Source: a virus (lineage: Duplodnaviria; Caudoviricetes). From it: DNA of 49,188 nt. Positions 1 to 49,188 of this stretch are shown piece by piece. The stretch covers positions 1-49,188 of the IMG/VR virus record IMGVR_UViG_3300048852_000108, one strand, 5' to 3'. The translations under genes and the position numbers were made by a program. The stretch's first letter is position 1, and every line of letters begins with the position of its first letter. The notes beneath the pieces were generated by a model that was given only the letters and a program-made list of their open reading frames with translations, did not search any database and was not told where the DNA came from.

Positions 1-570
1 TCATGCGGGAAGCCTATCGATATTGGCGCGCTCAACGCGGAAGGTGAGGACGAGGACGTCGGGATTGTCCTCCCATCGCTGTCCTGGTTTGTCGTGCAGC
101 GACTGCCACAGGTCGCGATATTCCTCTGGGGGCGAAGGATCCCATTCGTCAGGAAACTCCGGATTGGGCCCACGCCTGCCGGCGCATCCCTCGCACACCG
201 CATCGTTCCAGCTGATGGCCTGCAGTGGTTCGAAGCGGACGCCCTCGACGATCAACGTCAGGCGCGACGCCCAGCGGGGCATGTGGATGGAGGGGCGGAG
301 CTTCAGCTTGTAATCGGCGGCGGCGGCGCGGGTGTATCCGCTACGATCGTCAGCCAGATAAGCGACTTCCCGCCGGTGCGGCCCCATCGGGTTCACCGGC
401 GAATCGGTCCAGCCTGCCGGAGCGATCCACGCGCTTTCCCGAACATAGAGGCGATCGCCGATGGTGCAGCGCGCCAGCGGCGACGACGCGAGCCGCCGCG
501 TCTGCGTCTTGCGTCCGTCGACCAGCGCGCGCACCATGGCGCCTGAGAAGATGATGGGGCGATCAGCCAT
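1..570 (-). CDS. Phage ASCH/PUA-like protein
   Basis: N-terminal RPIIFSGAMVRALVDGRKTQTRR, GDRLYVRE and PSIHMPRWASRLTL motifs typical of this phage family. Confidence 0.7.
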   Translation of the reverse strand: MADRPIIFSGAMVRALVDGRKTQTRRLASSPLARCTIGDRLYVRESAWIAPAGWTDSPVNPMGPHRREVAYLADDRSGYTRAAAADYKLKLRPSIHMPRWASRLTLIVEGVRFEPLQAISWNDAVCEGCAGRRGPNPEFPDEWDPSPPEEYRDLWQSLHDKPGQRWEDNPDVLVLTFRVERANIDRLPA

Positions 571-1123
571 CGTCCCGATCCTCTGCGATGGGAGGAAGGG
601 CTGCGCGTTCGTCCGCCAACTCTACGTGCATGCGGACAAGGCTTTCCAAGTCCTCGCACGTGATCATGATTGTGTTGGGATGCTCGGGATCGGCCGGATC
701 GGTTTCGCATGCTGACTGCAAGACGGCAGCGGCGATCACTTTCGCCTCGCGCGTCTCAGCCACCTGCGTTGGGCGGGGTGCGGCCAGGCGGTTCAGCTCT
801 GCCGCAATGTTCTCGGCCGACTGCTTGTCCGCGATCTTACCGCCGACATAGTTCCTGCCTTCACCGGAGCGCCAGATGTACCAGCGCGCGCCCTCAGTGC
901 TCGTCTCTCCGATTGCAGCATAGCGAACAGCCTCCCCGCTCGCGCTCTCCGGGCGGGGTGCATCGGCCAAGGCGAGCATGGCTCGGAGGGCGGGCTCTGT
1001 TATGGAGTTGGTCTGGCCTTCGCGCAGCATTTCTGCCGACCGACGGTAGCCTGCCGCGTGGAACTCAGCCGCAAGCATCTCCCGCGCCTGCTGCTCACGC
1101 GATGCTGGGGTATCGGTGGTCAT
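563..1123 (-). CDS. Hypothetical phage protein
   Basis: ATG at 1123 overlaps the upstream stop (ATGA); lies in the early left operon. Confidence 0.6.
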   Translation of the reverse strand: MTTDTPASREQQAREMLAAEFHAAGYRRSAEMLREGQTNSITEPALRAMLALADAPRPESASGEAVRYAAIGETSTEGARWYIWRSGEGRNYVGGKIADKQSAENIAAELNRLAAPRPTQVAETREAKVIAAAVLQSACETDPADPEHPNTIMITCEDLESLVRMHVELADERAALPPIAEDRDDG

Positions 1124-1371
1124 GCGGTCCTCGCGTATTTTTCGGCCCGCTCCACCGTCAGGGCGGGCCTCCAATTGATGAATTTCCCGTCGCGGAAGCT
1201 GATCGCGCAGGGGCCGGGCCACCCGTCAGCCACGTAATCATGCTGCACGGCGTCGCTTTCATGGAACGACGACAGCGGGTGCGGTGCGAGTGGTGCATCG
1301 GCAAAGCACAGCTTGTCGGGCCAAAATGGCGGCGGCGGGTAGCTGCCTTCGCGCCCCGTCTCGCTCTTCAC
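1120..1371 (-). CDS. Hypothetical phage protein
   Basis: GTG start overlaps the lar stop (GTGA), and its own stop overlaps the next ATG. Confidence 0.5.
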   Translation of the reverse strand: MKSETGREGSYPPPPFWPDKLCFADAPLAPHPLSSFHESDAVQHDYVADGWPGPCAISFRDGKFINWRPALTVERAEKYARTA

Positions 1372-1763
1372 GACGTGTGGTCCTGAGAGGGGGTGGAGAG
1401 GGCTTGGCGAAGATGCAGGCAAAGCTCGATCATGTCGGCATTGAGAGCCGCGACCTGATCCTCGTCATAGTTCGCCATGTTCAGCTCGGGCGCGCGTTCG
1501 GCTATCTCAGAGGCAACGCGCAACGCCTCCACCAGCTCAGTAGCGGGCTCGGGGGTGTGCCGGGTGTTCCAGATCGCGACGGCTTCTCGAACCTTCGCCG
1601 CGTTTGTCGCGTCATCAGCGCCTAGATAAACGAGGCCAGTTCGCGAACCGCAGTTGTTGCACGCGACTAGCGCATCGGTGAGGCTCTTGCGAACCTCCGC
1701 GTCGCTTGCACCGCAAAACGGGCACGGCAGCAGCTCCACCATCTGCGTATTGTCTTGGGTCAT
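1368..1763 (-). CDS. lar: Lar-family restriction alleviation protein
   Basis: LLPCPFCG...ACNNCGS...AVAIWNTR zinc-ribbon signature. Confidence 0.8.
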   Translation of the reverse strand: MTQDNTQMVELLPCPFCGASDAEVRKSLTDALVACNNCGSRTGLVYLGADDATNAAKVREAVAIWNTRHTPEPATELVEALRVASEIAERAPELNMANYDEDQVAALNADMIELCLHLRQALSTPSQDHTS

Positions 1764-2212
1764 GGGAGGGACTCCGGGGGAGTTTGGGCGTCTGCCTGCG
1801 GCACCGCGCTCTCGTCTGCGACGGAGCCGCTACGCGTCTCCGCCCTGCGGGCTTCGATCGCTGACGCGTTCTCAAACACAGGGCACTTGGCGAGCACGTC
1901 ATCCAGCAGCGCGGTGACGGTTCGCAGCTTTTGAAGCTGCACATCGCGCCACTCTTCGTTGCCCTCTCTCTCCGCTGCCCGCATATTGTTGCGGTAAATG
2001 GCAGCATGCCGCTTCAAGCGCGCCAGCACGTCGCTGCGCCGGAACATGCGCGTGCCAACATTGGCGACTTTGCGAATGGCACCCGCACTAGGGATCGAAG
2101 CGGCGGAGCCGGCGAGACCGCTTGCGGGCTCGACCGAAGGCGAGAGCCCGGTCGCCGCAGGCGGAGCGCCCTGATCCCCGCTCCTACCCGCCTCATTGAG
2201 AGAAGTGGTCAT
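1760..2212 (-). CDS. Hypothetical phage protein
   Basis: ATGA-coupled at both ends, GGAGG upstream. Confidence 0.55.
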   Translation of the reverse strand: MTTSLNEAGRSGDQGAPPAATGLSPSVEPASGLAGSAASIPSAGAIRKVANVGTRMFRRSDVLARLKRHAAIYRNNMRAAEREGNEEWRDVQLQKLRTVTALLDDVLAKCPVFENASAIEARRAETRSGSVADESAVPQADAQTPPESLP

Positions 2213-2370
2213 GCAACCCTCCCGAACAACCGGGCCAGCAGCGGACGCGGCCGGCGGCTCTCCAGCCACCGCGCCTTGTTCGCATCGTGCCGATTCCGCA
2301 GCGCGATCCGCAGCTCGTCACCATGAAGGTCCGAGAGCCGGGGCGGCGCGTTGATGAGGTCGTCGTACAT
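2209..2370 (-). CDS. Small hypothetical protein (MYDDLINAPP...)
   Basis: GGAG upstream of ATG 2370; stop overlaps the next start. Confidence 0.55.
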   Translation of the reverse strand: MYDDLINAPPRLSDLHGDELRIALRNRHDANKARWLESRRPRPLLARLFGRVA

Positions 2371-2386
2371 CGCATTGCTCCAGGGT

Positions 2387-2423
2387 GGGCGGTGCCGTGG
2401 TGCGACCCGAGGCGGCACCGCCC
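2387..2423. other. GC-rich 11-bp stem-loop downstream of recT
   Basis: GGGCGGTGCCG (2387-2397) and CGGCACCGCCC (2413-2423) form a perfect inverted repeat; no U-tract. Confidence 0.5.
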
Positions 2424-2432
2424 GGGGGAAGT

Positions 2433-3617
2433 TCAGTTCTTCTGGGACGCTTTGAGCCGAACTTCGGCGGCGCCGATCGCGTCGTCGACCTCGGACACCA
2501 GCTCGGCCGGTGCGGCGTCGCGATGCTTGTCGAGCTCGGTGCCGACCTTCTTGAGATCGATGATCGTGGACACCGTGGCGGCGCGTCCGATCAGGTCGTC
2601 GGCGATGGCGCGGAACGGGTGATCGGCCTGCGTGTCGTTGTTCGCCTCGCCCATGTCGGTTTCGGCCCGGCCTTCGGCGGCGGCGAAGGCCTGGGCATCG
2701 AGCGCGCGCGCGGTTTCCTCGTCCTCTTCCTCGCGCGGGAACTCGCCCGTCGCGGGATCGGCGCCCTCGGCCGAGGCCTGTTCCTCGCGGGTGGGCGGCA
2801 CCAGACGGGGAGCGTCCGGCTCGACGCTTCCGAGCAGCGTGGTCGCGGAGCGCGCCGACAGCGCTTCGTCGTGCGCCTCGACGTCGATCAGGTCGCCAGA
2901 CATCGGGAGCGTCTTGCTGTGGCGGCGCATCACCGTCTTGCGCGCCATCTCTGCGAACCAGTCGACCCACGGGCCTTTGGGCGGGTACTGACCACCGAGT
3001 TTTCCCGTCTGGCTGGCTTGCCGGACCTTGTTAATCTCGGCGCGGCGCATCACCTCGAAGGACTTGGTGCCGTCCTTCATCGTCGCGACCGAATAGGCGG
3101 CGACGATGTTCTCGTCGGCCAGGTCCTCGTCGGTCAGGTCGAGCATGGGCCGGTGCCGCAGCATGGCCTCGGTGCCGCCCTCGAATACGAAGGCCCCCTC
3201 CTCGACCTCGCGCCGATAGACGACGTTCGTCTCGATCGCGCTGATCTCGCCGGACTGGAGGATCTTCTTCCGCAGGCCGAACACCATCGGCATGTATTGC
3301 GCCTGCATGATCTTCCGCCATTGGCCGTCGACCTTGACGCTGGTGTTGAAGGTGACGATCGCCGCCTCGCGCCCGTCGGGGAGCAAGCCGTCCTGCGCGG
3401 CCTTCATGCACGACGTGATCAAGCTGGCGCGGTCCGCCTTGAGCAGGTCCGGATTGCTCTGCGCCGCGGTCATTACCGTGCGCTGAAACTTCTCCGGGCT
3501 GATGTGCGCCGGCAGCGCCATCTTGAAGTCGTTGGCGCGGCGCTCGAGGCCGTGACGAAGTCGGTCGTATTCGGTGACTTGGGTGGGTTCGCGCGTGGCG
3601 AGGGCTTGGGTTGCCAT
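2433..3617 (-). CDS. recT: RecT-family single-strand annealing recombinase
   Basis: LP.HISPEKF.R, AAQDGLLPDGREA, QAQYMPMVFGL and W..WF.EMARKTVMRR motifs. Confidence 0.92.
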   Translation of the reverse strand: MATQALATREPTQVTEYDRLRHGLERRANDFKMALPAHISPEKFQRTVMTAAQSNPDLLKADRASLITSCMKAAQDGLLPDGREAAIVTFNTSVKVDGQWRKIMQAQYMPMVFGLRKKILQSGEISAIETNVVYRREVEEGAFVFEGGTEAMLRHRPMLDLTDEDLADENIVAAYSVATMKDGTKSFEVMRRAEINKVRQASQTGKLGGQYPPKGPWVDWFAEMARKTVMRRHSKTLPMSGDLIDVEAHDEALSARSATTLLGSVEPDAPRLVPPTREEQASAEGADPATGEFPREEEDEETARALDAQAFAAAEGRAETDMGEANNDTQADHPFRAIADDLIGRAATVSTIIDLKKVGTELDKHRDAAPAELVSEVDDAIGAAEVRLKASQKN

Positions 3618-3620
3618 GGT

Positions 3621-3896
3621 TTAGGCCTCCATTTCAGAATTGAGATCGTGGGCGTCGAGCACGTCGAGCGCGTCCTGCGACTCCGGCTCGACCTTTCCGA
3701 GGATGGACTTGCAGGCGAACGGCGGGGCCTCGTCGCTGATCGAGACGACCTCGACGCGCTTCCAGCCGTCGCTGCGGTTGTCGGGTACCTTGACCACGTC
3801 GCCGGGTGCGAGCGGCTCGCCGTCCCACTGATAGGTGTAGGTGCGGGTGTCTTCGGCCTTGAACTTGCAGGCCACGAACACGCTCGGGTTTGTCAT
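3621..3896 (-). CDS. Hypothetical phage protein (SH3-like TYTY...LAPGDVVKV)
   Basis: Coupled ORF upstream of recT. Confidence 0.7.
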   Translation of the reverse strand: MTNPSVFVACKFKAEDTRTYTYQWDGEPLAPGDVVKVPDNRSDGWKRVEVVSISDEAPPFACKSILGKVEPESQDALDVLDAHDLNSEMEA

Positions 3897-4081
3897 TCAT
3901 CTTCTCCGGTTGCTTCGCAGACGGTGCAGATAGGTCGAGCATCGAGGCACGAACCGCAGGGCGGACTGATGTGGCACGAGCAGTTCTCGCCGACGGGCAG
4001 CATCATCGTTCCGTCACACGCGAAGCCGTCGTCGTTGAGGCGATTGCAGCGGTCGCCATCCTCGGTGCCGATGGCGCTCAT
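3893..4081 (-). CDS. Small Cys-rich (zinc-binding) protein
   Basis: C-x8-C, CSCHISPPCGSC and CTVC motifs; ATGA-coupled. Confidence 0.7.
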   Translation of the reverse strand: MSAIGTEDGDRCNRLNDDGFACDGTMMLPVGENCSCHISPPCGSCLDARPICTVCEATGEDE

Positions 4082-4896
4082 CGCACCGCGCTCCCGAGCC
4101 GAGAGAAGACCTCGCAGCCCTTGATCTCGCGCAGGCCGTTCTTGCCGCGCACCGACGGCCGGATGACCTTCTCCAGCGCTTCGATCACGGAAGGATGCTT
4201 GAGGAACATGTCAGGCACCTGGCGAATGTTCACGACGCGGACGTCCCAAGTTTCGGTCACCGACACGGCGCTGCCGTAGTCGCCGCGCGCGATCGGCCCA
4301 GCCGCAACCTTGACCTCGGCGAACACCGGCTCCGGCTCGACTTCGACCATAGCGGCCTCGCGGCCCTCTTCGGCGGCGCGAGCGTCCTCCTCGGCCTGCA
4401 GGCGCGCACGCTCGGCAGCGGCAGCGGCTTCCTTCTCGGCCGCCTCGCGCGCGATCCGGGCGGCTTCCTCCCGGCGCTTCCGCTCTTCCTCGGCGAGGAA
4501 CGCATTCATGTGCCCGCGGGCATTGTTCACCGCGGCGGCGAGATCGCCGACGATCCCATCGGCTTTGCCCTTGAGCGCGCGCTGCGCGGTCAGAAGCGGG
4601 CGGTTATGCCGCTCCCGGTGTTCCTCGACCGCCTTGGTTGCGACGTTCGCCATTTTGATGAAGTCGCCGATCCGTCCCGCAGCATCTGCGCTGCCGCAGC
4701 CCTTCACGCCGTTGCCGCTCGCGGTCAGTTCGGAAATGCGCTGGATCAGCCCGTCGCGGGTAAGGCCCTCGACGAAGTCGTCGACGACGCGAACTTCCAT
4801 CGGCACGGCGCCGCTGTTGCTGCCGATCGTGGCGGTGGCAGGTTCAGCCTTGGGCCAAGGCTTCACGTCATCGAATATGGGCTTTGCAGATGCCAT
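4078..4896 (-). CDS. Coiled-coil hypothetical phage protein
   Basis: GAAAGGAG ribosome-binding site (RBS); long Ala/Glu/Arg helix. Confidence 0.75.
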   Translation of the reverse strand: MASAKPIFDDVKPWPKAEPATATIGSNSGAVPMEVRVVDDFVEGLTRDGLIQRISELTASGNGVKGCGSADAAGRIGDFIKMANVATKAVEEHRERHNRPLLTAQRALKGKADGIVGDLAAAVNNARGHMNAFLAEEERKRREEAARIAREAAEKEAAAAAERARLQAEEDARAAEEGREAAMVEVEPEPVFAEVKVAAGPIARGDYGSAVSVTETWDVRVVNIRQVPDMFLKHPSVIEALEKVIRPSVRGKNGLREIKGCEVFSRLGSAVR

Positions 4897-4909
4897 CGGT
4901 CGGCTCCTT

Positions 4910-5299
4910 TCAGATCAGCGGAATTGGGGCGGTGAGCAGATCGACGGCGCGCGTCGGATCGGCGTGCGGGGCGTCGGGGGCGTGCTGTTCGCCCCAAGCC
5001 TGGAGCGAGCAGAGGTAGCGGTGCTCGGCCTCGTCGATCGGCTCGTCGGCGCAACCGGGCCAGACGCGCTCCAGATCGATGTATCGACCGTTCGCGGTGG
5101 CCTGCCAGCGGGGGGAACGGTCCAACTCCTCGCCGGTCACCGGATCGAGGGGCACGCCGAACCAGATGCGGATACCGACCGGCACGGCGCCGCGACGCAG
5201 CTTGGTCCGATAGAAGCCCGCGACGGGCCTGTCGGGATCGAAGCCTTGGGCCTGCACCGGCGCGCGGCGCGCGGAATAGTCGAGGCGGCCGCGGCTCAC
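4910..5299 (-). CDS. Hypothetical phage protein (P.AGFYR.KLRRG.VPVGIRIW)
   Basis: GTG overlaps the upstream stop, GGAGG RBS. Confidence 0.7.
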   Translation of the reverse strand: MSRGRLDYSARRAPVQAQGFDPDRPVAGFYRTKLRRGAVPVGIRIWFGVPLDPVTGEELDRSPRWQATANGRYIDLERVWPGCADEPIDEAEHRYLCSLQAWGEQHAPDAPHADPTRAVDLLTAPIPLI

Positions 5300-5613
5300 A
5301 GCCCCGCCCTCCCCCAAGCCGCTTCCCAGCAATCGGCTTCGCGCGCTGCTTCCTGCGCGGTCCAGAACTCGCGGCTGCTCTCGATGCTGGCGTCGAGCCG
5401 GGCCAGCGCGTGGTCGATCCGCGCGTCCGACGCTGCCATGCGCGACAGGTGCTGCTCGTGATCGGCGACGGCCTTCTCGCGGCCCCGGTGCATCCGGCGG
5501 ACGCGCTCGCGGCGGCTCGGGTGCGTTTCCCGGGTCACCTCGGCGACGGCTGCGAACAGCTCGGCCGCGGGCGCGTCGGGATCGGCGAGGATTTGGTCGA
5601 GGCGCGTCATCAC
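5296..5613 (-). CDS. Hypothetical protein
   Basis: Coupled ORF in the left operon. Confidence 0.6.
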   Translation of the reverse strand: MMTRLDQILADPDAPAAELFAAVAEVTRETHPSRRERVRRMHRGREKAVADHEQHLSRMAASDARIDHALARLDASIESSREFWTAQEAAREADCWEAAWGRAGL

Positions 5614-5954
5614 GCCGCCTCTCGCTTCGAACCCGAAGCCACCGCGTCGTGCTGAGCCACATGCCAGCGAGCGTCGCTCAGCATCTTCCGGATGCGCGGC
5701 CCCTGCCCGTTCGGGCCCCAGGTCCCGATCGAACCGTAGCCGTGCGGCTGAGACGAAATGTACGGGCTGGCGTCTTCGCGGCGGAGCTGGGCCAGACCGG
5801 CCTCAGCCTTGCGCTTCAACCCGCCGAGCAGAATGTCGCGGGGGTAGCGGCTCGCGAGACGGATGATCTCCTCGAAGCTCGCGGTGTGCTCCGTGACGAT
5901 CTGGCGCCAGCGCTGCTGCTTGGCGATGATCGCGGGATCGGTGATGGGCTGCAT
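5610..5954 (-). CDS. Hypothetical protein, first gene after PL
   Basis: GGAGG RBS; directly downstream of the OL operators. Confidence 0.65.
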   Translation of the reverse strand: MQPITDPAIIAKQQRWRQIVTEHTASFEEIIRLASRYPRDILLGGLKRKAEAGLAQLRREDASPYISSQPHGYGSIGTWGPNGQGPRIRKMLSDARWHVAQHDAVASGSKREAA

Positions 5955-5993
5955 CGTGACCTCCAGAGCCGCGGACCAGTGCGGCTGATGGAG

Positions 5994-6048
5994 GGAATGT
6001 GCATTGATTGCACAGTCACGTCAATTGAAAATGTGCATCCGTTGCACT
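5994..6048 (-). promoter_or_regulatory. PL promoter with two repressor operators (OL)
   Basis: TGTGCA-TTGAT-TGCACA (5998-6014) and TGTGCA-TCCGT-TGCACT (6032-6048); minus-strand TTGACG at 6024-6019. Confidence 0.8.
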
Positions 6049-6051
6049 TTT

Positions 6052-6462
6052 CTAATCGGGCCACTCCTCGTCAGGATAGAAATCTACCTCCGGGTCGGCA
6101 TCGAAACTGGCCTCTTTCGGAGCTTCGGCAGGCTCCGGGGGCAGCGCGGGCACCTCGCCATCGAACCCGATTCGAATCCACGCGCCCCAATTTGTCTGCC
6201 GCTGAAAGATCGCGACGATCTCCTCCCCGCGGGCCATCAATGTCTTGATCCACGGCGCCCGCTCTGCGGAGAGGTAGCCGATCTGGATGCCACGACTGCT
6301 GAACACGGCGATCGCGTTCTCGTCGGCGGGGTTCTTGGGTTCGGGAATAAGCTGGATCGGCTCGCCTGGCTGGCAGATTGCGAGCTCGAAGCGGCGGGTT
6401 GGGCCGCGTTTGTTGGCGTGGGCTGCGCCGACGACGGCGAGGCTAACGCTTGGGCGCGGCAC
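6052..6462 (-). CDS. HIRAN domain protein
   Basis: LAVVG...L.PEPKNPADENAIAV...QIGYL signature. Confidence 0.85.
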   Translation of the reverse strand: MPRPSVSLAVVGAAHANKRGPTRRFELAICQPGEPIQLIPEPKNPADENAIAVFSSRGIQIGYLSAERAPWIKTLMARGEEIVAIFQRQTNWGAWIRIGFDGEVPALPPEPAEAPKEASFDADPEVDFYPDEEWPD

Positions 6463-6862
6463 TCGTGGGCGCAGCTTGCAGCGCGGGGACCGTCAATACG
6501 ATCGGCTGGACCTGTGTCGGCTTATCCTCAGGCTGGATCCAGCTCAGACCACCAATAATGCCGCCGATGACAGTCGCGACGACCGCGAATGCCAGCGCAG
6601 TCCACTGCCACTTCCATGCCCAGAGGTCGTGCTTAGTGGCCAAGCCTCTGGCGAGATTGAGAATCTCGACCTGCCCGGTTTTCAACTCGTCCAGGTCGCG
6701 ACGCACGTATTCCATGTGCGTTTCCAGCCGAGTGACCCTAGCTTCCATATCATTATATGTGCCACCGCCACCACCGCCCTTCAAGATCGGCTCCTCGCTC
6801 TCTTTGGTGTCGAGTTGGCGATCGAACCAGCGGCGCTGAATCTCTGCGTCAATTCCCGACAT
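6443..6862 (-). CDS. Membrane-anchored coiled-coil protein
   Basis: GGGGGT..DMEARVTRLE coiled coil followed by a hydrophobic transmembrane (TM) segment. Confidence 0.7.
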   Translation of the reverse strand: MSGIDAEIQRRWFDRQLDTKESEEPILKGGGGGGTYNDMEARVTRLETHMEYVRRDLDELKTGQVEILNLARGLATKHDLWAWKWQWTALAFAVVATVIGGIIGGLSWIQPEDKPTQVQPIVLTVPALQAAPTSAAPKR

Positions 6863-7134
6863 TACTGCTCTTCCGGACCGCTTAGCTCGGGCAGTTTCAC
6901 GAGCGTTCTCTGAAATTGGTGAATCTCGCGAAGAAGCTTTATGGCCTCGTCGATCGACTTTCGTTTCCCCTCCTCGTCGGGCACCTTGTAGTCCGAGATC
7001 ATGTAGCCCACCACCGTCGCCAACGCTTGGCTGATTAAGCTGGCCATTGCATTTAAGTCGCGGACGGTCGCCGGCTCACCTAGGTGGGTATAAAAAGCAA
7101 GAGCGTCATTCTCCGACATTGGCTCGTCACTCAT
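6862..7134 (-). CDS. Hypothetical protein (lower GC)
   Basis: GAGGG RBS, TAATG coupling to the next gene. Confidence 0.65.
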   Translation of the reverse strand: MSDEPMSENDALAFYTHLGEPATVRDLNAMASLISQALATVVGYMISDYKVPDEEGKRKSIDEAIKLLREIHQFQRTLVKLPELSGPEEQ

Positions 7135-7153
7135 AATACCCTCGCGAAGCTAA

Positions 7154-7489
7154 TCACGCGCATGCCTTAGTTGCCTCAAGCTGGCCGATGATGCTGCTTT
7201 GGCGCCGTAGCTCGATGCGGGTGCTCCCGTTCGCTTCCCGCAGGTCGTAGACGAGCGGAATACCGTCGGAGTTCGAAAAGACGACGCGCTTGCCCCCCTC
7301 GATCGGCACTACGCTCGGCGAGGCCGCGATCCGGATCTCCGCGAGGCAAGCCGCAACAGCATCGATCGACTTTGAGCTCTCAATCACCACCGATGGCTGC
7401 TTGCTGGTCACGTCGGAGACCGTGTTGACACAAGCCGCTGCGAATCCGCAGGCGCCGAGCGCCAAGATCAAAGCTCGCGTGCGAACCAT
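7154..7489 (-). CDS. Putative lipoprotein downstream of cI
   Basis: Signal peptide with lipobox FAAAC; second Cys pair. Confidence 0.7.
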   Translation of the reverse strand: MVRTRALILALGACGFAAACVNTVSDVTSKQPSVVIESSKSIDAVAACLAEIRIAASPSVVPIEGGKRVVFSNSDGIPLVYDLREANGSTRIELRRQSSIIGQLEATKACA

Positions 7490-8160
7490 ATCACCCTTCC
7501 CTCAATCCTCAGCTCGCTCGCATCTACCTCGTCATTCCCTTCGATAGGGTTATCGGAGATGATCGCTATCCGACCCTTCCCGGCCGGCCGCAGGCGCTTG
7601 ATACCATGCGCCCCCTCGCGGTTGATCCAGTAGATACCGCTGATCCGGGTGAGCTGCTTCTCGTTGATGTCGACCATGATGCGGTCGCTCGAGCGCAGCG
7701 TCGGCTCCATGCTGTCGCCGATCCCGCGCACCATGCGCAATCGGTCGCTCGGCGTGCGTGTGATCGACTGCACCAGGTTGAGGCTCATCTTGACCGGTTC
7801 GCTCTCGACGAACTCTTCGATCAGCGTGCCTGGGCCCATCGAGAGGGAAAGATCGAGGGCGGTGATCTCGACGACGTCGTCGTCGTTCGCGCGGGCCAGC
7901 ATACTACGGCGGTCGGACGGCTGAGGCGGGAGCCCATGGCCCGCAACATCCTCCGGGCGCAGATACCCCATCCGCATGAGGATTTCAGGTCGCGAGACAT
8001 TGAACAGCTCGGCGAGTTGGTCGGCGCGCTCATGCGAAAACGTGCCCGCACCATTCATCATCTTGTTGATGACTGAGCGCTCTCGGCCGGCCGCCGCGGC
8101 GATCGCCGCGTCCTTTAGGCCAAGCTCAGCCTTGCGGGTTCGGAACCACTCATAGTCCAT
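7468..8160 (-). CDS. cI: CI-type repressor (HTH plus S24 autopeptidase)
   Basis: N-terminal HTH; GDSMEPTL (Ser) and IKRL (Lys) dyad; GRVIW C-terminus; divergent from cro. Confidence 0.92.
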   Translation of the reverse strand: MDYEWFRTRKAELGLKDAAIAAAAGRERSVINKMMNGAGTFSHERADQLAELFNVSRPEILMRMGYLRPEDVAGHGLPPQPSDRRSMLARANDDDVVEITALDLSLSMGPGTLIEEFVESEPVKMSLNLVQSITRTPSDRLRMVRGIGDSMEPTLRSSDRIMVDINEKQLTRISGIYWINREGAHGIKRLRPAGKGRIAIISDNPIEGNDEVDASELRIEGRVIWFAREL

Positions 8161-8168
8161 AAGCGGCT

Positions 8169-8248
8169 TGTGCACCGGGCGCACATTGCTGTCGTGCGCA
8201 AACGATGCACACTTCTCGCTTGACGAATGTGCATTGATTGCACATTCT
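8169..8248. promoter_or_regulatory. OR region: three operators and the PR promoter
   Basis: TGTGCA-CCGGG-CGCACA (8169-8185), TGCGCA-AACGA-TGCACA (8195-8211), TGTGCA-TTGAT-TGCACA (8228-8244); TTGACG(8220)-N17-CATTCT(8243). Confidence 0.85.
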
Positions 8249-8254
8249 GAGCGC

Positions 8255-8476
8255 ATGAGCACAGCCCTAGACGCCTATCTCGAGAGGAACGGTATAAAGG
8301 ACGCGGAGTTCGCTCCGCGGATTGGCCGAGACCGCTCGATGGTGAGCAAGCTCCGCCGCGGAATCGTCCGCCCTACCCTCGACTTGGCGGCGACTATCGA
8401 AGCCGAGACGCACGGCGAAGTGCCGATGCGTTCGTGGTTAGCAGACTCCTCGCCCGCCCAGGCTGACGCGGCATGA
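8255..8476 (+). CDS. cro: Cro-like HTH regulator
   Basis: 73-aa XRE-type HTH (DAEFAPRIGRDRSMVSKLRRG.. P.L.LA..IE..T.GEV) divergent from cI. Confidence 0.85.
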   Translation: MSTALDAYLERNGIKDAEFAPRIGRDRSMVSKLRRGIVRPTLDLAATIEAETHGEVPMRSWLADSSPAQADAA

Positions 8477-8673
8477 CCGCGCCCTGGCCAGCGCCCGGCG
8501 TCTACCGCCCGGACCAGCTCGACAGCTGCGCCCGCTGCGACGCCCGGCTCTGCGACGGCACCGATTACCAATGGAACCGCCCTTCGCCAGCGCCCGACAA
8601 CGCTGGTGTCCCTGGGGCCGCGCCCTTCTCTCCCTTTTCCGGCGCGGCCCCTCTTTCAGGAGCGCACCGATGA
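8473..8673 (+). CDS. Small hypothetical protein
   Basis: ATGA-coupled on both sides; CxxC. Confidence 0.45.
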   Translation: MTAPWPAPGVYRPDQLDSCARCDARLCDGTDYQWNRPSPAPDNAGVPGAAPFSPFSGAAPLSGAHR

Positions 8674-8840
8674 CACTCGCTGAAACCATAGCCGTCGTCC
8701 TGCTGTCCCTCCCGGCGTTCGCTGTCGCGCTTCTCACGCGCGCGGCCCGCCACGGCATCGAGAATGCGCGAGACGAGCATGCCGATTGGCTCGGCGCTTC
8801 GGGCGGCGGGTCCACTCATAATGGGAGCGCATCTAAATGA
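8670..8840 (+). CDS. Small single-TM protein
   Basis: AGGAG RBS; hydrophobic N-terminus. Confidence 0.55.
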   Translation: MTLAETIAVVLLSLPAFAVALLTRAARHGIENARDEHADWLGASGGGSTHNGSASK

Positions 8841-9295
8841 GCCAGTGGAGCGACGCAGCGGACGATGCCGGCATAGTCAGCCCCGATAGGGTCCGGTCCC
8901 GGGTTCAAAGCCTGCTTCGGGCCGCGCAGGCGCAAGGCTGGACCGACGACACTCTCGAAGCGGCGACCGGCGTGAAGTCACGCCGGATCAAGTCGTATCG
9001 CGTTGAGGGGAAGGAGCCGTCTTTGTCGGCTGCGCTCTCGATCGCGGTCGTCCTTGGGCCTCAGGCTCTCAACCCGCTGCTGGCGCTGATCGGATATGTG
9101 GCCCGGCCGCTCGATGAGGCCGACGAGATCACGCCGGCCCGCATTGTCGCCGACGGTCTAGTCCATTTCCAAGTGATCGCCGCAGCTGCTGCCGACGGCA
9201 GAATCGACCACACTGAGGCGCCCGCATGCCAGCGAGCCGCAGATCAGCTGATCGCAACGGTCCTGCCCCTTGCGAGCGCGGGGAAGCCGGAATGA
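8837..9295 (+). CDS. CII-like phage regulatory protein
   Basis: N-terminal HTH, AAADGRIDHTE C-terminal motif, position after cro. Confidence 0.65.
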   Translation: MSQWSDAADDAGIVSPDRVRSRVQSLLRAAQAQGWTDDTLEAATGVKSRRIKSYRVEGKEPSLSAALSIAVVLGPQALNPLLALIGYVARPLDEADEITPARIVADGLVHFQVIAAAAADGRIDHTEAPACQRAADQLIATVLPLASAGKPE

Positions 9296-9819
9296 GCCCC
9301 CGCGTCTGCCTCGACTGCCCCGCTCCGATCAGCCCGACCAGCAAGGGCCGCTGCCGCTCCTGCACGACCAAGCGTCTCAACGAAGCGGGTCGGAATCTCA
9401 GCAGCCGCCCTCCGGCGAACAAGATCGCGATCCCCCAGGGCTTCGCGCTCGTCGCGCCACACATCACCATGAAGGAGGCGCGGCTCCGGTACGGCAGGGC
9501 CGCAGAGACGATCCAGCGCTGGTGCTCAGAGGCTGGCGTCCAACTGATGCGCCCGAACCATCTCGTGGCCGGGTCCGCTTCTCGAAAGTTCAGCCCCACT
9601 GCACCTCGTGCCCATGTCGAGGCCGGAGAAGCTGGACAGGCGGCGGACTTCCTCCGTCGCTTCGGCCCGGTGTTTCGCTGCGATGCCGACGGACGCCAGC
9701 TGCAGGATGGGTTCTTCTGGAACCGCGGCGGCCGAACCGTGCTCACGGACGAGGAGCTGATCGAGCGGGCCAAGCGCAACGGCTGGCGGCCCGATGCGTG
9801 GAAGGAGCTCGCGGCGTGA
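9292..9819 (+). CDS. Zn-finger plus HTH-like protein
   Basis: CLDC...CRSC, then IPQGF...RYG...TIQRWCSEAG. Confidence 0.65.
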   Translation: MSPRVCLDCPAPISPTSKGRCRSCTTKRLNEAGRNLSSRPPANKIAIPQGFALVAPHITMKEARLRYGRAAETIQRWCSEAGVQLMRPNHLVAGSASRKFSPTAPRAHVEAGEAGQAADFLRRFGPVFRCDADGRQLQDGFFWNRGGRTVLTDEELIERAKRNGWRPDAWKELAA

Positions 9820-9947
9820 AGCTCTGGACTTTCCCGAAGCGCAAGCCGGGTCGCCGCCGCGTCTCGACCAAGTTGAGCCCGACCTACGAGGCTCGCCGGG
9901 TGCGCGAGCTTCGCGCCGCCCGCGAACTGTTCCTGGCGCGCAAGTGA
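9816..9947 (+). CDS. Small basic protein
   Basis: AAGGAG RBS, GTGA coupling. Confidence 0.5.
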   Translation: MKLWTFPKRKPGRRRVSTKLSPTYEARRVRELRAARELFLARK

Positions 9948-10153
9948 CCACCGGCTCGATCCAGTTGCGCCGATACCTGAGCGCGCGCCGCCAAGGCCGC
10001 ACGATGCTGACCGCCTGCGTCGAAAGCGGGATCGGCGTCGAAGAGGCGCGGCTCTGGGAAGCGGACATCGCCAGCGATCCCTCGATCCTCGATCGAGCCG
10101 ACCCCCTGCCCAATTCCGCGCCAGTTTCGGCGCCCAATCAGGAGAACGACGAC

Positions 10154-10606
10154 ATGGCACGTGGAAAGCGAAAGGCGCCCGACGGCGTCATCAACGGCGA
10201 GGTGCCGAAGCCGGACTTCGACCTCGCCGTCAGCCTCTATCGCAACGACATCAAGCCTGCGCAGGCCAAGGTCGGCGAATACGCGCAGGAGCAGTCGACC
10301 GCCTATAAGGCGATCAAGAAGCAGGCGCACGTCGAACCGAACGCCGCCCGCGCCGCCTTCCGTCTCGACCAGATGGAAGAGGCCAAGCGTGACGACTGGC
10401 TTCGCAGCTTCAACGGGCTGCTCAAGACGCTGAACATCTTCATGCCGGTCGATCTTGCCGACATCGCCGAGGGCAAGGGCGCCGCGGGTGAGAACGTCGT
10501 GCCGATGGGCCAGCGCGCCGCGCCGCAGCTCGCGACGATCCCGATGAGCGACGGCAAGGACGATGACCTCGCCGACGATGAGCCCGGGGCTGAGGCGGCG
10601 GAATGA
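10154..10606 (+). CDS. GapR-like (DUF2312-like) DNA-binding protein; may extend upstream to GTG 9944
   Basis: AGGAG RBS; helical pattern Y.AIKK..H.EP.AAR.AFRL.QM...KRD.W. Confidence 0.55.
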   Translation: MARGKRKAPDGVINGEVPKPDFDLAVSLYRNDIKPAQAKVGEYAQEQSTAYKAIKKQAHVEPNAARAAFRLDQMEEAKRDDWLRSFNGLLKTLNIFMPVDLADIAEGKGAAGENVVPMGQRAAPQLATIPMSDGKDDDLADDEPGAEAAE

Positions 10607-10746
10607 AGCTCAAGCGCATCATCGAGTGTGCGGACCGGCGCGCGTTCGACAAGCTCACGCAGGAGCAGGTCAACCATGCCGAGAAGATCACGGTCGGCGG
10701 AGTGGTGGTGAAAAACCGCTCCGCCACCGGGGCGGCGCGCCGGTGA
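10603..10746 (+). CDS. Small hypothetical protein (47 aa)
   Basis: ATGA and GTGA coupling; below the ORF-track length cutoff. Confidence 0.5.
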   Translation: MKLKRIIECADRRAFDKLTQEQVNHAEKITVGGVVVKNRSATGAARR

Positions 10747-11294
10747 GAATCGCCGGGCTCGATCTTTCCAAGACCTCGACCGGCTGGGCGTGCTGGGCGC
10801 CCGGCGACACCGTTCTTGCGTCTGGGACATGGGAGCTCGGATCGAGCTTCACCTCTCGCGGCCGCGTGTTCGCCAAGCTGCACGAGAACATGATGGCGCT
10901 CGAATCCCTCGGGCACGTCGACGCCTGGTTCTACGAGGAGCCGATCCATCCGGCCCAACTGCAGGGCCAGACCAACGCGGACACGATCAAGCTCGCGGCC
11001 GGGCTCGCCGCGCACGTCGAGAGCGCCGCGGAGGCGTTCGGCGCACGGATTATCCGCGCCGTGAATATGTCGACGTGGCGCCGCGAGTTCCTCGGCAAGC
11101 TGCCGCGTTCGATGCGCACGGCCGACCTCAAGGACATGGCGATGTCGCGCTGCCGGCAGCTCGGGTTCAAGCCGCTCAAGCACGACCAGGCCGAGGCGAT
11201 CGGCATTGTCGATTACGGATGCGCCAGCCTCGACGTCGTGCCGTTCTGGCGTGCGCAGGAGGTATTGATGCCGATGATGGGCGCGCGGGTATGA
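10743..11294 (+). CDS. RuvC-like Holliday junction resolvase
   Basis: IAGLDLS..STGW, YEEP, VN.STWR and HDQAEAIGI acidic motifs. Confidence 0.8.
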   Translation: MRIAGLDLSKTSTGWACWAPGDTVLASGTWELGSSFTSRGRVFAKLHENMMALESLGHVDAWFYEEPIHPAQLQGQTNADTIKLAAGLAAHVESAAEAFGARIIRAVNMSTWRREFLGKLPRSMRTADLKDMAMSRCRQLGFKPLKHDQAEAIGIVDYGCASLDVVPFWRAQEVLMPMMGARV

Positions 11295-11476
11295 CCGCCG
11301 CCGTCGCCATCCTCCCCACCGACGCCGCGATCGAAGCGGCATGGGAACGCTACACCGAGATCGCGCGCCGCGTCGTCGACAAGCCCGAGCTGATGCTCGA
11401 CCGCGAGCACTGCAACGAGTTCGCCATCGCCTGGGCAGCGTACCGCGACCTATTCTTGGCACGGAGGCCGAAGTGA
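11291..11476 (+). CDS. Hypothetical protein
   Basis: Coupled ORF preceding dnaB. Confidence 0.55.
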   Translation: MTAAVAILPTDAAIEAAWERYTEIARRVVDKPELMLDREHCNEFAIAWAAYRDLFLARRPK

Positions 11477-12927
11477 ACGCCGTGGCTCAGAACATCGCGC
11501 AGCCCGCATTCCCGGCCCGCTTGGCCAATATCGAGACCGAGGCGGCGCTAATCGGCACGCTGCTGCTCGACAACCGCCGCGTCGACCTGATTGCGGACAC
11601 GCTGATGCCCGAGGACTTCGCCGAGCCGCTGCACGGCCGCATCTATGCGCGGATCGTGCAACTGGTGTCGCTCGGCAAGCAGGCCAACGCCTTCACGATG
11701 CGCACCGATTTCGAGGGTGATCCCGCGATAGAGGCGCTGGGCGGCAGCAATTATCTGGCCCAGATCACCGCGGCGCAAGGCATTCTCATCCTGAACCCGC
11801 GCGACACCGCGGCCATCCTGATCGACCTGGCGAAGCGCCGGCGGCTCCATTCCGAGCTGATCCGCCTCACCGCCGAGATCGAGGAGACGATCGACGAGCC
11901 GGTCGAGTCCATGGTGGACATGGTCGACGGGGCGATGGTGCAGGCGCTGCAGCGGCAGGAAACCGCGCTCAGCATGACGGGCGCCCGCGCCTTCGATGTC
12001 ACCATGAAGGAGATCGAGGACGAGGCGAACGGCACGACACCCGCCGGCCTGACCGTCGACGGCTTCGACGACTGGAACAAGGTCACCGGCACGATGCGCC
12101 GCGGTGAGGTGATAATCCTCGCCGGACGCCCTTCCATGGGAAAGACCGCCGTTGCCCTATCCACCTCCCTCGCCTGCGCGCGGGCGGGCCTGGGCACGCT
12201 CTTCGTCAGCCTCGAGATGTCGATCCGCGAGCTGATGAAGCGCGCGATATCGGACCTGATCTTCGACTACGGGCACAGCGCCAGCTTCGACAAGGTGAAG
12301 GCGGGCCAGTTCACGCACTTCGACCGGCAGCGCCTGGAGAAGGCACGCGCGGACCTCGCCACCTGGCCCCTCACGCTCCGGCAGGAGGCCGGGTTGAAGC
12401 TCGGGCGGCTCGCCATGCTGATCCGTCGTACCAAGCGGCAGATGGCCGCAAAGGGCCAGCAGCTCGACATCGTGTTCGTCGACTACCTCGGGCTGGTGAA
12501 GACCGACGCCAAGGCGCACAAGCGCTACGAGGAAGTCTCTGAGGTCAGCCGCACGATCAAGCAGATCGCCCGCGAGCTCGATGTTGCGATCGTAGTGCTG
12601 GCCCAGCTGAACCGTGACGTCGAGAAGCGCGAGGACAAGCGGCCCCAGCTTTCAGACCTGCGCGACAGCGGCGACATCGAGCAGGACGCCGACTGCGTTA
12701 TCTTCGTCTACCGCGAGCAATATTACCTCGAGCGCTCCGAGCCCAAGGAGGGCGATAAGAAGCACGTCGACTGGCAGGTCTCCATGGACGCCGCTCGCGA
12801 CAAGGTCGAGCTCATCGCGGCCAAGGTGCGCAACGGACGCATCGGCAGGCGGCAATGCCACTTCTTCGGCGAGCACCAGGCGGTGCGCGGATCCGATTAC
12901 TTCAGCAGCAGGCGCCATCATGACTGA
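11473..12927 (+). CDS. dnaB: DnaB-like replicative helicase
   Basis: AGRPSMGKT Walker A, SLEM, VDYLGL, LAQLNR and SDLRDSGDIEQDAD motifs. Confidence 0.95.
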   Translation: MNAVAQNIAQPAFPARLANIETEAALIGTLLLDNRRVDLIADTLMPEDFAEPLHGRIYARIVQLVSLGKQANAFTMRTDFEGDPAIEALGGSNYLAQITAAQGILILNPRDTAAILIDLAKRRRLHSELIRLTAEIEETIDEPVESMVDMVDGAMVQALQRQETALSMTGARAFDVTMKEIEDEANGTTPAGLTVDGFDDWNKVTGTMRRGEVIILAGRPSMGKTAVALSTSLACARAGLGTLFVSLEMSIRELMKRAISDLIFDYGHSASFDKVKAGQFTHFDRQRLEKARADLATWPLTLRQEAGLKLGRLAMLIRRTKRQMAAKGQQLDIVFVDYLGLVKTDAKAHKRYEEVSEVSRTIKQIARELDVAIVVLAQLNRDVEKREDKRPQLSDLRDSGDIEQDADCVIFVYREQYYLERSEPKEGDKKHVDWQVSMDAARDKVELIAAKVRNGRIGRRQCHFFGEHQAVRGSDYFSSRRHHD

Positions 12928-13816
12928 GCTTCCCGAACCCCTGACGCCTGCCGACTGCGATCTGCAGGACTTCACATTTATGCCGGTGGATATCATCCGC
13001 CTGTTCGGGTCGCGCTTCCATGCGATCGCGAGCGACGGCGAATGGCGCGCCGGACTCACCCTCTGGCTCAAATCCTTCCATCAGGTGCCGGCAGCGTCGA
13101 TTCCCGACGACGACATCGAGCTTGCGCGGCTCGCCGAGCTCGGCCGCGATGTGAAGACTTGGCGCAAGCTGCGCGAGGTCGCGCTGTACGGTTGGGTGAA
13201 GTGCGCGGACGGTCGTCTCTACCACCCGACGGTTGCCGAGAAGGCGCTTGAGGCGTGGAAGCGGAAGGAATTCTATCGGGAGCGCAGCAAGAAGGCGAAC
13301 GCCGCTCGATGGAGCAGCGACCATGGCGACACTCAACGAGAAGAAGGCACGGGCGCGGGAAAGGGAAAGCCTCGCGATCCTGAGCGCGTCGATCAAGGAC
13401 AGCTTGTCGGCTCCGAAAAGGACGCGGTGAAGCAATCCAACGGGCATCCTTCAAGGAATGCTTCAAGCAATCCTCCAGCCTCCCAAGGGACAGTAACAGG
13501 GACAAAGCCCCCCAACCCCCCAAGCGATCACCACTCGATGTGCGAGCGCATCGCAGACGAGGCCGGCATGCTCGGAATTCCGCCCGATCACCGCCTGCTG
13601 CGGGATTGGCTAGCCCTGCCCAACATGGAGTTCGAGCGGGATATCCTCCCCGTCGTTCGACGCGTCACCGTCGAGGTGAAGGCTCGGGATGGTCGTGCCC
13701 CGTTCAAGTTCAAGCTCTTCGACGCCGCGATCCGCGAGCAGCATGCCGCCGACGAACGGGAGATCGCAAGACTGCGCGAAATCCAGGTCCGCTATGCCGC
13801 GGAAGCGACCCATTGA
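12920..13816 (+). CDS. DUF1376-family replication initiator
   Basis: PLTPADCDL.DF.FMP.D..RL and AL.GWVKC.DGRLYHP.VAEKA motifs, followed by a low-complexity linker. Confidence 0.8.
   Translation: MTELPEPLTPADCDLQDFTFMPVDIIRLFGSRFHAIASDGEWRAGLTLWLKSFHQVPAASIPDDDIELARLAELGRDVKTWRKLREVALYGWVKCADGRLYHPTVAEKALEAWKRKEFYRERSKKANAARWSSDHGDTQREEGTGAGKGKPRDPERVDQGQLVGSEKDAVKQSNGHPSRNASSNPPASQGTVTGTKPPNPPSDHHSMCERIADEAGMLGIPPDHRLLRDWLALPNMEFERDILPVVRRVTVEVKARDGRAPFKFKLFDAAIREQHAADEREIARLREIQVRYAAEATH
13432..13505. repeat. Putative replication-origin iterons
   Basis: GCAATCCAACGG / GCATCCTTCAA / GGAATGCTTCAA / GCAATCCTCCA at about 12-bp period, then AGGGACA twice, inside the initiator linker. Confidence 0.5.
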
Positions 13817-13820
13817 GCCC

Positions 13821-14333
13821 ATGGCCGACGTGCTCGCCCCTTCCTCCCGCAAGTGGGACACCGGCCTGGAGAAGCCGTACCGGGAGCTGCCCAGCGACTT
13901 CCGCGAGGTCTTCCTGCGTCTCGGGCAGGACCGGGCGATCGAGGAGCATTACCGGACCAACTGGCGCGTGATCCGCCGCTGGATCGAGGAGGCCGGTGGT
14001 GACGAGCTCCGGGCCGAGCGTGCCGCGATCACCGGATCGTCGCTGAAACCGCAGCGCCGTAGCCCGATCGCGCGGCGGTACGTGATGGGCCTGAGGTTGC
14101 GCCGGCATGTCGCCTGGCCTTGCCGGGCACCGCGGTTCTGGGATGTCGGATTGGTGCCGCAGATCGAGGCGAAGGCGCCGGAGCGACCACAGGTGCGCCG
14201 CCTCAGCGGTCTCGCCGCGCTGCGGATCATCGAAGCCGCGGCCGCCGATCCCAGGATCGCGCCGGAACTGCGCGCCGGGATGGCGAAGGCTGCGGAGTTG
14301 GTTCGGGCGGAAATGATGGAGGAGGTGAAGTGA
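13821..14333 (+). CDS. HTH-like protein; candidate late-gene regulator
   Basis: LPSDF...EHY...VIRRWIEEAG motif; occupies the position between replication and packaging genes. Confidence 0.6.
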   Translation: MADVLAPSSRKWDTGLEKPYRELPSDFREVFLRLGQDRAIEEHYRTNWRVIRRWIEEAGGDELRAERAAITGSSLKPQRRSPIARRYVMGLRLRRHVAWPCRAPRFWDVGLVPQIEAKAPERPQVRRLSGLAALRIIEAAAADPRIAPELRAGMAKAAELVRAEMMEEVK

Positions 14334-14569
14334 CGATGTTCGCCGATGTGGCCGCAGCGGCTGAGCGGTATTTTCCCGATGGCTCATGCCCCCCGGAGGT
14401 CGAGGCCGCGGCGAAGGTGAGCTTCGAGCTCGATCCCGGCCGCCCGGCGGTCGCGTGGGAGGAGCTTGCGGAAGAGGATCGATCCTTCCATCGCCGTGTT
14501 GCGGTATGCATCACCGCGACGTGGTACGGTCAGCTATTGGTCGCGCGCGCCGGGAAGGTTTCGAACTGA
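14330..14569 (+). CDS. Hypothetical protein
   Basis: GGAGG RBS, coupled at both ends. Confidence 0.55.
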   Translation: MTMFADVAAAAERYFPDGSCPPEVEAAAKVSFELDPGRPAVAWEELAEEDRSFHRRVAVCITATWYGQLLVARAGKVSN

Positions 14570-15018
14570 TGACCGGCCCGTTGAAGAACGCGCGGCACGA
14601 GCGGTTTGCTCAGGAGTTGGCGAAGGGCTCGACGGCAGATGCGGCTTATGTCGCCGCGGGCTATCGCCCCGATCGAAAGAATGCTGCCCGGCTGACGACA
14701 AATGACGCCGTTCGGGCTCGGATCACCGAGCTTAAATCCCGCGCCGCCGCCCGCACGGAGATCACCGTCGCAAGTGTCACCCGCCGCCTGCTGCGCATCG
14801 CCGCAAAGGGCGAGCGGTTGCGTGAGGCCTCTGGATTACAGGTCGCCCGCGCCGCGGTGATGGACGCGGCCAAACTCAACGGGTTAGCGCCGGAGCGGCA
14901 CGAGCACACCGGCAAAAACGGTGGCCCGATCGAATATCGCGACCTCGGCGAAGATGAGATCGACGCCCGCCTCAACGCTCTCAAGGATCAGCATGGACAC
15001 CACCGGCTGGCCCATTGA
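14569..15018 (+). CDS. terS: Terminase small subunit
   Basis: LKNARHERFAQELAKG..A..AY..AGY...NAARL and EHTGKNGGPI motifs. Confidence 0.88.
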   Translation: MTGPLKNARHERFAQELAKGSTADAAYVAAGYRPDRKNAARLTTNDAVRARITELKSRAAARTEITVASVTRRLLRIAAKGERLREASGLQVARAAVMDAAKLNGLAPERHEHTGKNGGPIEYRDLGEDEIDARLNALKDQHGHHRLAH

Positions 15019-16516
15019 AGCGAAGCGAGAGGCGTTGGCGCTGCTTGAGGCCAAGGCTCGTCTGGCCGAAGCCCGCCAGCGCGAAGCCGAGCGCCGCCGC
15101 CTCGCCGAAAACCTCGAACTCACACGCCAGCGCTGCCGTAGCCTGACCGGCTTCGTCCGCGAGGCATGGTCGGTGCTTGAGCCCGCGAATCCCTATGTCC
15201 ACGGCTGGCACGTCGAGGCGATCTGCGAGCACCTGGAGGCGATCACCGCCGGGCAAATCAACCGGTTGCTGATCAACGTTCCGCCAGGCACGATGAAATC
15301 GCTCCTGTCGGGCGTGTTCTGGCCCGCCTGGGAGTGGGGACCGATGGGCCGACCGTCGACGCGCATAATCGGCTCCAGCTATTCGGAGGACTACGCCAAG
15401 CGCGACAACCGCCGCATGCGCGATCTCGTCACCTCTGACTGGTTCCAGTCGCTTTGGCCGACCGAGCTGGTCCGCGCCGGCGAAATGGCGTTCAGCAACA
15501 CCGCAACAGGGTTCCGCCAGGGCATCCCGTTCTCACGCCTCACCGGTGGCCGCGGCGACCGCGTCATCATCGACGACCCGCATAGCGTCGACGGCGCCGA
15601 GTCCGAGGCGGAGCGTAGCGCGACTGTTCGCACCTTCCGGGAATCGGTGCCAACTCGCCTCAACGACCCGGCCCGCTCGGCGATCGTCGTGATCATGCAG
15701 CGGCTGCACGAGCAGGACGTCTCGGGCACGATCCTTTCGCTCAAGCTCGGCTACGAGCACTTGATGCTGCCGATGGAATTCGAGCCGGAGCGCCGCTGCG
15801 TCACCTCAATCGGGTTCGAGGATCCGCGTACCTATGACGGCGAGCTGCTGTTCCCGGAGCGCTTCCCTCGCGAGGTGGTCGAGCGGGACAAGGTGCCCAT
15901 GGGCGCCTATGCCGTCGCGGGGCAGTTCCAGCAGCGCCCGGCGCCGCGATCGGGCGGCATGTTCCAGCGAAGCGACTTCGAGATCGTCGACGCCATCCCC
16001 GCGGGCCGCACGCGCCGCGTCCGTGCCTGGGACTTCGCTGCGACCGAGGTGAAGCCGGGTCGCCGACCCGATTGGACCGTCGGGCTGCGCATGGTGCTGG
16101 TCGGGGACGTCTTCTATGTCGAAGATGTTGTCCGGGGGCAGTGGAAGCCGTCCGAGGTCGAGACGCGGCTGGTCAACACTGCGAGCCAGGACGGGTCTGC
16201 CGTGCCGGTGCGCATCCCGGAAGACCCCGGCGCCGCGGGCAAGTCGGACGCCGCGACCAAGATCAAGCTGCTCAAGGGCTATTCGGTGAAGGCGGTACGG
16301 CCGACCGGCGAAAAGTCGGTCCGCGCGCGTCCGGCGTCGGCTCAGGCGGAGGCGGGCAATATCAAGCTGCTGCGCGGCGCATGGAACGACGCCTTCCTCG
16401 ACGAGGTCTGCACCTTCCCGGCGGGCACGAACGACGACCAGGTCGACGCGTTCGCCGATGCGCTCAACGAGCTCGCGCTGGGCGGGTCGGGGTACAACAT
16501 CGACGGGCTGATCTAA
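14993..16516 (+). CDS. terL: Terminase large subunit
   Basis: INVPPGTMKS, TGGRGD.VIIDDP, IMQRLH and HDD-like NDDQVDA nuclease motifs. Confidence 0.95.
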   Translation: MDTTGWPIEAKREALALLEAKARLAEARQREAERRRLAENLELTRQRCRSLTGFVREAWSVLEPANPYVHGWHVEAICEHLEAITAGQINRLLINVPPGTMKSLLSGVFWPAWEWGPMGRPSTRIIGSSYSEDYAKRDNRRMRDLVTSDWFQSLWPTELVRAGEMAFSNTATGFRQGIPFSRLTGGRGDRVIIDDPHSVDGAESEAERSATVRTFRESVPTRLNDPARSAIVVIMQRLHEQDVSGTILSLKLGYEHLMLPMEFEPERRCVTSIGFEDPRTYDGELLFPERFPREVVERDKVPMGAYAVAGQFQQRPAPRSGGMFQRSDFEIVDAIPAGRTRRVRAWDFAATEVKPGRRPDWTVGLRMVLVGDVFYVEDVVRGQWKPSEVETRLVNTASQDGSAVPVRIPEDPGAAGKSDAATKIKLLKGYSVKAVRPTGEKSVRARPASAQAEAGNIKLLRGAWNDAFLDEVCTFPAGTNDDQVDAFADALNELALGGSGYNIDGLI

Positions 16517-16783
16517 TCCGCCGCCTCAGCCGCACTCAGCTTCGAAGGCAGCGGCGACCGGATCGTACTTCGGCTCGGTCGGTCGCATGGGGATCGGCCG
16601 CGGCCTCCGAGCGACCGGTTTGCGCTGAAACTGTCACATCCAGTTGAGTGACACCGAGAGCCTTCGATAAGGGTGGGCCGTGATCGTTCAGGTAGTTTCT
16701 CCGCGCCATTCCGGTTGTTCGCGTATTTCGCTGGAAAGATGTGATTAACTACCAGCGGACGCGGTTCTGCCTTGGGCGCGCTA

Positions 16784-17170
16784 TTAGCGCGAAATCGCCC
16801 AATTGAACTGTAGCGACCTCCTCGGACCCCGGATTGCTTTGCCCGCCGCATCTAGTGCGGGTGCATATCGCCCCCGACTAGTGATCAGGCTACACGTCAC
16901 GGCGTCCAAAGAAGGCGACCCGGAGGAGCTTGTTACCTGGCAGTTTTCGATGCGGCCTTGCTCATCTACATCGTAGGCAACGCGGACCGAACCTTGTTGG
17001 CCGGCCGCGAGTGCATCGGCAGGGTAGTCGTCAACGGTGACCCATGTGCCGGGATTGCTCAACGCTCTGGCCGGAGTAGCAACTGAGGCGCTGCTAACTT
17101 CGGGCTCGATCGCGGTGGGCTTCGCCTGTAGGTCCTGCGCTGCCCACACCAATAGCATCGCCTCTATCAT
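16784..17170 (-). CDS. TonB C-terminal domain protein (moron)
   Basis: DDYP.DAL..GQQG.V.V.YDVD..GR..NC.V..SSG..SLD..TC motif; GGGGAG RBS. Confidence 0.85.
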   Translation of the reverse strand: MIEAMLLVWAAQDLQAKPTAIEPEVSSASVATPARALSNPGTWVTVDDYPADALAAGQQGSVRVAYDVDEQGRIENCQVTSSSGSPSLDAVTCSLITSRGRYAPALDAAGKAIRGPRRSLQFNWAISR

Positions 17171-17186
17171 TAGATCTCCCCTCTTC

Positions 17187-17226
17187 CTGACGGCGGTAAC
17201 CCCGCCCCTCCCTGCGCCATAGCCAT
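17187..17226 (+). promoter_or_regulatory. Late promoter motif copy 1 (portal)
   Basis: CTGACGGCGGTAAC; TAGCCA at +33; ATG at +45. Confidence 0.75.
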
Positions 17227-17231
17227 GCCCC

Positions 17232-19151
17232 ATGGCGTTCCTCACCGACAGCTTGCGGGCAGCCATCGCGGCATGCAACCCCTTCGCCCGTCGGGACCAT
17301 GCCCCGATGACGGTGCTCGGGGCGTTCCAGCACCAGCTCGCGTTCGCCGCCTATGCCTCATCCGGCATGCTCCGGAAGGTCATCGCGATTCCCGCCGACG
17401 ATCGGGTCCGGGAGTGGCGGGACTGGCAGGCCGACAAGGAAGCGATCGCCCTGATCGAGGCAGAGGAGCGACGGCTCCAGCTGCAGGCCAAGACCAAGCA
17501 GGCGGAGATCCTGCGCGGCATTGGCGGGGGCGCCATGATCCTGATCACGGCGGGCAGCCATTCCGAGCCGCTGACCCCGGACCAGATCAAGGCGGGCGGG
17601 CTCGTCGCGATCAACGTGGTGTCGCGCTGGCAAATCCAAGGCAAGGATTGGGTCACCGACCTTGCCGACCCGGCCTATGGCACGCCGCGCATGTTCTCGA
17701 TCAGCTCGAGCACGTCCGGCGAGCAGCTGATCCACCCCAGCCGCGTCGTAGCGTTTCGAGGCGAGCCGATCCCGATGGGCACCGGCGTCTCTATGGAGGA
17801 GGCGTATTGGGGCGACAGCCGGTTGCTGCGCGTCTTCACCGAGGTCGAGCGCAGCGATCAGACGCAGGCGTGGTTCGCGGCGCTGGTCCGAAAGGCGAAG
17901 TTGCTGCGCTTCGGCATCCCCAAGCTGAGCGACTTTACCGCTAGCGCCGAGGGTACGGCCAAGTTGATGAGCCGGGTTGCTCTAATCGCCGAGGGAGAGA
18001 ACTCACTGAACGCCTCGGTCTATGACATGGGCGATGGCGAAGGGGGTGCGAACCCTGGCGAGAAGATCGACGACTACCAAATCACCTGGGCGGGCATCCC
18101 GGCGGTGATGGACGCATTCGACCAGCGCGTCGCCGCGGTTGCGGATATCCCCTTCACCCGCCTGATGGGCCGATCGCCCGCGGGCATGAACGCTACCGGC
18201 GACCACGACACCGACAATTGGAACAAGATGGTCGCTTCGGGCCAGAAGCTCGAAACCCGGCCCTGCCTGGAGCAGATCGACCCGATCCTGTTGCGCAGCG
18301 CGGGTGTCGCCGCACCGGATGACGTAACCTGGCGCTTTGCCCCGCTCGATACCCCCACCGAGCAGGAGGAGGCCACCACCTTCAAGACCTCCATGGAAGC
18401 GATCGAAAAGCTGCAGAACACCGGCACGATCCCCGACGAGGCGTTTGCGAAGGGGGTGCAGAACTGGCTCGAGGAGCGGGAATATCTGCCCGGGCTTGGT
18501 GCCGCCTTGGCCGAAATCCCGGAGAACGAAAGGTTCGGGCTCGCCCCGGACGACGACGGCGACGATCCGTCGGTCTTGCAGGCGAAAGGAGGTGATCCGG
18601 ACGATCTGCCGGAGGGCGGAGCAGTGCCCCGTTCCGCCCGCCGTGCTGCCAATGACGCCGCGACCTGGCTCGCTGATGCGACGCCTCGCCCCCTCTACGT
18701 CCAGCGCAAGCTCCTCAATGCCGCGGACCTGATCGCATGGGCGAAGGCGAACGGGTTCGACACCACCCTGCCCGCGCCCGACATGCACGTCACCGTGCTC
18801 TACTCGCGCGCGCCGGTCGACCCGATGAAGATGGGCCGCGACTGGCGCGAGGACGAACAGGGCCGGATCACCGTTCGCCCCGGCGGCCCGCGCGTGATCG
18901 AGCGACTGGGCGAGAACGCGGTCGTGCTGCGGTTCGCTTCGCCTGACCTCGAATGGCGGCACAAGGACCTGGTCGAGGCCGGCGGGTCGCACGACTGGCC
19001 CGAATATGCCCCGCATGTGACGCTGAGCTACGCGGTTCCGGAGGGCGTCGATTTGGACGCCCTGAAACCGTTCAACGGCGAGCTGCGGTTCGGGCCGGAG
19101 ATTTTCGAGGCGCTGGACCTCGATTGGAAGCAGAAGGTGCGCGAGAAATGA
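17232..19151 (+). CDS. DUF1073-type portal protein fused to a C-terminal Acb1-like 2H phosphoesterase
   Basis: Portal motifs IHPSR, ADIP.TRL.GRSP.GMNATG and F.PL; C-terminal HVTVLYS and PHVTLSY (two HxT motifs). Confidence 0.9.
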   Translation: MAFLTDSLRAAIAACNPFARRDHAPMTVLGAFQHQLAFAAYASSGMLRKVIAIPADDRVREWRDWQADKEAIALIEAEERRLQLQAKTKQAEILRGIGGGAMILITAGSHSEPLTPDQIKAGGLVAINVVSRWQIQGKDWVTDLADPAYGTPRMFSISSSTSGEQLIHPSRVVAFRGEPIPMGTGVSMEEAYWGDSRLLRVFTEVERSDQTQAWFAALVRKAKLLRFGIPKLSDFTASAEGTAKLMSRVALIAEGENSLNASVYDMGDGEGGANPGEKIDDYQITWAGIPAVMDAFDQRVAAVADIPFTRLMGRSPAGMNATGDHDTDNWNKMVASGQKLETRPCLEQIDPILLRSAGVAAPDDVTWRFAPLDTPTEQEEATTFKTSMEAIEKLQNTGTIPDEAFAKGVQNWLEEREYLPGLGAALAEIPENERFGLAPDDDGDDPSVLQAKGGDPDDLPEGGAVPRSARRAANDAATWLADATPRPLYVQRKLLNAADLIAWAKANGFDTTLPAPDMHVTVLYSRAPVDPMKMGRDWREDEQGRITVRPGGPRVIERLGENAVVLRFASPDLEWRHKDLVEAGGSHDWPEYAPHVTLSYAVPEGVDLDALKPFNGELRFGPEIFEALDLDWKQKVREK

Positions 19152-19426
19152 CCGGACTGCGTTACCTCGACCAAGTGTTGGTTGGCGATCACCTGCGGGT
19201 GGGCGAGCTATGCGTCGCGCAAGACATAATCACCCACCGGCGTTGGTGGCAGTTCTGGCGCCCCCGGTGGTGGTCAGAGCAGCGGATGTGCCTTGTGTTG
19301 GCGGATCGCTCGCTGCTCGACGTTACACCACTTCTACGTGCCGAGCATCAACCAAGCGGGAAGGTAATATGTCGCGCGCTTGCTGAAATCGACCGCAATT
19401 CGAAGTCGAAGGTGGGCGAGGAATGA
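19148..19426 (+). CDS. Hypothetical protein (RRWWQFW motif)
   Basis: ATGA-coupled to the portal stop. Confidence 0.55.
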   Translation: MTGLRYLDQVLVGDHLRVGELCVAQDIITHRRWWQFWRPRWWSEQRMCLVLADRSLLDVTPLLRAEHQPSGKVICRALAEIDRNSKSKVGEE

Positions 19427-19512
19427 CGTGGCTCCTCTATTCACTCGCAGCCTATGGCGCCATCAACCTGATTGAGCTGGTGGCGAGGGCAGCGCTGCGC
19501 TGGCGCGCGTGA
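19423..19512 (+). CDS. 29-aa hydrophobic peptide
   Basis: MTWLLYSLAAYGAINLIELVARAALRWRA; ATGA and TGATG overlaps on both sides. Confidence 0.5.
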   Translation: MTWLLYSLAAYGAINLIELVARAALRWRA

Positions 19513-20420
19513 TGCGCTTCTCGCTAGCCGTCCTCACCCGCCGCACCCGCAACCCGCGGCGCGCGCAGATCGTGCTCCGCGACATCGTGCCGCCGGCCAC
19601 GCTTGCGACCGACCTGTACCGCTCGGTCTATCTGCCCGTCGTGCAGGTCTGGGAGCGCGCGATTCCACCGTTCGTCGCAGAATACGAGCGAACGCTGGCC
19701 AAAATGACAGCCGATGCCTATGCGCGCCGCGAGACGAGTTCGGTCACTACGGACAGCTCCGGTGTTCGGATTCGTCTCACCGACTCCCCCGATGATCTCC
19801 AAGCCCGCCTGGACGCCGCCAGCTCGGAGGTCGAACGGCTGTTCATCCTGCTCGATGCGGCCCTGCGCGACTGGGGCGTGCGTGTAGAGCGCTGGCAGCG
19901 TGAGAAGTGGCGAGGCGCCGTCCTTAGCGCGACGGGCGTCGACGTCGCCACGCTGATCGGCCCCGAGGACATGCGCGACACGGTCAGCACCTATCTGCGC
20001 TGGAACGCCGCCCTGGTGCGCGACGTCTCGGCGCAGGCCCGGCAGCGGATCAGCAATGCGGTGTTCGCTGGGCTCCAGAACCGCACACCGGTGCGCGAGG
20101 TGGCGAAGCAGATCAGCGAGGCCACGGGCATGGCGCGCGATCGGTCGAAGCGAGTCGCGGCGGATCAGCTCAACAAGATCACTTCCGCGCTGGCGGATGA
20201 GCGGCGGCGCGAGGCTGGGATCGACGTCTGGAAATGGCGGCACAGCGGCAAGCGGCATCCGCGCGAGACGCACCTGGCGCGCAACGGGAAGCTCTATGCG
20301 GATACGCCGGCGGGCGCGGATGCGGAGATCAGCGCGCCGCCTGAGGATCGGCCCGGGCAGCTACCGTATTGCGGGTGTCGGGCCCAGGCTGTGTTGGTGT
20401 TACCCCAAGGCAGTGATTGA
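19512..20420 (+). CDS. Minor head morphogenesis protein (Mu F / SPP1 gp7-like)
   Basis: A.DQ.NK, GI..WKWRHS...R..H..RNG and PGQLPYCGC.A motifs. Confidence 0.88.
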   Translation: MRFSLAVLTRRTRNPRRAQIVLRDIVPPATLATDLYRSVYLPVVQVWERAIPPFVAEYERTLAKMTADAYARRETSSVTTDSSGVRIRLTDSPDDLQARLDAASSEVERLFILLDAALRDWGVRVERWQREKWRGAVLSATGVDVATLIGPEDMRDTVSTYLRWNAALVRDVSAQARQRISNAVFAGLQNRTPVREVAKQISEATGMARDRSKRVAADQLNKITSALADERRREAGIDVWKWRHSGKRHPRETHLARNGKLYADTPAGADAEISAPPEDRPGQLPYCGCRAQAVLVLPQGSD

Positions 20421-20445
20421 CCGCATTTCTGTTTCGCGATAGACA
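20417..20445 (+). promoter_or_regulatory. Sigma70-type promoter of the small-peptide transcript
   Basis: TTGACC-N17-TAGACA. Confidence 0.55.
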
Positions 20446-20576
20446 GTGTTCGACGGCGCGAGGCTCAGACAGTTCACTCGCCGGGGTTCAGACAGCTCAC
20501 CCAGCCGCCAAAACCATCATCTGCGCAGATTACCGTCACCGATTGTGGCGCCACGATCTACATGAAAGGTTCGCAC

Positions 20577-20663
20577 ATGCGACCGGACATTAAGATCGAG
20601 TTGAAGTTTGACCTCACGGCGGCAATTATCTTTATTGTCTGCTTGATTCTGTTCGGATTCTAA
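20577..20663 (+). CDS. 28-aa membrane peptide (type I toxin-like)
   Basis: MRPDIKIELKFDLTAAIIFIVCLILFGF; GAAAGG upstream. Confidence 0.6.
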   Translation: MRPDIKIELKFDLTAAIIFIVCLILFGF

Positions 20664-20666
20664 ATG

Positions 20667-20695
20667 GCAGTCGGGGCCGAGAAGGCTCCGACTGC
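20667..20695 (+). terminator. 12-bp stem-loop after the peptide ORF
   Basis: GCAGTCGGGGCC-GAGAA-GGCTCCGACTGC; no clear U-tract. Confidence 0.55.
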
Positions 20696-20817
20696 ACCGC
20701 ACGATCGGGGGATCGAGATGGCTGATAATCACACACCGCATTACATCGCACCGAGAGGGCCTGACGAGACGTCCGGGTTAATCGCCTCGAAGGCGACAAG
20801 CTGATGCCGGTACCGGC

Positions 20818-21102
20818 ATGACCCCGCTCGAACGCGCCGCCCGCGTCCTCTGCGATCTCGCCGGCCGCGACCCTGATGAAGTCTGCGTCGGCGAGGGAAA
20901 CGCTGTCGGGCAGACGTGGATGGGCTGGGAAGCATTCGTGGAGAACGCCCGCGACGTCATCGCTGCGATCCGGGAGCCGAGCGAGGAGATGCGACTGGCC
21001 GGCATCGGGGCGATGAAGAGAAGTGCCAATCCTGGTCTGGACCATCACGACATGCACGTTGGCTTTACCGCTATGATCGACGCGCTGCTCGAGGAACAGT
21101 GA
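20818..21102 (+). CDS. Hypothetical phage protein
   Basis: ERAARVLC...AIREPSEEM...AMIDA.L pattern common in alphaproteobacterial phages. Confidence 0.7.
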   Translation: MTPLERAARVLCDLAGRDPDEVCVGEGNAVGQTWMGWEAFVENARDVIAAIREPSEEMRLAGIGAMKRSANPGLDHHDMHVGFTAMIDALLEEQ

Positions 21103-21104
21103 GA

Positions 21105-21356
21105 ATGGATATTCGCCAACATTTGGACGCTCTTCTTGCTCATGCCGCTGAATTGGGTCGCGTTCCGCAGCGCTTCGTAGTGCGTGAGGAAGACTGGGGG
21201 GAGTTGGCCAGCCGATACCACTTGGACCCCGATCCCAAGACCGAGGGGGTGATGCAATATTGCGGTGTTCTAGTAGAGTTTGGGCAGGTCAGTCAGCGGA
21301 TGATTGCCGCTCTTTACGACACTAATGGTGAGGCGCTGCTGGAAGAGTGGCAATGA
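21105..21356 (+). CDS. Hypothetical protein
   Basis: GAGG RBS; coupled to the next gene. Confidence 0.55.
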   Translation: MDIRQHLDALLAHAAELGRVPQRFVVREEDWGELASRYHLDPDPKTEGVMQYCGVLVEFGQVSQRMIAALYDTNGEALLEEWQ

Positions 21357-21556
21357 TCCCCTGGCGCCCAATCTCCGAGCTGCCTGACACGCTCAAAGAG
21401 GGCTTCCGAGTGGTGCTGCTTTGGGACCGTCAGCATGGTGTCAACGTTGGCCAATTCGAGCCGGAGTCTATGACCGGAGCGGGATGGAAGACGGTGATCG
21501 ATAGTCATCCGCTCGATGATGTAACGCACTTCGCCGAGATCAACGCGCCTCAATAA
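21353..21556 (+). CDS. DUF551-like small protein
   Basis: WRPISELP...VTHF.E pattern. Confidence 0.6.
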   Translation: MIPWRPISELPDTLKEGFRVVLLWDRQHGVNVGQFEPESMTGAGWKTVIDSHPLDDVTHFAEINAPQ

Positions 21557-21560
21557 GCGC

Positions 21561-21634
21561 TGCCCGCTCGTCTAACGGTAGGACATCGGCCTTTGAAGCC
21601 GTGAATGCTGGTTCGATCCCAGCGCGGGCATCCA
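21561..21634 (+). tRNA. trnQ: tRNA-Gln (UUG)
   Basis: Acceptor stem TGCCCGC/GCGGGCA, D-arm, anticodon loop CT-TTG-AA, T-arm GCTGG-TTCGATC-CCAGC, encoded CCA. Confidence 0.92.
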
Positions 21635-21639
21635 GCTTC

Positions 21640-21679
21640 CTGACGGCGGTAACCGCCCGCAGCAAGCCCCGATACCTCG
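21640..21679 (+). promoter_or_regulatory. Late promoter motif copy 2 (protease/capsid operon)
   Basis: CTGACGGCGGTAAC; TACCTC at +33; ATG at +46. Confidence 0.75.
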
Positions 21680-21685
21680 TCGGGC

Positions 21686-22846
21686 ATGTTGCTGCACGAC
21701 GCACTCACGCTCGACGCGCCCCGGCGAACTCGCGATGGCTATCTCGCCGTTCGGGCCAAGGCCGCGCGCACGGGAGTCTACCAGTACGGCGGCCGTGAGA
21801 TCGATCCGGACAATAAGCACGGGCTGCGTGACACTGCCGTAGTCAACGTCCTTCGCGACGAACAGACGGTGTTCGACGAGGCTTCGGTCGGTTCGTTCAT
21901 CGGCAAGCCGATTACCGACGATCACCCCACCGTTCCCGTCACCGCGGCGAACTGGAAGGACCACGCGCGCGGCACCATCATGGGCGCGAAGTGGGAGCCG
22001 GGCGGTTACCTCGCGTTCGACCTCCTCCTGACCGACGCGGACGCGATCGCGAAGGTAGACGGCGGCAAGCGCGAGCTCTCCAACGGATACGACGCCGGGC
22101 TTGAGTTCGGCGAGTTCAAGGCGGCCGACGGCACGATCTGCCAGGCGCGCCAAACCAGCATCAGGGGCAATCACATCGCCCTCGTCGATCGCGGCCGTGC
22201 AGGCCCCGAGTGCCGGATCGCGGACGCGGAGGTTCAGCCCTTCGCGGTGTGCGACGCCAACCCCGAGGCGGTGGCTCGCCTCTCTTACCAGGAGAAGACC
22301 GTGAAGAAGATCACGCTCGACGGCCTGCAGGTCGATCTTTCGGACGCGGATGCCGTCGCAGCCGCGATCGAGAAGCTGCAGGGACAGGTCGCCGACAAGG
22401 CAACCGCACTGACCGCCGCGGAGACGCAGGTCGCCATGCTCACAACCGACAAGGCCACGCTCGAGGCGAAGGTGACGACGCTGGAGACGCAGCTCGCCGA
22501 CGCCAAGCTCACGCCGCAGCAGCTGCGCGATGCCGCCAAGGCGTTCCAGGTCGTTGCCGATAAGGCGAAGGCGCTCGGTGTCGCCGTCTCGGACGAGATG
22601 GACGAGGCCGCGATCATGAAGGCGGCCGTTACGGCCAAGGTCGGCGATGCCGCAGATGGCTGGAACGACGCGCAGATCGCCGCTTCGTTCGCGACGCTCA
22701 CCAAGGACGCGAAGGTGCAGGACGGCAACGTCGTTCAGCCCATCGGCCAGCCCTCAACCATCGCTGATGGCGCTGCTGCCGCCAACGAGGCTCGCAATCA
22801 GATGATTGCGGACATGGTGAACCCGAACGCGGCGAAGGCCGCCTGA
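21686..22846 (+). CDS. DUF2213 prohead protease/scaffold
   Basis: DGYL..ARTGVY.Y, GKPIT.DHP, RELS.GY and NHIALVDRGRAG motifs; coiled-coil C-terminus. Confidence 0.9.
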   Translation: MLLHDALTLDAPRRTRDGYLAVRAKAARTGVYQYGGREIDPDNKHGLRDTAVVNVLRDEQTVFDEASVGSFIGKPITDDHPTVPVTAANWKDHARGTIMGAKWEPGGYLAFDLLLTDADAIAKVDGGKRELSNGYDAGLEFGEFKAADGTICQARQTSIRGNHIALVDRGRAGPECRIADAEVQPFAVCDANPEAVARLSYQEKTVKKITLDGLQVDLSDADAVAAAIEKLQGQVADKATALTAAETQVAMLTTDKATLEAKVTTLETQLADAKLTPQQLRDAAKAFQVVADKAKALGVAVSDEMDEAAIMKAAVTAKVGDAADGWNDAQIAASFATLTKDAKVQDGNVVQPIGQPSTIADGAAAANEARNQMIADMVNPNAAKAA

Positions 22847-22857
22847 GGAGGACGGAA

Positions 22858-23361
22858 ATGGCAACTTTTCAGACGACCTACGAAGCCAATCCTCCGATCG
22901 GGCTTAAGGGCCAGATCGCCAACGAGGAAAAGCACAACCAGATCAGCCGGACGGTGTCGAACGCCGAAGGCATCAAGTTCGGCGCTCCAGGCTTCCGCGT
23001 CGCCGGCGCGGGGAATGATCATGTGGTTGCCGCAACCGGCGCGGTCGAGGACTTCCTCGGTCTGGCCGTGCTCACTGGTGCCGTGCCTCCCGTGGCTCCA
23101 GGCTCCACTTTGGTCGACGGATACCCGCAGCACTTCACCGGCGCGTTCATGACCGACGGCCAGATGTACGTCGAGGCAGGCGGCGCCGTCGCTCCGGGCG
23201 ATGCGGTGTATTACGCCGCCGCGACCGACCAGTACTTTAACGCCGCCGCTGCGGGCCGTGTCGGTCCGCTGCCCCGCGTCGTGTTCGACACCACCGCAAC
23301 TGCCGCAGGCCAGATGGTCGAGCTCTCGCTCAACCACCGCGTCGTGCCGGCCGCAGCATAA
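22858..23361 (+). CDS. Head decoration/cement protein
   Basis: Between protease and capsid genes; I.FG...G.MYV...AV.PGD.VY pattern. Confidence 0.8.
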   Translation: MATFQTTYEANPPIGLKGQIANEEKHNQISRTVSNAEGIKFGAPGFRVAGAGNDHVVAATGAVEDFLGLAVLTGAVPPVAPGSTLVDGYPQHFTGAFMTDGQMYVEAGGAVAPGDAVYYAAATDQYFNAAAAGRVGPLPRVVFDTTATAAGQMVELSLNHRVVPAAA

Positions 23362-23374
23362 AGGAGCGCTGAGC

Positions 23375-24322
23375 ATGCAGCAGATTTTCGCAGACGCGCA
23401 GGCCGCGTTCCCCTTCGTGATCGCGCAAGGCCGCAACATCGAAACGCGGATCTACAAGAAGCGCTATCCCACCTACAATTATGCCCAGCTGGTGCCCATC
23501 GTCACCGAAGGTCAGCCATGGGCGATCGGCACCACCTTCTTCACGATCGACGTTGCCGGTCAGGCCAAAATCATCTCCGGCAAGGGCACTGACGTTCCGT
23601 TCGTGTCCTCCAAGCGCGGCCAGGCCAGTCACGACTTCTGGATGATCGGTGCCGGCTGGGAGTGGACCCTCGAGGAGATCAACCAGGCGGCCCTCTACGG
23701 CATCAACCTGTCGGCCACCGACGCCGATAGCGCTTCGAACGCGGTGGAGCGCAAGCTCTACGAGACCTTCGTGCGCGGCGAGCCTGAGAAGGACGCGACC
23801 GGGTTCATCAACGATCCGAACGTCGCCATTCTCGATGCTGCGCAGCCCTTTGAGGGTGCGACGCCTGCTCAGGCCGCGGCCATCGTCAACGACGCTCTGT
23901 CGCAGGTGCGGTCGCAGACCAACGAGGTCGAATGGGCGGACACCGTGGCATTCCCCCCTGCGGTTCTTCGTCAGCTGGCGACACAGTCGCAGGGTGCCGG
24001 CGACGGCACGCTGTCGGTGCTGGAGTACATCCGCCGCAACAACGTCTACACCAGCGAAAACAATGGCGCCGCGCTGAACATCGTCAGCACCCGCGAGCTG
24101 GCTGATGCAGGCGTCGATGGTGACGGCCGCATGGTCGTCTACCGCCGCGACGAGGAAGTCCTCCGTGGTCACCTTCCGCTGCCGCGCCGCGTGCTCGACC
24201 CTCGTCAGGCTTCCTTGATGGGCTACGAGCAGGGCATCATTGCCCGCACCGGTGGCACTGAGGTGCGCCTGCCTGGCGCGATGCTCTACGTCGACGGCGT
24301 GTCGGCGGCTCCGGCGCCTTGA
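23375..24322 (+). CDS. Major capsid protein (DUF2184 family)
   Basis: AAGGAG RBS; WT.EE..QA, G.IN.PNV, RMVVY and GG.EVR.P.A..Y.DG motifs. Confidence 0.9.
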   Translation: MQQIFADAQAAFPFVIAQGRNIETRIYKKRYPTYNYAQLVPIVTEGQPWAIGTTFFTIDVAGQAKIISGKGTDVPFVSSKRGQASHDFWMIGAGWEWTLEEINQAALYGINLSATDADSASNAVERKLYETFVRGEPEKDATGFINDPNVAILDAAQPFEGATPAQAAAIVNDALSQVRSQTNEVEWADTVAFPPAVLRQLATQSQGAGDGTLSVLEYIRRNNVYTSENNGAALNIVSTRELADAGVDGDGRMVVYRRDEEVLRGHLPLPRRVLDPRQASLMGYEQGIIARTGGTEVRLPGAMLYVDGVSAAPAP

Positions 24323-24324
24323 TC

Positions 24325-24654
24325 ATGGCGAGGGTCACAAACAGCGGCCGCTCGCCGCGCGGCATCCGCACGAGCGCCGGGCTGCGTTGGATCAAACCCG
24401 GCAGTTCGATCGAGGCCGAATTCGATGGCGAGTATCTGGCGCGTCTCGCGAGCCGGAAGGGCTTCGAAGTCAAGGGTCAGCCCTCGATCGAACCCGGCCC
24501 GCTGGATCAGAGCGTCGAAAAGCTCACGGCGTATCTCGAGACCGTTACCGACGCCGACGAGGTCCAGAAGCTGATCGACGCCGAGACCGCGGGCAAGTCG
24601 CGGGCCGGCGCCATCGCGGCTCTCGAAGCGCGCCGGGACGCGCTGCTCGCCTAA
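24325..24654 (+). CDS. Capsid-associated hypothetical protein
   Basis: Follows the capsid gene; C-terminal AE..GK.R.GAI.ALE.R motif. Confidence 0.7.
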   Translation: MARVTNSGRSPRGIRTSAGLRWIKPGSSIEAEFDGEYLARLASRKGFEVKGQPSIEPGPLDQSVEKLTAYLETVTDADEVQKLIDAETAGKSRAGAIAALEARRDALLA

Positions 24655-24677
24655 CCAATTCCTCCCGTGGAACCCTG

Positions 24678-24706
24678 GGCCGCCTCAGCAATGGGGCGGC
24701 CTTTTT
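24678..24706 (+). terminator. Rho-independent terminator of the capsid operon
   Basis: GGCCGCCTCA-GCAA-TGGGGCGGCC followed by TTTTT. Confidence 0.85.
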
Positions 24707-24711
24707 CACAT

Positions 24712-24751
24712 CTGACGGCGGTAACTCGTCGCTCCCCTGCCCGCCATGGTG
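24712..24751 (+). promoter_or_regulatory. Late promoter motif copy 3
   Basis: CTGACGGCGGTAAC directly after the terminator; CATGGT at +33. Confidence 0.7.
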
Positions 24752-24787
24752 CTGCCCGATCCCTTAGCGTTCGGGCGAGGAGACCCC

Positions 24788-25441
24788 ATGGCCGACAACA
24801 TCACCGCACCCGCCACCGGCGCTGTTCTAGCGACGGACGAGATCGGCAACACCCACTACCCTCGCAGCAAAGTGGGGTTTGGCGCCGATGGCGTTTACAA
24901 CGATGTGAGCGCGGACGCACCGCTCCCTGTCGCGATCGTTGCGGGCGGCAGCAGCGGCGACGCAACTGCCGCGCTCCAGACTGCCGGCAACGACCTGCTG
25001 GCCAGCATCCTCGCCGCGACCGACACGCTGGAAACGCTGATCGGTCAGGTCAATGCCACGCTGGCGGACGCGGAATACTATCCGCCCACCCAGCCGGTGA
25101 GCGCCGCCGCCCTTCCCCTCCCCGCTGGGGCCGCCACCAGCGCCAAGCAGGACAACGTGATTGCCGCGATCGCGACGATCGGCACCCGGGCATACGGCGC
25201 CGGGATCGCGCGCGTGGCCATCGGCGCATCGGACAACCCTACGTCCGGTCTGGCGGCGACCGAGGTCATGCTGCACGCGAGCGCTCGCTGCTTCGTGCGC
25301 GTCGGCGCCGCCGCGACAATCAACGACATTCCATTGGAAGCGGGCGAGAAGTTCACACTGCGTCTGAACTCTGGGCAGCAGATCCACGTCATTGGTGACA
25401 CTGACTCGACCGGCTTCCTCAACGTCGTTCCGGTGGCCTGA
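24788..25441 (+). CDS. Putative virion (head spike base-like) protein
   Basis: GAGGAG RBS; beta-rich C-terminal domain; lies in the head module. Confidence 0.6.
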   Translation: MADNITAPATGAVLATDEIGNTHYPRSKVGFGADGVYNDVSADAPLPVAIVAGGSSGDATAALQTAGNDLLASILAATDTLETLIGQVNATLADAEYYPPTQPVSAAALPLPAGAATSAKQDNVIAAIATIGTRAYGAGIARVAIGASDNPTSGLAATEVMLHASARCFVRVGAAATINDIPLEAGEKFTLRLNSGQQIHVIGDTDSTGFLNVVPVA

Positions 25442-25444
25442 TTC

Positions 25445-27370
25445 ATGCTTTTGCGGCCGGGCAGCATTGGGAAAATCGGGAGCGCGAGCACTCGGTCGGA
25501 GTCGCCGGCGCCTTCCCCTGCCCCGACCGACCGCGTCGTCACCTACGGCACATCAACACCGCTGCTGGTCGCGTCCGCAGGCACCACGCGTCAGAAGTGC
25601 ACTCGCAAGGTCGTCGTCATCGGCGCGGACACGCCGTACATCTACGGCACCTTCGATAACTGCCGCACCGAGGCTTCAGGGGACCAGTTCAACCTGGGAA
25701 ATCTGACGATCCTCCAGCACGGGTATCTCTCGGTCGACGGGGCGGTCTCGAAGGTCGCGACGTTCGATAACGGAGCATCCACGACGAAAACGCTCGGCAC
25801 GACCGACGCGACGGGCATTCGCATCCCACACGACAAGATCACAGCAGCCGAGTTCTACGGCCCACCGGTCCAGAACTTCACTCGCGGCACCAGGTTGATG
25901 ATGCAGACGGACGTTGTCGCCGAGGAAGGGGCCATGTTCCTCTTCAACGCGCATTGCCAGCCAGCAGGGGATTCGTCTGCGGAGTTCGCCGTAACTGGAT
26001 CCCCCCTTCCACTCAGCACCGGATCTGCAGGCACGGTCAACGAAGGCTACACGGCGAGTTGCGTGTACGGCTTCCATGCTGATCGCGCGCATATCAACTG
26101 CGGTGACAGCATCGCGGCCGACAGCGGCGACAGCACATCAAATTCCATCCGCGGCGGCTATTCCCGCTACGCCACGAACATCTACGGCGACAATCCGGTG
26201 CCGATGCTCAACATCGCGCGGCACGGCTGCACGGCAGCGCAGATCGCGCCGAATGCACAAGGCATCCTGCCTGCGGACGGCGTCATGCGGAACGCCTATC
26301 TCGTGCCCGGCACTTTCACCGACATCTCGGAGAACTTCGCGGCGAACGATCTGGGCTCGTCTCCTTCGGTAGGGGCGGCGGAAGTCGTGTTCGCCACCAA
26401 GCAGCGGCTCTGGACGCATTTCCGCGAGCGGGGAGCGGAGTGGATCACCGTCATCCAGCCGACGCCGCGCACGGTCAACGCCAGCAACAACACGCCGATC
26501 AACGCGGGTTGGGCGAAGGGCGGCGAGTCCGACCATCTCCGCGCGCTTCAAGAGGGCGCGCTCGATAATGGGCTGATTGAGGCGATCATCCGCTCGGACA
26601 CGCTGCGAGGGTCGAGCAACCCGGAGGATGACGGCTACTTCATCTACTCGGACCTGCGATACTCTCTCGATGGCACGCATCTGAACCCGCGCGGCTATTT
26701 GATCGTTCACGCAGAGCACCGCGCTGTGATCCTGCACGGCGATGTATCAGGCGACATTCCCGACTTCCCAGAGGGGCAAGTAATTCTCGACACGTTCAGC
26801 GGTCCCGCCGGCGCGAGCGTCAAGGGCCGACTTACGGACAGCGGCTCGACATGGCAGGGGCTCACTGCTGGCGCCAACATGATAATGACCGACCAGGGAC
26901 GTGCCTATGTGTCGGCGAACGGGTACATGTTCGTGCTCGATCCAAGGATGAGCCGGCAGCAGTATATCGAGGTGGACGTGGACACGGTGACGGCCACTGC
27001 GGTGGCGCAGACACTCCTCCTGCGCGCTGACACGACGGGCAGCGCATTCACCGGCCTTACCGCCTCGTTCAATCCCTCCACCCTCGCAGCCTCACTGTTC
27101 AGCGTCAGCAACGGCACCAGCACGCAAATCGGCAGCAGCGTGACTGTCCCGGACCCAGGCCCCAACGTCACGGTTCGCGCAGAACTGGTGGACTGCCTCC
27201 TAAGCCTCTTCGTCGGCCCGAAGGGCGGGCCTCTTACGCTCGCTTTGACAGGCATGGTCAGCAATATCGAGGGAGCTATTGGCGTGCGTCAGGCGGCAAA
27301 CTCTACCGCGACCACCGGAAGGCAGCTCGCCGAAGTTCGCGCGGGCAATATGCCTGCGACAATGCCTTGA
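25445..27370 (+). CDS. SGNH/GDSL esterase-domain protein with C-terminal beta-sandwich (putative head fibre)
   Basis: CGDSI, NIARHG, AANDLG and DGTHLN blocks. Confidence 0.75.
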   Translation: MLLRPGSIGKIGSASTRSESPAPSPAPTDRVVTYGTSTPLLVASAGTTRQKCTRKVVVIGADTPYIYGTFDNCRTEASGDQFNLGNLTILQHGYLSVDGAVSKVATFDNGASTTKTLGTTDATGIRIPHDKITAAEFYGPPVQNFTRGTRLMMQTDVVAEEGAMFLFNAHCQPAGDSSAEFAVTGSPLPLSTGSAGTVNEGYTASCVYGFHADRAHINCGDSIAADSGDSTSNSIRGGYSRYATNIYGDNPVPMLNIARHGCTAAQIAPNAQGILPADGVMRNAYLVPGTFTDISENFAANDLGSSPSVGAAEVVFATKQRLWTHFRERGAEWITVIQPTPRTVNASNNTPINAGWAKGGESDHLRALQEGALDNGLIEAIIRSDTLRGSSNPEDDGYFIYSDLRYSLDGTHLNPRGYLIVHAEHRAVILHGDVSGDIPDFPEGQVILDTFSGPAGASVKGRLTDSGSTWQGLTAGANMIMTDQGRAYVSANGYMFVLDPRMSRQQYIEVDVDTVTATAVAQTLLLRADTTGSAFTGLTASFNPSTLAASLFSVSNGTSTQIGSSVTVPDPGPNVTVRAELVDCLLSLFVGPKGGPLTLALTGMVSNIEGAIGVRQAANSTATTGRQLAEVRAGNMPATMP

Positions 27371-27401
27371 GACACGCGCACGGCCTGGCAGGGGAACAGT
27401 A

Positions 27402-27845
27402 ATGCTCACGACGCTGATCGCGGCTGGATTGCTGGGCTCGGGCGATACGCCTGCCCCCAGCGACCTGCTGGCGGAGTTCCGTATCCGCTATCCCGAATTC
27501 GCCGCCGTGCCTGACGCAACGGTCGAATACTGGCTGGACGACGCCCTGCTGATCGTGACCGACAGTTGGATCGAGGCCGACCGCAAACCGGCACAGATGG
27601 CTTTGGCGGCGCATAACCTCGCGCGTCGCGGGTTGGCGGCCGGCGGCTCCGGGATCGGCGGCATCGCGGCAAAGGGCGTGACGTCATTCAAGTCCGCGAG
27701 CTTCTCGGTCAACTTCGATGCCTCCGCCGCGAAAGCCGCGGCGGCTGGCGGCTACGGGTCGACGATGTACGGCCAGGACTTCCAGATATATCTGCACCGG
27801 AACCGTGGCGGTCCTTTCCTTGCGGGGTGCGCCCATGTTTGCTGA
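27402..27845 (+). CDS. Head-tail adaptor (DUF4054-like)
   Basis: FR.RYPEF..VPD, LAAHNL and ST.YGQ.F motifs. Confidence 0.85.
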   Translation: MLTTLIAAGLLGSGDTPAPSDLLAEFRIRYPEFAAVPDATVEYWLDDALLIVTDSWIEADRKPAQMALAAHNLARRGLAAGGSGIGGIAAKGVTSFKSASFSVNFDASAAKAAAAGGYGSTMYGQDFQIYLHRNRGGPFLAGCAHVC

Positions 27846-28209
27846 GGCCTTCGCCGATATCGCGCTCGCGATCAGCAGCGGCGGTGGCGGGCCGTTCCAT
27901 CCCGGAGTGCTCCGCTGGCCTGGCGTGCCGGTGGTCGACGACGGCGGTTCTATCGTCACGCCGGGGACGCCCGAGGAGCACGACTGCCATGTGCAAGTCG
28001 ACGTCGTCACCGAGGCAATGCGCGCCGAAGCGGGCTACACGGATAAGGACGTCCGGCTGATCATCCTTGCGCCGGAGCTCGCACGCGCCGTCGACACCGA
28101 CGCAACGGTCGAGGTGCTGAGCGGTCCGCACGCCGGGACGTGGACGATCCAAAGCCAGGCGAAGGACGTGCTCGGCGTTGCATATGATGGGCGGGGGCGG
28201 CGTGCCTAG
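27835..28209 (+). CDS. Head closure protein
   Basis: Position and beta-rich sequence. Confidence 0.6.
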   Translation: MFAEAFADIALAISSGGGGPFHPGVLRWPGVPVVDDGGSIVTPGTPEEHDCHVQVDVVTEAMRAEAGYTDKDVRLIILAPELARAVDTDATVEVLSGPHAGTWTIQSQAKDVLGVAYDGRGRRA

Positions 28210-28594
28210 GATCCGAGGCTCCAAGGAGTTCAGCCGCAAGCTCGCCCGCGTCGCCGGGAAGGGCAAGGAGGCGGAGATCGGCCGCGCGCTGTTCGTTGGC
28301 GGAGAAGCGATCCAGGTCGAAGCACAGATCAGCATCACTGCCGGTGCCGTTTCGGGCCGCGGACACGTTCCTTCCCGCCCGGGCGAGCCGCCGAATGCGG
28401 ACACGCACCTACTCGCTGACAACATCGAGACGACGCAAGAGCATCCGCTCCGCGTCGAGGTGTCGTCCAACGCGCCATATGCCGCCGCCCTGGAGTTCGG
28501 CACCTCCAAGATGGCTGAGCGCCCGTACATGCGCCCCGCCGTCGCCAAGACCCGCAAGGAAGTCGTGGCGCTCGTCCGTGGCGCGATTGCTTGA
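28202..28594 (+). CDS. HK97 gp10-family tail component
   Basis: SRPGEPPN.DT..L and YA.ALEFGTSKMAERPYMRPA motifs. Confidence 0.88.
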   Translation: MPRIRGSKEFSRKLARVAGKGKEAEIGRALFVGGEAIQVEAQISITAGAVSGRGHVPSRPGEPPNADTHLLADNIETTQEHPLRVEVSSNAPYAAALEFGTSKMAERPYMRPAVAKTRKEVVALVRGAIA

Positions 28595-28611
28595 GCGCTG
28601 AGGGGCAGCTG

Positions 28612-29055
28612 ATGGCGATCGACAGCACCATCGCGGTTCGCCGGGCCATACTGACGCTGCTCAAGAATGACGTTCGGACGAGCGGTATCGTACCTGCCAC
28701 GCGCTGGTATCCCATGGTCGCCCCGGCAACGCCGACTTGGCCGTTCGGGCTCTATGGGGTGTCGTCTCCCCTGCCCGTTCGCGCGACATGCCTGGACGGC
28801 TCGGAGATCGCGACTTCGATCCACGGTTTCGCCAAGGCGCGGCTGAACAGTGCAGGCGCCATGTTCGAAACCGCCGAGGATCATTGTGGGCGCCTGGCCG
28901 CCGCGATTGCGGCGGTGCTGGACGGCCGGCGGGTCGAGTTGCCGAATGGATATGCGCGCATCCGCTGGACCGGATCGCAGCTGCTGATCGACCGCGACGA
29001 GGCCGATGCCTTCCATTGTGTGGTCAATCTTCGCGTGCGATGCCTCACGGCTTGA
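28612..29055 (+). CDS. Tail terminator (DUF3168-like)
   Basis: Position before the tail tube gene; P.WPF and H.VV..R motifs. Confidence 0.75.
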   Translation: MAIDSTIAVRRAILTLLKNDVRTSGIVPATRWYPMVAPATPTWPFGLYGVSSPLPVRATCLDGSEIATSIHGFAKARLNSAGAMFETAEDHCGRLAAAIAAVLDGRRVELPNGYARIRWTGSQLLIDRDEADAFHCVVNLRVRCLTA

Positions 29056-29070
29056 TCGGGGAGAGTTCGA

Positions 29071-29332
29071 ATGCGAGCCGTCGTGGCGCTTCTAACGCTC
29101 ACGCTTATGGGCGGGTGCAATCAAGCGGGGCAACTGTGCGACGAGGCCATCAAATCCACGCTGAAGGCACCTGCGACCTATAAAAGGGGTCGTGATGAGA
29201 GAGGGGGTTAGCTCGACCACCTACTGGATCGAGTACGATGCCGAGAACTCTTTCGGTGTACCGCTGCGGGGCACCGGACAATGCACTGTCTCAGGCGGAA
29301 AGGCGTTCTGGCTACCTGAGGAACCACGCTGA
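29071..29332 (+). pseudogene. Frameshifted lipoprotein gene
   Basis: Lipobox LMGGC and C...LKAPATY, stop at 29209; the +1 frame continues with YDAENSFGVPLRG...C. Confidence 0.65.
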
Positions 29333-29387
29333 AAGTCGAGCGCAGAGGCCGCTTTGTAGGTGAGCGTCTTCGCCCTATAGTGCCGCC

Positions 29388-29675
29388 GTGGACGAAACTG
29401 CCCTCCGCGCCCGACTGGAATTCCTCGAGGAGATGTTCCGCGAGCTCTATCGGCGCGATGTCGTCACCGACGAGATGCTCCGGGCCGTAGCGGATCGGTT
29501 CGGCTCCCAGGCTGACCGCGCATCGCCGAGCGGGGCCGAGGTCGCAAATCACTGCGCGCACATGGCGGTGATGCTGCCGATCGAGGCGCAGGCTCCGACG
29601 CAGAGTGAATGGACGGCCGAGCAACGCCGCACCCGGATGCGCTTGATCTCTGACGGCGGTAACCCGCCCGAGTAG
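29388..29675 (+). CDS. Hypothetical protein (moron)
   Basis: GTG-start ORF ending R..MRLI.DGG. Confidence 0.55.
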   Translation: MDETALRARLEFLEEMFRELYRRDVVTDEMLRAVADRFGSQADRASPSGAEVANHCAHMAVMLPIEAQAPTQSEWTAEQRRTRMRLISDGGNPPE

Positions 29676-29689
29676 CTCCGCCTAAGCCT
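29650..29689 (+). promoter_or_regulatory. Late promoter motif copy 4 (tail tube)
   Basis: CTGACGGCGGTAAC; TAAGCC at +33. Confidence 0.7.
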
Positions 29690-29715
29690 CCGCTTGAAAT
29701 GCAGCGGAGATCGGC

Positions 29716-30159
29716 ATGAGCTACCCTACCGAAATCGATGCGATCGTCGTCAAGGTCGGCGATGGCGCCGAGCCCGAGGTGTTCGCAACCATCTGCGGCA
29801 TCGAAAACGCGACCCTCAACGAGACGGTCCAGACCGCCGACCGCTTCCGCAAGGACTGCGCGAAGCCTGGCCAGATCCCCACGCGCAAGGTGCGCGTCAC
29901 CGGCAAGCAGTGGGATGTGACCGGTTCGGGTGTGACCAACATCGACCAGATCGCCACGCTCAAGGCCGCGCTGGGGATTACCAAGAACTATCAGCTCGTC
30001 GCGATCGAATACGACGGCACCGACACCGGCAACGAGCTCGGCACGTTCGCCGGGCCAGGTGTGCTCACCGCGCGCAACTGGAACCTCCAGCCCAACGAGG
30101 GCACGATGGAGATCACCATCGCGGGCGAAGACGAACTGGTCTGGACGCCGGCGCCGTGA
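29716..30159 (+). CDS. Major tail tube protein
   Basis: VGDGA.PEVF..ICG, DC..P and W.V.GSG motifs, WTPA end. Confidence 0.88.
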   Translation: MSYPTEIDAIVVKVGDGAEPEVFATICGIENATLNETVQTADRFRKDCAKPGQIPTRKVRVTGKQWDVTGSGVTNIDQIATLKAALGITKNYQLVAIEYDGTDTGNELGTFAGPGVLTARNWNLQPNEGTMEITIAGEDELVWTPAP

Positions 30160-30656
30160 CCCTACCGACCGCGCTGGAGCTTGAATTCGCGGACGGCGCA
30201 TATCTGTTCGACCTGAAACTACCGCAGCTTCGGGAGCTGCAGGCTCTCCGCGAGTGTTCGATTTTCCGCCTCTACGGGCGAGTGCTGCGTGGCCGCTATG
30301 TCTTGGAGGGCCAGATCGTCGCCCTTCCCCACGAAGGCGACGCCTACAGCGACGACATTTTCGAGACGATCCGCCTCGGGCTGATCGGCGGCGGCAAGGG
30401 CATCGTCAACGGAGCCGAAGTCGAGGTCAGCGCCCTCACCGCTAAGCGCCTCGTCGAGACCTACTGCCACGCCGCGCCCATGCGCGAGAGCTGGGCCATC
30501 GCCGCTGCCGTGCTCGCGGCCCGTATCGAGGGGTACGATCCGGGCCCAAAAGCCGAGCCGGCCCAGGAGCCGGCGCCCGAAAGCGAGACGAGCCAATCGA
30601 CTTCGCCCAGGTCATCGCCAACTGCTCCGTCCTCGGATGCGACTGGCGAGAGCTGA
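30156..30656 (+). CDS. Tail assembly chaperone (GTA-gp10-like)
   Basis: FADG.Y.F.L...L.ELQ, ETIRLGLIGGG and A..LV..Y motifs. Confidence 0.85.
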   Translation: MTLPTALELEFADGAYLFDLKLPQLRELQALRECSIFRLYGRVLRGRYVLEGQIVALPHEGDAYSDDIFETIRLGLIGGGKGIVNGAEVEVSALTAKRLVETYCHAAPMRESWAIAAAVLAARIEGYDPGPKAEPAQEPAPESETSQSTSPRSSPTAPSSDATGES

Positions 30657-30769
30657 CCTGGTGGGAATATTCGGCGCGGCTCGCGAAGCACAATGAGGCC
30701 CACGGCGAGACCGGGCCGAAGCCCGTCGCCGACCCTGATAGGCTCAAGCGCGTGATGAGTGTGCACTGA
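30545..30769 (+). other. -1 frameshift site and chaperone extension (G-T type)
   Basis: C CCA AAA slippery heptamer at 30545-30551; the -1 frame is open to TGA 30767-30769 (LTWWEY...HNEAH). Confidence 0.75.
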
Positions 30770-32820
30770 TGGCCGTTGAAGCAGATCGCGTCGTCGTCGC
30801 CCTCATTGGGGACACCAGCAACCTCGATCGAAACGTCGGGCAATCAGCCCGGCAGTTCGGCCGGAGCATGTCGTCGATCGAAGCCTCCGCGACGCGCGCG
30901 GAGCGGTCAATCGTCACCTCCACCGGCACAATCGGAAACGCTCAGCGCAACCTTGGGCGGCAGATCGCGGACATCGGGACGCAGCTTAGCTCCGGCGCCA
31001 GCCCCTTCCTCATTCTCTCGCAACAGGCGCCACAGGTTGCAGACGCCCTCGCCGACGTAGGTGGACGAGCGGGGCGTGTCGCATCGTTCTTCGCCGGCCC
31101 ATGGGGCGCGGCTCTCCTCGCCGCTGGCAGTGTTGTCGGCATGCTCATTCCGAAGCTATTCGACCTGGGCAATGCCCATGACGCGGCGAAGGAGGCGGCG
31201 GAGGCGCAGTCAAAGGCCGAGCAGCAGCTGAGCGATATTCTCCAGGGCGCCGTAGATCAAGGCGAGCGAGCGCGGATTGCCGCTCTCGGGCTGGCGCAGG
31301 CCCATGTGTTCGAAGCTCGGGCCGCTCTCAACTCGGCGCGCGCGCAACTGCAATTGGCTCGGGCCCGTGCAACTGCCGCCGCCGCCACCGAGCGCGCCGC
31401 GCCCGGAACTATGCAGATCCCCGGCCGCGGCGCAGCATCTTCTGCGGAGCTCCTACGACTGCAGCAGATCGAGTTTGACGCGGCCGAACGTGGCCTGGGC
31501 GCAGCAGAGCTCAAGCAGCGCAATCTCGAAGCAGCCGCGGAGCTCGCGCGCGGCATTGAGGCTCAGCGCGACAAGACGAAATCTGACAAATCCGCGGCGG
31601 CCGCTCAGCGTCGCGCAGAGGCCGCAGCGCGTCGTGCAGCGCGCGAGGCGGAACGGAACACGGATCAGCAGCGGCAGGGTATCGCAGAGCTGCTCCGCGG
31701 CCGGGCCGAGCTAGCTGCCGCCGAAGCCGAACTCACGTCCGACAGCCGCGTCATGGACGAGGCTCTGCGCCAGCGCATCGAATCCGAACGCCAGATCGCC
31801 CGGGCCGAAATTCAGGATCAGGAGGGGCTCTCATCGGGTCAACGCCAAGAGCTCCTAGCCATCAACGACCGGATCGCCGCTGCGCGACTCCGCAAGGTCA
31901 ACATAGACGAAGCGCAGCGATATCTTGAGGAAGAGACAAAGCTTCTACAGGCAGGCCTCGGAAATGAGCGGGATGTAGCATCCGCCCAGCTCGATCTGGC
32001 CGACACGACTGAGCAGCGCCGCGCCCTTGCGCTTCGGCTTCTCGACATCGCCATTCGTCAGGAGCGTGCGGATCTAGAAGCGGTGCTCGCATCGCAGCAG
32101 GCCACCGAGGTTCAAAAGCAAATCGCCAGGAAGCGCCTAGAGTCGCTCGACACGCTGGCTGGATTGCAGCGGGCCGGAATCGAACGCGACAACGAGGCTC
32201 CGGGTGCGAGATATCTCCGAGATCTCCGTACCGCGACTGCCGAGCTTGATCGCTCTGCAGAAGAGGTGGCGGTTGACGGGTTCGAGCGTCTGAACGACGA
32301 ACTTGCCGATGCGATCATGGGGACGCGGTCCTTGGGCGACGTGTTTAAGAACGTCGCGAACCAGATTATCGCCGACCTAGTGCGGATAGCGATCCGGAAG
32401 CAGGTCGTCGGGCCGCTGGCGGAAAGCTTGTTTGGCGCGGGCGGCGGCGGAGGCGGCAGCGGCGTCGGGAGCCTGCTCACTTCGATTTTCGGCCGCGCCT
32501 CGGGCGGTTACGTCGCCCCGAACAGTGTCACGCGCGTCAACGAGGGCCGTGGCGGCGTCGAACTCCTTCGCATGGGACCCCAGGGCGGTCAGGTGATCCC
32601 CCTCGGCCAGACCCGCGCAGCGAGCCCCGGCGCAAACGTCACGATCATTCATGCCCCGCAGACCATCATCCCTGGTGCGATCACCACACCGCAGCTCATG
32701 GCCGAGATCGACCGACGGAACCGCGATAGCATCGCGTCGGCGGCCCCACTGATCGCCGACGCTGGCGCCAAGAAGGCTCTGACCAGCCTGACCAAATCGC
32801 AACGGTTCGGAACCCCCTGA
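30769..32820 (+). CDS. Tape measure protein
   Basis: Q..DI..QL..G.SPF.IL.QQ.PQ N-terminus; Ala-rich helix; RASGG...VNE C-terminus. Confidence 0.92.
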   Translation: MAVEADRVVVALIGDTSNLDRNVGQSARQFGRSMSSIEASATRAERSIVTSTGTIGNAQRNLGRQIADIGTQLSSGASPFLILSQQAPQVADALADVGGRAGRVASFFAGPWGAALLAAGSVVGMLIPKLFDLGNAHDAAKEAAEAQSKAEQQLSDILQGAVDQGERARIAALGLAQAHVFEARAALNSARAQLQLARARATAAAATERAAPGTMQIPGRGAASSAELLRLQQIEFDAAERGLGAAELKQRNLEAAAELARGIEAQRDKTKSDKSAAAAQRRAEAAARRAAREAERNTDQQRQGIAELLRGRAELAAAEAELTSDSRVMDEALRQRIESERQIARAEIQDQEGLSSGQRQELLAINDRIAAARLRKVNIDEAQRYLEEETKLLQAGLGNERDVASAQLDLADTTEQRRALALRLLDIAIRQERADLEAVLASQQATEVQKQIARKRLESLDTLAGLQRAGIERDNEAPGARYLRDLRTATAELDRSAEEVAVDGFERLNDELADAIMGTRSLGDVFKNVANQIIADLVRIAIRKQVVGPLAESLFGAGGGGGGSGVGSLLTSIFGRASGGYVAPNSVTRVNEGRGGVELLRMGPQGGQVIPLGQTRAASPGANVTIIHAPQTIIPGAITTPQLMAEIDRRNRDSIASAAPLIADAGAKKALTSLTKSQRFGTP

Positions 32821-32856
32821 CGGCGGTAATCCAAGCCGCAGCTACGGCCTAGCCAA
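32817..32856 (+). promoter_or_regulatory. Late promoter motif copy 5
   Basis: CTGACGGCGGTAAT overlapping the tape-measure stop; TAGCCA at +33; ATG at +46. Confidence 0.75.
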
Positions 32857-32862
32857 TGCCCC

Positions 32863-33420
32863 ATGGCCAGCTACCGCCGCTCGATCCTGTTCCGGCTCGC
32901 GGCCGACCCGATTTCTCGGCTCTGGTCTGGATACGGGCCCCTCGACATCACCGATTCCCTCGATCCGGGCGGCGCCCGCTATCACGGCGTCGGCGCGCTG
33001 CTGAATGTCCCCGCCCTCAAACTCCTGATCAACGGCACCGCCGACCGGATCGAGTTCCAACTCTCCGGGGTCGCCGATGAGACGGTGCGTCTCGCTCAGG
33101 AAGACGTCGAGACGATCAAGGACGCGCTTGTCCTGATCGGGGAGCAGGGTTTCGACGCGGATTGGCAAGTAGACGGCCCGCCGGTGTGGCTCTGGCGCGG
33201 CTTTGCCGATGTTCTCTTCATCGATAGCGCCGACGGTGCAAACGGGCGCGAGCGGACAATCCGGCTCTCGGTGCGCAGTGCCGACACGTTCCGCGCCAAT
33301 CCCCTGCCCAGTTACTACACCGACGCCGACCAGCGCCGTCGCTCGCCAACGGATGCGATCTGTAGCCACGTCGCCCAGATCAGCGTTGGCGCACGCCGCC
33401 GCTTCGGACCTTCGTCATGA
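32863..33420 (+). CDS. Tail tip/hub protein
   Basis: RLWSG.G...Y.G.G.L, LSGV and YTD.DQ..RSP.D motifs. Confidence 0.7.
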   Translation: MASYRRSILFRLAADPISRLWSGYGPLDITDSLDPGGARYHGVGALLNVPALKLLINGTADRIEFQLSGVADETVRLAQEDVETIKDALVLIGEQGFDADWQVDGPPVWLWRGFADVLFIDSADGANGRERTIRLSVRSADTFRANPLPSYYTDADQRRRSPTDAICSHVAQISVGARRRFGPSS

Positions 33421-33788
33421 CGCTCGGCGAGTTCCTCCTGCGCGTGACCAGCCGCCGCGAGCCCTGGAACTGCTCGACGATGCCCGCCGACTGGTGCCTC
33501 GCGCTTGGGCACCCCGACTTTGCCGCAGCGTGGCGGGGCGTAACCGACCCTGTGGAATGCGAGACAATCGCCGGGGGTGACCTGCTGTCGCTCTGGGAGG
33601 CGGGGATTGGCCAGGCGATCCCTGTCGCGATCGAACCGTACCAGTGGGGCGACATCGCGGTCGTGAGCCGCGCCGGGCTCTCGGCGGGCGCGATCTATAC
33701 CGGCGAGCGCTGGGCGATCCAGACGGAACGCGGCTTCGTCTCGCTCCCCCTGCCCCCGAGCGCTGTTGTGAAGGCGTGGCGGCCGTGA
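33417..33788 (+). CDS. NlpC/P60-like (DUF6950-like) tail protein
   Basis: WNC...ADW, GDIAVV and AWR motifs. Confidence 0.7.
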   Translation: MTLGEFLLRVTSRREPWNCSTMPADWCLALGHPDFAAAWRGVTDPVECETIAGGDLLSLWEAGIGQAIPVAIEPYQWGDIAVVSRAGLSAGAIYTGERWAIQTERGFVSLPLPPSAVVKAWRP

Positions 33789-35740
33789 GCAAAGCGCTGG
33801 GCTCCGTCCTCAACGTCATCACTGCGCCTCTGACCCTGATCGACAAGGGCCTTGGGCAAACCCTATCCGGGATAGCGATCACGGCGATCGGCGTCGCGAC
33901 CGGGCAGGCTTGGCTCGTCGGCATCGGGCTGAGCCGGCTGGGCTCGTCCATCGCGGGCAATCCGGCGTCGCGCGCCGACACGACGGAATCCTCCCGCAAG
34001 TCGCCCATCCCGTCGCGGAAGCGCGCATATGGTGAGCTGCGGCTCTACGGCGACTGGCTGCTGTTCGGGCACAAGTCGGACGGCACCCCAGTCGACGTCT
34101 GGGCCTTTCATGACGGCCGCGCGAGCCAGATCCTCCAAGTCTACCTTAACGACGACAAGGTCACGATCAGCGGCGGCATCGTCCAGGCGCTGCCCGACAA
34201 GCGCTACCGCGATCAGCGCGTGCTCGCCGGCTACAATCTCGGCGCCACACCGAACACGGCGCACGCGGCCGTCGTCGCCGCCCTCCCCGGCGTCTGGACT
34301 GCGAACCACCGCGGCGACGGCATCGTCACCGGCTACCTGATCAAGAAGATGATCAAGTCGGAGCTGTTCCTCGAATGCTACCCGAACGGTGACGATATCC
34401 AGATGTCGCTGGCGGGTCGCTGGACGCCCGTCTTCGACTTCCGCGACCCGGCCCAGAGCCCGACCAATCCGGCGACATGGGCCTATCGCAACAACGCCGT
34501 CCTAGCTCTTCTTCACTACTTCATGACGCAACGGGGGGTGGACTTTACCACCCAGATTGCGCCGCAGCTCGACAAGTGGACAGCGGCTGCGAACGACTGC
34601 GACATTGCCGTTCCACTCGCGAGCGGTGGCGCGGAGGCCCGATATCGGATCGCCCTTGCCTATGCGGCGACGGAGCAGCCGTCCGCGGTGATCGCGGCTA
34701 TCCTAAACTGCTTCGATGGCTGGTACTGCGAGAACGAGCGCGGCGAAATCATCGTCTATTCGGGCCGCTACGATCCACCGACGGTCAGCATAGGACCCGG
34801 CCAAATCGAGTCCTACTCGCTCCAGCGGCATGTCGTTGCCGAGGACGCGTTGAACGAGGTGACCGTCACCTACGTCTCATCGGCCCATGATTACGCAACC
34901 GTGGATGCGCAGCCTTGGCGGGACGAGGACGCGATCGCTGCAAGCGGCCGGGAGCCGGTCACCGCATCCCTTGACGCGCAGGTCCCCTCGCATACCCAGG
35001 CTCGCCGCCTGGCGAAGCGCAAGATGGCGCGGGCCAACGCTCCCTCGCGTGGCACTATCATCACAACCTATGGCGGCCGGATCGCGCTGGGCGAGCGCTA
35101 CATTCATCTGCGGATCGAAGAAGCGGGAGCGGTGTTCTTCGACGGTGTCGCCGAGATCGTCGGGCCACCCGAGAGAGACATGCAGACCGGTGGCGTCCGG
35201 TTCGAATGGGTCGCCGCAGATCCGAACATCGACGCGTGGAATCCGGCGACCGAGGATGGGCTCGGCGCGCCCGTCGGCGCCTTGCCGAACATCGTGCCTC
35301 TCGCTGCTCCCATTATCGTCTCGATCACACCGACCTATGGGCAAAACACCGCCTATGGCGTGCCCGGCGTGAAGCTGACGATTGTCGCCTCTGGGCCGGA
35401 CCGGGACGACCTGATCTGGTTTGTCCGCACTCGCACCGAGGCCGGCGTGTCGTGGCTCGAGCAACGCTATCCCGACGTTGACCCCGGAGAGTCTGTGACG
35501 CTCCAAACCGACTTCCTCCCCCTCGGCAATATCGAGGCGCAGGTAGCCTATGGCACCGGCGACGGACGCATCAGTCCGTGGAGCGAGCTCGGCGCACCTG
35601 TCGACACCGGCAATGTGTTGCCCGCTCCAGTGACCGGTCTCAGCGTCAGCACGAACTCTACGGGCACGCTCATCGTCGCCGATTGGGACGATAGCGCACA
35701 GGGCCAGCGGTACCTCGTCGAAATCATCGTGGAGCCCTGA
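33785..35740 (+). CDS. Tail tip / central fibre protein
   Basis: R.RAYG..RL.G, WTANHRGDG and QVPSH.QARRLAK motifs; ends in half an FN3 domain. Confidence 0.8.
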   Translation: MSKALGSVLNVITAPLTLIDKGLGQTLSGIAITAIGVATGQAWLVGIGLSRLGSSIAGNPASRADTTESSRKSPIPSRKRAYGELRLYGDWLLFGHKSDGTPVDVWAFHDGRASQILQVYLNDDKVTISGGIVQALPDKRYRDQRVLAGYNLGATPNTAHAAVVAALPGVWTANHRGDGIVTGYLIKKMIKSELFLECYPNGDDIQMSLAGRWTPVFDFRDPAQSPTNPATWAYRNNAVLALLHYFMTQRGVDFTTQIAPQLDKWTAAANDCDIAVPLASGGAEARYRIALAYAATEQPSAVIAAILNCFDGWYCENERGEIIVYSGRYDPPTVSIGPGQIESYSLQRHVVAEDALNEVTVTYVSSAHDYATVDAQPWRDEDAIAASGREPVTASLDAQVPSHTQARRLAKRKMARANAPSRGTIITTYGGRIALGERYIHLRIEEAGAVFFDGVAEIVGPPERDMQTGGVRFEWVAADPNIDAWNPATEDGLGAPVGALPNIVPLAAPIIVSITPTYGQNTAYGVPGVKLTIVASGPDRDDLIWFVRTRTEAGVSWLEQRYPDVDPGESVTLQTDFLPLGNIEAQVAYGTGDGRISPWSELGAPVDTGNVLPAPVTGLSVSTNSTGTLIVADWDDSAQGQRYLVEIIVEP

Positions 35741-35741
35741 C

Positions 35742-35990
35742 GTGGCCAAAGACATGGATCCGCCAAACGACAACGTCGGTGAGGGCACGCCGGGGACGCC
35801 TGGCTACATTCCACCAACTGGTTCGAACACAAGGCTCGCCGTCGTGGTGACGGGCTCGGCGATCACATTCGCCGAGGAAGACATCGTCGGGGCTGGCGGC
35901 CCCTGGCCGGCGTACACCCTCAAGGTGACGCCGGTGAACGACGCCGGGTCGGGAACTCCGGCGGAGGTCACCTATCCGCCTCCGCTCTGA
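35742..35990 (+). CDS. Second half of an FN3 domain (separate gene or +1 frameshift extension)
   Basis: YTLKVTPVNDAGSG FN3 F-G strand motif. Confidence 0.65.
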   Translation: MAKDMDPPNDNVGEGTPGTPGYIPPTGSNTRLAVVVTGSAITFAEEDIVGAGGPWPAYTLKVTPVNDAGSGTPAEVTYPPPL

Positions 35991-36026
35991 CGGCGGTAAT
36001 CCCGGAGCGGTGGCGCCACTAGGCTC
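35987..36026 (+). promoter_or_regulatory. Late promoter motif copy 6
   Basis: CTGACGGCGGTAAT overlapping a stop codon; TAGGCT at +33; ATG at +46. Confidence 0.75.
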
Positions 36027-36032
36027 CGCCGC

Positions 36033-36722
36033 ATGTTCATCTTCCCGGCGCATCGCTTCAACCCCGACCCGGTGAAGGCCGACGTTGTGCCACGCGTGGT
36101 CAGCGGCGGTACCGCGATCGGCGGTGAGGAAGACGTGATCCAGACCGACGGCGGCGGCCGTTGGGAGATCAGCTATGGCGAAATGGACGTCGACGGCGCC
36201 GACCTCCAGCGGCTTTGGGATGCCTGGACCGGTCATCTCTCCGGCGGAGTGCAGCCGGTGCTGGTGCCGCTGCTCTCGCTCGACACGGCGCCCCGCCCGG
36301 TCGCGGGAAATGGGCTCGCCTGCCCATCTGACCTCTATGCCGACGACGACTATTTCCCGACCGAAGTTCGCTTCGCCTCGCCGTACATCATCGCCGCAGT
36401 GGCCGCGCCGGCTGCTCTGCGCGCCACCACGCTCCAGCTCGTGGTCTCTCAAGGTGCTGCCGTTCAACCCGGGATGAAATTCTCCGTCGGGTCCCGGGGC
36501 TTCAAAATCGAACAGGTGCTGTCCCGCAACGGACTTGCCGCCACCGTCAAGGTCTCACCCCCTGCCCGCGAACCGATCGCCGCCGGCGCATCGGCCGACT
36601 TCGATTGGCCGGTGGTCGTTTGCCGCGCCGCCATTGGCCAGGACCTGGCCGCTGCGATGAGCCTCGGAATGTACGGCTCGACCTCGATCACCTTTGTCGA
36701 GGACACGCATTATGGCGGCTGA
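36033..36722 (+). CDS. Distal tail (Dit)-like protein
   Basis: SGG.A..G...VI.TDGGG.W, L.GG..P.LVP and V.PP.R motifs, FVE near the end. Confidence 0.65.
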   Translation: MFIFPAHRFNPDPVKADVVPRVVSGGTAIGGEEDVIQTDGGGRWEISYGEMDVDGADLQRLWDAWTGHLSGGVQPVLVPLLSLDTAPRPVAGNGLACPSDLYADDDYFPTEVRFASPYIIAAVAAPAALRATTLQLVVSQGAAVQPGMKFSVGSRGFKIEQVLSRNGLAATVKVSPPAREPIAAGASADFDWPVVVCRAAIGQDLAAAMSLGMYGSTSITFVEDTHYGG

Positions 36723-37062
36723 TCTCAACATCGAGGTTCCGCGCAACGGCGACTATTTCGGTGGTTGGCAATTGCACGACAGGAACACAGGCGACCCGCT
36801 CGACATCACCGGGTGGACGCTTGCACTGCGAGTGCGCCCCATCGCCGGAGCGGGATCGGTCATTGCCTCGGCAGAGTTCCTGAACCGCGAGGACGCGGCC
36901 GGCTACTTCGATGTGCTTCTGCGTGGGACCGCCTTTTCGTCCGTGGCCGGCGCTACCGAAATCGTCCGGCTCGCATACGACTTCCGCGCAATCGACGCCG
37001 ACGGGATCCGCGTCATCCAAACGCGCGGCCACATCATCCTTATGCCCGGAGTGACCCAATGA
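36712..37062 (+). CDS. Fibre adaptor (BppU-like) protein
   Basis: PLDITG.T..L.VR and YD...G.I...PGVT pattern. Confidence 0.65.
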   Translation: MAADLNIEVPRNGDYFGGWQLHDRNTGDPLDITGWTLALRVRPIAGAGSVIASAEFLNREDAAGYFDVLLRGTAFSSVAGATEIVRLAYDFRAIDADGIRVIQTRGHIILMPGVTQ

Positions 37063-39131
37063 CGCGAGCAGTTGCCAGCGGCGGCGTGCGGATCGACGTG
37101 ACCGGGGCGCGCGGCGAGAGCTTCGCCGCCGTCGCGCGACGCACCGGTGCCTTTGGCGTTCTCCCCACCGACAGCGATGCCGCCGTCCTAGACAAGTTTG
37201 CTGACTGGGCAATTCAGGACAATCCGGGCTTCAAAGGCGACAAGGGCGACCCTGGCGGCAACGTCATGGCGGCGGGGTTGTTCGAGGACCTGTCTGGGCT
37301 CTTGATCCCGGGAGGCACGGACCTCGTCCAAACCAGCGGATGGGCGGCCGCAGGCGTTGGCGCAGCTCGCTACGCTTTCGATGCGGCTGTCGACGCCGCT
37401 TACGTCGCGGATCACCCGAACACCGCGGTGATCACCGCGAACGGCCGGGGATTTCGGCTGGCTGAAACGACGGTTGACGTGCGGCAGGTTGGGGTCGTCG
37501 GCGATGGCGTTACCGATGACACTGCCACCCTGCAGGCGGCACTCGCTCTCGGCCAAGAGATTTACATTCCGCGCGGCGTAACCATGCGCATCACGGACGA
37601 GCTAGTTATCACGCAGGACGGTGCACGTCTCCACGGTGCTGGTACGATCAGAATTGCGGGCGACATGGCCCATAAGTCCGCACTGAAAATCGAGGCTGAC
37701 GATTGCATTATCGAGGGCGTGCATTTCATCAATCCAGATGAAATCGCCTCCCAAACCGGCGGGGCCCAGTTCGGTGTACGAATTGATGGCCATCGCAACA
37801 CTGTGACGCTTTGCACGTTCCGGAAGATGCAGACGTCCATAACGGTGTCTGCATACGGAGAGTACTACGACAACAAGATCACGTTCAACAATCTGCTTGA
37901 ATGCATCGGAGCCGGCGACGGCCCCGACAACCCCGTGTCCGTGTTCGGCGAGGATCGAGGAGACGGAATCGCCGATTGGAGTGGCAGGGCCACCGTGATC
38001 GGCAATTACATTCAAGCTGGCGCTGGGCAGGACTGCCGAGCCGGCATCGTTGCCGAGGCACTGAATACTTTTGCGCCTGACACTTCGGGTGCGGACAACG
38101 CGAGCGGCACAATTGTCGTGAACAATCATGTCGTACCTTCCGAGGATGGCACAGGCCGATTTAGGCGCTGTATCCACATCGAGGGCATGGCCCGCGTCAT
38201 AGTGGAAGCGAACATTGTTCGAGGCTTCACCTGGTGGGGAATCGTCCTGCAGGCGAATTCTGACTATGCTACGGTGCGCGGCAACATTGTCCTGAGCGAC
38301 GTCGATCCGGACGACCAGTCGGGCGCTGCGTGGGCGCCTATTCGCGCCGGTATCATGGTGACGGTGACAAGCGGAGAACACCGCGGATCTATCATCGAAG
38401 GTAACGTCGTCGTTGCGCGCACCGCGAGCTGCAACGGCATTGTGATTGACGGTGGTAATCCCCCAGGAACGGTGCGCCACGTGTCGATCTTGAGCAACAA
38501 GCTGTATGCCGAGGTGGACACAGGTCCTTACGCTGCGATCGTGTTCAAAGATGCCTTGGGTGATATCAGCATCTCGGAGAACCGCGGAATAGGACCGTGG
38601 TACCGCGGCGTTGATCTTGCGAGAATTGGAAGTGCGACCGTCGCCTCGAACGAGATCGACGGTGCTCGCAATGTTGCGATCGCCTCGACGCTTAGCGCTA
38701 CGACCGTCAGCATTCGCTACAACGCCATTCGCAACAGCGCGGAGGGCATGCTCTTGGTCAACGTCATGGACGGCGACGTGACCGGGAACACATTTGAGAA
38801 TGTGGCAACCTCAGCCGGTTACGAGATCTTTATCGACGGGACCGGCTCCGGCCCCATTATCGTGGCAAACAATCTCGACCGAGATGGAAACGGCCAAATT
38901 GGCAAGTCTGGCACCAACAAGTTCAGAATCAAGGACAACACTGGCTTCATTACCGACGAACGGCTTGCCACGACCGAAATCACCAGTGCCACGAGCTTCA
39001 CCAACACGTTTGGCAAGCGACCGGGACAGTTGATTGTCGATTCGAACAATGTTGTCTATGTCGCGACCGGCTCGGGGCCAACGTCGGCCTGGCGTAAGCT
39101 AGAGGACGGCGCGGTGGTCACGCCCGCCTGA
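37059..39131 (+). CDS. Tailspike with right-handed beta-helix (pectate lyase-like depolymerase)
   Basis: GV.GDGVTDDTA.LQAAL followed by repeated I..N beta-helix rungs. Confidence 0.88.
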   Translation: MTRAVASGGVRIDVTGARGESFAAVARRTGAFGVLPTDSDAAVLDKFADWAIQDNPGFKGDKGDPGGNVMAAGLFEDLSGLLIPGGTDLVQTSGWAAAGVGAARYAFDAAVDAAYVADHPNTAVITANGRGFRLAETTVDVRQVGVVGDGVTDDTATLQAALALGQEIYIPRGVTMRITDELVITQDGARLHGAGTIRIAGDMAHKSALKIEADDCIIEGVHFINPDEIASQTGGAQFGVRIDGHRNTVTLCTFRKMQTSITVSAYGEYYDNKITFNNLLECIGAGDGPDNPVSVFGEDRGDGIADWSGRATVIGNYIQAGAGQDCRAGIVAEALNTFAPDTSGADNASGTIVVNNHVVPSEDGTGRFRRCIHIEGMARVIVEANIVRGFTWWGIVLQANSDYATVRGNIVLSDVDPDDQSGAAWAPIRAGIMVTVTSGEHRGSIIEGNVVVARTASCNGIVIDGGNPPGTVRHVSILSNKLYAEVDTGPYAAIVFKDALGDISISENRGIGPWYRGVDLARIGSATVASNEIDGARNVAIASTLSATTVSIRYNAIRNSAEGMLLVNVMDGDVTGNTFENVATSAGYEIFIDGTGSGPIIVANNLDRDGNGQIGKSGTNKFRIKDNTGFITDERLATTEITSATSFTNTFGKRPGQLIVDSNNVVYVATGSGPTSAWRKLEDGAVVTPA

Positions 39132-39910
39132 CCATTGCGGCAAGCCTGCTGCGAAGACGTCGCCCTTCGAAGCATTGTCAGGAGGGGCCGCTCCACAAGC
39201 AGGTGGTAGGCTATCCCGCACACCACGCCGCCAATGATCAGTGGCCCAAATCCCACCCCGCAGCGCCACAGCCCTCCCATCACGGGAAGGTGCACCAAGT
39301 AGATTGAATAGGACGCCTCGCCGAGAAACACGAGCGGACGGCTGATCGCCACATCCGGCGCCAAGTTCAAGCGAGCCAATAGCATTCCGAATGGGAAACA
39401 GAGATTGACCGGGTCGAGAATGGCCGCTTCCCACGTACCCAGCAGTGCGGGATACGCGGCCCGTATGAGAATTGCTCCTGCCCAAATTGCAGCTCCCCAA
39501 AGAGGGGCCCGGGTTACGAAGAACACCCCTGCAAGAGCGTAGAAAACTACCTCCTGCTGGAGTGTCCACGCGGGGATTAGGGCCGTTTCGCCCGGGAGCA
39601 ACGTGAGGCTAGCCAGCCAATCAACATCTCTGCCCAACCAGATATAACATAGAGCGGCGAATATGCCGACTGGCAGATATGGTGGATAGACGCGGTTGAA
39701 CCGACCAATTGCAAAACGCCGAAAGTCGAATGACCTGCCCGCGTGCGCGTGGTAAATGACGTACCCGGAGAGAATGAAGAAGAAATGAACGCTGAAGCGC
39801 CCAATATCAATCCAATTTGCGGCGGGCGCGTAATAGTTCGCGTGAACTGCCACGATGGCAACGCAAGCTATCCCTCTTCCAGCGTGAAGGATGTCGATCT
39901 GTTTGCCCAC
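39056..39910 (-). CDS. Acyltransferase-3 (OafA-like) membrane O-acyltransferase
   Basis: RGIA...VV..H, FFFILSGYVI, R..R.YP, WTL..E..FY, LG.ASYSIYLVH and VERP motifs. Confidence 0.9.
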   Translation of the reverse strand: MGKQIDILHAGRGIACVAIVAVHANYYAPAANWIDIGRFSVHFFFILSGYVIYHAHAGRSFDFRRFAIGRFNRVYPPYLPVGIFAALCYIWLGRDVDWLASLTLLPGETALIPAWTLQQEVVFYALAGVFFVTRAPLWGAAIWAGAILIRAAYPALLGTWEAAILDPVNLCFPFGMLLARLNLAPDVAISRPLVFLGEASYSIYLVHLPVMGGLWRCGVGFGPLIIGGVVCGIAYHLLVERPLLTMLRRATSSQQACRNGQAGVTTAPSSSLRQADVGPEPVAT

Positions 39911-39911
39911 G

Positions 39912-40865
39912 TCAGGCTCTCGCTACCGCCAGAGCCGAGCGGGAGGCGAAGCTTGCCGGTAATGGAAAGGCGCGCGATTGATGCATAGCGCGCTCAATCC
40001 TGGCGATCACGCGCTCGTCGCGGCAAAGTACGATGTCAGCGAGCTGGCGATCAGCTGAGAAGGGCCGCACACCGTAGGTCGGTCCTTCGCGATAGAAGCG
40101 GGTGTCGTAGCGGTTCTCAATTTCGCGCACTGCGAAACCGGGAAAGGCGGAAAGCAGCTCTCGAGGGTCGTCGTGCGGCGTCGTCTCGATAAAGATCGCG
40201 CAGCTCGCTTTGAGACTGCCCGCATGCCGTCGAAGGCTTCGAATGACGCTCGCCTCGGCTCCCTCTACGTCGATCTTGATTGCGTCCACTGTGGAGAGAT
40301 CGACCATGCCGGCAATTTCGTCAAAGCTGACTGTCTCGACCATTTCGGACCCGCAGGCGCCCGACTTTTCAATAAAGGAGGCTTGGGCCAGTTCATTGTC
40401 CGCCATGGTGTAGAGGCGGGCGGAGCCGGCTTCATCGGAGACGGCGCAGCGGTGTACGGTGATGTTGAGCCGCGGATTGAGCGCGACGTTGGCCTCCAGC
40501 TCAGCGATGGTCCGCGCGCAGGGCTCAAATGTGTGGACCTTTCCGGCAGGTCCGACAGCGGCAGCTGCTACCAGAGCGGTGTACCCGACATTGCCGCCGA
40601 TATCGACAAAGATGCCGTCTCTTGGGAGGGCAGCGGTGATCGCGGCACTGATCCCAGGCTCCCAAATGCCGAAGTAATGGACGCACCATTTAAGTGCATC
40701 GAGGCGATCAACGTGCATCCGAAAGCCGAAGCGGCTCTCGTGAATATAGTTGCCGCGCAGCAGGCCATATTCAGTGAGCCTGCGCAGGGCGCGGGGATAA
40801 AGGTCCCTCAGAAAATCGCCGGGCAAGTTGTTGGCAAGCCAGCGGTCGAACGCGGCGAGTGTCAT
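39912..40865 (-). CDS. FkbM-family methyltransferase
   Basis: FVDIGGNVG, V..FEP and IKIDVEGAE motifs. Confidence 0.9.
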   Translation of the reverse strand: MTLAAFDRWLANNLPGDFLRDLYPRALRRLTEYGLLRGNYIHESRFGFRMHVDRLDALKWCVHYFGIWEPGISAAITAALPRDGIFVDIGGNVGYTALVAAAAVGPAGKVHTFEPCARTIAELEANVALNPRLNITVHRCAVSDEAGSARLYTMADNELAQASFIEKSGACGSEMVETVSFDEIAGMVDLSTVDAIKIDVEGAEASVIRSLRRHAGSLKASCAIFIETTPHDDPRELLSAFPGFAVREIENRYDTRFYREGPTYGVRPFSADRQLADIVLCRDERVIARIERAMHQSRAFPLPASFASRSALAVARA

Positions 40866-40929
40866 ACGGATTTACTGCGCCCCTCCGGACTCCGGCGCAA
40901 GCGGAAAGAAGCGTCGAAAGCCAGCACGG

Positions 40930-40969
40930 CTGACGGCGGTAATCCGACACACTCCGCCACGGCATGTTC
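40930..40969 (+). promoter_or_regulatory. Late promoter motif copy 7 (lysis)
   Basis: CTGACGGCGGTAAT; CATGTT at +33; ATG at +45. Confidence 0.72.
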
Positions 40970-41020
40970 CGACCATGCTCGAGCGCCCCTACCCGCCCGT
41001 CCTGACAGCGATCCTCGCCA

Positions 41021-41512
41021 ATGGGCGTGGTTGAAAACGCGCTCCTCGTCCTGGGCGGCGGCGGCGCGACCGTCGTGGCGCAATGGGGCCTCGCCTGGCT
41101 CAAGGGCAGAAGCGAAATCCACAGGGCGAACCGGGACACCGACGCCAAGTTGGAGGAACATCGGGACAGTCTGACGTTCGACCTCCTGTCCGCCGCGCGA
41201 GAGGAGATCGCGCAGTGGCGGGCGCAGGCCGCGCAGCTCGGGCCGATGATGGTTCATGCCGCGCATCTGGAGGAGGCGCTCGATCACCTCCACGCGCTGC
41301 TCCACTCGGAATCCGATCTTGAGCGTCAGGCGGCAGAGAAGCGTGCTGCGGCCTTCTTGCGCCGCATGCGGCCTCAGATCGGCGACCTCCGGCAGGCTGA
41401 GCAGCGGAAGCAAAGCTTCGAGACGCTGAGCGGAAGCACCGAGCACAACGGCACGGACGTCGAGGGTCGATTGGCCCGACGCGTGCCCCCATCGAAGGGA
41501 AAAGGACGGTGA
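41021..41512 (+). CDS. N-terminal TM plus coiled-coil protein (lysis-associated)
   Basis: Hydrophobic N-terminus; coupled to the endolysin gene. Confidence 0.65.
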   Translation: MGVVENALLVLGGGGATVVAQWGLAWLKGRSEIHRANRDTDAKLEEHRDSLTFDLLSAAREEIAQWRAQAAQLGPMMVHAAHLEEALDHLHALLHSESDLERQAAEKRAAAFLRRMRPQIGDLRQAEQRKQSFETLSGSTEHNGTDVEGRLARRVPPSKGKGR

Positions 41513-42054
41513 CCAAGTCGATCGACACGCTCATCGAGGACGTGCTCCGCAACGAGGGGGGCTATGTGAACGATTCCCGCGATGCGGGAGGTGAGACGAA
41601 TTTCGGCATCACGATCGCGACCGCTCGGGCGAATGGATTTACCGGCGCGATGCGCGACCTGCCGCGCGAGCTCGCGGTCGAGATCTACCGGCGCAAGTAT
41701 GTGGTCGCTCCCGGTTTCGACAAGATCGCGGCCATCTCCGCAGCGATCGGGGCCGAGCTCGTCGACACCGGCGTCAATATGGGCCCGAAGGTCGCGGCGG
41801 GGTTCCTGCAGCGCGCGCTCAGCGCGCTGAACAATCAGGCGCGAGACTTCGTCGACCTCGCGGTTGACGGCGTTGCCGGCGCCAACACGCGCCTCGCACT
41901 GAACACCTACCTCAATCGCCGCGGCGCGGAGGGCGAGCGGGTGCTGCTTGCGGCCCTCAATGGCCTTCAAGCCGAGCGGTACATCTCGCTCGCGGAAGCG
42001 CGGCAGGCCAACGAGGCATTCGTCTATGGCTGGTTGCGGACGAGGGTCGCATGA
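41509..42054 (+). CDS. Endolysin, glycoside hydrolase family 108 with peptidoglycan-binding domain
   Basis: EGGYVND.RD.GGETNFGIT, D.GVN.G, LQRAL and F..GW..R motifs. Confidence 0.93.
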   Translation: MTKSIDTLIEDVLRNEGGYVNDSRDAGGETNFGITIATARANGFTGAMRDLPRELAVEIYRRKYVVAPGFDKIAAISAAIGAELVDTGVNMGPKVAAGFLQRALSALNNQARDFVDLAVDGVAGANTRLALNTYLNRRGAEGERVLLAALNGLQAERYISLAEARQANEAFVYGWLRTRVA

Positions 42055-42317
42055 TGAGCCAGTGGAACGATCCGCGCCTGCTCGTCACCCTGCTGCTGAT
42101 CGGGCTGTTCTCCTACGCCTATATCCGCAACCCGTCCGACGACATGATGACTGGCGCGATCATCACCGCCTTTGCTGCCGCCTATGGCTATTGGCTTGGC
42201 GCGAACAAGGGCAACGACAAGGCGAGCGACAACACGGCGTCTGCTTTCCGCGCGATCGAGGCGGCTGCGAAGGCACAGCCGGCACAGGATCAATCCTCCG
42301 GGGAGCCGCAGCCATGA
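42054..42317 (+). CDS. Putative holin (2 TM)
   Basis: Two hydrophobic helices, GYWLG...G..K; directly after the endolysin. Confidence 0.7.
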   Translation: MSQWNDPRLLVTLLLIGLFSYAYIRNPSDDMMTGAIITAFAAAYGYWLGANKGNDKASDNTASAFRAIEAAAKAQPAQDQSSGEPQP

Positions 42318-42634
42318 CGCCGATGAGCCGCACCACGAAGCTGATCCTCGTGCTCGGCCTCGCCTTGGTGGTGCTCGCCGCCCTTGGGCTGCGCAGTTGC
42401 GAAGAGGCGCGCGAGGTCCGGCGCGATGCCGATCTCGTGGGCGACGCTCGCAAGGCCGATGCAAAGGCCCACGATGCACGCACCACGACAACCGAGATTA
42501 TCGGCAACGACCGACAGGAGATCGAAAATGCGCTCGAGCGTCTCCCTGATGCGCCGCTTACTGATCGCCAGCATGCTCGCGCTTGCGCTACCTGGCTGCG
42601 GCAACACGGCTCTGCTCACCCCACCTGTAGCTGA
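42314..42634 (+). CDS. Inner-membrane spanin (Rz-like)
   Basis: N-terminal TM, helical periplasmic domain, C-terminal Cys residues. Confidence 0.7.
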   Translation: MTPMSRTTKLILVLGLALVVLAALGLRSCEEAREVRRDADLVGDARKADAKAHDARTTTTEIIGNDRQEIENALERLPDAPLTDRQHARACATWLRQHGSAHPTCS

Positions 42635-42809
42635 TCTGACGCCTGCTCCCGAGCCGCAGCTATCCGCCGAGGCGCTGAGCTCGGCCGCGGCGCTGGACCG
42701 GTACGACGCGGACCATGAGGCATGGGGCCGGGGTGAGAGCGGCAAGGTTGCGCGGCTATGCCAGTGGTTCGTTGACATGGGCGCAAAGGTCGACTGCGCT
42801 CCACGCTGA
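42528..42809 (+). CDS. Outer-membrane spanin lipoprotein (Rz1-like)
   Basis: AGGAG RBS inside Rz, lipobox LPGC, Pro-rich segment. Confidence 0.75.
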   Translation: MRSSVSLMRRLLIASMLALALPGCGNTALLTPPVADLTPAPEPQLSAEALSSAAALDRYDADHEAWGRGESGKVARLCQWFVDMGAKVDCAPR

Positions 42810-42825
42810 CTCGACTCTCGCGGAT

Positions 42826-42840
42826 GTTCTCATCATGTTC
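42826..42840 (+). promoter_or_regulatory. Alphaproteobacterial LexA box
   Basis: GTTC-TCATCAT-GTTC, 5 nt before ATG 42846. Confidence 0.78.
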
Positions 42841-42845
42841 CGCGC

Positions 42846-43175
42846 ATGCGAGTCGGTGCCGATCTACGAACCAAGGCTTTGTTAGCGCTTGAGGAAGTCA
42901 CTCACGATTGCCGGTTTCGGGTGCCGGAGCGGACATTCCTCGTGCGCTTCACGCTCGCGTGGCTATTCTCAATAAGCCGCACCCGCGACCCCGAACCCTT
43001 CCTCGAGTTCTGGCGGGCCATCGCCGGCGACAACGAGCTCTTCCGCTTCAGCAAGGCCGACCTGGCGCTTAGCAAAATCTACTTGGACGTGGGCGCGAAG
43101 CGAGACGACGAGGCCAGCAGGGCGATGTGGCTCGTGGCTCAACACCAGCACGAGAAACGAACCGGGCGGCGCTGA
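42846..43175 (+). CDS. Putative SOS-regulated hypothetical protein
   Basis: ORF directly after a LexA box. Confidence 0.7.
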   Translation: MRVGADLRTKALLALEEVTHDCRFRVPERTFLVRFTLAWLFSISRTRDPEPFLEFWRAIAGDNELFRFSKADLALSKIYLDVGAKRDDEASRAMWLVAQHQHEKRTGRR

Positions 43176-43276
43176 TGGCGCGCTGGAACGAAAGCGGCGG
43201 CCGCATCGTCACCACGATCTTTGCGCGACCCCGTCGGGCCGCTCCATTTTGAGCCGAGCACTCGTGTGCGCAGCCC

Positions 43277-43471
43277 TTAGTTCCGCGAGGGTTCGTACGC
43301 AGTGGCAGCGACGTTATGGACGTCCGTGGAAGCGTAAGCGGCGGCGCCAACGTTCTCGTTGGAGCTGGTCGAAAGCATGTTCGCGTGGGTCTGTGCGGCG
43401 GGCGCCAGCAGGATGGTCGCGCTCATCGCCACGATGCCCAATAGGACCATCGCTATTCCCGTTTTCTTCAT
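43277..43471 (-). CDS. Small signal-peptide protein, possibly truncated
   Basis: MKK plus hydrophobic helix; G-rich RBS. Confidence 0.45.
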   Translation of the reverse strand: MKKTGIAMVLLGIVAMSATILLAPAAQTHANMLSTSSNENVGAAAYASTDVHNVAATAYEPSRN

Positions 43472-43657
43472 TGTGCCCCCCCCCTGGAGCGATCGGTGCC
43501 CGCCTGCCCCCATTGCCGCGGACTTCGACCAATCATTGATGGGTCATAGGCTCGGCGCCGCGCGGCCGGCAAGCTCTTGAATGACACCTGCTAACGCTCG
43601 CGCCGTCCTCATTCGGAACGCTACTGCCCAGACACAAACGTCTGCCCGACTCGTGAT

Positions 43658-43672
43658 GTTCTCGCCATGTTC
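43658..43672 (+). promoter_or_regulatory. Alphaproteobacterial LexA box
   Basis: GTTC-TCGCCAT-GTTC, 5 nt before ATG 43678. Confidence 0.78.
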
Positions 43673-43677
43673 CGAAG

Positions 43678-43934
43678 ATGCCGAACCCCTCCCTTTCGGG
43701 CCGCAGGCAAGATAACACGTCGCTGGATGAGGTTGTCGGCTTCGCCACCCATGTGGTGATCCGCTGCCGACCGCCGACCTTCGCTAAGCCGTGCAGCCGG
43801 GAGGTCATCTGGCGCACCGAAGAGCTGTACGCGAAGCTGCCGCACTGCCGGACGTATCTCCAGTTCAAGGAGCGGCTCTACTGCTCTCGGTGCAAGCGGC
43901 GCGGCTGGTTGCAATTCAACCGGCCGGGCGTTGA
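43678..43934 (+). CDS. SOS-regulated zinc-ribbon protein; 3' end apparently frameshifted (ORF reads on to 44481)
   Basis: IRC...PC and LYCSRC motifs; out-of-frame TGA at 43932 just before the SRAP stop. Confidence 0.55.
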
Positions 43935-43941
43935 GCATCCA

Positions 43942-44595
43942 TCAGGCCTTGAGCGGTGCCGGCTTGTCCCTCGTCGGGAATACCGGGCCGCGCACGGACA
44001 TCCGTTCGCTGGGATAGGGCCGCTGCAACGCGACGACGTCTTCATAGCTGCCGCGCAGCCAGAACTCCCAATCCTGTTCCTCGAGGATCGTCACCATCGC
44101 CTTGGGATGGATCGGCTCGACGAGTTCATTGGCATCGCAGGTCACCATCGTGAAGCCCGCGCCCTTGGCCGTCTGCTGCCAGAACCCGGCGACGGCGAAC
44201 AGCGGCTGGTCGGTGACCTGGAACCACATCTCGCCCTTCACGGGCCGCCTGCCGTCGCCACGGTCGATCGGGTCCGGAGTCCACTCGCAGAACTCCGTCA
44301 GGGGGATCAGGCAGCGGTTCTCGGACTTCTCCGCAAGACGCTTCCACTGCGGCAGACCAAGCTTGCGGACGTTTGTCATGGGCCATGCCGCCTGGCCGCC
44401 CAGCACGTCCCAGGACATGACGTCGAGGCCCCGGCCGCGATCGTTCTCCCGGACGACATAGGCCCGGCCCCGCGGCACTAGCTCAGCCGGGTTAAAACGA
44501 TTGTCCATCGGCTTGTCGGCCAGCCAGTTCACGCCAAACCGTTCGACCAGCGTCTTGGGCTCGGGAGCGGCCTTGTTGCGGGCGCGGTTGCACAT
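43942..44595 (-). CDS. SRAP (YedK/HMCES-family) abasic-site protein
   Basis: Met-Cys start; TNVR, RCLIP..F.EW, FAVAG.W and PIH.KAM..IL motifs. Confidence 0.9.
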   Translation of the reverse strand: MCNRARNKAAPEPKTLVERFGVNWLADKPMDNRFNPAELVPRGRAYVVRENDRGRGLDVMSWDVLGGQAAWPMTNVRKLGLPQWKRLAEKSENRCLIPLTEFCEWTPDPIDRGDGRRPVKGEMWFQVTDQPLFAVAGFWQQTAKGAGFTMVTCDANELVEPIHPKAMVTILEEQDWEFWLRGSYEDVVALQRPYPSERMSVRGPVFPTRDKPAPLKA

Positions 44596-44596
44596 C

Positions 44597-44968
44597 TCAG
44601 CTGTCCTCCCATGCCTTGCGCAGCGCATCGGGGATCGGGTTATCGGCCAGCATGCGATGGATCGTATAGACCCCGGTCTCGGTCTCTTCGGCGCGGTATC
44701 GGCTCATGTGCCGCAGGATATGCGCTGCAACCGTCTCTGCACCAGCACGGCGCTTCCCGGGCGTCTTGAGGTTGGTGTCGGCGGCGAGCATCACCGCAGC
44801 GGCGCGAGCCAGGATGTCGATAAAGTCGTCCGCGAGCGGCGCGTCCGCGATCGACGCCGTCCGCTCCATCACGAATATGGTCTGCGCCACGAGCTGGCCG
44901 GCCATGGCCTCCTTGTCCTCGTCGCTCAGGAAGAATTGGGGCGTCCGGGCCCGTTGCGTACCAGCCAA
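44597..44968 (-). CDS. Hypothetical protein in an operon with SRAP
   Basis: GGAGG RBS before TTG; stop 1 nt before the SRAP start. Confidence 0.7.
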   Translation of the reverse strand: MAGTQRARTPQFFLSDEDKEAMAGQLVAQTIFVMERTASIADAPLADDFIDILARAAAVMLAADTNLKTPGKRRAGAETVAAHILRHMSRYRAEETETGVYTIHRMLADNPIPDALRKAWEDS

Positions 44969-44992
44969 GGCTTGCCTCCTCGATTCGCGTCT

Positions 44993-45007
44993 GTTCTTCT
45001 ATTGTTC
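44993..45007. promoter_or_regulatory. Alphaproteobacterial LexA box in a divergent intergenic region
   Basis: GTTC-TTCTATT-GTTC, overlapping a TATAAT at 45008. Confidence 0.75.
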
Positions 45008-45061
45008 TATAATCAGCATCGAGTCGAGTCGGGGTGGTTCCCGGCCGAAGGATGCGAGACG

Positions 45062-45559
45062 ATGATGCTGGAACTGATTGGCGGCCGGATGAATGCCGAG
45101 CCGGATTGGGCGCTTAGCGTAGCCGAGTTGGAGAGCCTTGGACTGGCGACCTCAGAGGCGAAGTCTGTAGTTGGGTTGCCCCCTGGCTTCGTTCTGGGCG
45201 GGCGCTGGGTCATGCTCATCGACGATGAGCCATATGATGCGAAGACCGCTCGAGTGATCGAAATCGGTGGCGACGAGGCGAGATGCAGCCGCGGCCCGCG
45301 CGGCACCGTTTCGCGTCTCCGAAAGAAGGCGTTGATCCGGTTCCCCGCAAAGTCGGCCGGCGGTGATGACGAATGCATCGCGGTACGCTCGGTGCAAGCC
45401 GGCGACTTCCTGATGGGGACGGTCTATTATGGGCGTGACCTACCCGAAGGCGATCCGTCGCGCCTCTGGGACGATGCCGAGGCCGAGGATCGGCTGGATG
45501 AACTTCCGATAGCCATGCCGGTATGGCTCTACCGCGAGGATTCGATGGAAGCGCTGTAG
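45062..45559 (+). CDS. Hypothetical protein
   Basis: ORF after the LexA box/TATAAT; start uncertain (45062, 45065 or 45089). Confidence 0.6.
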   Translation: MMLELIGGRMNAEPDWALSVAELESLGLATSEAKSVVGLPPGFVLGGRWVMLIDDEPYDAKTARVIEIGGDEARCSRGPRGTVSRLRKKALIRFPAKSAGGDDECIAVRSVQAGDFLMGTVYYGRDLPEGDPSRLWDDAEAEDRLDELPIAMPVWLYREDSMEAL

Positions 45560-45566
45560 GCATCGA

Positions 45567-45764
45567 TCAGAACTCAACCTCGCGGCGATCGAGCTCAACG
45601 GCCAGAAGGTCGGCGACGGGGTTGCCCCTGGCGCCGTCGGTCACCTGATATAGAGCTAGCAGCTCGTCGTCGGTCGATAGCTGGAAGATCACCCGCACGG
45701 CTGCCCGGGCTCCGTTCTCGGTCAGCGCCATAGCGAGGCGGTCGAGCGTGGGGTTCTCGTCCAT
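45567..45764 (-). CDS. Small hypothetical protein
   Basis: 65-aa helical ORF. Confidence 0.55.
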   Translation of the reverse strand: MDENPTLDRLAMALTENGARAAVRVIFQLSTDDELLALYQVTDGARGNPVADLLAVELDRREVEF

Positions 45765-45929
45765 ACCAGCAGCGTGTCATATGCGGGGCACGGCTGCAAT
45801 CAGATCGGCCGAAGTCGCTCGCACCGATGCTCCAGCAGTTGGGCTAGATCCCGGCAGTCGATCCACGCCCCGCACTCGGGGCATTGCTCGAAATTCTCGG
45901 CTTCGTCCTCAGGCTCTGGCCCCTGTATC

Positions 45930-46163
45930 TCACCCGGCAACATAAGGATGTTCCTCCCTCACGATCTCTACTGCCTTCTCGATCGCCTCGAGATCGCGCT
46001 TGCTGCCCTTGGGGCTTATCCGCCAGTTGCACCGGACATTGCTGTGCGTGGGCAGCTTCTTGACAGGTCCAACCGCCTCAAGCCAGTGTTCGTGGCTATT
46101 CCCCGCTGCTCCGGTCAACAGCGTCGCCATCAGGTCGCGCATCTGTTTCGGGCTTAGCGTCAT
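45930..46163 (-). CDS. Small hypothetical protein
   Basis: 77-aa ORF with CNW motif. Confidence 0.6.
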   Translation of the reverse strand: MTLSPKQMRDLMATLLTGAAGNSHEHWLEAVGPVKKLPTHSNVRCNWRISPKGSKRDLEAIEKAVEIVREEHPYVAG

Positions 46164-46212
46164 GTGTGGTGCGACTAATGGGCCGCGAGTCGGGTTCCAT
46201 TAGGCCGGGTCG

Positions 46213-46794
46213 CTAAAGGCGTACGACCGCCTGAAGCAACGAGATCAGCAAGTAAATCGCGGTGACAGCTCCGAGAAGCATAATCACGGCGAGAATGACA
46301 TTGAGCCAGCCAGGGAACGTGCGCTGCAGCGTCATGCTGACCGGCTTGCCGACACAATCATCTGATCGGACAGCAGTGACAAGCGGTGGCTCCATATTAA
46401 GGGCGAGGATTTCCAGGAGAACGCTTTCACCAGGAGCCAAGCTCTCGAACCGGATAGTGTATCGATCGTCCGCGCTGCTGACCTCAGTGTAAGCCCTGGG
46501 CTCCCAGACGCTGAGTGCCCGCGGCTTAAAATTATAGGTCACTTCAACGGCCTTCGCAGGCTGCAGCCCCCAATTGGCGACGGTGAGGGAGCGCGTTTGG
46601 AGCAACTGCTTTTCGAGGATCGTCGATCCGTCAGCGCCGATCAGGGGCTCTTTGATTACGAGTCGTGCCGCGTGGCCAAAGCTATATCTGAGCTTGGGGC
46701 GTAGCCGCGAGACACGGTTCGCTATGACGCTCAAGACGATAGTTACGACGCTCCAGAGTTCCTTCTGATGTTCGGCTAAGATCGTGCTGAGCAT
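46213..46794 (-). CDS. Two-TM membrane protein (lower-GC moron)
   Basis: N- and C-terminal hydrophobic helices around a beta-rich domain; GGAAGG RBS. Confidence 0.7.
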   Translation of the reverse strand: MLSTILAEHQKELWSVVTIVLSVIANRVSRLRPKLRYSFGHAARLVIKEPLIGADGSTILEKQLLQTRSLTVANWGLQPAKAVEVTYNFKPRALSVWEPRAYTEVSSADDRYTIRFESLAPGESVLLEILALNMEPPLVTAVRSDDCVGKPVSMTLQRTFPGWLNVILAVIMLLGAVTAIYLLISLLQAVVRL

Positions 46795-46839
46795 AGAATA
46801 CCTTCCCCGCAGGAAGTGTCAGTCGCTCAGGTCAATTGG

Positions 46840-48084
46840 TCAAGCGGGGTCGAATAGCGGCCCGGCGTCCAACTGCCGCACCGCCCTCCCCGTCGCCCGC
46901 TCCGAGATGCTGTCTCCGCACCGGACCCTGATGTCCGCGACATAGTCGTCCTCGCGCTCGATTAGCAGGGCGCTTAGCCCCTCCACGACTGCGGCGGTGC
47001 CGGTCGTCCCGGTGCCGGCAAAGCAGTCCAGCACCACCCCCTCGGGCGGCGTCACCAGCCGGCAGAGCCAGCGCATCAGTGCGATCGGCTTTACCGTCGG
47101 GTGCGAGGTCAGCGTGTCGTGGCCGCACTTCGGCTTGCCCAGTTGGTGCGCGCCGCATGAGGTGCAGCGATAGACGCGCTCGCCGTCGGTGGCCTTAGCG
47201 CTGTAGAAGAAGCGCGCTGCGGTACCGCTGTCGCCTTGAAAGGTGCTCCCCTCCTCGTCGACATCGCCCTTGAACGCGCCATAGGTGTTGCGGAACTTGT
47301 CGCCATTGCGGCGATGGACCGGAGCAGCCGCACCGCGCTCGCCAAACTCGGCGAAGGCGTCGAGCACCTCAGCGCTGCCATCGTGGACGACGTTCGCGGG
47401 CCAGCGACCAGGCTTAGCCTCACCATGATAGACCTCGTTCTCCTTCCAGTTGTCGGTGGCGTTGACGGTTGCCCCGGGCGCGAGCCGCCTCACAGTGTAA
47501 GTCCCGCCCCGCGCATCATCGGCGTGAATTCGGCACCGATCGATATTCAGCGCGCCGGTCCCGAACATCGCCATATTCGCCGCCACGCTGCCGATGATCG
47601 GTTTCCGCGCCAGCACGATCGGCTCCTTCGCCGGCTTCAAGTCGGTGCCCCAGCCATCGAACTCGCCATCGAGGTTGTGCGATTTCGGGAAGCCGGTGCC
47701 GTACATCCAGTCGATCATGTTGCGGATCTCGAATCCTGCATCTTCGATCGCGCACGCCATTCGGTGATAGGTCCGGCAGTGCGAGAAGGCGATCAGGTGA
47801 CCGCCGGGGTGCAGGAGATCGAACACCAGCCGCCATGTCTCGGGCCGGAAAGCGATGTCTCCCCCATCCCACTTCTGCCCCATGAAACCGCTGCTCGATC
47901 GAGCGTAGACCCCGGTGGCGCCGGATTGGATCGGTGCCGAGTTCGGGGAGCCCAGCCGGTCAACGATGCTGGTCAGGTGATAGGGAGCGTCGGTCACCGC
48001 GGAGTGGACACGAACGCCCTCAGCGTGTAGGCGCTTCATCACTTCGAGGCAGTCGCCGTGCTCGAGGCGGATTGCCGCCTTCAC
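46840..48084 (-). CDS. DNA methyltransferase (N6/N4, beta class)
   Basis: GDCL, TDAPY (DPPY variant), HPTVKP and VLDCFAGTGTT motifs. Confidence 0.9.
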   Translation of the reverse strand: MKAAIRLEHGDCLEVMKRLHAEGVRVHSAVTDAPYHLTSIVDRLGSPNSAPIQSGATGVYARSSSGFMGQKWDGGDIAFRPETWRLVFDLLHPGGHLIAFSHCRTYHRMACAIEDAGFEIRNMIDWMYGTGFPKSHNLDGEFDGWGTDLKPAKEPIVLARKPIIGSVAANMAMFGTGALNIDRCRIHADDARGGTYTVRRLAPGATVNATDNWKENEVYHGEAKPGRWPANVVHDGSAEVLDAFAEFGERGAAAPVHRRNGDKFRNTYGAFKGDVDEEGSTFQGDSGTAARFFYSAKATDGERVYRCTSCGAHQLGKPKCGHDTLTSHPTVKPIALMRWLCRLVTPPEGVVLDCFAGTGTTGTAAVVEGLSALLIEREDDYVADIRVRCGDSISERATGRAVRQLDAGPLFDPA

Positions 48085-48269
48085 TGGCTCGCCTCCACGA
48101 TAACCACCACGCCATTCCGCCCGCGCCGATCCAGCGCAGCGAGCGCATGGTTGAGCGCCTCGCCGGCATCGGGAGCCGAGTTGCGGGTGGCGGTCGGGCT
48201 GAGCGACCACTGCCAGGTTTTGGAGAGCTGCCAGAGATGGACCCTCGGGCGGGTGTCGGCGCGGGTCAT
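48081..48269 (-). CDS. Small hypothetical protein
   Basis: Coupled on both sides. Confidence 0.5.
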   Translation of the reverse strand: MTRADTRPRVHLWQLSKTWQWSLSPTATRNSAPDAGEALNHALAALDRRGRNGVVVIVEASQ

Positions 48270-48928
48270 GCTGCACCGGCCTTCCGCTTCTCGTGAACGG
48301 CATGCTCCAGCTTCGCGATCGCCATGACGACGGGCTTAACCTCAGGCTCGGCCTGATCGTACGCGAGCCGCTTCTTGTGACGCCCGCCGTTCAGTCGCGC
48401 GAGCACCCCCCGCGGGATCGCCTCCCAATTGCTCGGGTCAGTGTTGAGCCGGTTGCCGTCCAAGCACTTGAGCGCAAAGCCCTCGGGGATCGGACCATTG
48501 ACCGCCTCCCACTCGATGCGCTGCACCAGTTGCCAGCGAGACTGCATCGGAAGGCCATCGTGGATCTTGCGTTCTCGATAGCCGTCCTCGGTGATGCGCT
48601 CGGTGCCGATCGGCTGGTAGTTCAACGCGGCCTTGCCGGTGCGGCCGCCCTTCTTGAACTGGGTCTTGCGGGCATTCGGATGCCGCCCACCGGTGCCCGG
48701 CGGGCACGGCTTGCCCTTGTTCGACGGCTCATGGCCCTTGGCGAAGCAACCGGTGCGCCCAGTGCGCCATCCGTTGCGCTTGCGGAAGGCATGGAGATTG
48801 CCGGCTGACACATCCGAGCGGCCGAATTGGGCGCAGAAGGCAGCGTGGTACTCGCCGATAACCAAGGCGGCATTGGCTTCTAGCCATGCTCGCTCTTCGG
48901 CGCTGTAGCTGATCCAGTGACCCTTCAT
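48266..48928 (-). CDS. HNH_3-type endonuclease-like protein
   Basis: F.KG..P.NKG, PIGTER...DGY and WE..NGPIP.G...DGN..N...N motifs. Confidence 0.8.
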   Translation of the reverse strand: MKGHWISYSAEERAWLEANAALVIGEYHAAFCAQFGRSDVSAGNLHAFRKRNGWRTGRTGCFAKGHEPSNKGKPCPPGTGGRHPNARKTQFKKGGRTGKAALNYQPIGTERITEDGYRERKIHDGLPMQSRWQLVQRIEWEAVNGPIPEGFALKCLDGNRLNTDPSNWEAIPRGVLARLNGGRHKKRLAYDQAEPEVKPVVMAIAKLEHAVHEKRKAGAA

Positions 48929-49188
48929 TGCGTCGGCCCGATCTTCTTGAGTTCGGGAGCCGGCGCGATGTTCGCGAGGTGCGGAGCGAAGTGGTACCCA
49001 TGGCCCGCGAGCAACGTGGCCGCCTTCAGCTGCAGATCCGCATTCTTCACGATCTGCTCGGCGACCGCCACGATGGCGTCGGCGCGCTTGGCTTCCTTCT
49101 CGATCTGCTCGTCCGAGAGTTCCTCGTCGCCGAGGCGCTCCAGCTGCATGAATAGATGATCGTTCAGGTCTGCGAGCTTGTTCTTCAT
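48925..49188 (-). CDS. Conserved phage protein (MKNKL.DLN.HLF.QLERL)
   Basis: Recognisable N-terminal motif, usually paired with this HNH-like gene. Confidence 0.8.
   Translation of the reverse strand: MKNKLADLNDHLFMQLERLGDEELSDEQIEKEAKRADAIVAVAEQIVKNADLQLKAATLLAGHGYHFAPHLANIAPAPELKKIGPTQ

What the first reader, a model, noticed from the sequence alone, without database searches (positions are those of the whole stretch)
17232..19151. Portal-Acb1 fusion with candidate protease-release sites: a virion-delivered anti-CBASS enzyme?
Seen: the portal domain is followed by an acidic/Gly linker (PDDDGDDPS...DPDDLPEGG), then AANDAATWLADA, then a roughly 155-aa domain with HVT (18786) and HVT (19014). 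Established: two HxT motifs define 2H phosphoesterases such as T4 Acb1, which degrade cyclic-nucleotide immune signals, and DUF1073-Acb1 fusions are known at annotation level. Seen: the same x-D-A/S motif recurs at the capsid N-terminus (FADA), throughout the DUF2213 protein (LHDA, IADA, LADA, LRDA, WNDA) and in the minor head protein (TADA, TTDS, LTDS). Inference: the prohead protease clips the Acb1 domain from the dodecameric portal, so it is packaged and ejected with the DNA, or it acts where assembly triggers CBASS.
Basis: partly seen in the sequence, partly recalled or inferred. Interest (0 to 1): 0.88.

Follow-up and report, generated by a model that had tools for sequence, protein, structure and literature searches.

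The report
Phage portal with cut-off Acb1 cargo
This prophage's head-portal protein ends in an Acb1-family enzyme domain (the kind phages use to destroy bacterial alarm nucleotides); the fusion is already known, but the junction sequence changes with the type of phage head it is fused to, so the phage's own head protease likely cuts the enzyme free inside the particle, possibly for injection.

Summary
Confirmed: a 639-aa DUF1073 portal fused to an intact Acb1-family 2H domain (Pfam 138.7 bits; model fits FBB1 Acb1, rmsd 1.9 A) in a complete provirus with sphingomonad relatives. The fusion and the packaged, injected anti-nucleotide role were predicted in print (Iyer 2017, 2022). Cyanophage Pam3's solved portal has the same fusion, and this scan noted it 21 times before on other DNA, once with the protease idea. 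Asp precedes the domain in 93 of 101 DUF1073 fusions, versus D-[ASG] in 0 of 23 fusions to other head modules. Those carry K/R-[AS] or F-[ASN], and HK97-type heads carry the same K motif in their capsids. The T1 capsid model starts right after such an Asp. Pam3 virion MS coverage (72%) likely includes the domain, which is absent from the portal model. Hydrolysis, cleavage and injection are untested. New side finding: a conserved extended Shine-Dalgarno plus hairpin inside the linker mRNA (31 of 35 related loci).

The parts
17232..19151 (+). Portal-Acb1 fusion gene, 639 aa (69.9 kDa)
   Evidence: full-length match to Pam3 portal 8HDS, E 7e-97
17247..17252 (+). D6-S7, predicted N-terminal protease site of the portal
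   Evidence: Asp in 46 of 46 portals, D-[ASG] in 42
17346..18410 (+). Portal core (PF06381, residues 39-393; structural match extends to about 455)
   Evidence: 8hds_A Z 26.8, 413 aligned, rmsd 8.1
18516..18674 (+). Hypervariable acidic/Gly linker, residues about 429-481, low model confidence
   Evidence: pLDDT block means 41-69 for residues 431-480; variability
18584..18598 (+). Extended Shine-Dalgarno-like sequence (complement of the 16S rRNA 3' tail) inside the linker coding sequence, with no conserved start codon after it
   Evidence: 31 of 35 related loci, two reading frames (26 and 5), no in-frame ATG/GTG/TTG 3-13 nt downstream in 31 of 31
18608..18646 (+). Conserved GC-rich RNA hairpin about 20 nt after the extended SD
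   Evidence: mean folding z -2.77 in 22 loci (21 below -1) vs 0.02 for control windows
18654..18659 (+). D475-A476 (AND|A), second predicted protease site
   Evidence: kept at variable spacing in close relatives; Asp 28 of 46
18675..18680 (+). D482-A483, main predicted protease site at the 2H domain boundary
   Evidence: Asp 108 of 108 anchored close homologs; 93 of 101 DUF1073 fusions vs D-[ASG] 0 of 23 in other modules
18678..19148 (+). Acb1-family 2H phosphoesterase domain, residues 483-639 (157 aa, 17.8 kDa), with a free C-terminal lid
   Evidence: PF23474; 7t26 E 3.4e-10; 7t27 Z 16.6, rmsd 1.9 A over 134 residues; size
18786..18794 (+). First HxT (H519, T521 = T4 H44, T46)
19014..19022 (+). 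Second HxT (H595, T597 = T4 H113, T115)
19509..20420 (+). MuF / minor head protein with conserved D92 (LTD|S)
   Evidence: PF04233; Asp 35 of 36
21686..22846 (+). DUF2213 prohead protease-scaffold fusion; candidate His (TDDHP, residues 77-81) and Ser (ELSNGY, residues 130-135); conserved D5, D180, D272, D328
   Evidence: PF09979; phrog_530 head maturation protease E 3e-74; 31% identical to T1 gp50; both motifs in 28 of 36 loci with a hit; positions
22858..23361 (+). Cement protein (Pam3 gp6 type)
   Evidence: PF22758
23375..24322 (+). Major capsid protein with conserved D7-A8 at the start of the N-arm
   Evidence: PF09950; Asp 35 of 36; 8hdt E 1e-46
14566..16516 (+). Terminase small and large subunit genes upstream of the portal
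   Evidence: PF03592, PF17289, phrog_38

Best explanation
The gene encodes a head portal with an Acb1-family 2H phosphoesterase on a flexible C-terminal tether; the phage's DUF2213 prohead protease likely cuts after Asp482 (and Asp475), leaving up to 12 free 18-kDa enzymes in the head that would be injected with the DNA and would hydrolyse CBASS-type cyclic di- and trinucleotides. Shown: the fusion, intact catalytic residues and fold, and the dependence of the junction motif on the head module. Inferred: Asp-specific cleavage (about 0.8), packaging (about 0.85, from Pam3), nucleotide hydrolysis (about 0.8) and ejection (about 0.55). Newly made fusion protein would also be present late in the producing cell, when head assembly triggers CBASS.
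For: Enzyme: both HxT/S motifs in 148 of 150 representatives. T4 Y12, F107, E141 and W147 map to Y489, W589, E626 and W632 (T4 residues from Hobbs 2022). The model matches 7t27 at Z 16.6, rmsd 1.9 A over 134 residues. Cleavage: with a query starting after the motif, Asp sits three residues before the domain in 93 of 101 PF06381 fusions; D-[ASG] lies within 8 residues in 90/101 vs 7/101 in a control window. In HK97-portal, Mu-portal and S78/ChaB fusions it is 0 of 23 at that position (2/23 within 8; Fisher p 9e-14). Those carry [KR]-[ASG] (4/4 HK97, 8/10 S78, 3/3 weak Mu-portal) or F-[ASNG] (6/6 Mu-portal). Where more cargo follows, the residue 7 after the lid Trp is Asp in 15/23 D-modules and Lys in 12/14 K-modules. 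In the HK97-type loci shown (L042-L045), K-[SA] stands at the portal N-terminus, the junction and the capsid delta-domain end, beside a Peptidase_S78 gene. Module class changes 16 times on the 2H tree. The T1 capsid (DUF2213 protease) is modelled from residue 27, directly after D26; Pa193 from 66, after D64-S65. The Pam3 capsid model holds 300 of 310 residues, with D9 upstream. Mu's portal loses its C-terminus, attributed to protease I. Packaging: Pam3 virion MS covers 72% of the 621-aa portal; tryptic peptides of residues 1-466 could give at most 63.6%. The Pam3 portal model holds 442 residues, aligned up to 451, so the 2H domain is not modelled. Co-cargoes on the same portals include ADP-ribosyltransferases, PBECR3 and zeta-toxin domains.
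Against: No activity, cleavage or ejection data exist in what I read. The Pam3 MS paper does not name its protease; with chymotrypsin, residues 1-466 alone could reach 75%, and coverage cannot tell cut from uncut. Absence from a 12-fold averaged map also fits a flexible uncut tether. First modelled residues are not sequenced N-termini; the Pa193 portal model starts at 94, 20 residues after its AMDS. CBASS activation and T4 Acb1 activity are late events, so 12 molecules injected at entry are poorly timed for it. The T4 W74 position is Leu here (Phe in 57, Leu in 87 of 150). Two of seven tested structural groups of viral 2H enzymes cut nothing in the panel. Representatives are related, so the p values overstate independence, and the tree rests on 145 residues. 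Mu itself repeats ALSA, not FAA, and no protease gene was seen in the Mu-type loci shown, so the F motif is not tied to a protease. Aminobacter phage Erebus has an insertion and no D-A directly at the boundary.
Confidence: 0.5

Rival explanations
1. The enzyme works mainly in the producing cell, late in infection. Fusion to the portal times its synthesis with the prohead protease, a known CBASS trigger. Cutting only clears the portal crown, and copies left in the head are passengers.
For: Prohead proteases activate CBASS late by cleaving CD-NTases (Hobbs and Kranzusch 2026). Prohead protease mutations in T1 phages escape type I CBASS (review passage), and T1 gp50 is a DUF2213 homolog of this phage's protease. 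The domain is also fused directly to DUF2213 (2) and S78/ChaB proteins (10) among 150 representatives. The lid is free, so the uncut fusion could be active. 2 of 5 lysogen genomes of related prophages carry a SMODS nucleotidyltransferase above cut-off.
Against: Does not need protease sites on both sides of the domain. ART, RNase and zeta-toxin co-cargoes fit delivery better.
Confidence: 0.3
2. The domain is cut and delivered, but its substrate is not a CBASS signal. It would be an RNase or RNA-end-processing enzyme, or act on another nucleotide.
For: Iyer 2017 offered an RNase role first. PHROG labels the family 'RNA ligase'. Specificity varies among viral 2H enzymes. W74 is not aromatic here.
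Against: Closest solved relative is FBB1 Acb1 in sequence and fold, with the adenine-reading Glu and lid Trp kept. All 9 further homologs tested by Hobbs 2022 cleaved cGAMP and cAAA.
Confidence: 0.12
3. The D-A motif is not a cleavage site. It is an inherited cap of the 2H domain, and the enzyme stays tethered to the portal for life.
For: D-A dipeptides are common in these Ala/Asp-rich proteins. No direct cleavage data exist.
Against: Stand-alone T4 57B and RcXuper Acb1 lack it. The residue switches D/K/F with the head module on both sides of the same domain. An unfused portal (RHph_N28_2) keeps PIGDA before a short tail.
Confidence: 0.08

Closest known systems
Portal- and MuF-fused 2H domains of phage polyvalent/head proteins (Iyer et al. 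2017, PMC5512222; Iyer et al. 2022, PMC9503650)
   Same: Same architecture. Both papers predict packaging, and the 2022 paper injection against SMODS, cyclic-mononucleotide and CRISPR signals (passages).
   Different: The passages I saw give no cleavage sites for these fusions and no link to prohead-protease specificity.
Cyanophage Pam3 portal gp3 (PDB 8HDS; Yang et al. 2023, PMC9942802)
   Same: 621-aa portal with the same C-terminal domain and a TDA junction, in the same head module of MuF, DUF2213, cement and capsid.
   Different: Pam3 is a myophage with no extended-SD element. [quoted passage not shown]
Acb1 of T4 (gene 57B) and Erwinia phage FBB1 (PDB 7T26/7T27; Hobbs et al. 2022, PMC9117128)
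   Same: 2H fold, HxT/HxT tetrad, Y12, E141, W147 and C-terminal lid.
   Different: Acb1 is a stand-alone 152-aa protein, 29% identical. Here the domain is portal-fused, W74 is Leu, F107 is Trp, and activity is untested.
Mu portal gp29 processing by protease I; T4 Alt
   Same: A head protein trimmed by the maturation protease (Mu); an enzyme packaged and injected with the DNA (Alt).
   Different: Different protease and motif. No enzyme is described for Mu's removed piece in the passages read.
STAB-SD elements and rreB extended SD (PMC3997798; Hahn et al., PMC5711450); Rfam CC2171
   Same: Long 16S-tail complement without a strong start; binds 30S and affects RNA stability (passages).
   Different: Here it lies inside a translated structural gene. 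The Rfam score is 22.4 bits against a gathering score of 75.

Membership tests
Acb1 (PF23474) | Profile score above curated cut-off | tested here: met
   138.7 vs 27 bits
Acb1 (PF23474) | Compact 2H fold | tested here: met
   model vs 7t27 Z 16.6, rmsd 1.9 A, 134 of 140 residues
Acb1 (PF23474) | HxT/HxT catalytic tetrad | tested here: met
   H519/T521/H595/T597
Acb1 (PF23474) | Adenine-reading Glu141 and C-terminal lid with Trp147 | tested here: met
   E626, W632, free C-terminus
Acb1 (PF23474) | Four stacking aromatics Y12, W74, F107, W147 | tested here: inconclusive
   three kept (Y489, W589, W632); W74 maps to L559 in a gapped loop
Acb1 (PF23474) | Hydrolyses cGAMP/cAAA and protects phage from CBASS | not testable with these tools
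   needs biochemistry and plating
DUF1073 / Phage_portal_3 portal | PF06381 score, portal fold, position between terminase and head genes | tested here: met
TIGR01555 (HI1409 family) | NCBIfam cut-off 196.25 bits | tested here: not met
   139.7 bits
Portal-fused 2H effectors of Iyer 2017/2022 | 2H domain fused to a portal in a late-gene context, no RNA ligase partner in the polypeptide | tested here: met
Prohead-protease substrate | Cognate protease gene with conserved candidate catalytic motifs in the module | tested here: met
   phrog_530; His and Ser motifs in 28 of 36 loci; catalytic roles inferred
Prohead-protease substrate | New N-terminus at the site in mature virions | not testable with these tools
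   only coverage figures and model ranges were available
STAB-SD / rreB-type element | Stabilises downstream RNA, marks a processed 5' end, or precedes a small ORF | tested here: inconclusive
   no conserved in-frame start; RNase J-like genes in 5 of 5 lysogen genomes but below cut-off; RNA contigs uninformative

The most novel reading that the evidence does not exclude
Tailed phages use the portal C-terminus as a general loading dock. Anti-defence enzymes are swapped between head modules and each time acquire the recognition site of the resident prohead protease (Asp for DUF2213, Lys/Arg for S78, Phe in some Mu-like heads) on both sides. They are then cut loose in the head and injected, making this the first virion-delivered cyclic-nucleotide nuclease and revealing DUF2213 as an Asp-specific protease. 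In the sphingomonad clade the linker mRNA also carries a ribosome-binding stabiliser that would raise head-gene output over portal output.
Probability: 0.4. Interest if true: 0.78.

Novelty: new member of a known kind. Interest (0 to 1): 0.52.

Why it matters
The fusion itself is catalogued. What would be new is evidence that the cargo is processed, and a way to test it. If true, a temperate phage could carry anti-CBASS/type III CRISPR activity into the next cell without expressing it there. The Asp specificity would define the cleavage rule of the widespread DUF2213 protease, whose T1 homolog is implicated in CBASS sensing. Pam3, a cultured phage with a solved virion and an existing MS data set, already carries the fusion, so re-searching those spectra for semi-specific peptides could settle cleavage. 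The site grammar would also mark boundaries of unknown cargo domains on portals.

Tried and rejected
Raw D-[AS] recurrence as evidence: near chance; rejected in favour of positional tests. TADA69, TTDS82 and LRDA282 as sites: not conserved. An internal start giving free Acb1 without proteolysis: no in-frame ATG/GTG/TTG after the extended SD in 31 of 31 loci; the window's GTG at 18624 behind a second GGAGG is not conserved and lies in the hairpin. A frameshift signal: no common slippery heptamer seen by eye in the alignment; not tested further. Folding the whole 85-nt element gave only z -1.2; the signal is in the hairpin alone. Rfam: only sub-threshold hits. RNA runs: three soil metatranscriptomes with 6-9% of words, short scattered contigs, no information on expression or ends. 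A stand-alone search gave 58 short proteins, many on contigs of 1-2 kb, so it was not used as a count. NCBIfam has no hit for the domain. Pa193 supplements gave Mascot scores, no peptide positions (one file unreadable). Hobbs 2022 supplements held no 'portal' or 'DUF1073'. PMC8004638 was irrelevant. Literature searches for a published cleavage motif or a tested portal-Acb1 fusion found none; the library lacks most subscription papers, and the Doherty 2025 supplement listing 13 multi-domain 2H enzymes was not seen. The host's CBASS status could not be tested because the record is the provirus only.
Full report
Observation. The window is a provirus record of 49,188 bases rated complete, with repressor, recombination and replication genes and a terminase-portal-MuF-DUF2213-cement-capsid-tail block. 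Close relatives lie mostly in Sphingobium, Sphingomonas and Novosphingobium genomes. ORF 17232-19151 encodes 639 aa: PF06381 portal (39-393) and PF23474 Acb1 (487-635, 138.7 bits, cut-off 27). The two HVT motifs are at nt 18786 and 19014. An AlphaFold2 model from 80 sequences shows two confident domains joined by a low-confidence linker. Residues 486-636 superpose on FBB1 Acb1 7t27 (Z 16.6, rmsd 1.9 A, 134 residues).

How common and how known. A search with the C-terminal 200 aa found 626 proteins among 3,171 candidates; all 120 listed carry both Pfam domains, and several are already named 'anti-CBASS protein Acb1 family protein'. Of 1,160 cultured-phage records with a match, 32 cover at least 80% of the fusion, among them Pam3, phiPSA1 and RHEph04. 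[quoted passage not shown] Iyer 2022 proposes packaging and injection against SMODS, cyclic-mononucleotide and CRISPR signals (passages). This scan has 21 earlier findings with 'portal Acb1', one of which also suggests release by the head protease. The core idea is therefore not new.

Is the domain an Acb1? T4 57B aligns at 29%. The residues Hobbs 2022 names (passages) map as Y12=Y489, H44=H519, T46=T521, F107=W589, H113=H595, T115=T597, E141=E626 and W147=W632; W74 falls on L559. Among the best 150 of 2,227 representatives at 50% identity, both HxT/S motifs are intact in 148, Y489 in 149, E626 in 112 and W632 in 100. The family is under selection as an enzyme. Activity is inferred, and Doherty 2025 shows that specificity varies among viral 2H enzymes (passages; supplements not seen). 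I found no support for gcADPR as a substrate.

Is D-A a cleavage site? Counting says little. Against shuffles, the portal has fewer D-[AS] than expected (6 vs 9.0), MuF 6 vs 4.3, DUF2213 14 vs 8.1 (p 0.017) and the capsid 7 vs 3.3 (p 0.03), over 17 proteins. Position says much more. In 108 of 120 close homologs that could be anchored, Asp482 is invariant while the linker is hypervariable. The decisive control is that the same domain is fused to other head proteins. I searched with a query that begins after the motif and classed the 150 hits by Pfam (145; 5). The classes were PF06381 portal 101, Mu-type portal 9, HK97-type portal 4, S78 protease/ChaB 10, DUF2213 2, NUDIX polyvalent 4 and no second family 20. 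Asp stands at -3 in 93 of 101 PF06381 fusions and D-[ASG] in 87; a control window further upstream has it in 7 of 101. In the 23 HK97, Mu and S78 fusions it is 0 at -3 and 2 within 8 residues (p 9e-14). These carry [KR]-[ASG] (4/4, 8/10, 3/3 weak Mu-portal hits) or F-[ASNG] (6/6 strong Mu-portal hits), and [KR]-[ASG] occurs in 0 of 101 PF06381 fusions. Where a further cargo follows and a lid Trp/Phe could be anchored, the residue 7 after it is Asp in 15 of 23 D-type proteins and Lys in 12 of 14 K-type proteins, a group that includes the NUDIX class. In HK97-type loci L042-L045 the K-[SA] motif recurs at the portal N-terminus, the junction and the capsid delta-domain end (AEYKSLN, TQMKALN), next to a Peptidase_S78 gene. 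That HK97 protease cuts after Lys is recalled, not from a call. On a tree of 131 domains the class changes 16 times (shuffled mean 25.5), so the switch happened repeatedly, though the tree is short and the sequences are related. Stand-alone T4 and RcXuper enzymes lack the motif.

The D sites also mark structural boundaries in the module: portal D6 (46/46), capsid D7 (35/36), protease D5 and D180 at the protease-scaffold boundary (41/42 each) and MuF D92 (35/36). In solved virions of DUF2213 phages, the T1 capsid is modelled from residue 27, directly after KQD26 (passages). The Pa193 capsid is modelled from 66, after AMD64-S65. The first 93 portal residues of Pa193 were not seen by LC-MS and 'may be cleaved'. 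The Pam3 capsid model holds 300 of 310 residues with D9 upstream, and the Pam3 portal model 442 residues aligned up to 451, which equals 10-451 if gap-free, starting after TAD9 (inferred). Mu's portal lacks its last 124 residues, attributed to protease I (passages). Against: modelled starts are not sequenced termini. Mu's own repeated motif is ALSA, not FAA. Erebus lacks a D-A directly at the boundary. The DUF2213 gene was checked only in fetched loci (36 of 40) and named phages, not for each of the 101.

Is it in the virion? Pam3 virion MS lists gp3 at 72% coverage with 37 peptides, and gp5 as 'prohead protease' (supplement read whole). Tryptic peptides of residues 1-466 could cover at most 63.6%. 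The whole protein could reach 88.6%, giving an observed/possible ratio of 0.81, like the capsid's 0.82. The protease used is not stated; with chymotrypsin 75% is possible without the domain, which would need 96% coverage. So the domain is probably present, while the portal model omits it and the structure paper does not mention it (passages, two sections and supplement search). This cannot distinguish cut from tethered.

Mechanism. Most likely the portal C-terminus, which faces the head interior (recalled portal topology), carries the enzyme into the prohead. The DUF2213 protease cuts after D482 and D475, and up to 12 copies of a 17.8-kDa enzyme stay in the head and leave with the DNA, as T4 Alt does. 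Sites on both sides and ART, PBECR3 or zeta-toxin co-cargoes favour delivery. Timing favours the rival: prohead proteases trigger CBASS late (passages), T4 Acb1 acts from about 15 min, and T1 protease mutants escape CBASS (review passage). Two of five lysogen genomes of related prophages carry SMODS enzymes. The two roles can coexist. I put the full cut-package-inject-hydrolyse chain at 0.5.

An unexpected RNA element. The linker's recurring GGD or KEVI residues come from one nucleotide motif, GAAAGGAGGTGATCC at 18584-18598, complementary to the 16S 3' tail (tail sequence recalled). It is present in 31 of 35 related loci, in two frames (26 and 5), although GGA and GGT are rare Gly codons in these portals (51 and 123 of 987). 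Background 180-nt windows reach 8 or more matched letters in 4 of 392. No in-frame start follows it (31 of 31). A hairpin of variable sequence follows about 20 nt later (mean z -2.77 in 22 loci vs 0.02). It is absent from Pam3, phiPSA1, RHEph04 and the HK97- and Mu-type fusions. Extended SDs bind 30S and alter stability in alphaproteobacteria, and start-less SDs stabilise RNA in Bacilli (passages). RNase J-like genes occur in 5 of 5 lysogen genomes, below cut-off. My guess (about 0.4) is a stabiliser that protects the downstream protease, cement and capsid message, or else a ribosome pause between the domains. It is untested; no earlier scan note matched these words.

Verdict. A real and ordinary member of a published class. 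The evidence for module-matched protease sites is good and, in seven literature searches, unpublished, and there is an immediate test in Pam3. Interest 0.52.

Noticed in passing
window 18584-18646; L001-L024, L076-L084: Conserved extended Shine-Dalgarno (complement of the 16S 3' tail) plus hairpin inside the portal linker coding sequence, kept in two reading frames, without a start codon; weak likeness to Rfam CC2171.
   Followed up: partly
P0187, P0216, P0218, P0238, P0275, P0287, P0301, P0306, P0312, P0319: DUF1073 portals with several cargoes (2H plus ART, PBECR3, zeta toxin or unknown domains). Many later cargoes start with a short 'YDPNQPRDPxG...GGQW' or 'FNPxHEPAG..GGQF' peptide right after the D or K site, which could be a capsid-targeting or DNA-binding tag.
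   Followed up: no
P0290, P0308 and P0149, P0197, P0224, P0269, P0270, P0273, P0279, P0315: The same Acb1 domain is fused directly to the prohead protease (DUF2213 or Peptidase_S78_2), some with ChaB, putting the anti-CBASS enzyme on the CBASS trigger itself.
   Followed up: partly
window 16784-17278 (- strand): A TonB C-terminal domain gene (PF03544, E 7e-15) inserted in reverse between terminase and portal; a likely moron, perhaps for superinfection exclusion.
   Followed up: no
window 19148-19426 and 20818-21556: Small ORFs without PHROG hits inserted between portal, MuF and protease genes.
   Followed up: no
window 24746-27370: A 231-aa and a 641-aa ORF without Pfam or PHROG hits inside the head-neck block; the longer one looks like an SGNH-esterase plus lectin-like fibre by eye (RHEph04 has a lysophospholipase-like esterase nearby).
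   Followed up: no
L038:16587-18884 (Pa193 gp19): The PB1-like portal has a C-terminal extension (529-765) with no density that looks like an InPase cargo (recalled from Iyer 2017's BcepF1 example; not tested).
   Followed up: no
L096 (phage Mu gp29 and gpI): ALSA repeats many times in Mu's protease-scaffold and once (AALSAE) in the C-terminal part of the portal; likely Mu's own cleavage motif.
   Followed up: partly
window 46840-48303 (- strand): DNA methyltransferase gene (phrog_67).
   Followed up: no
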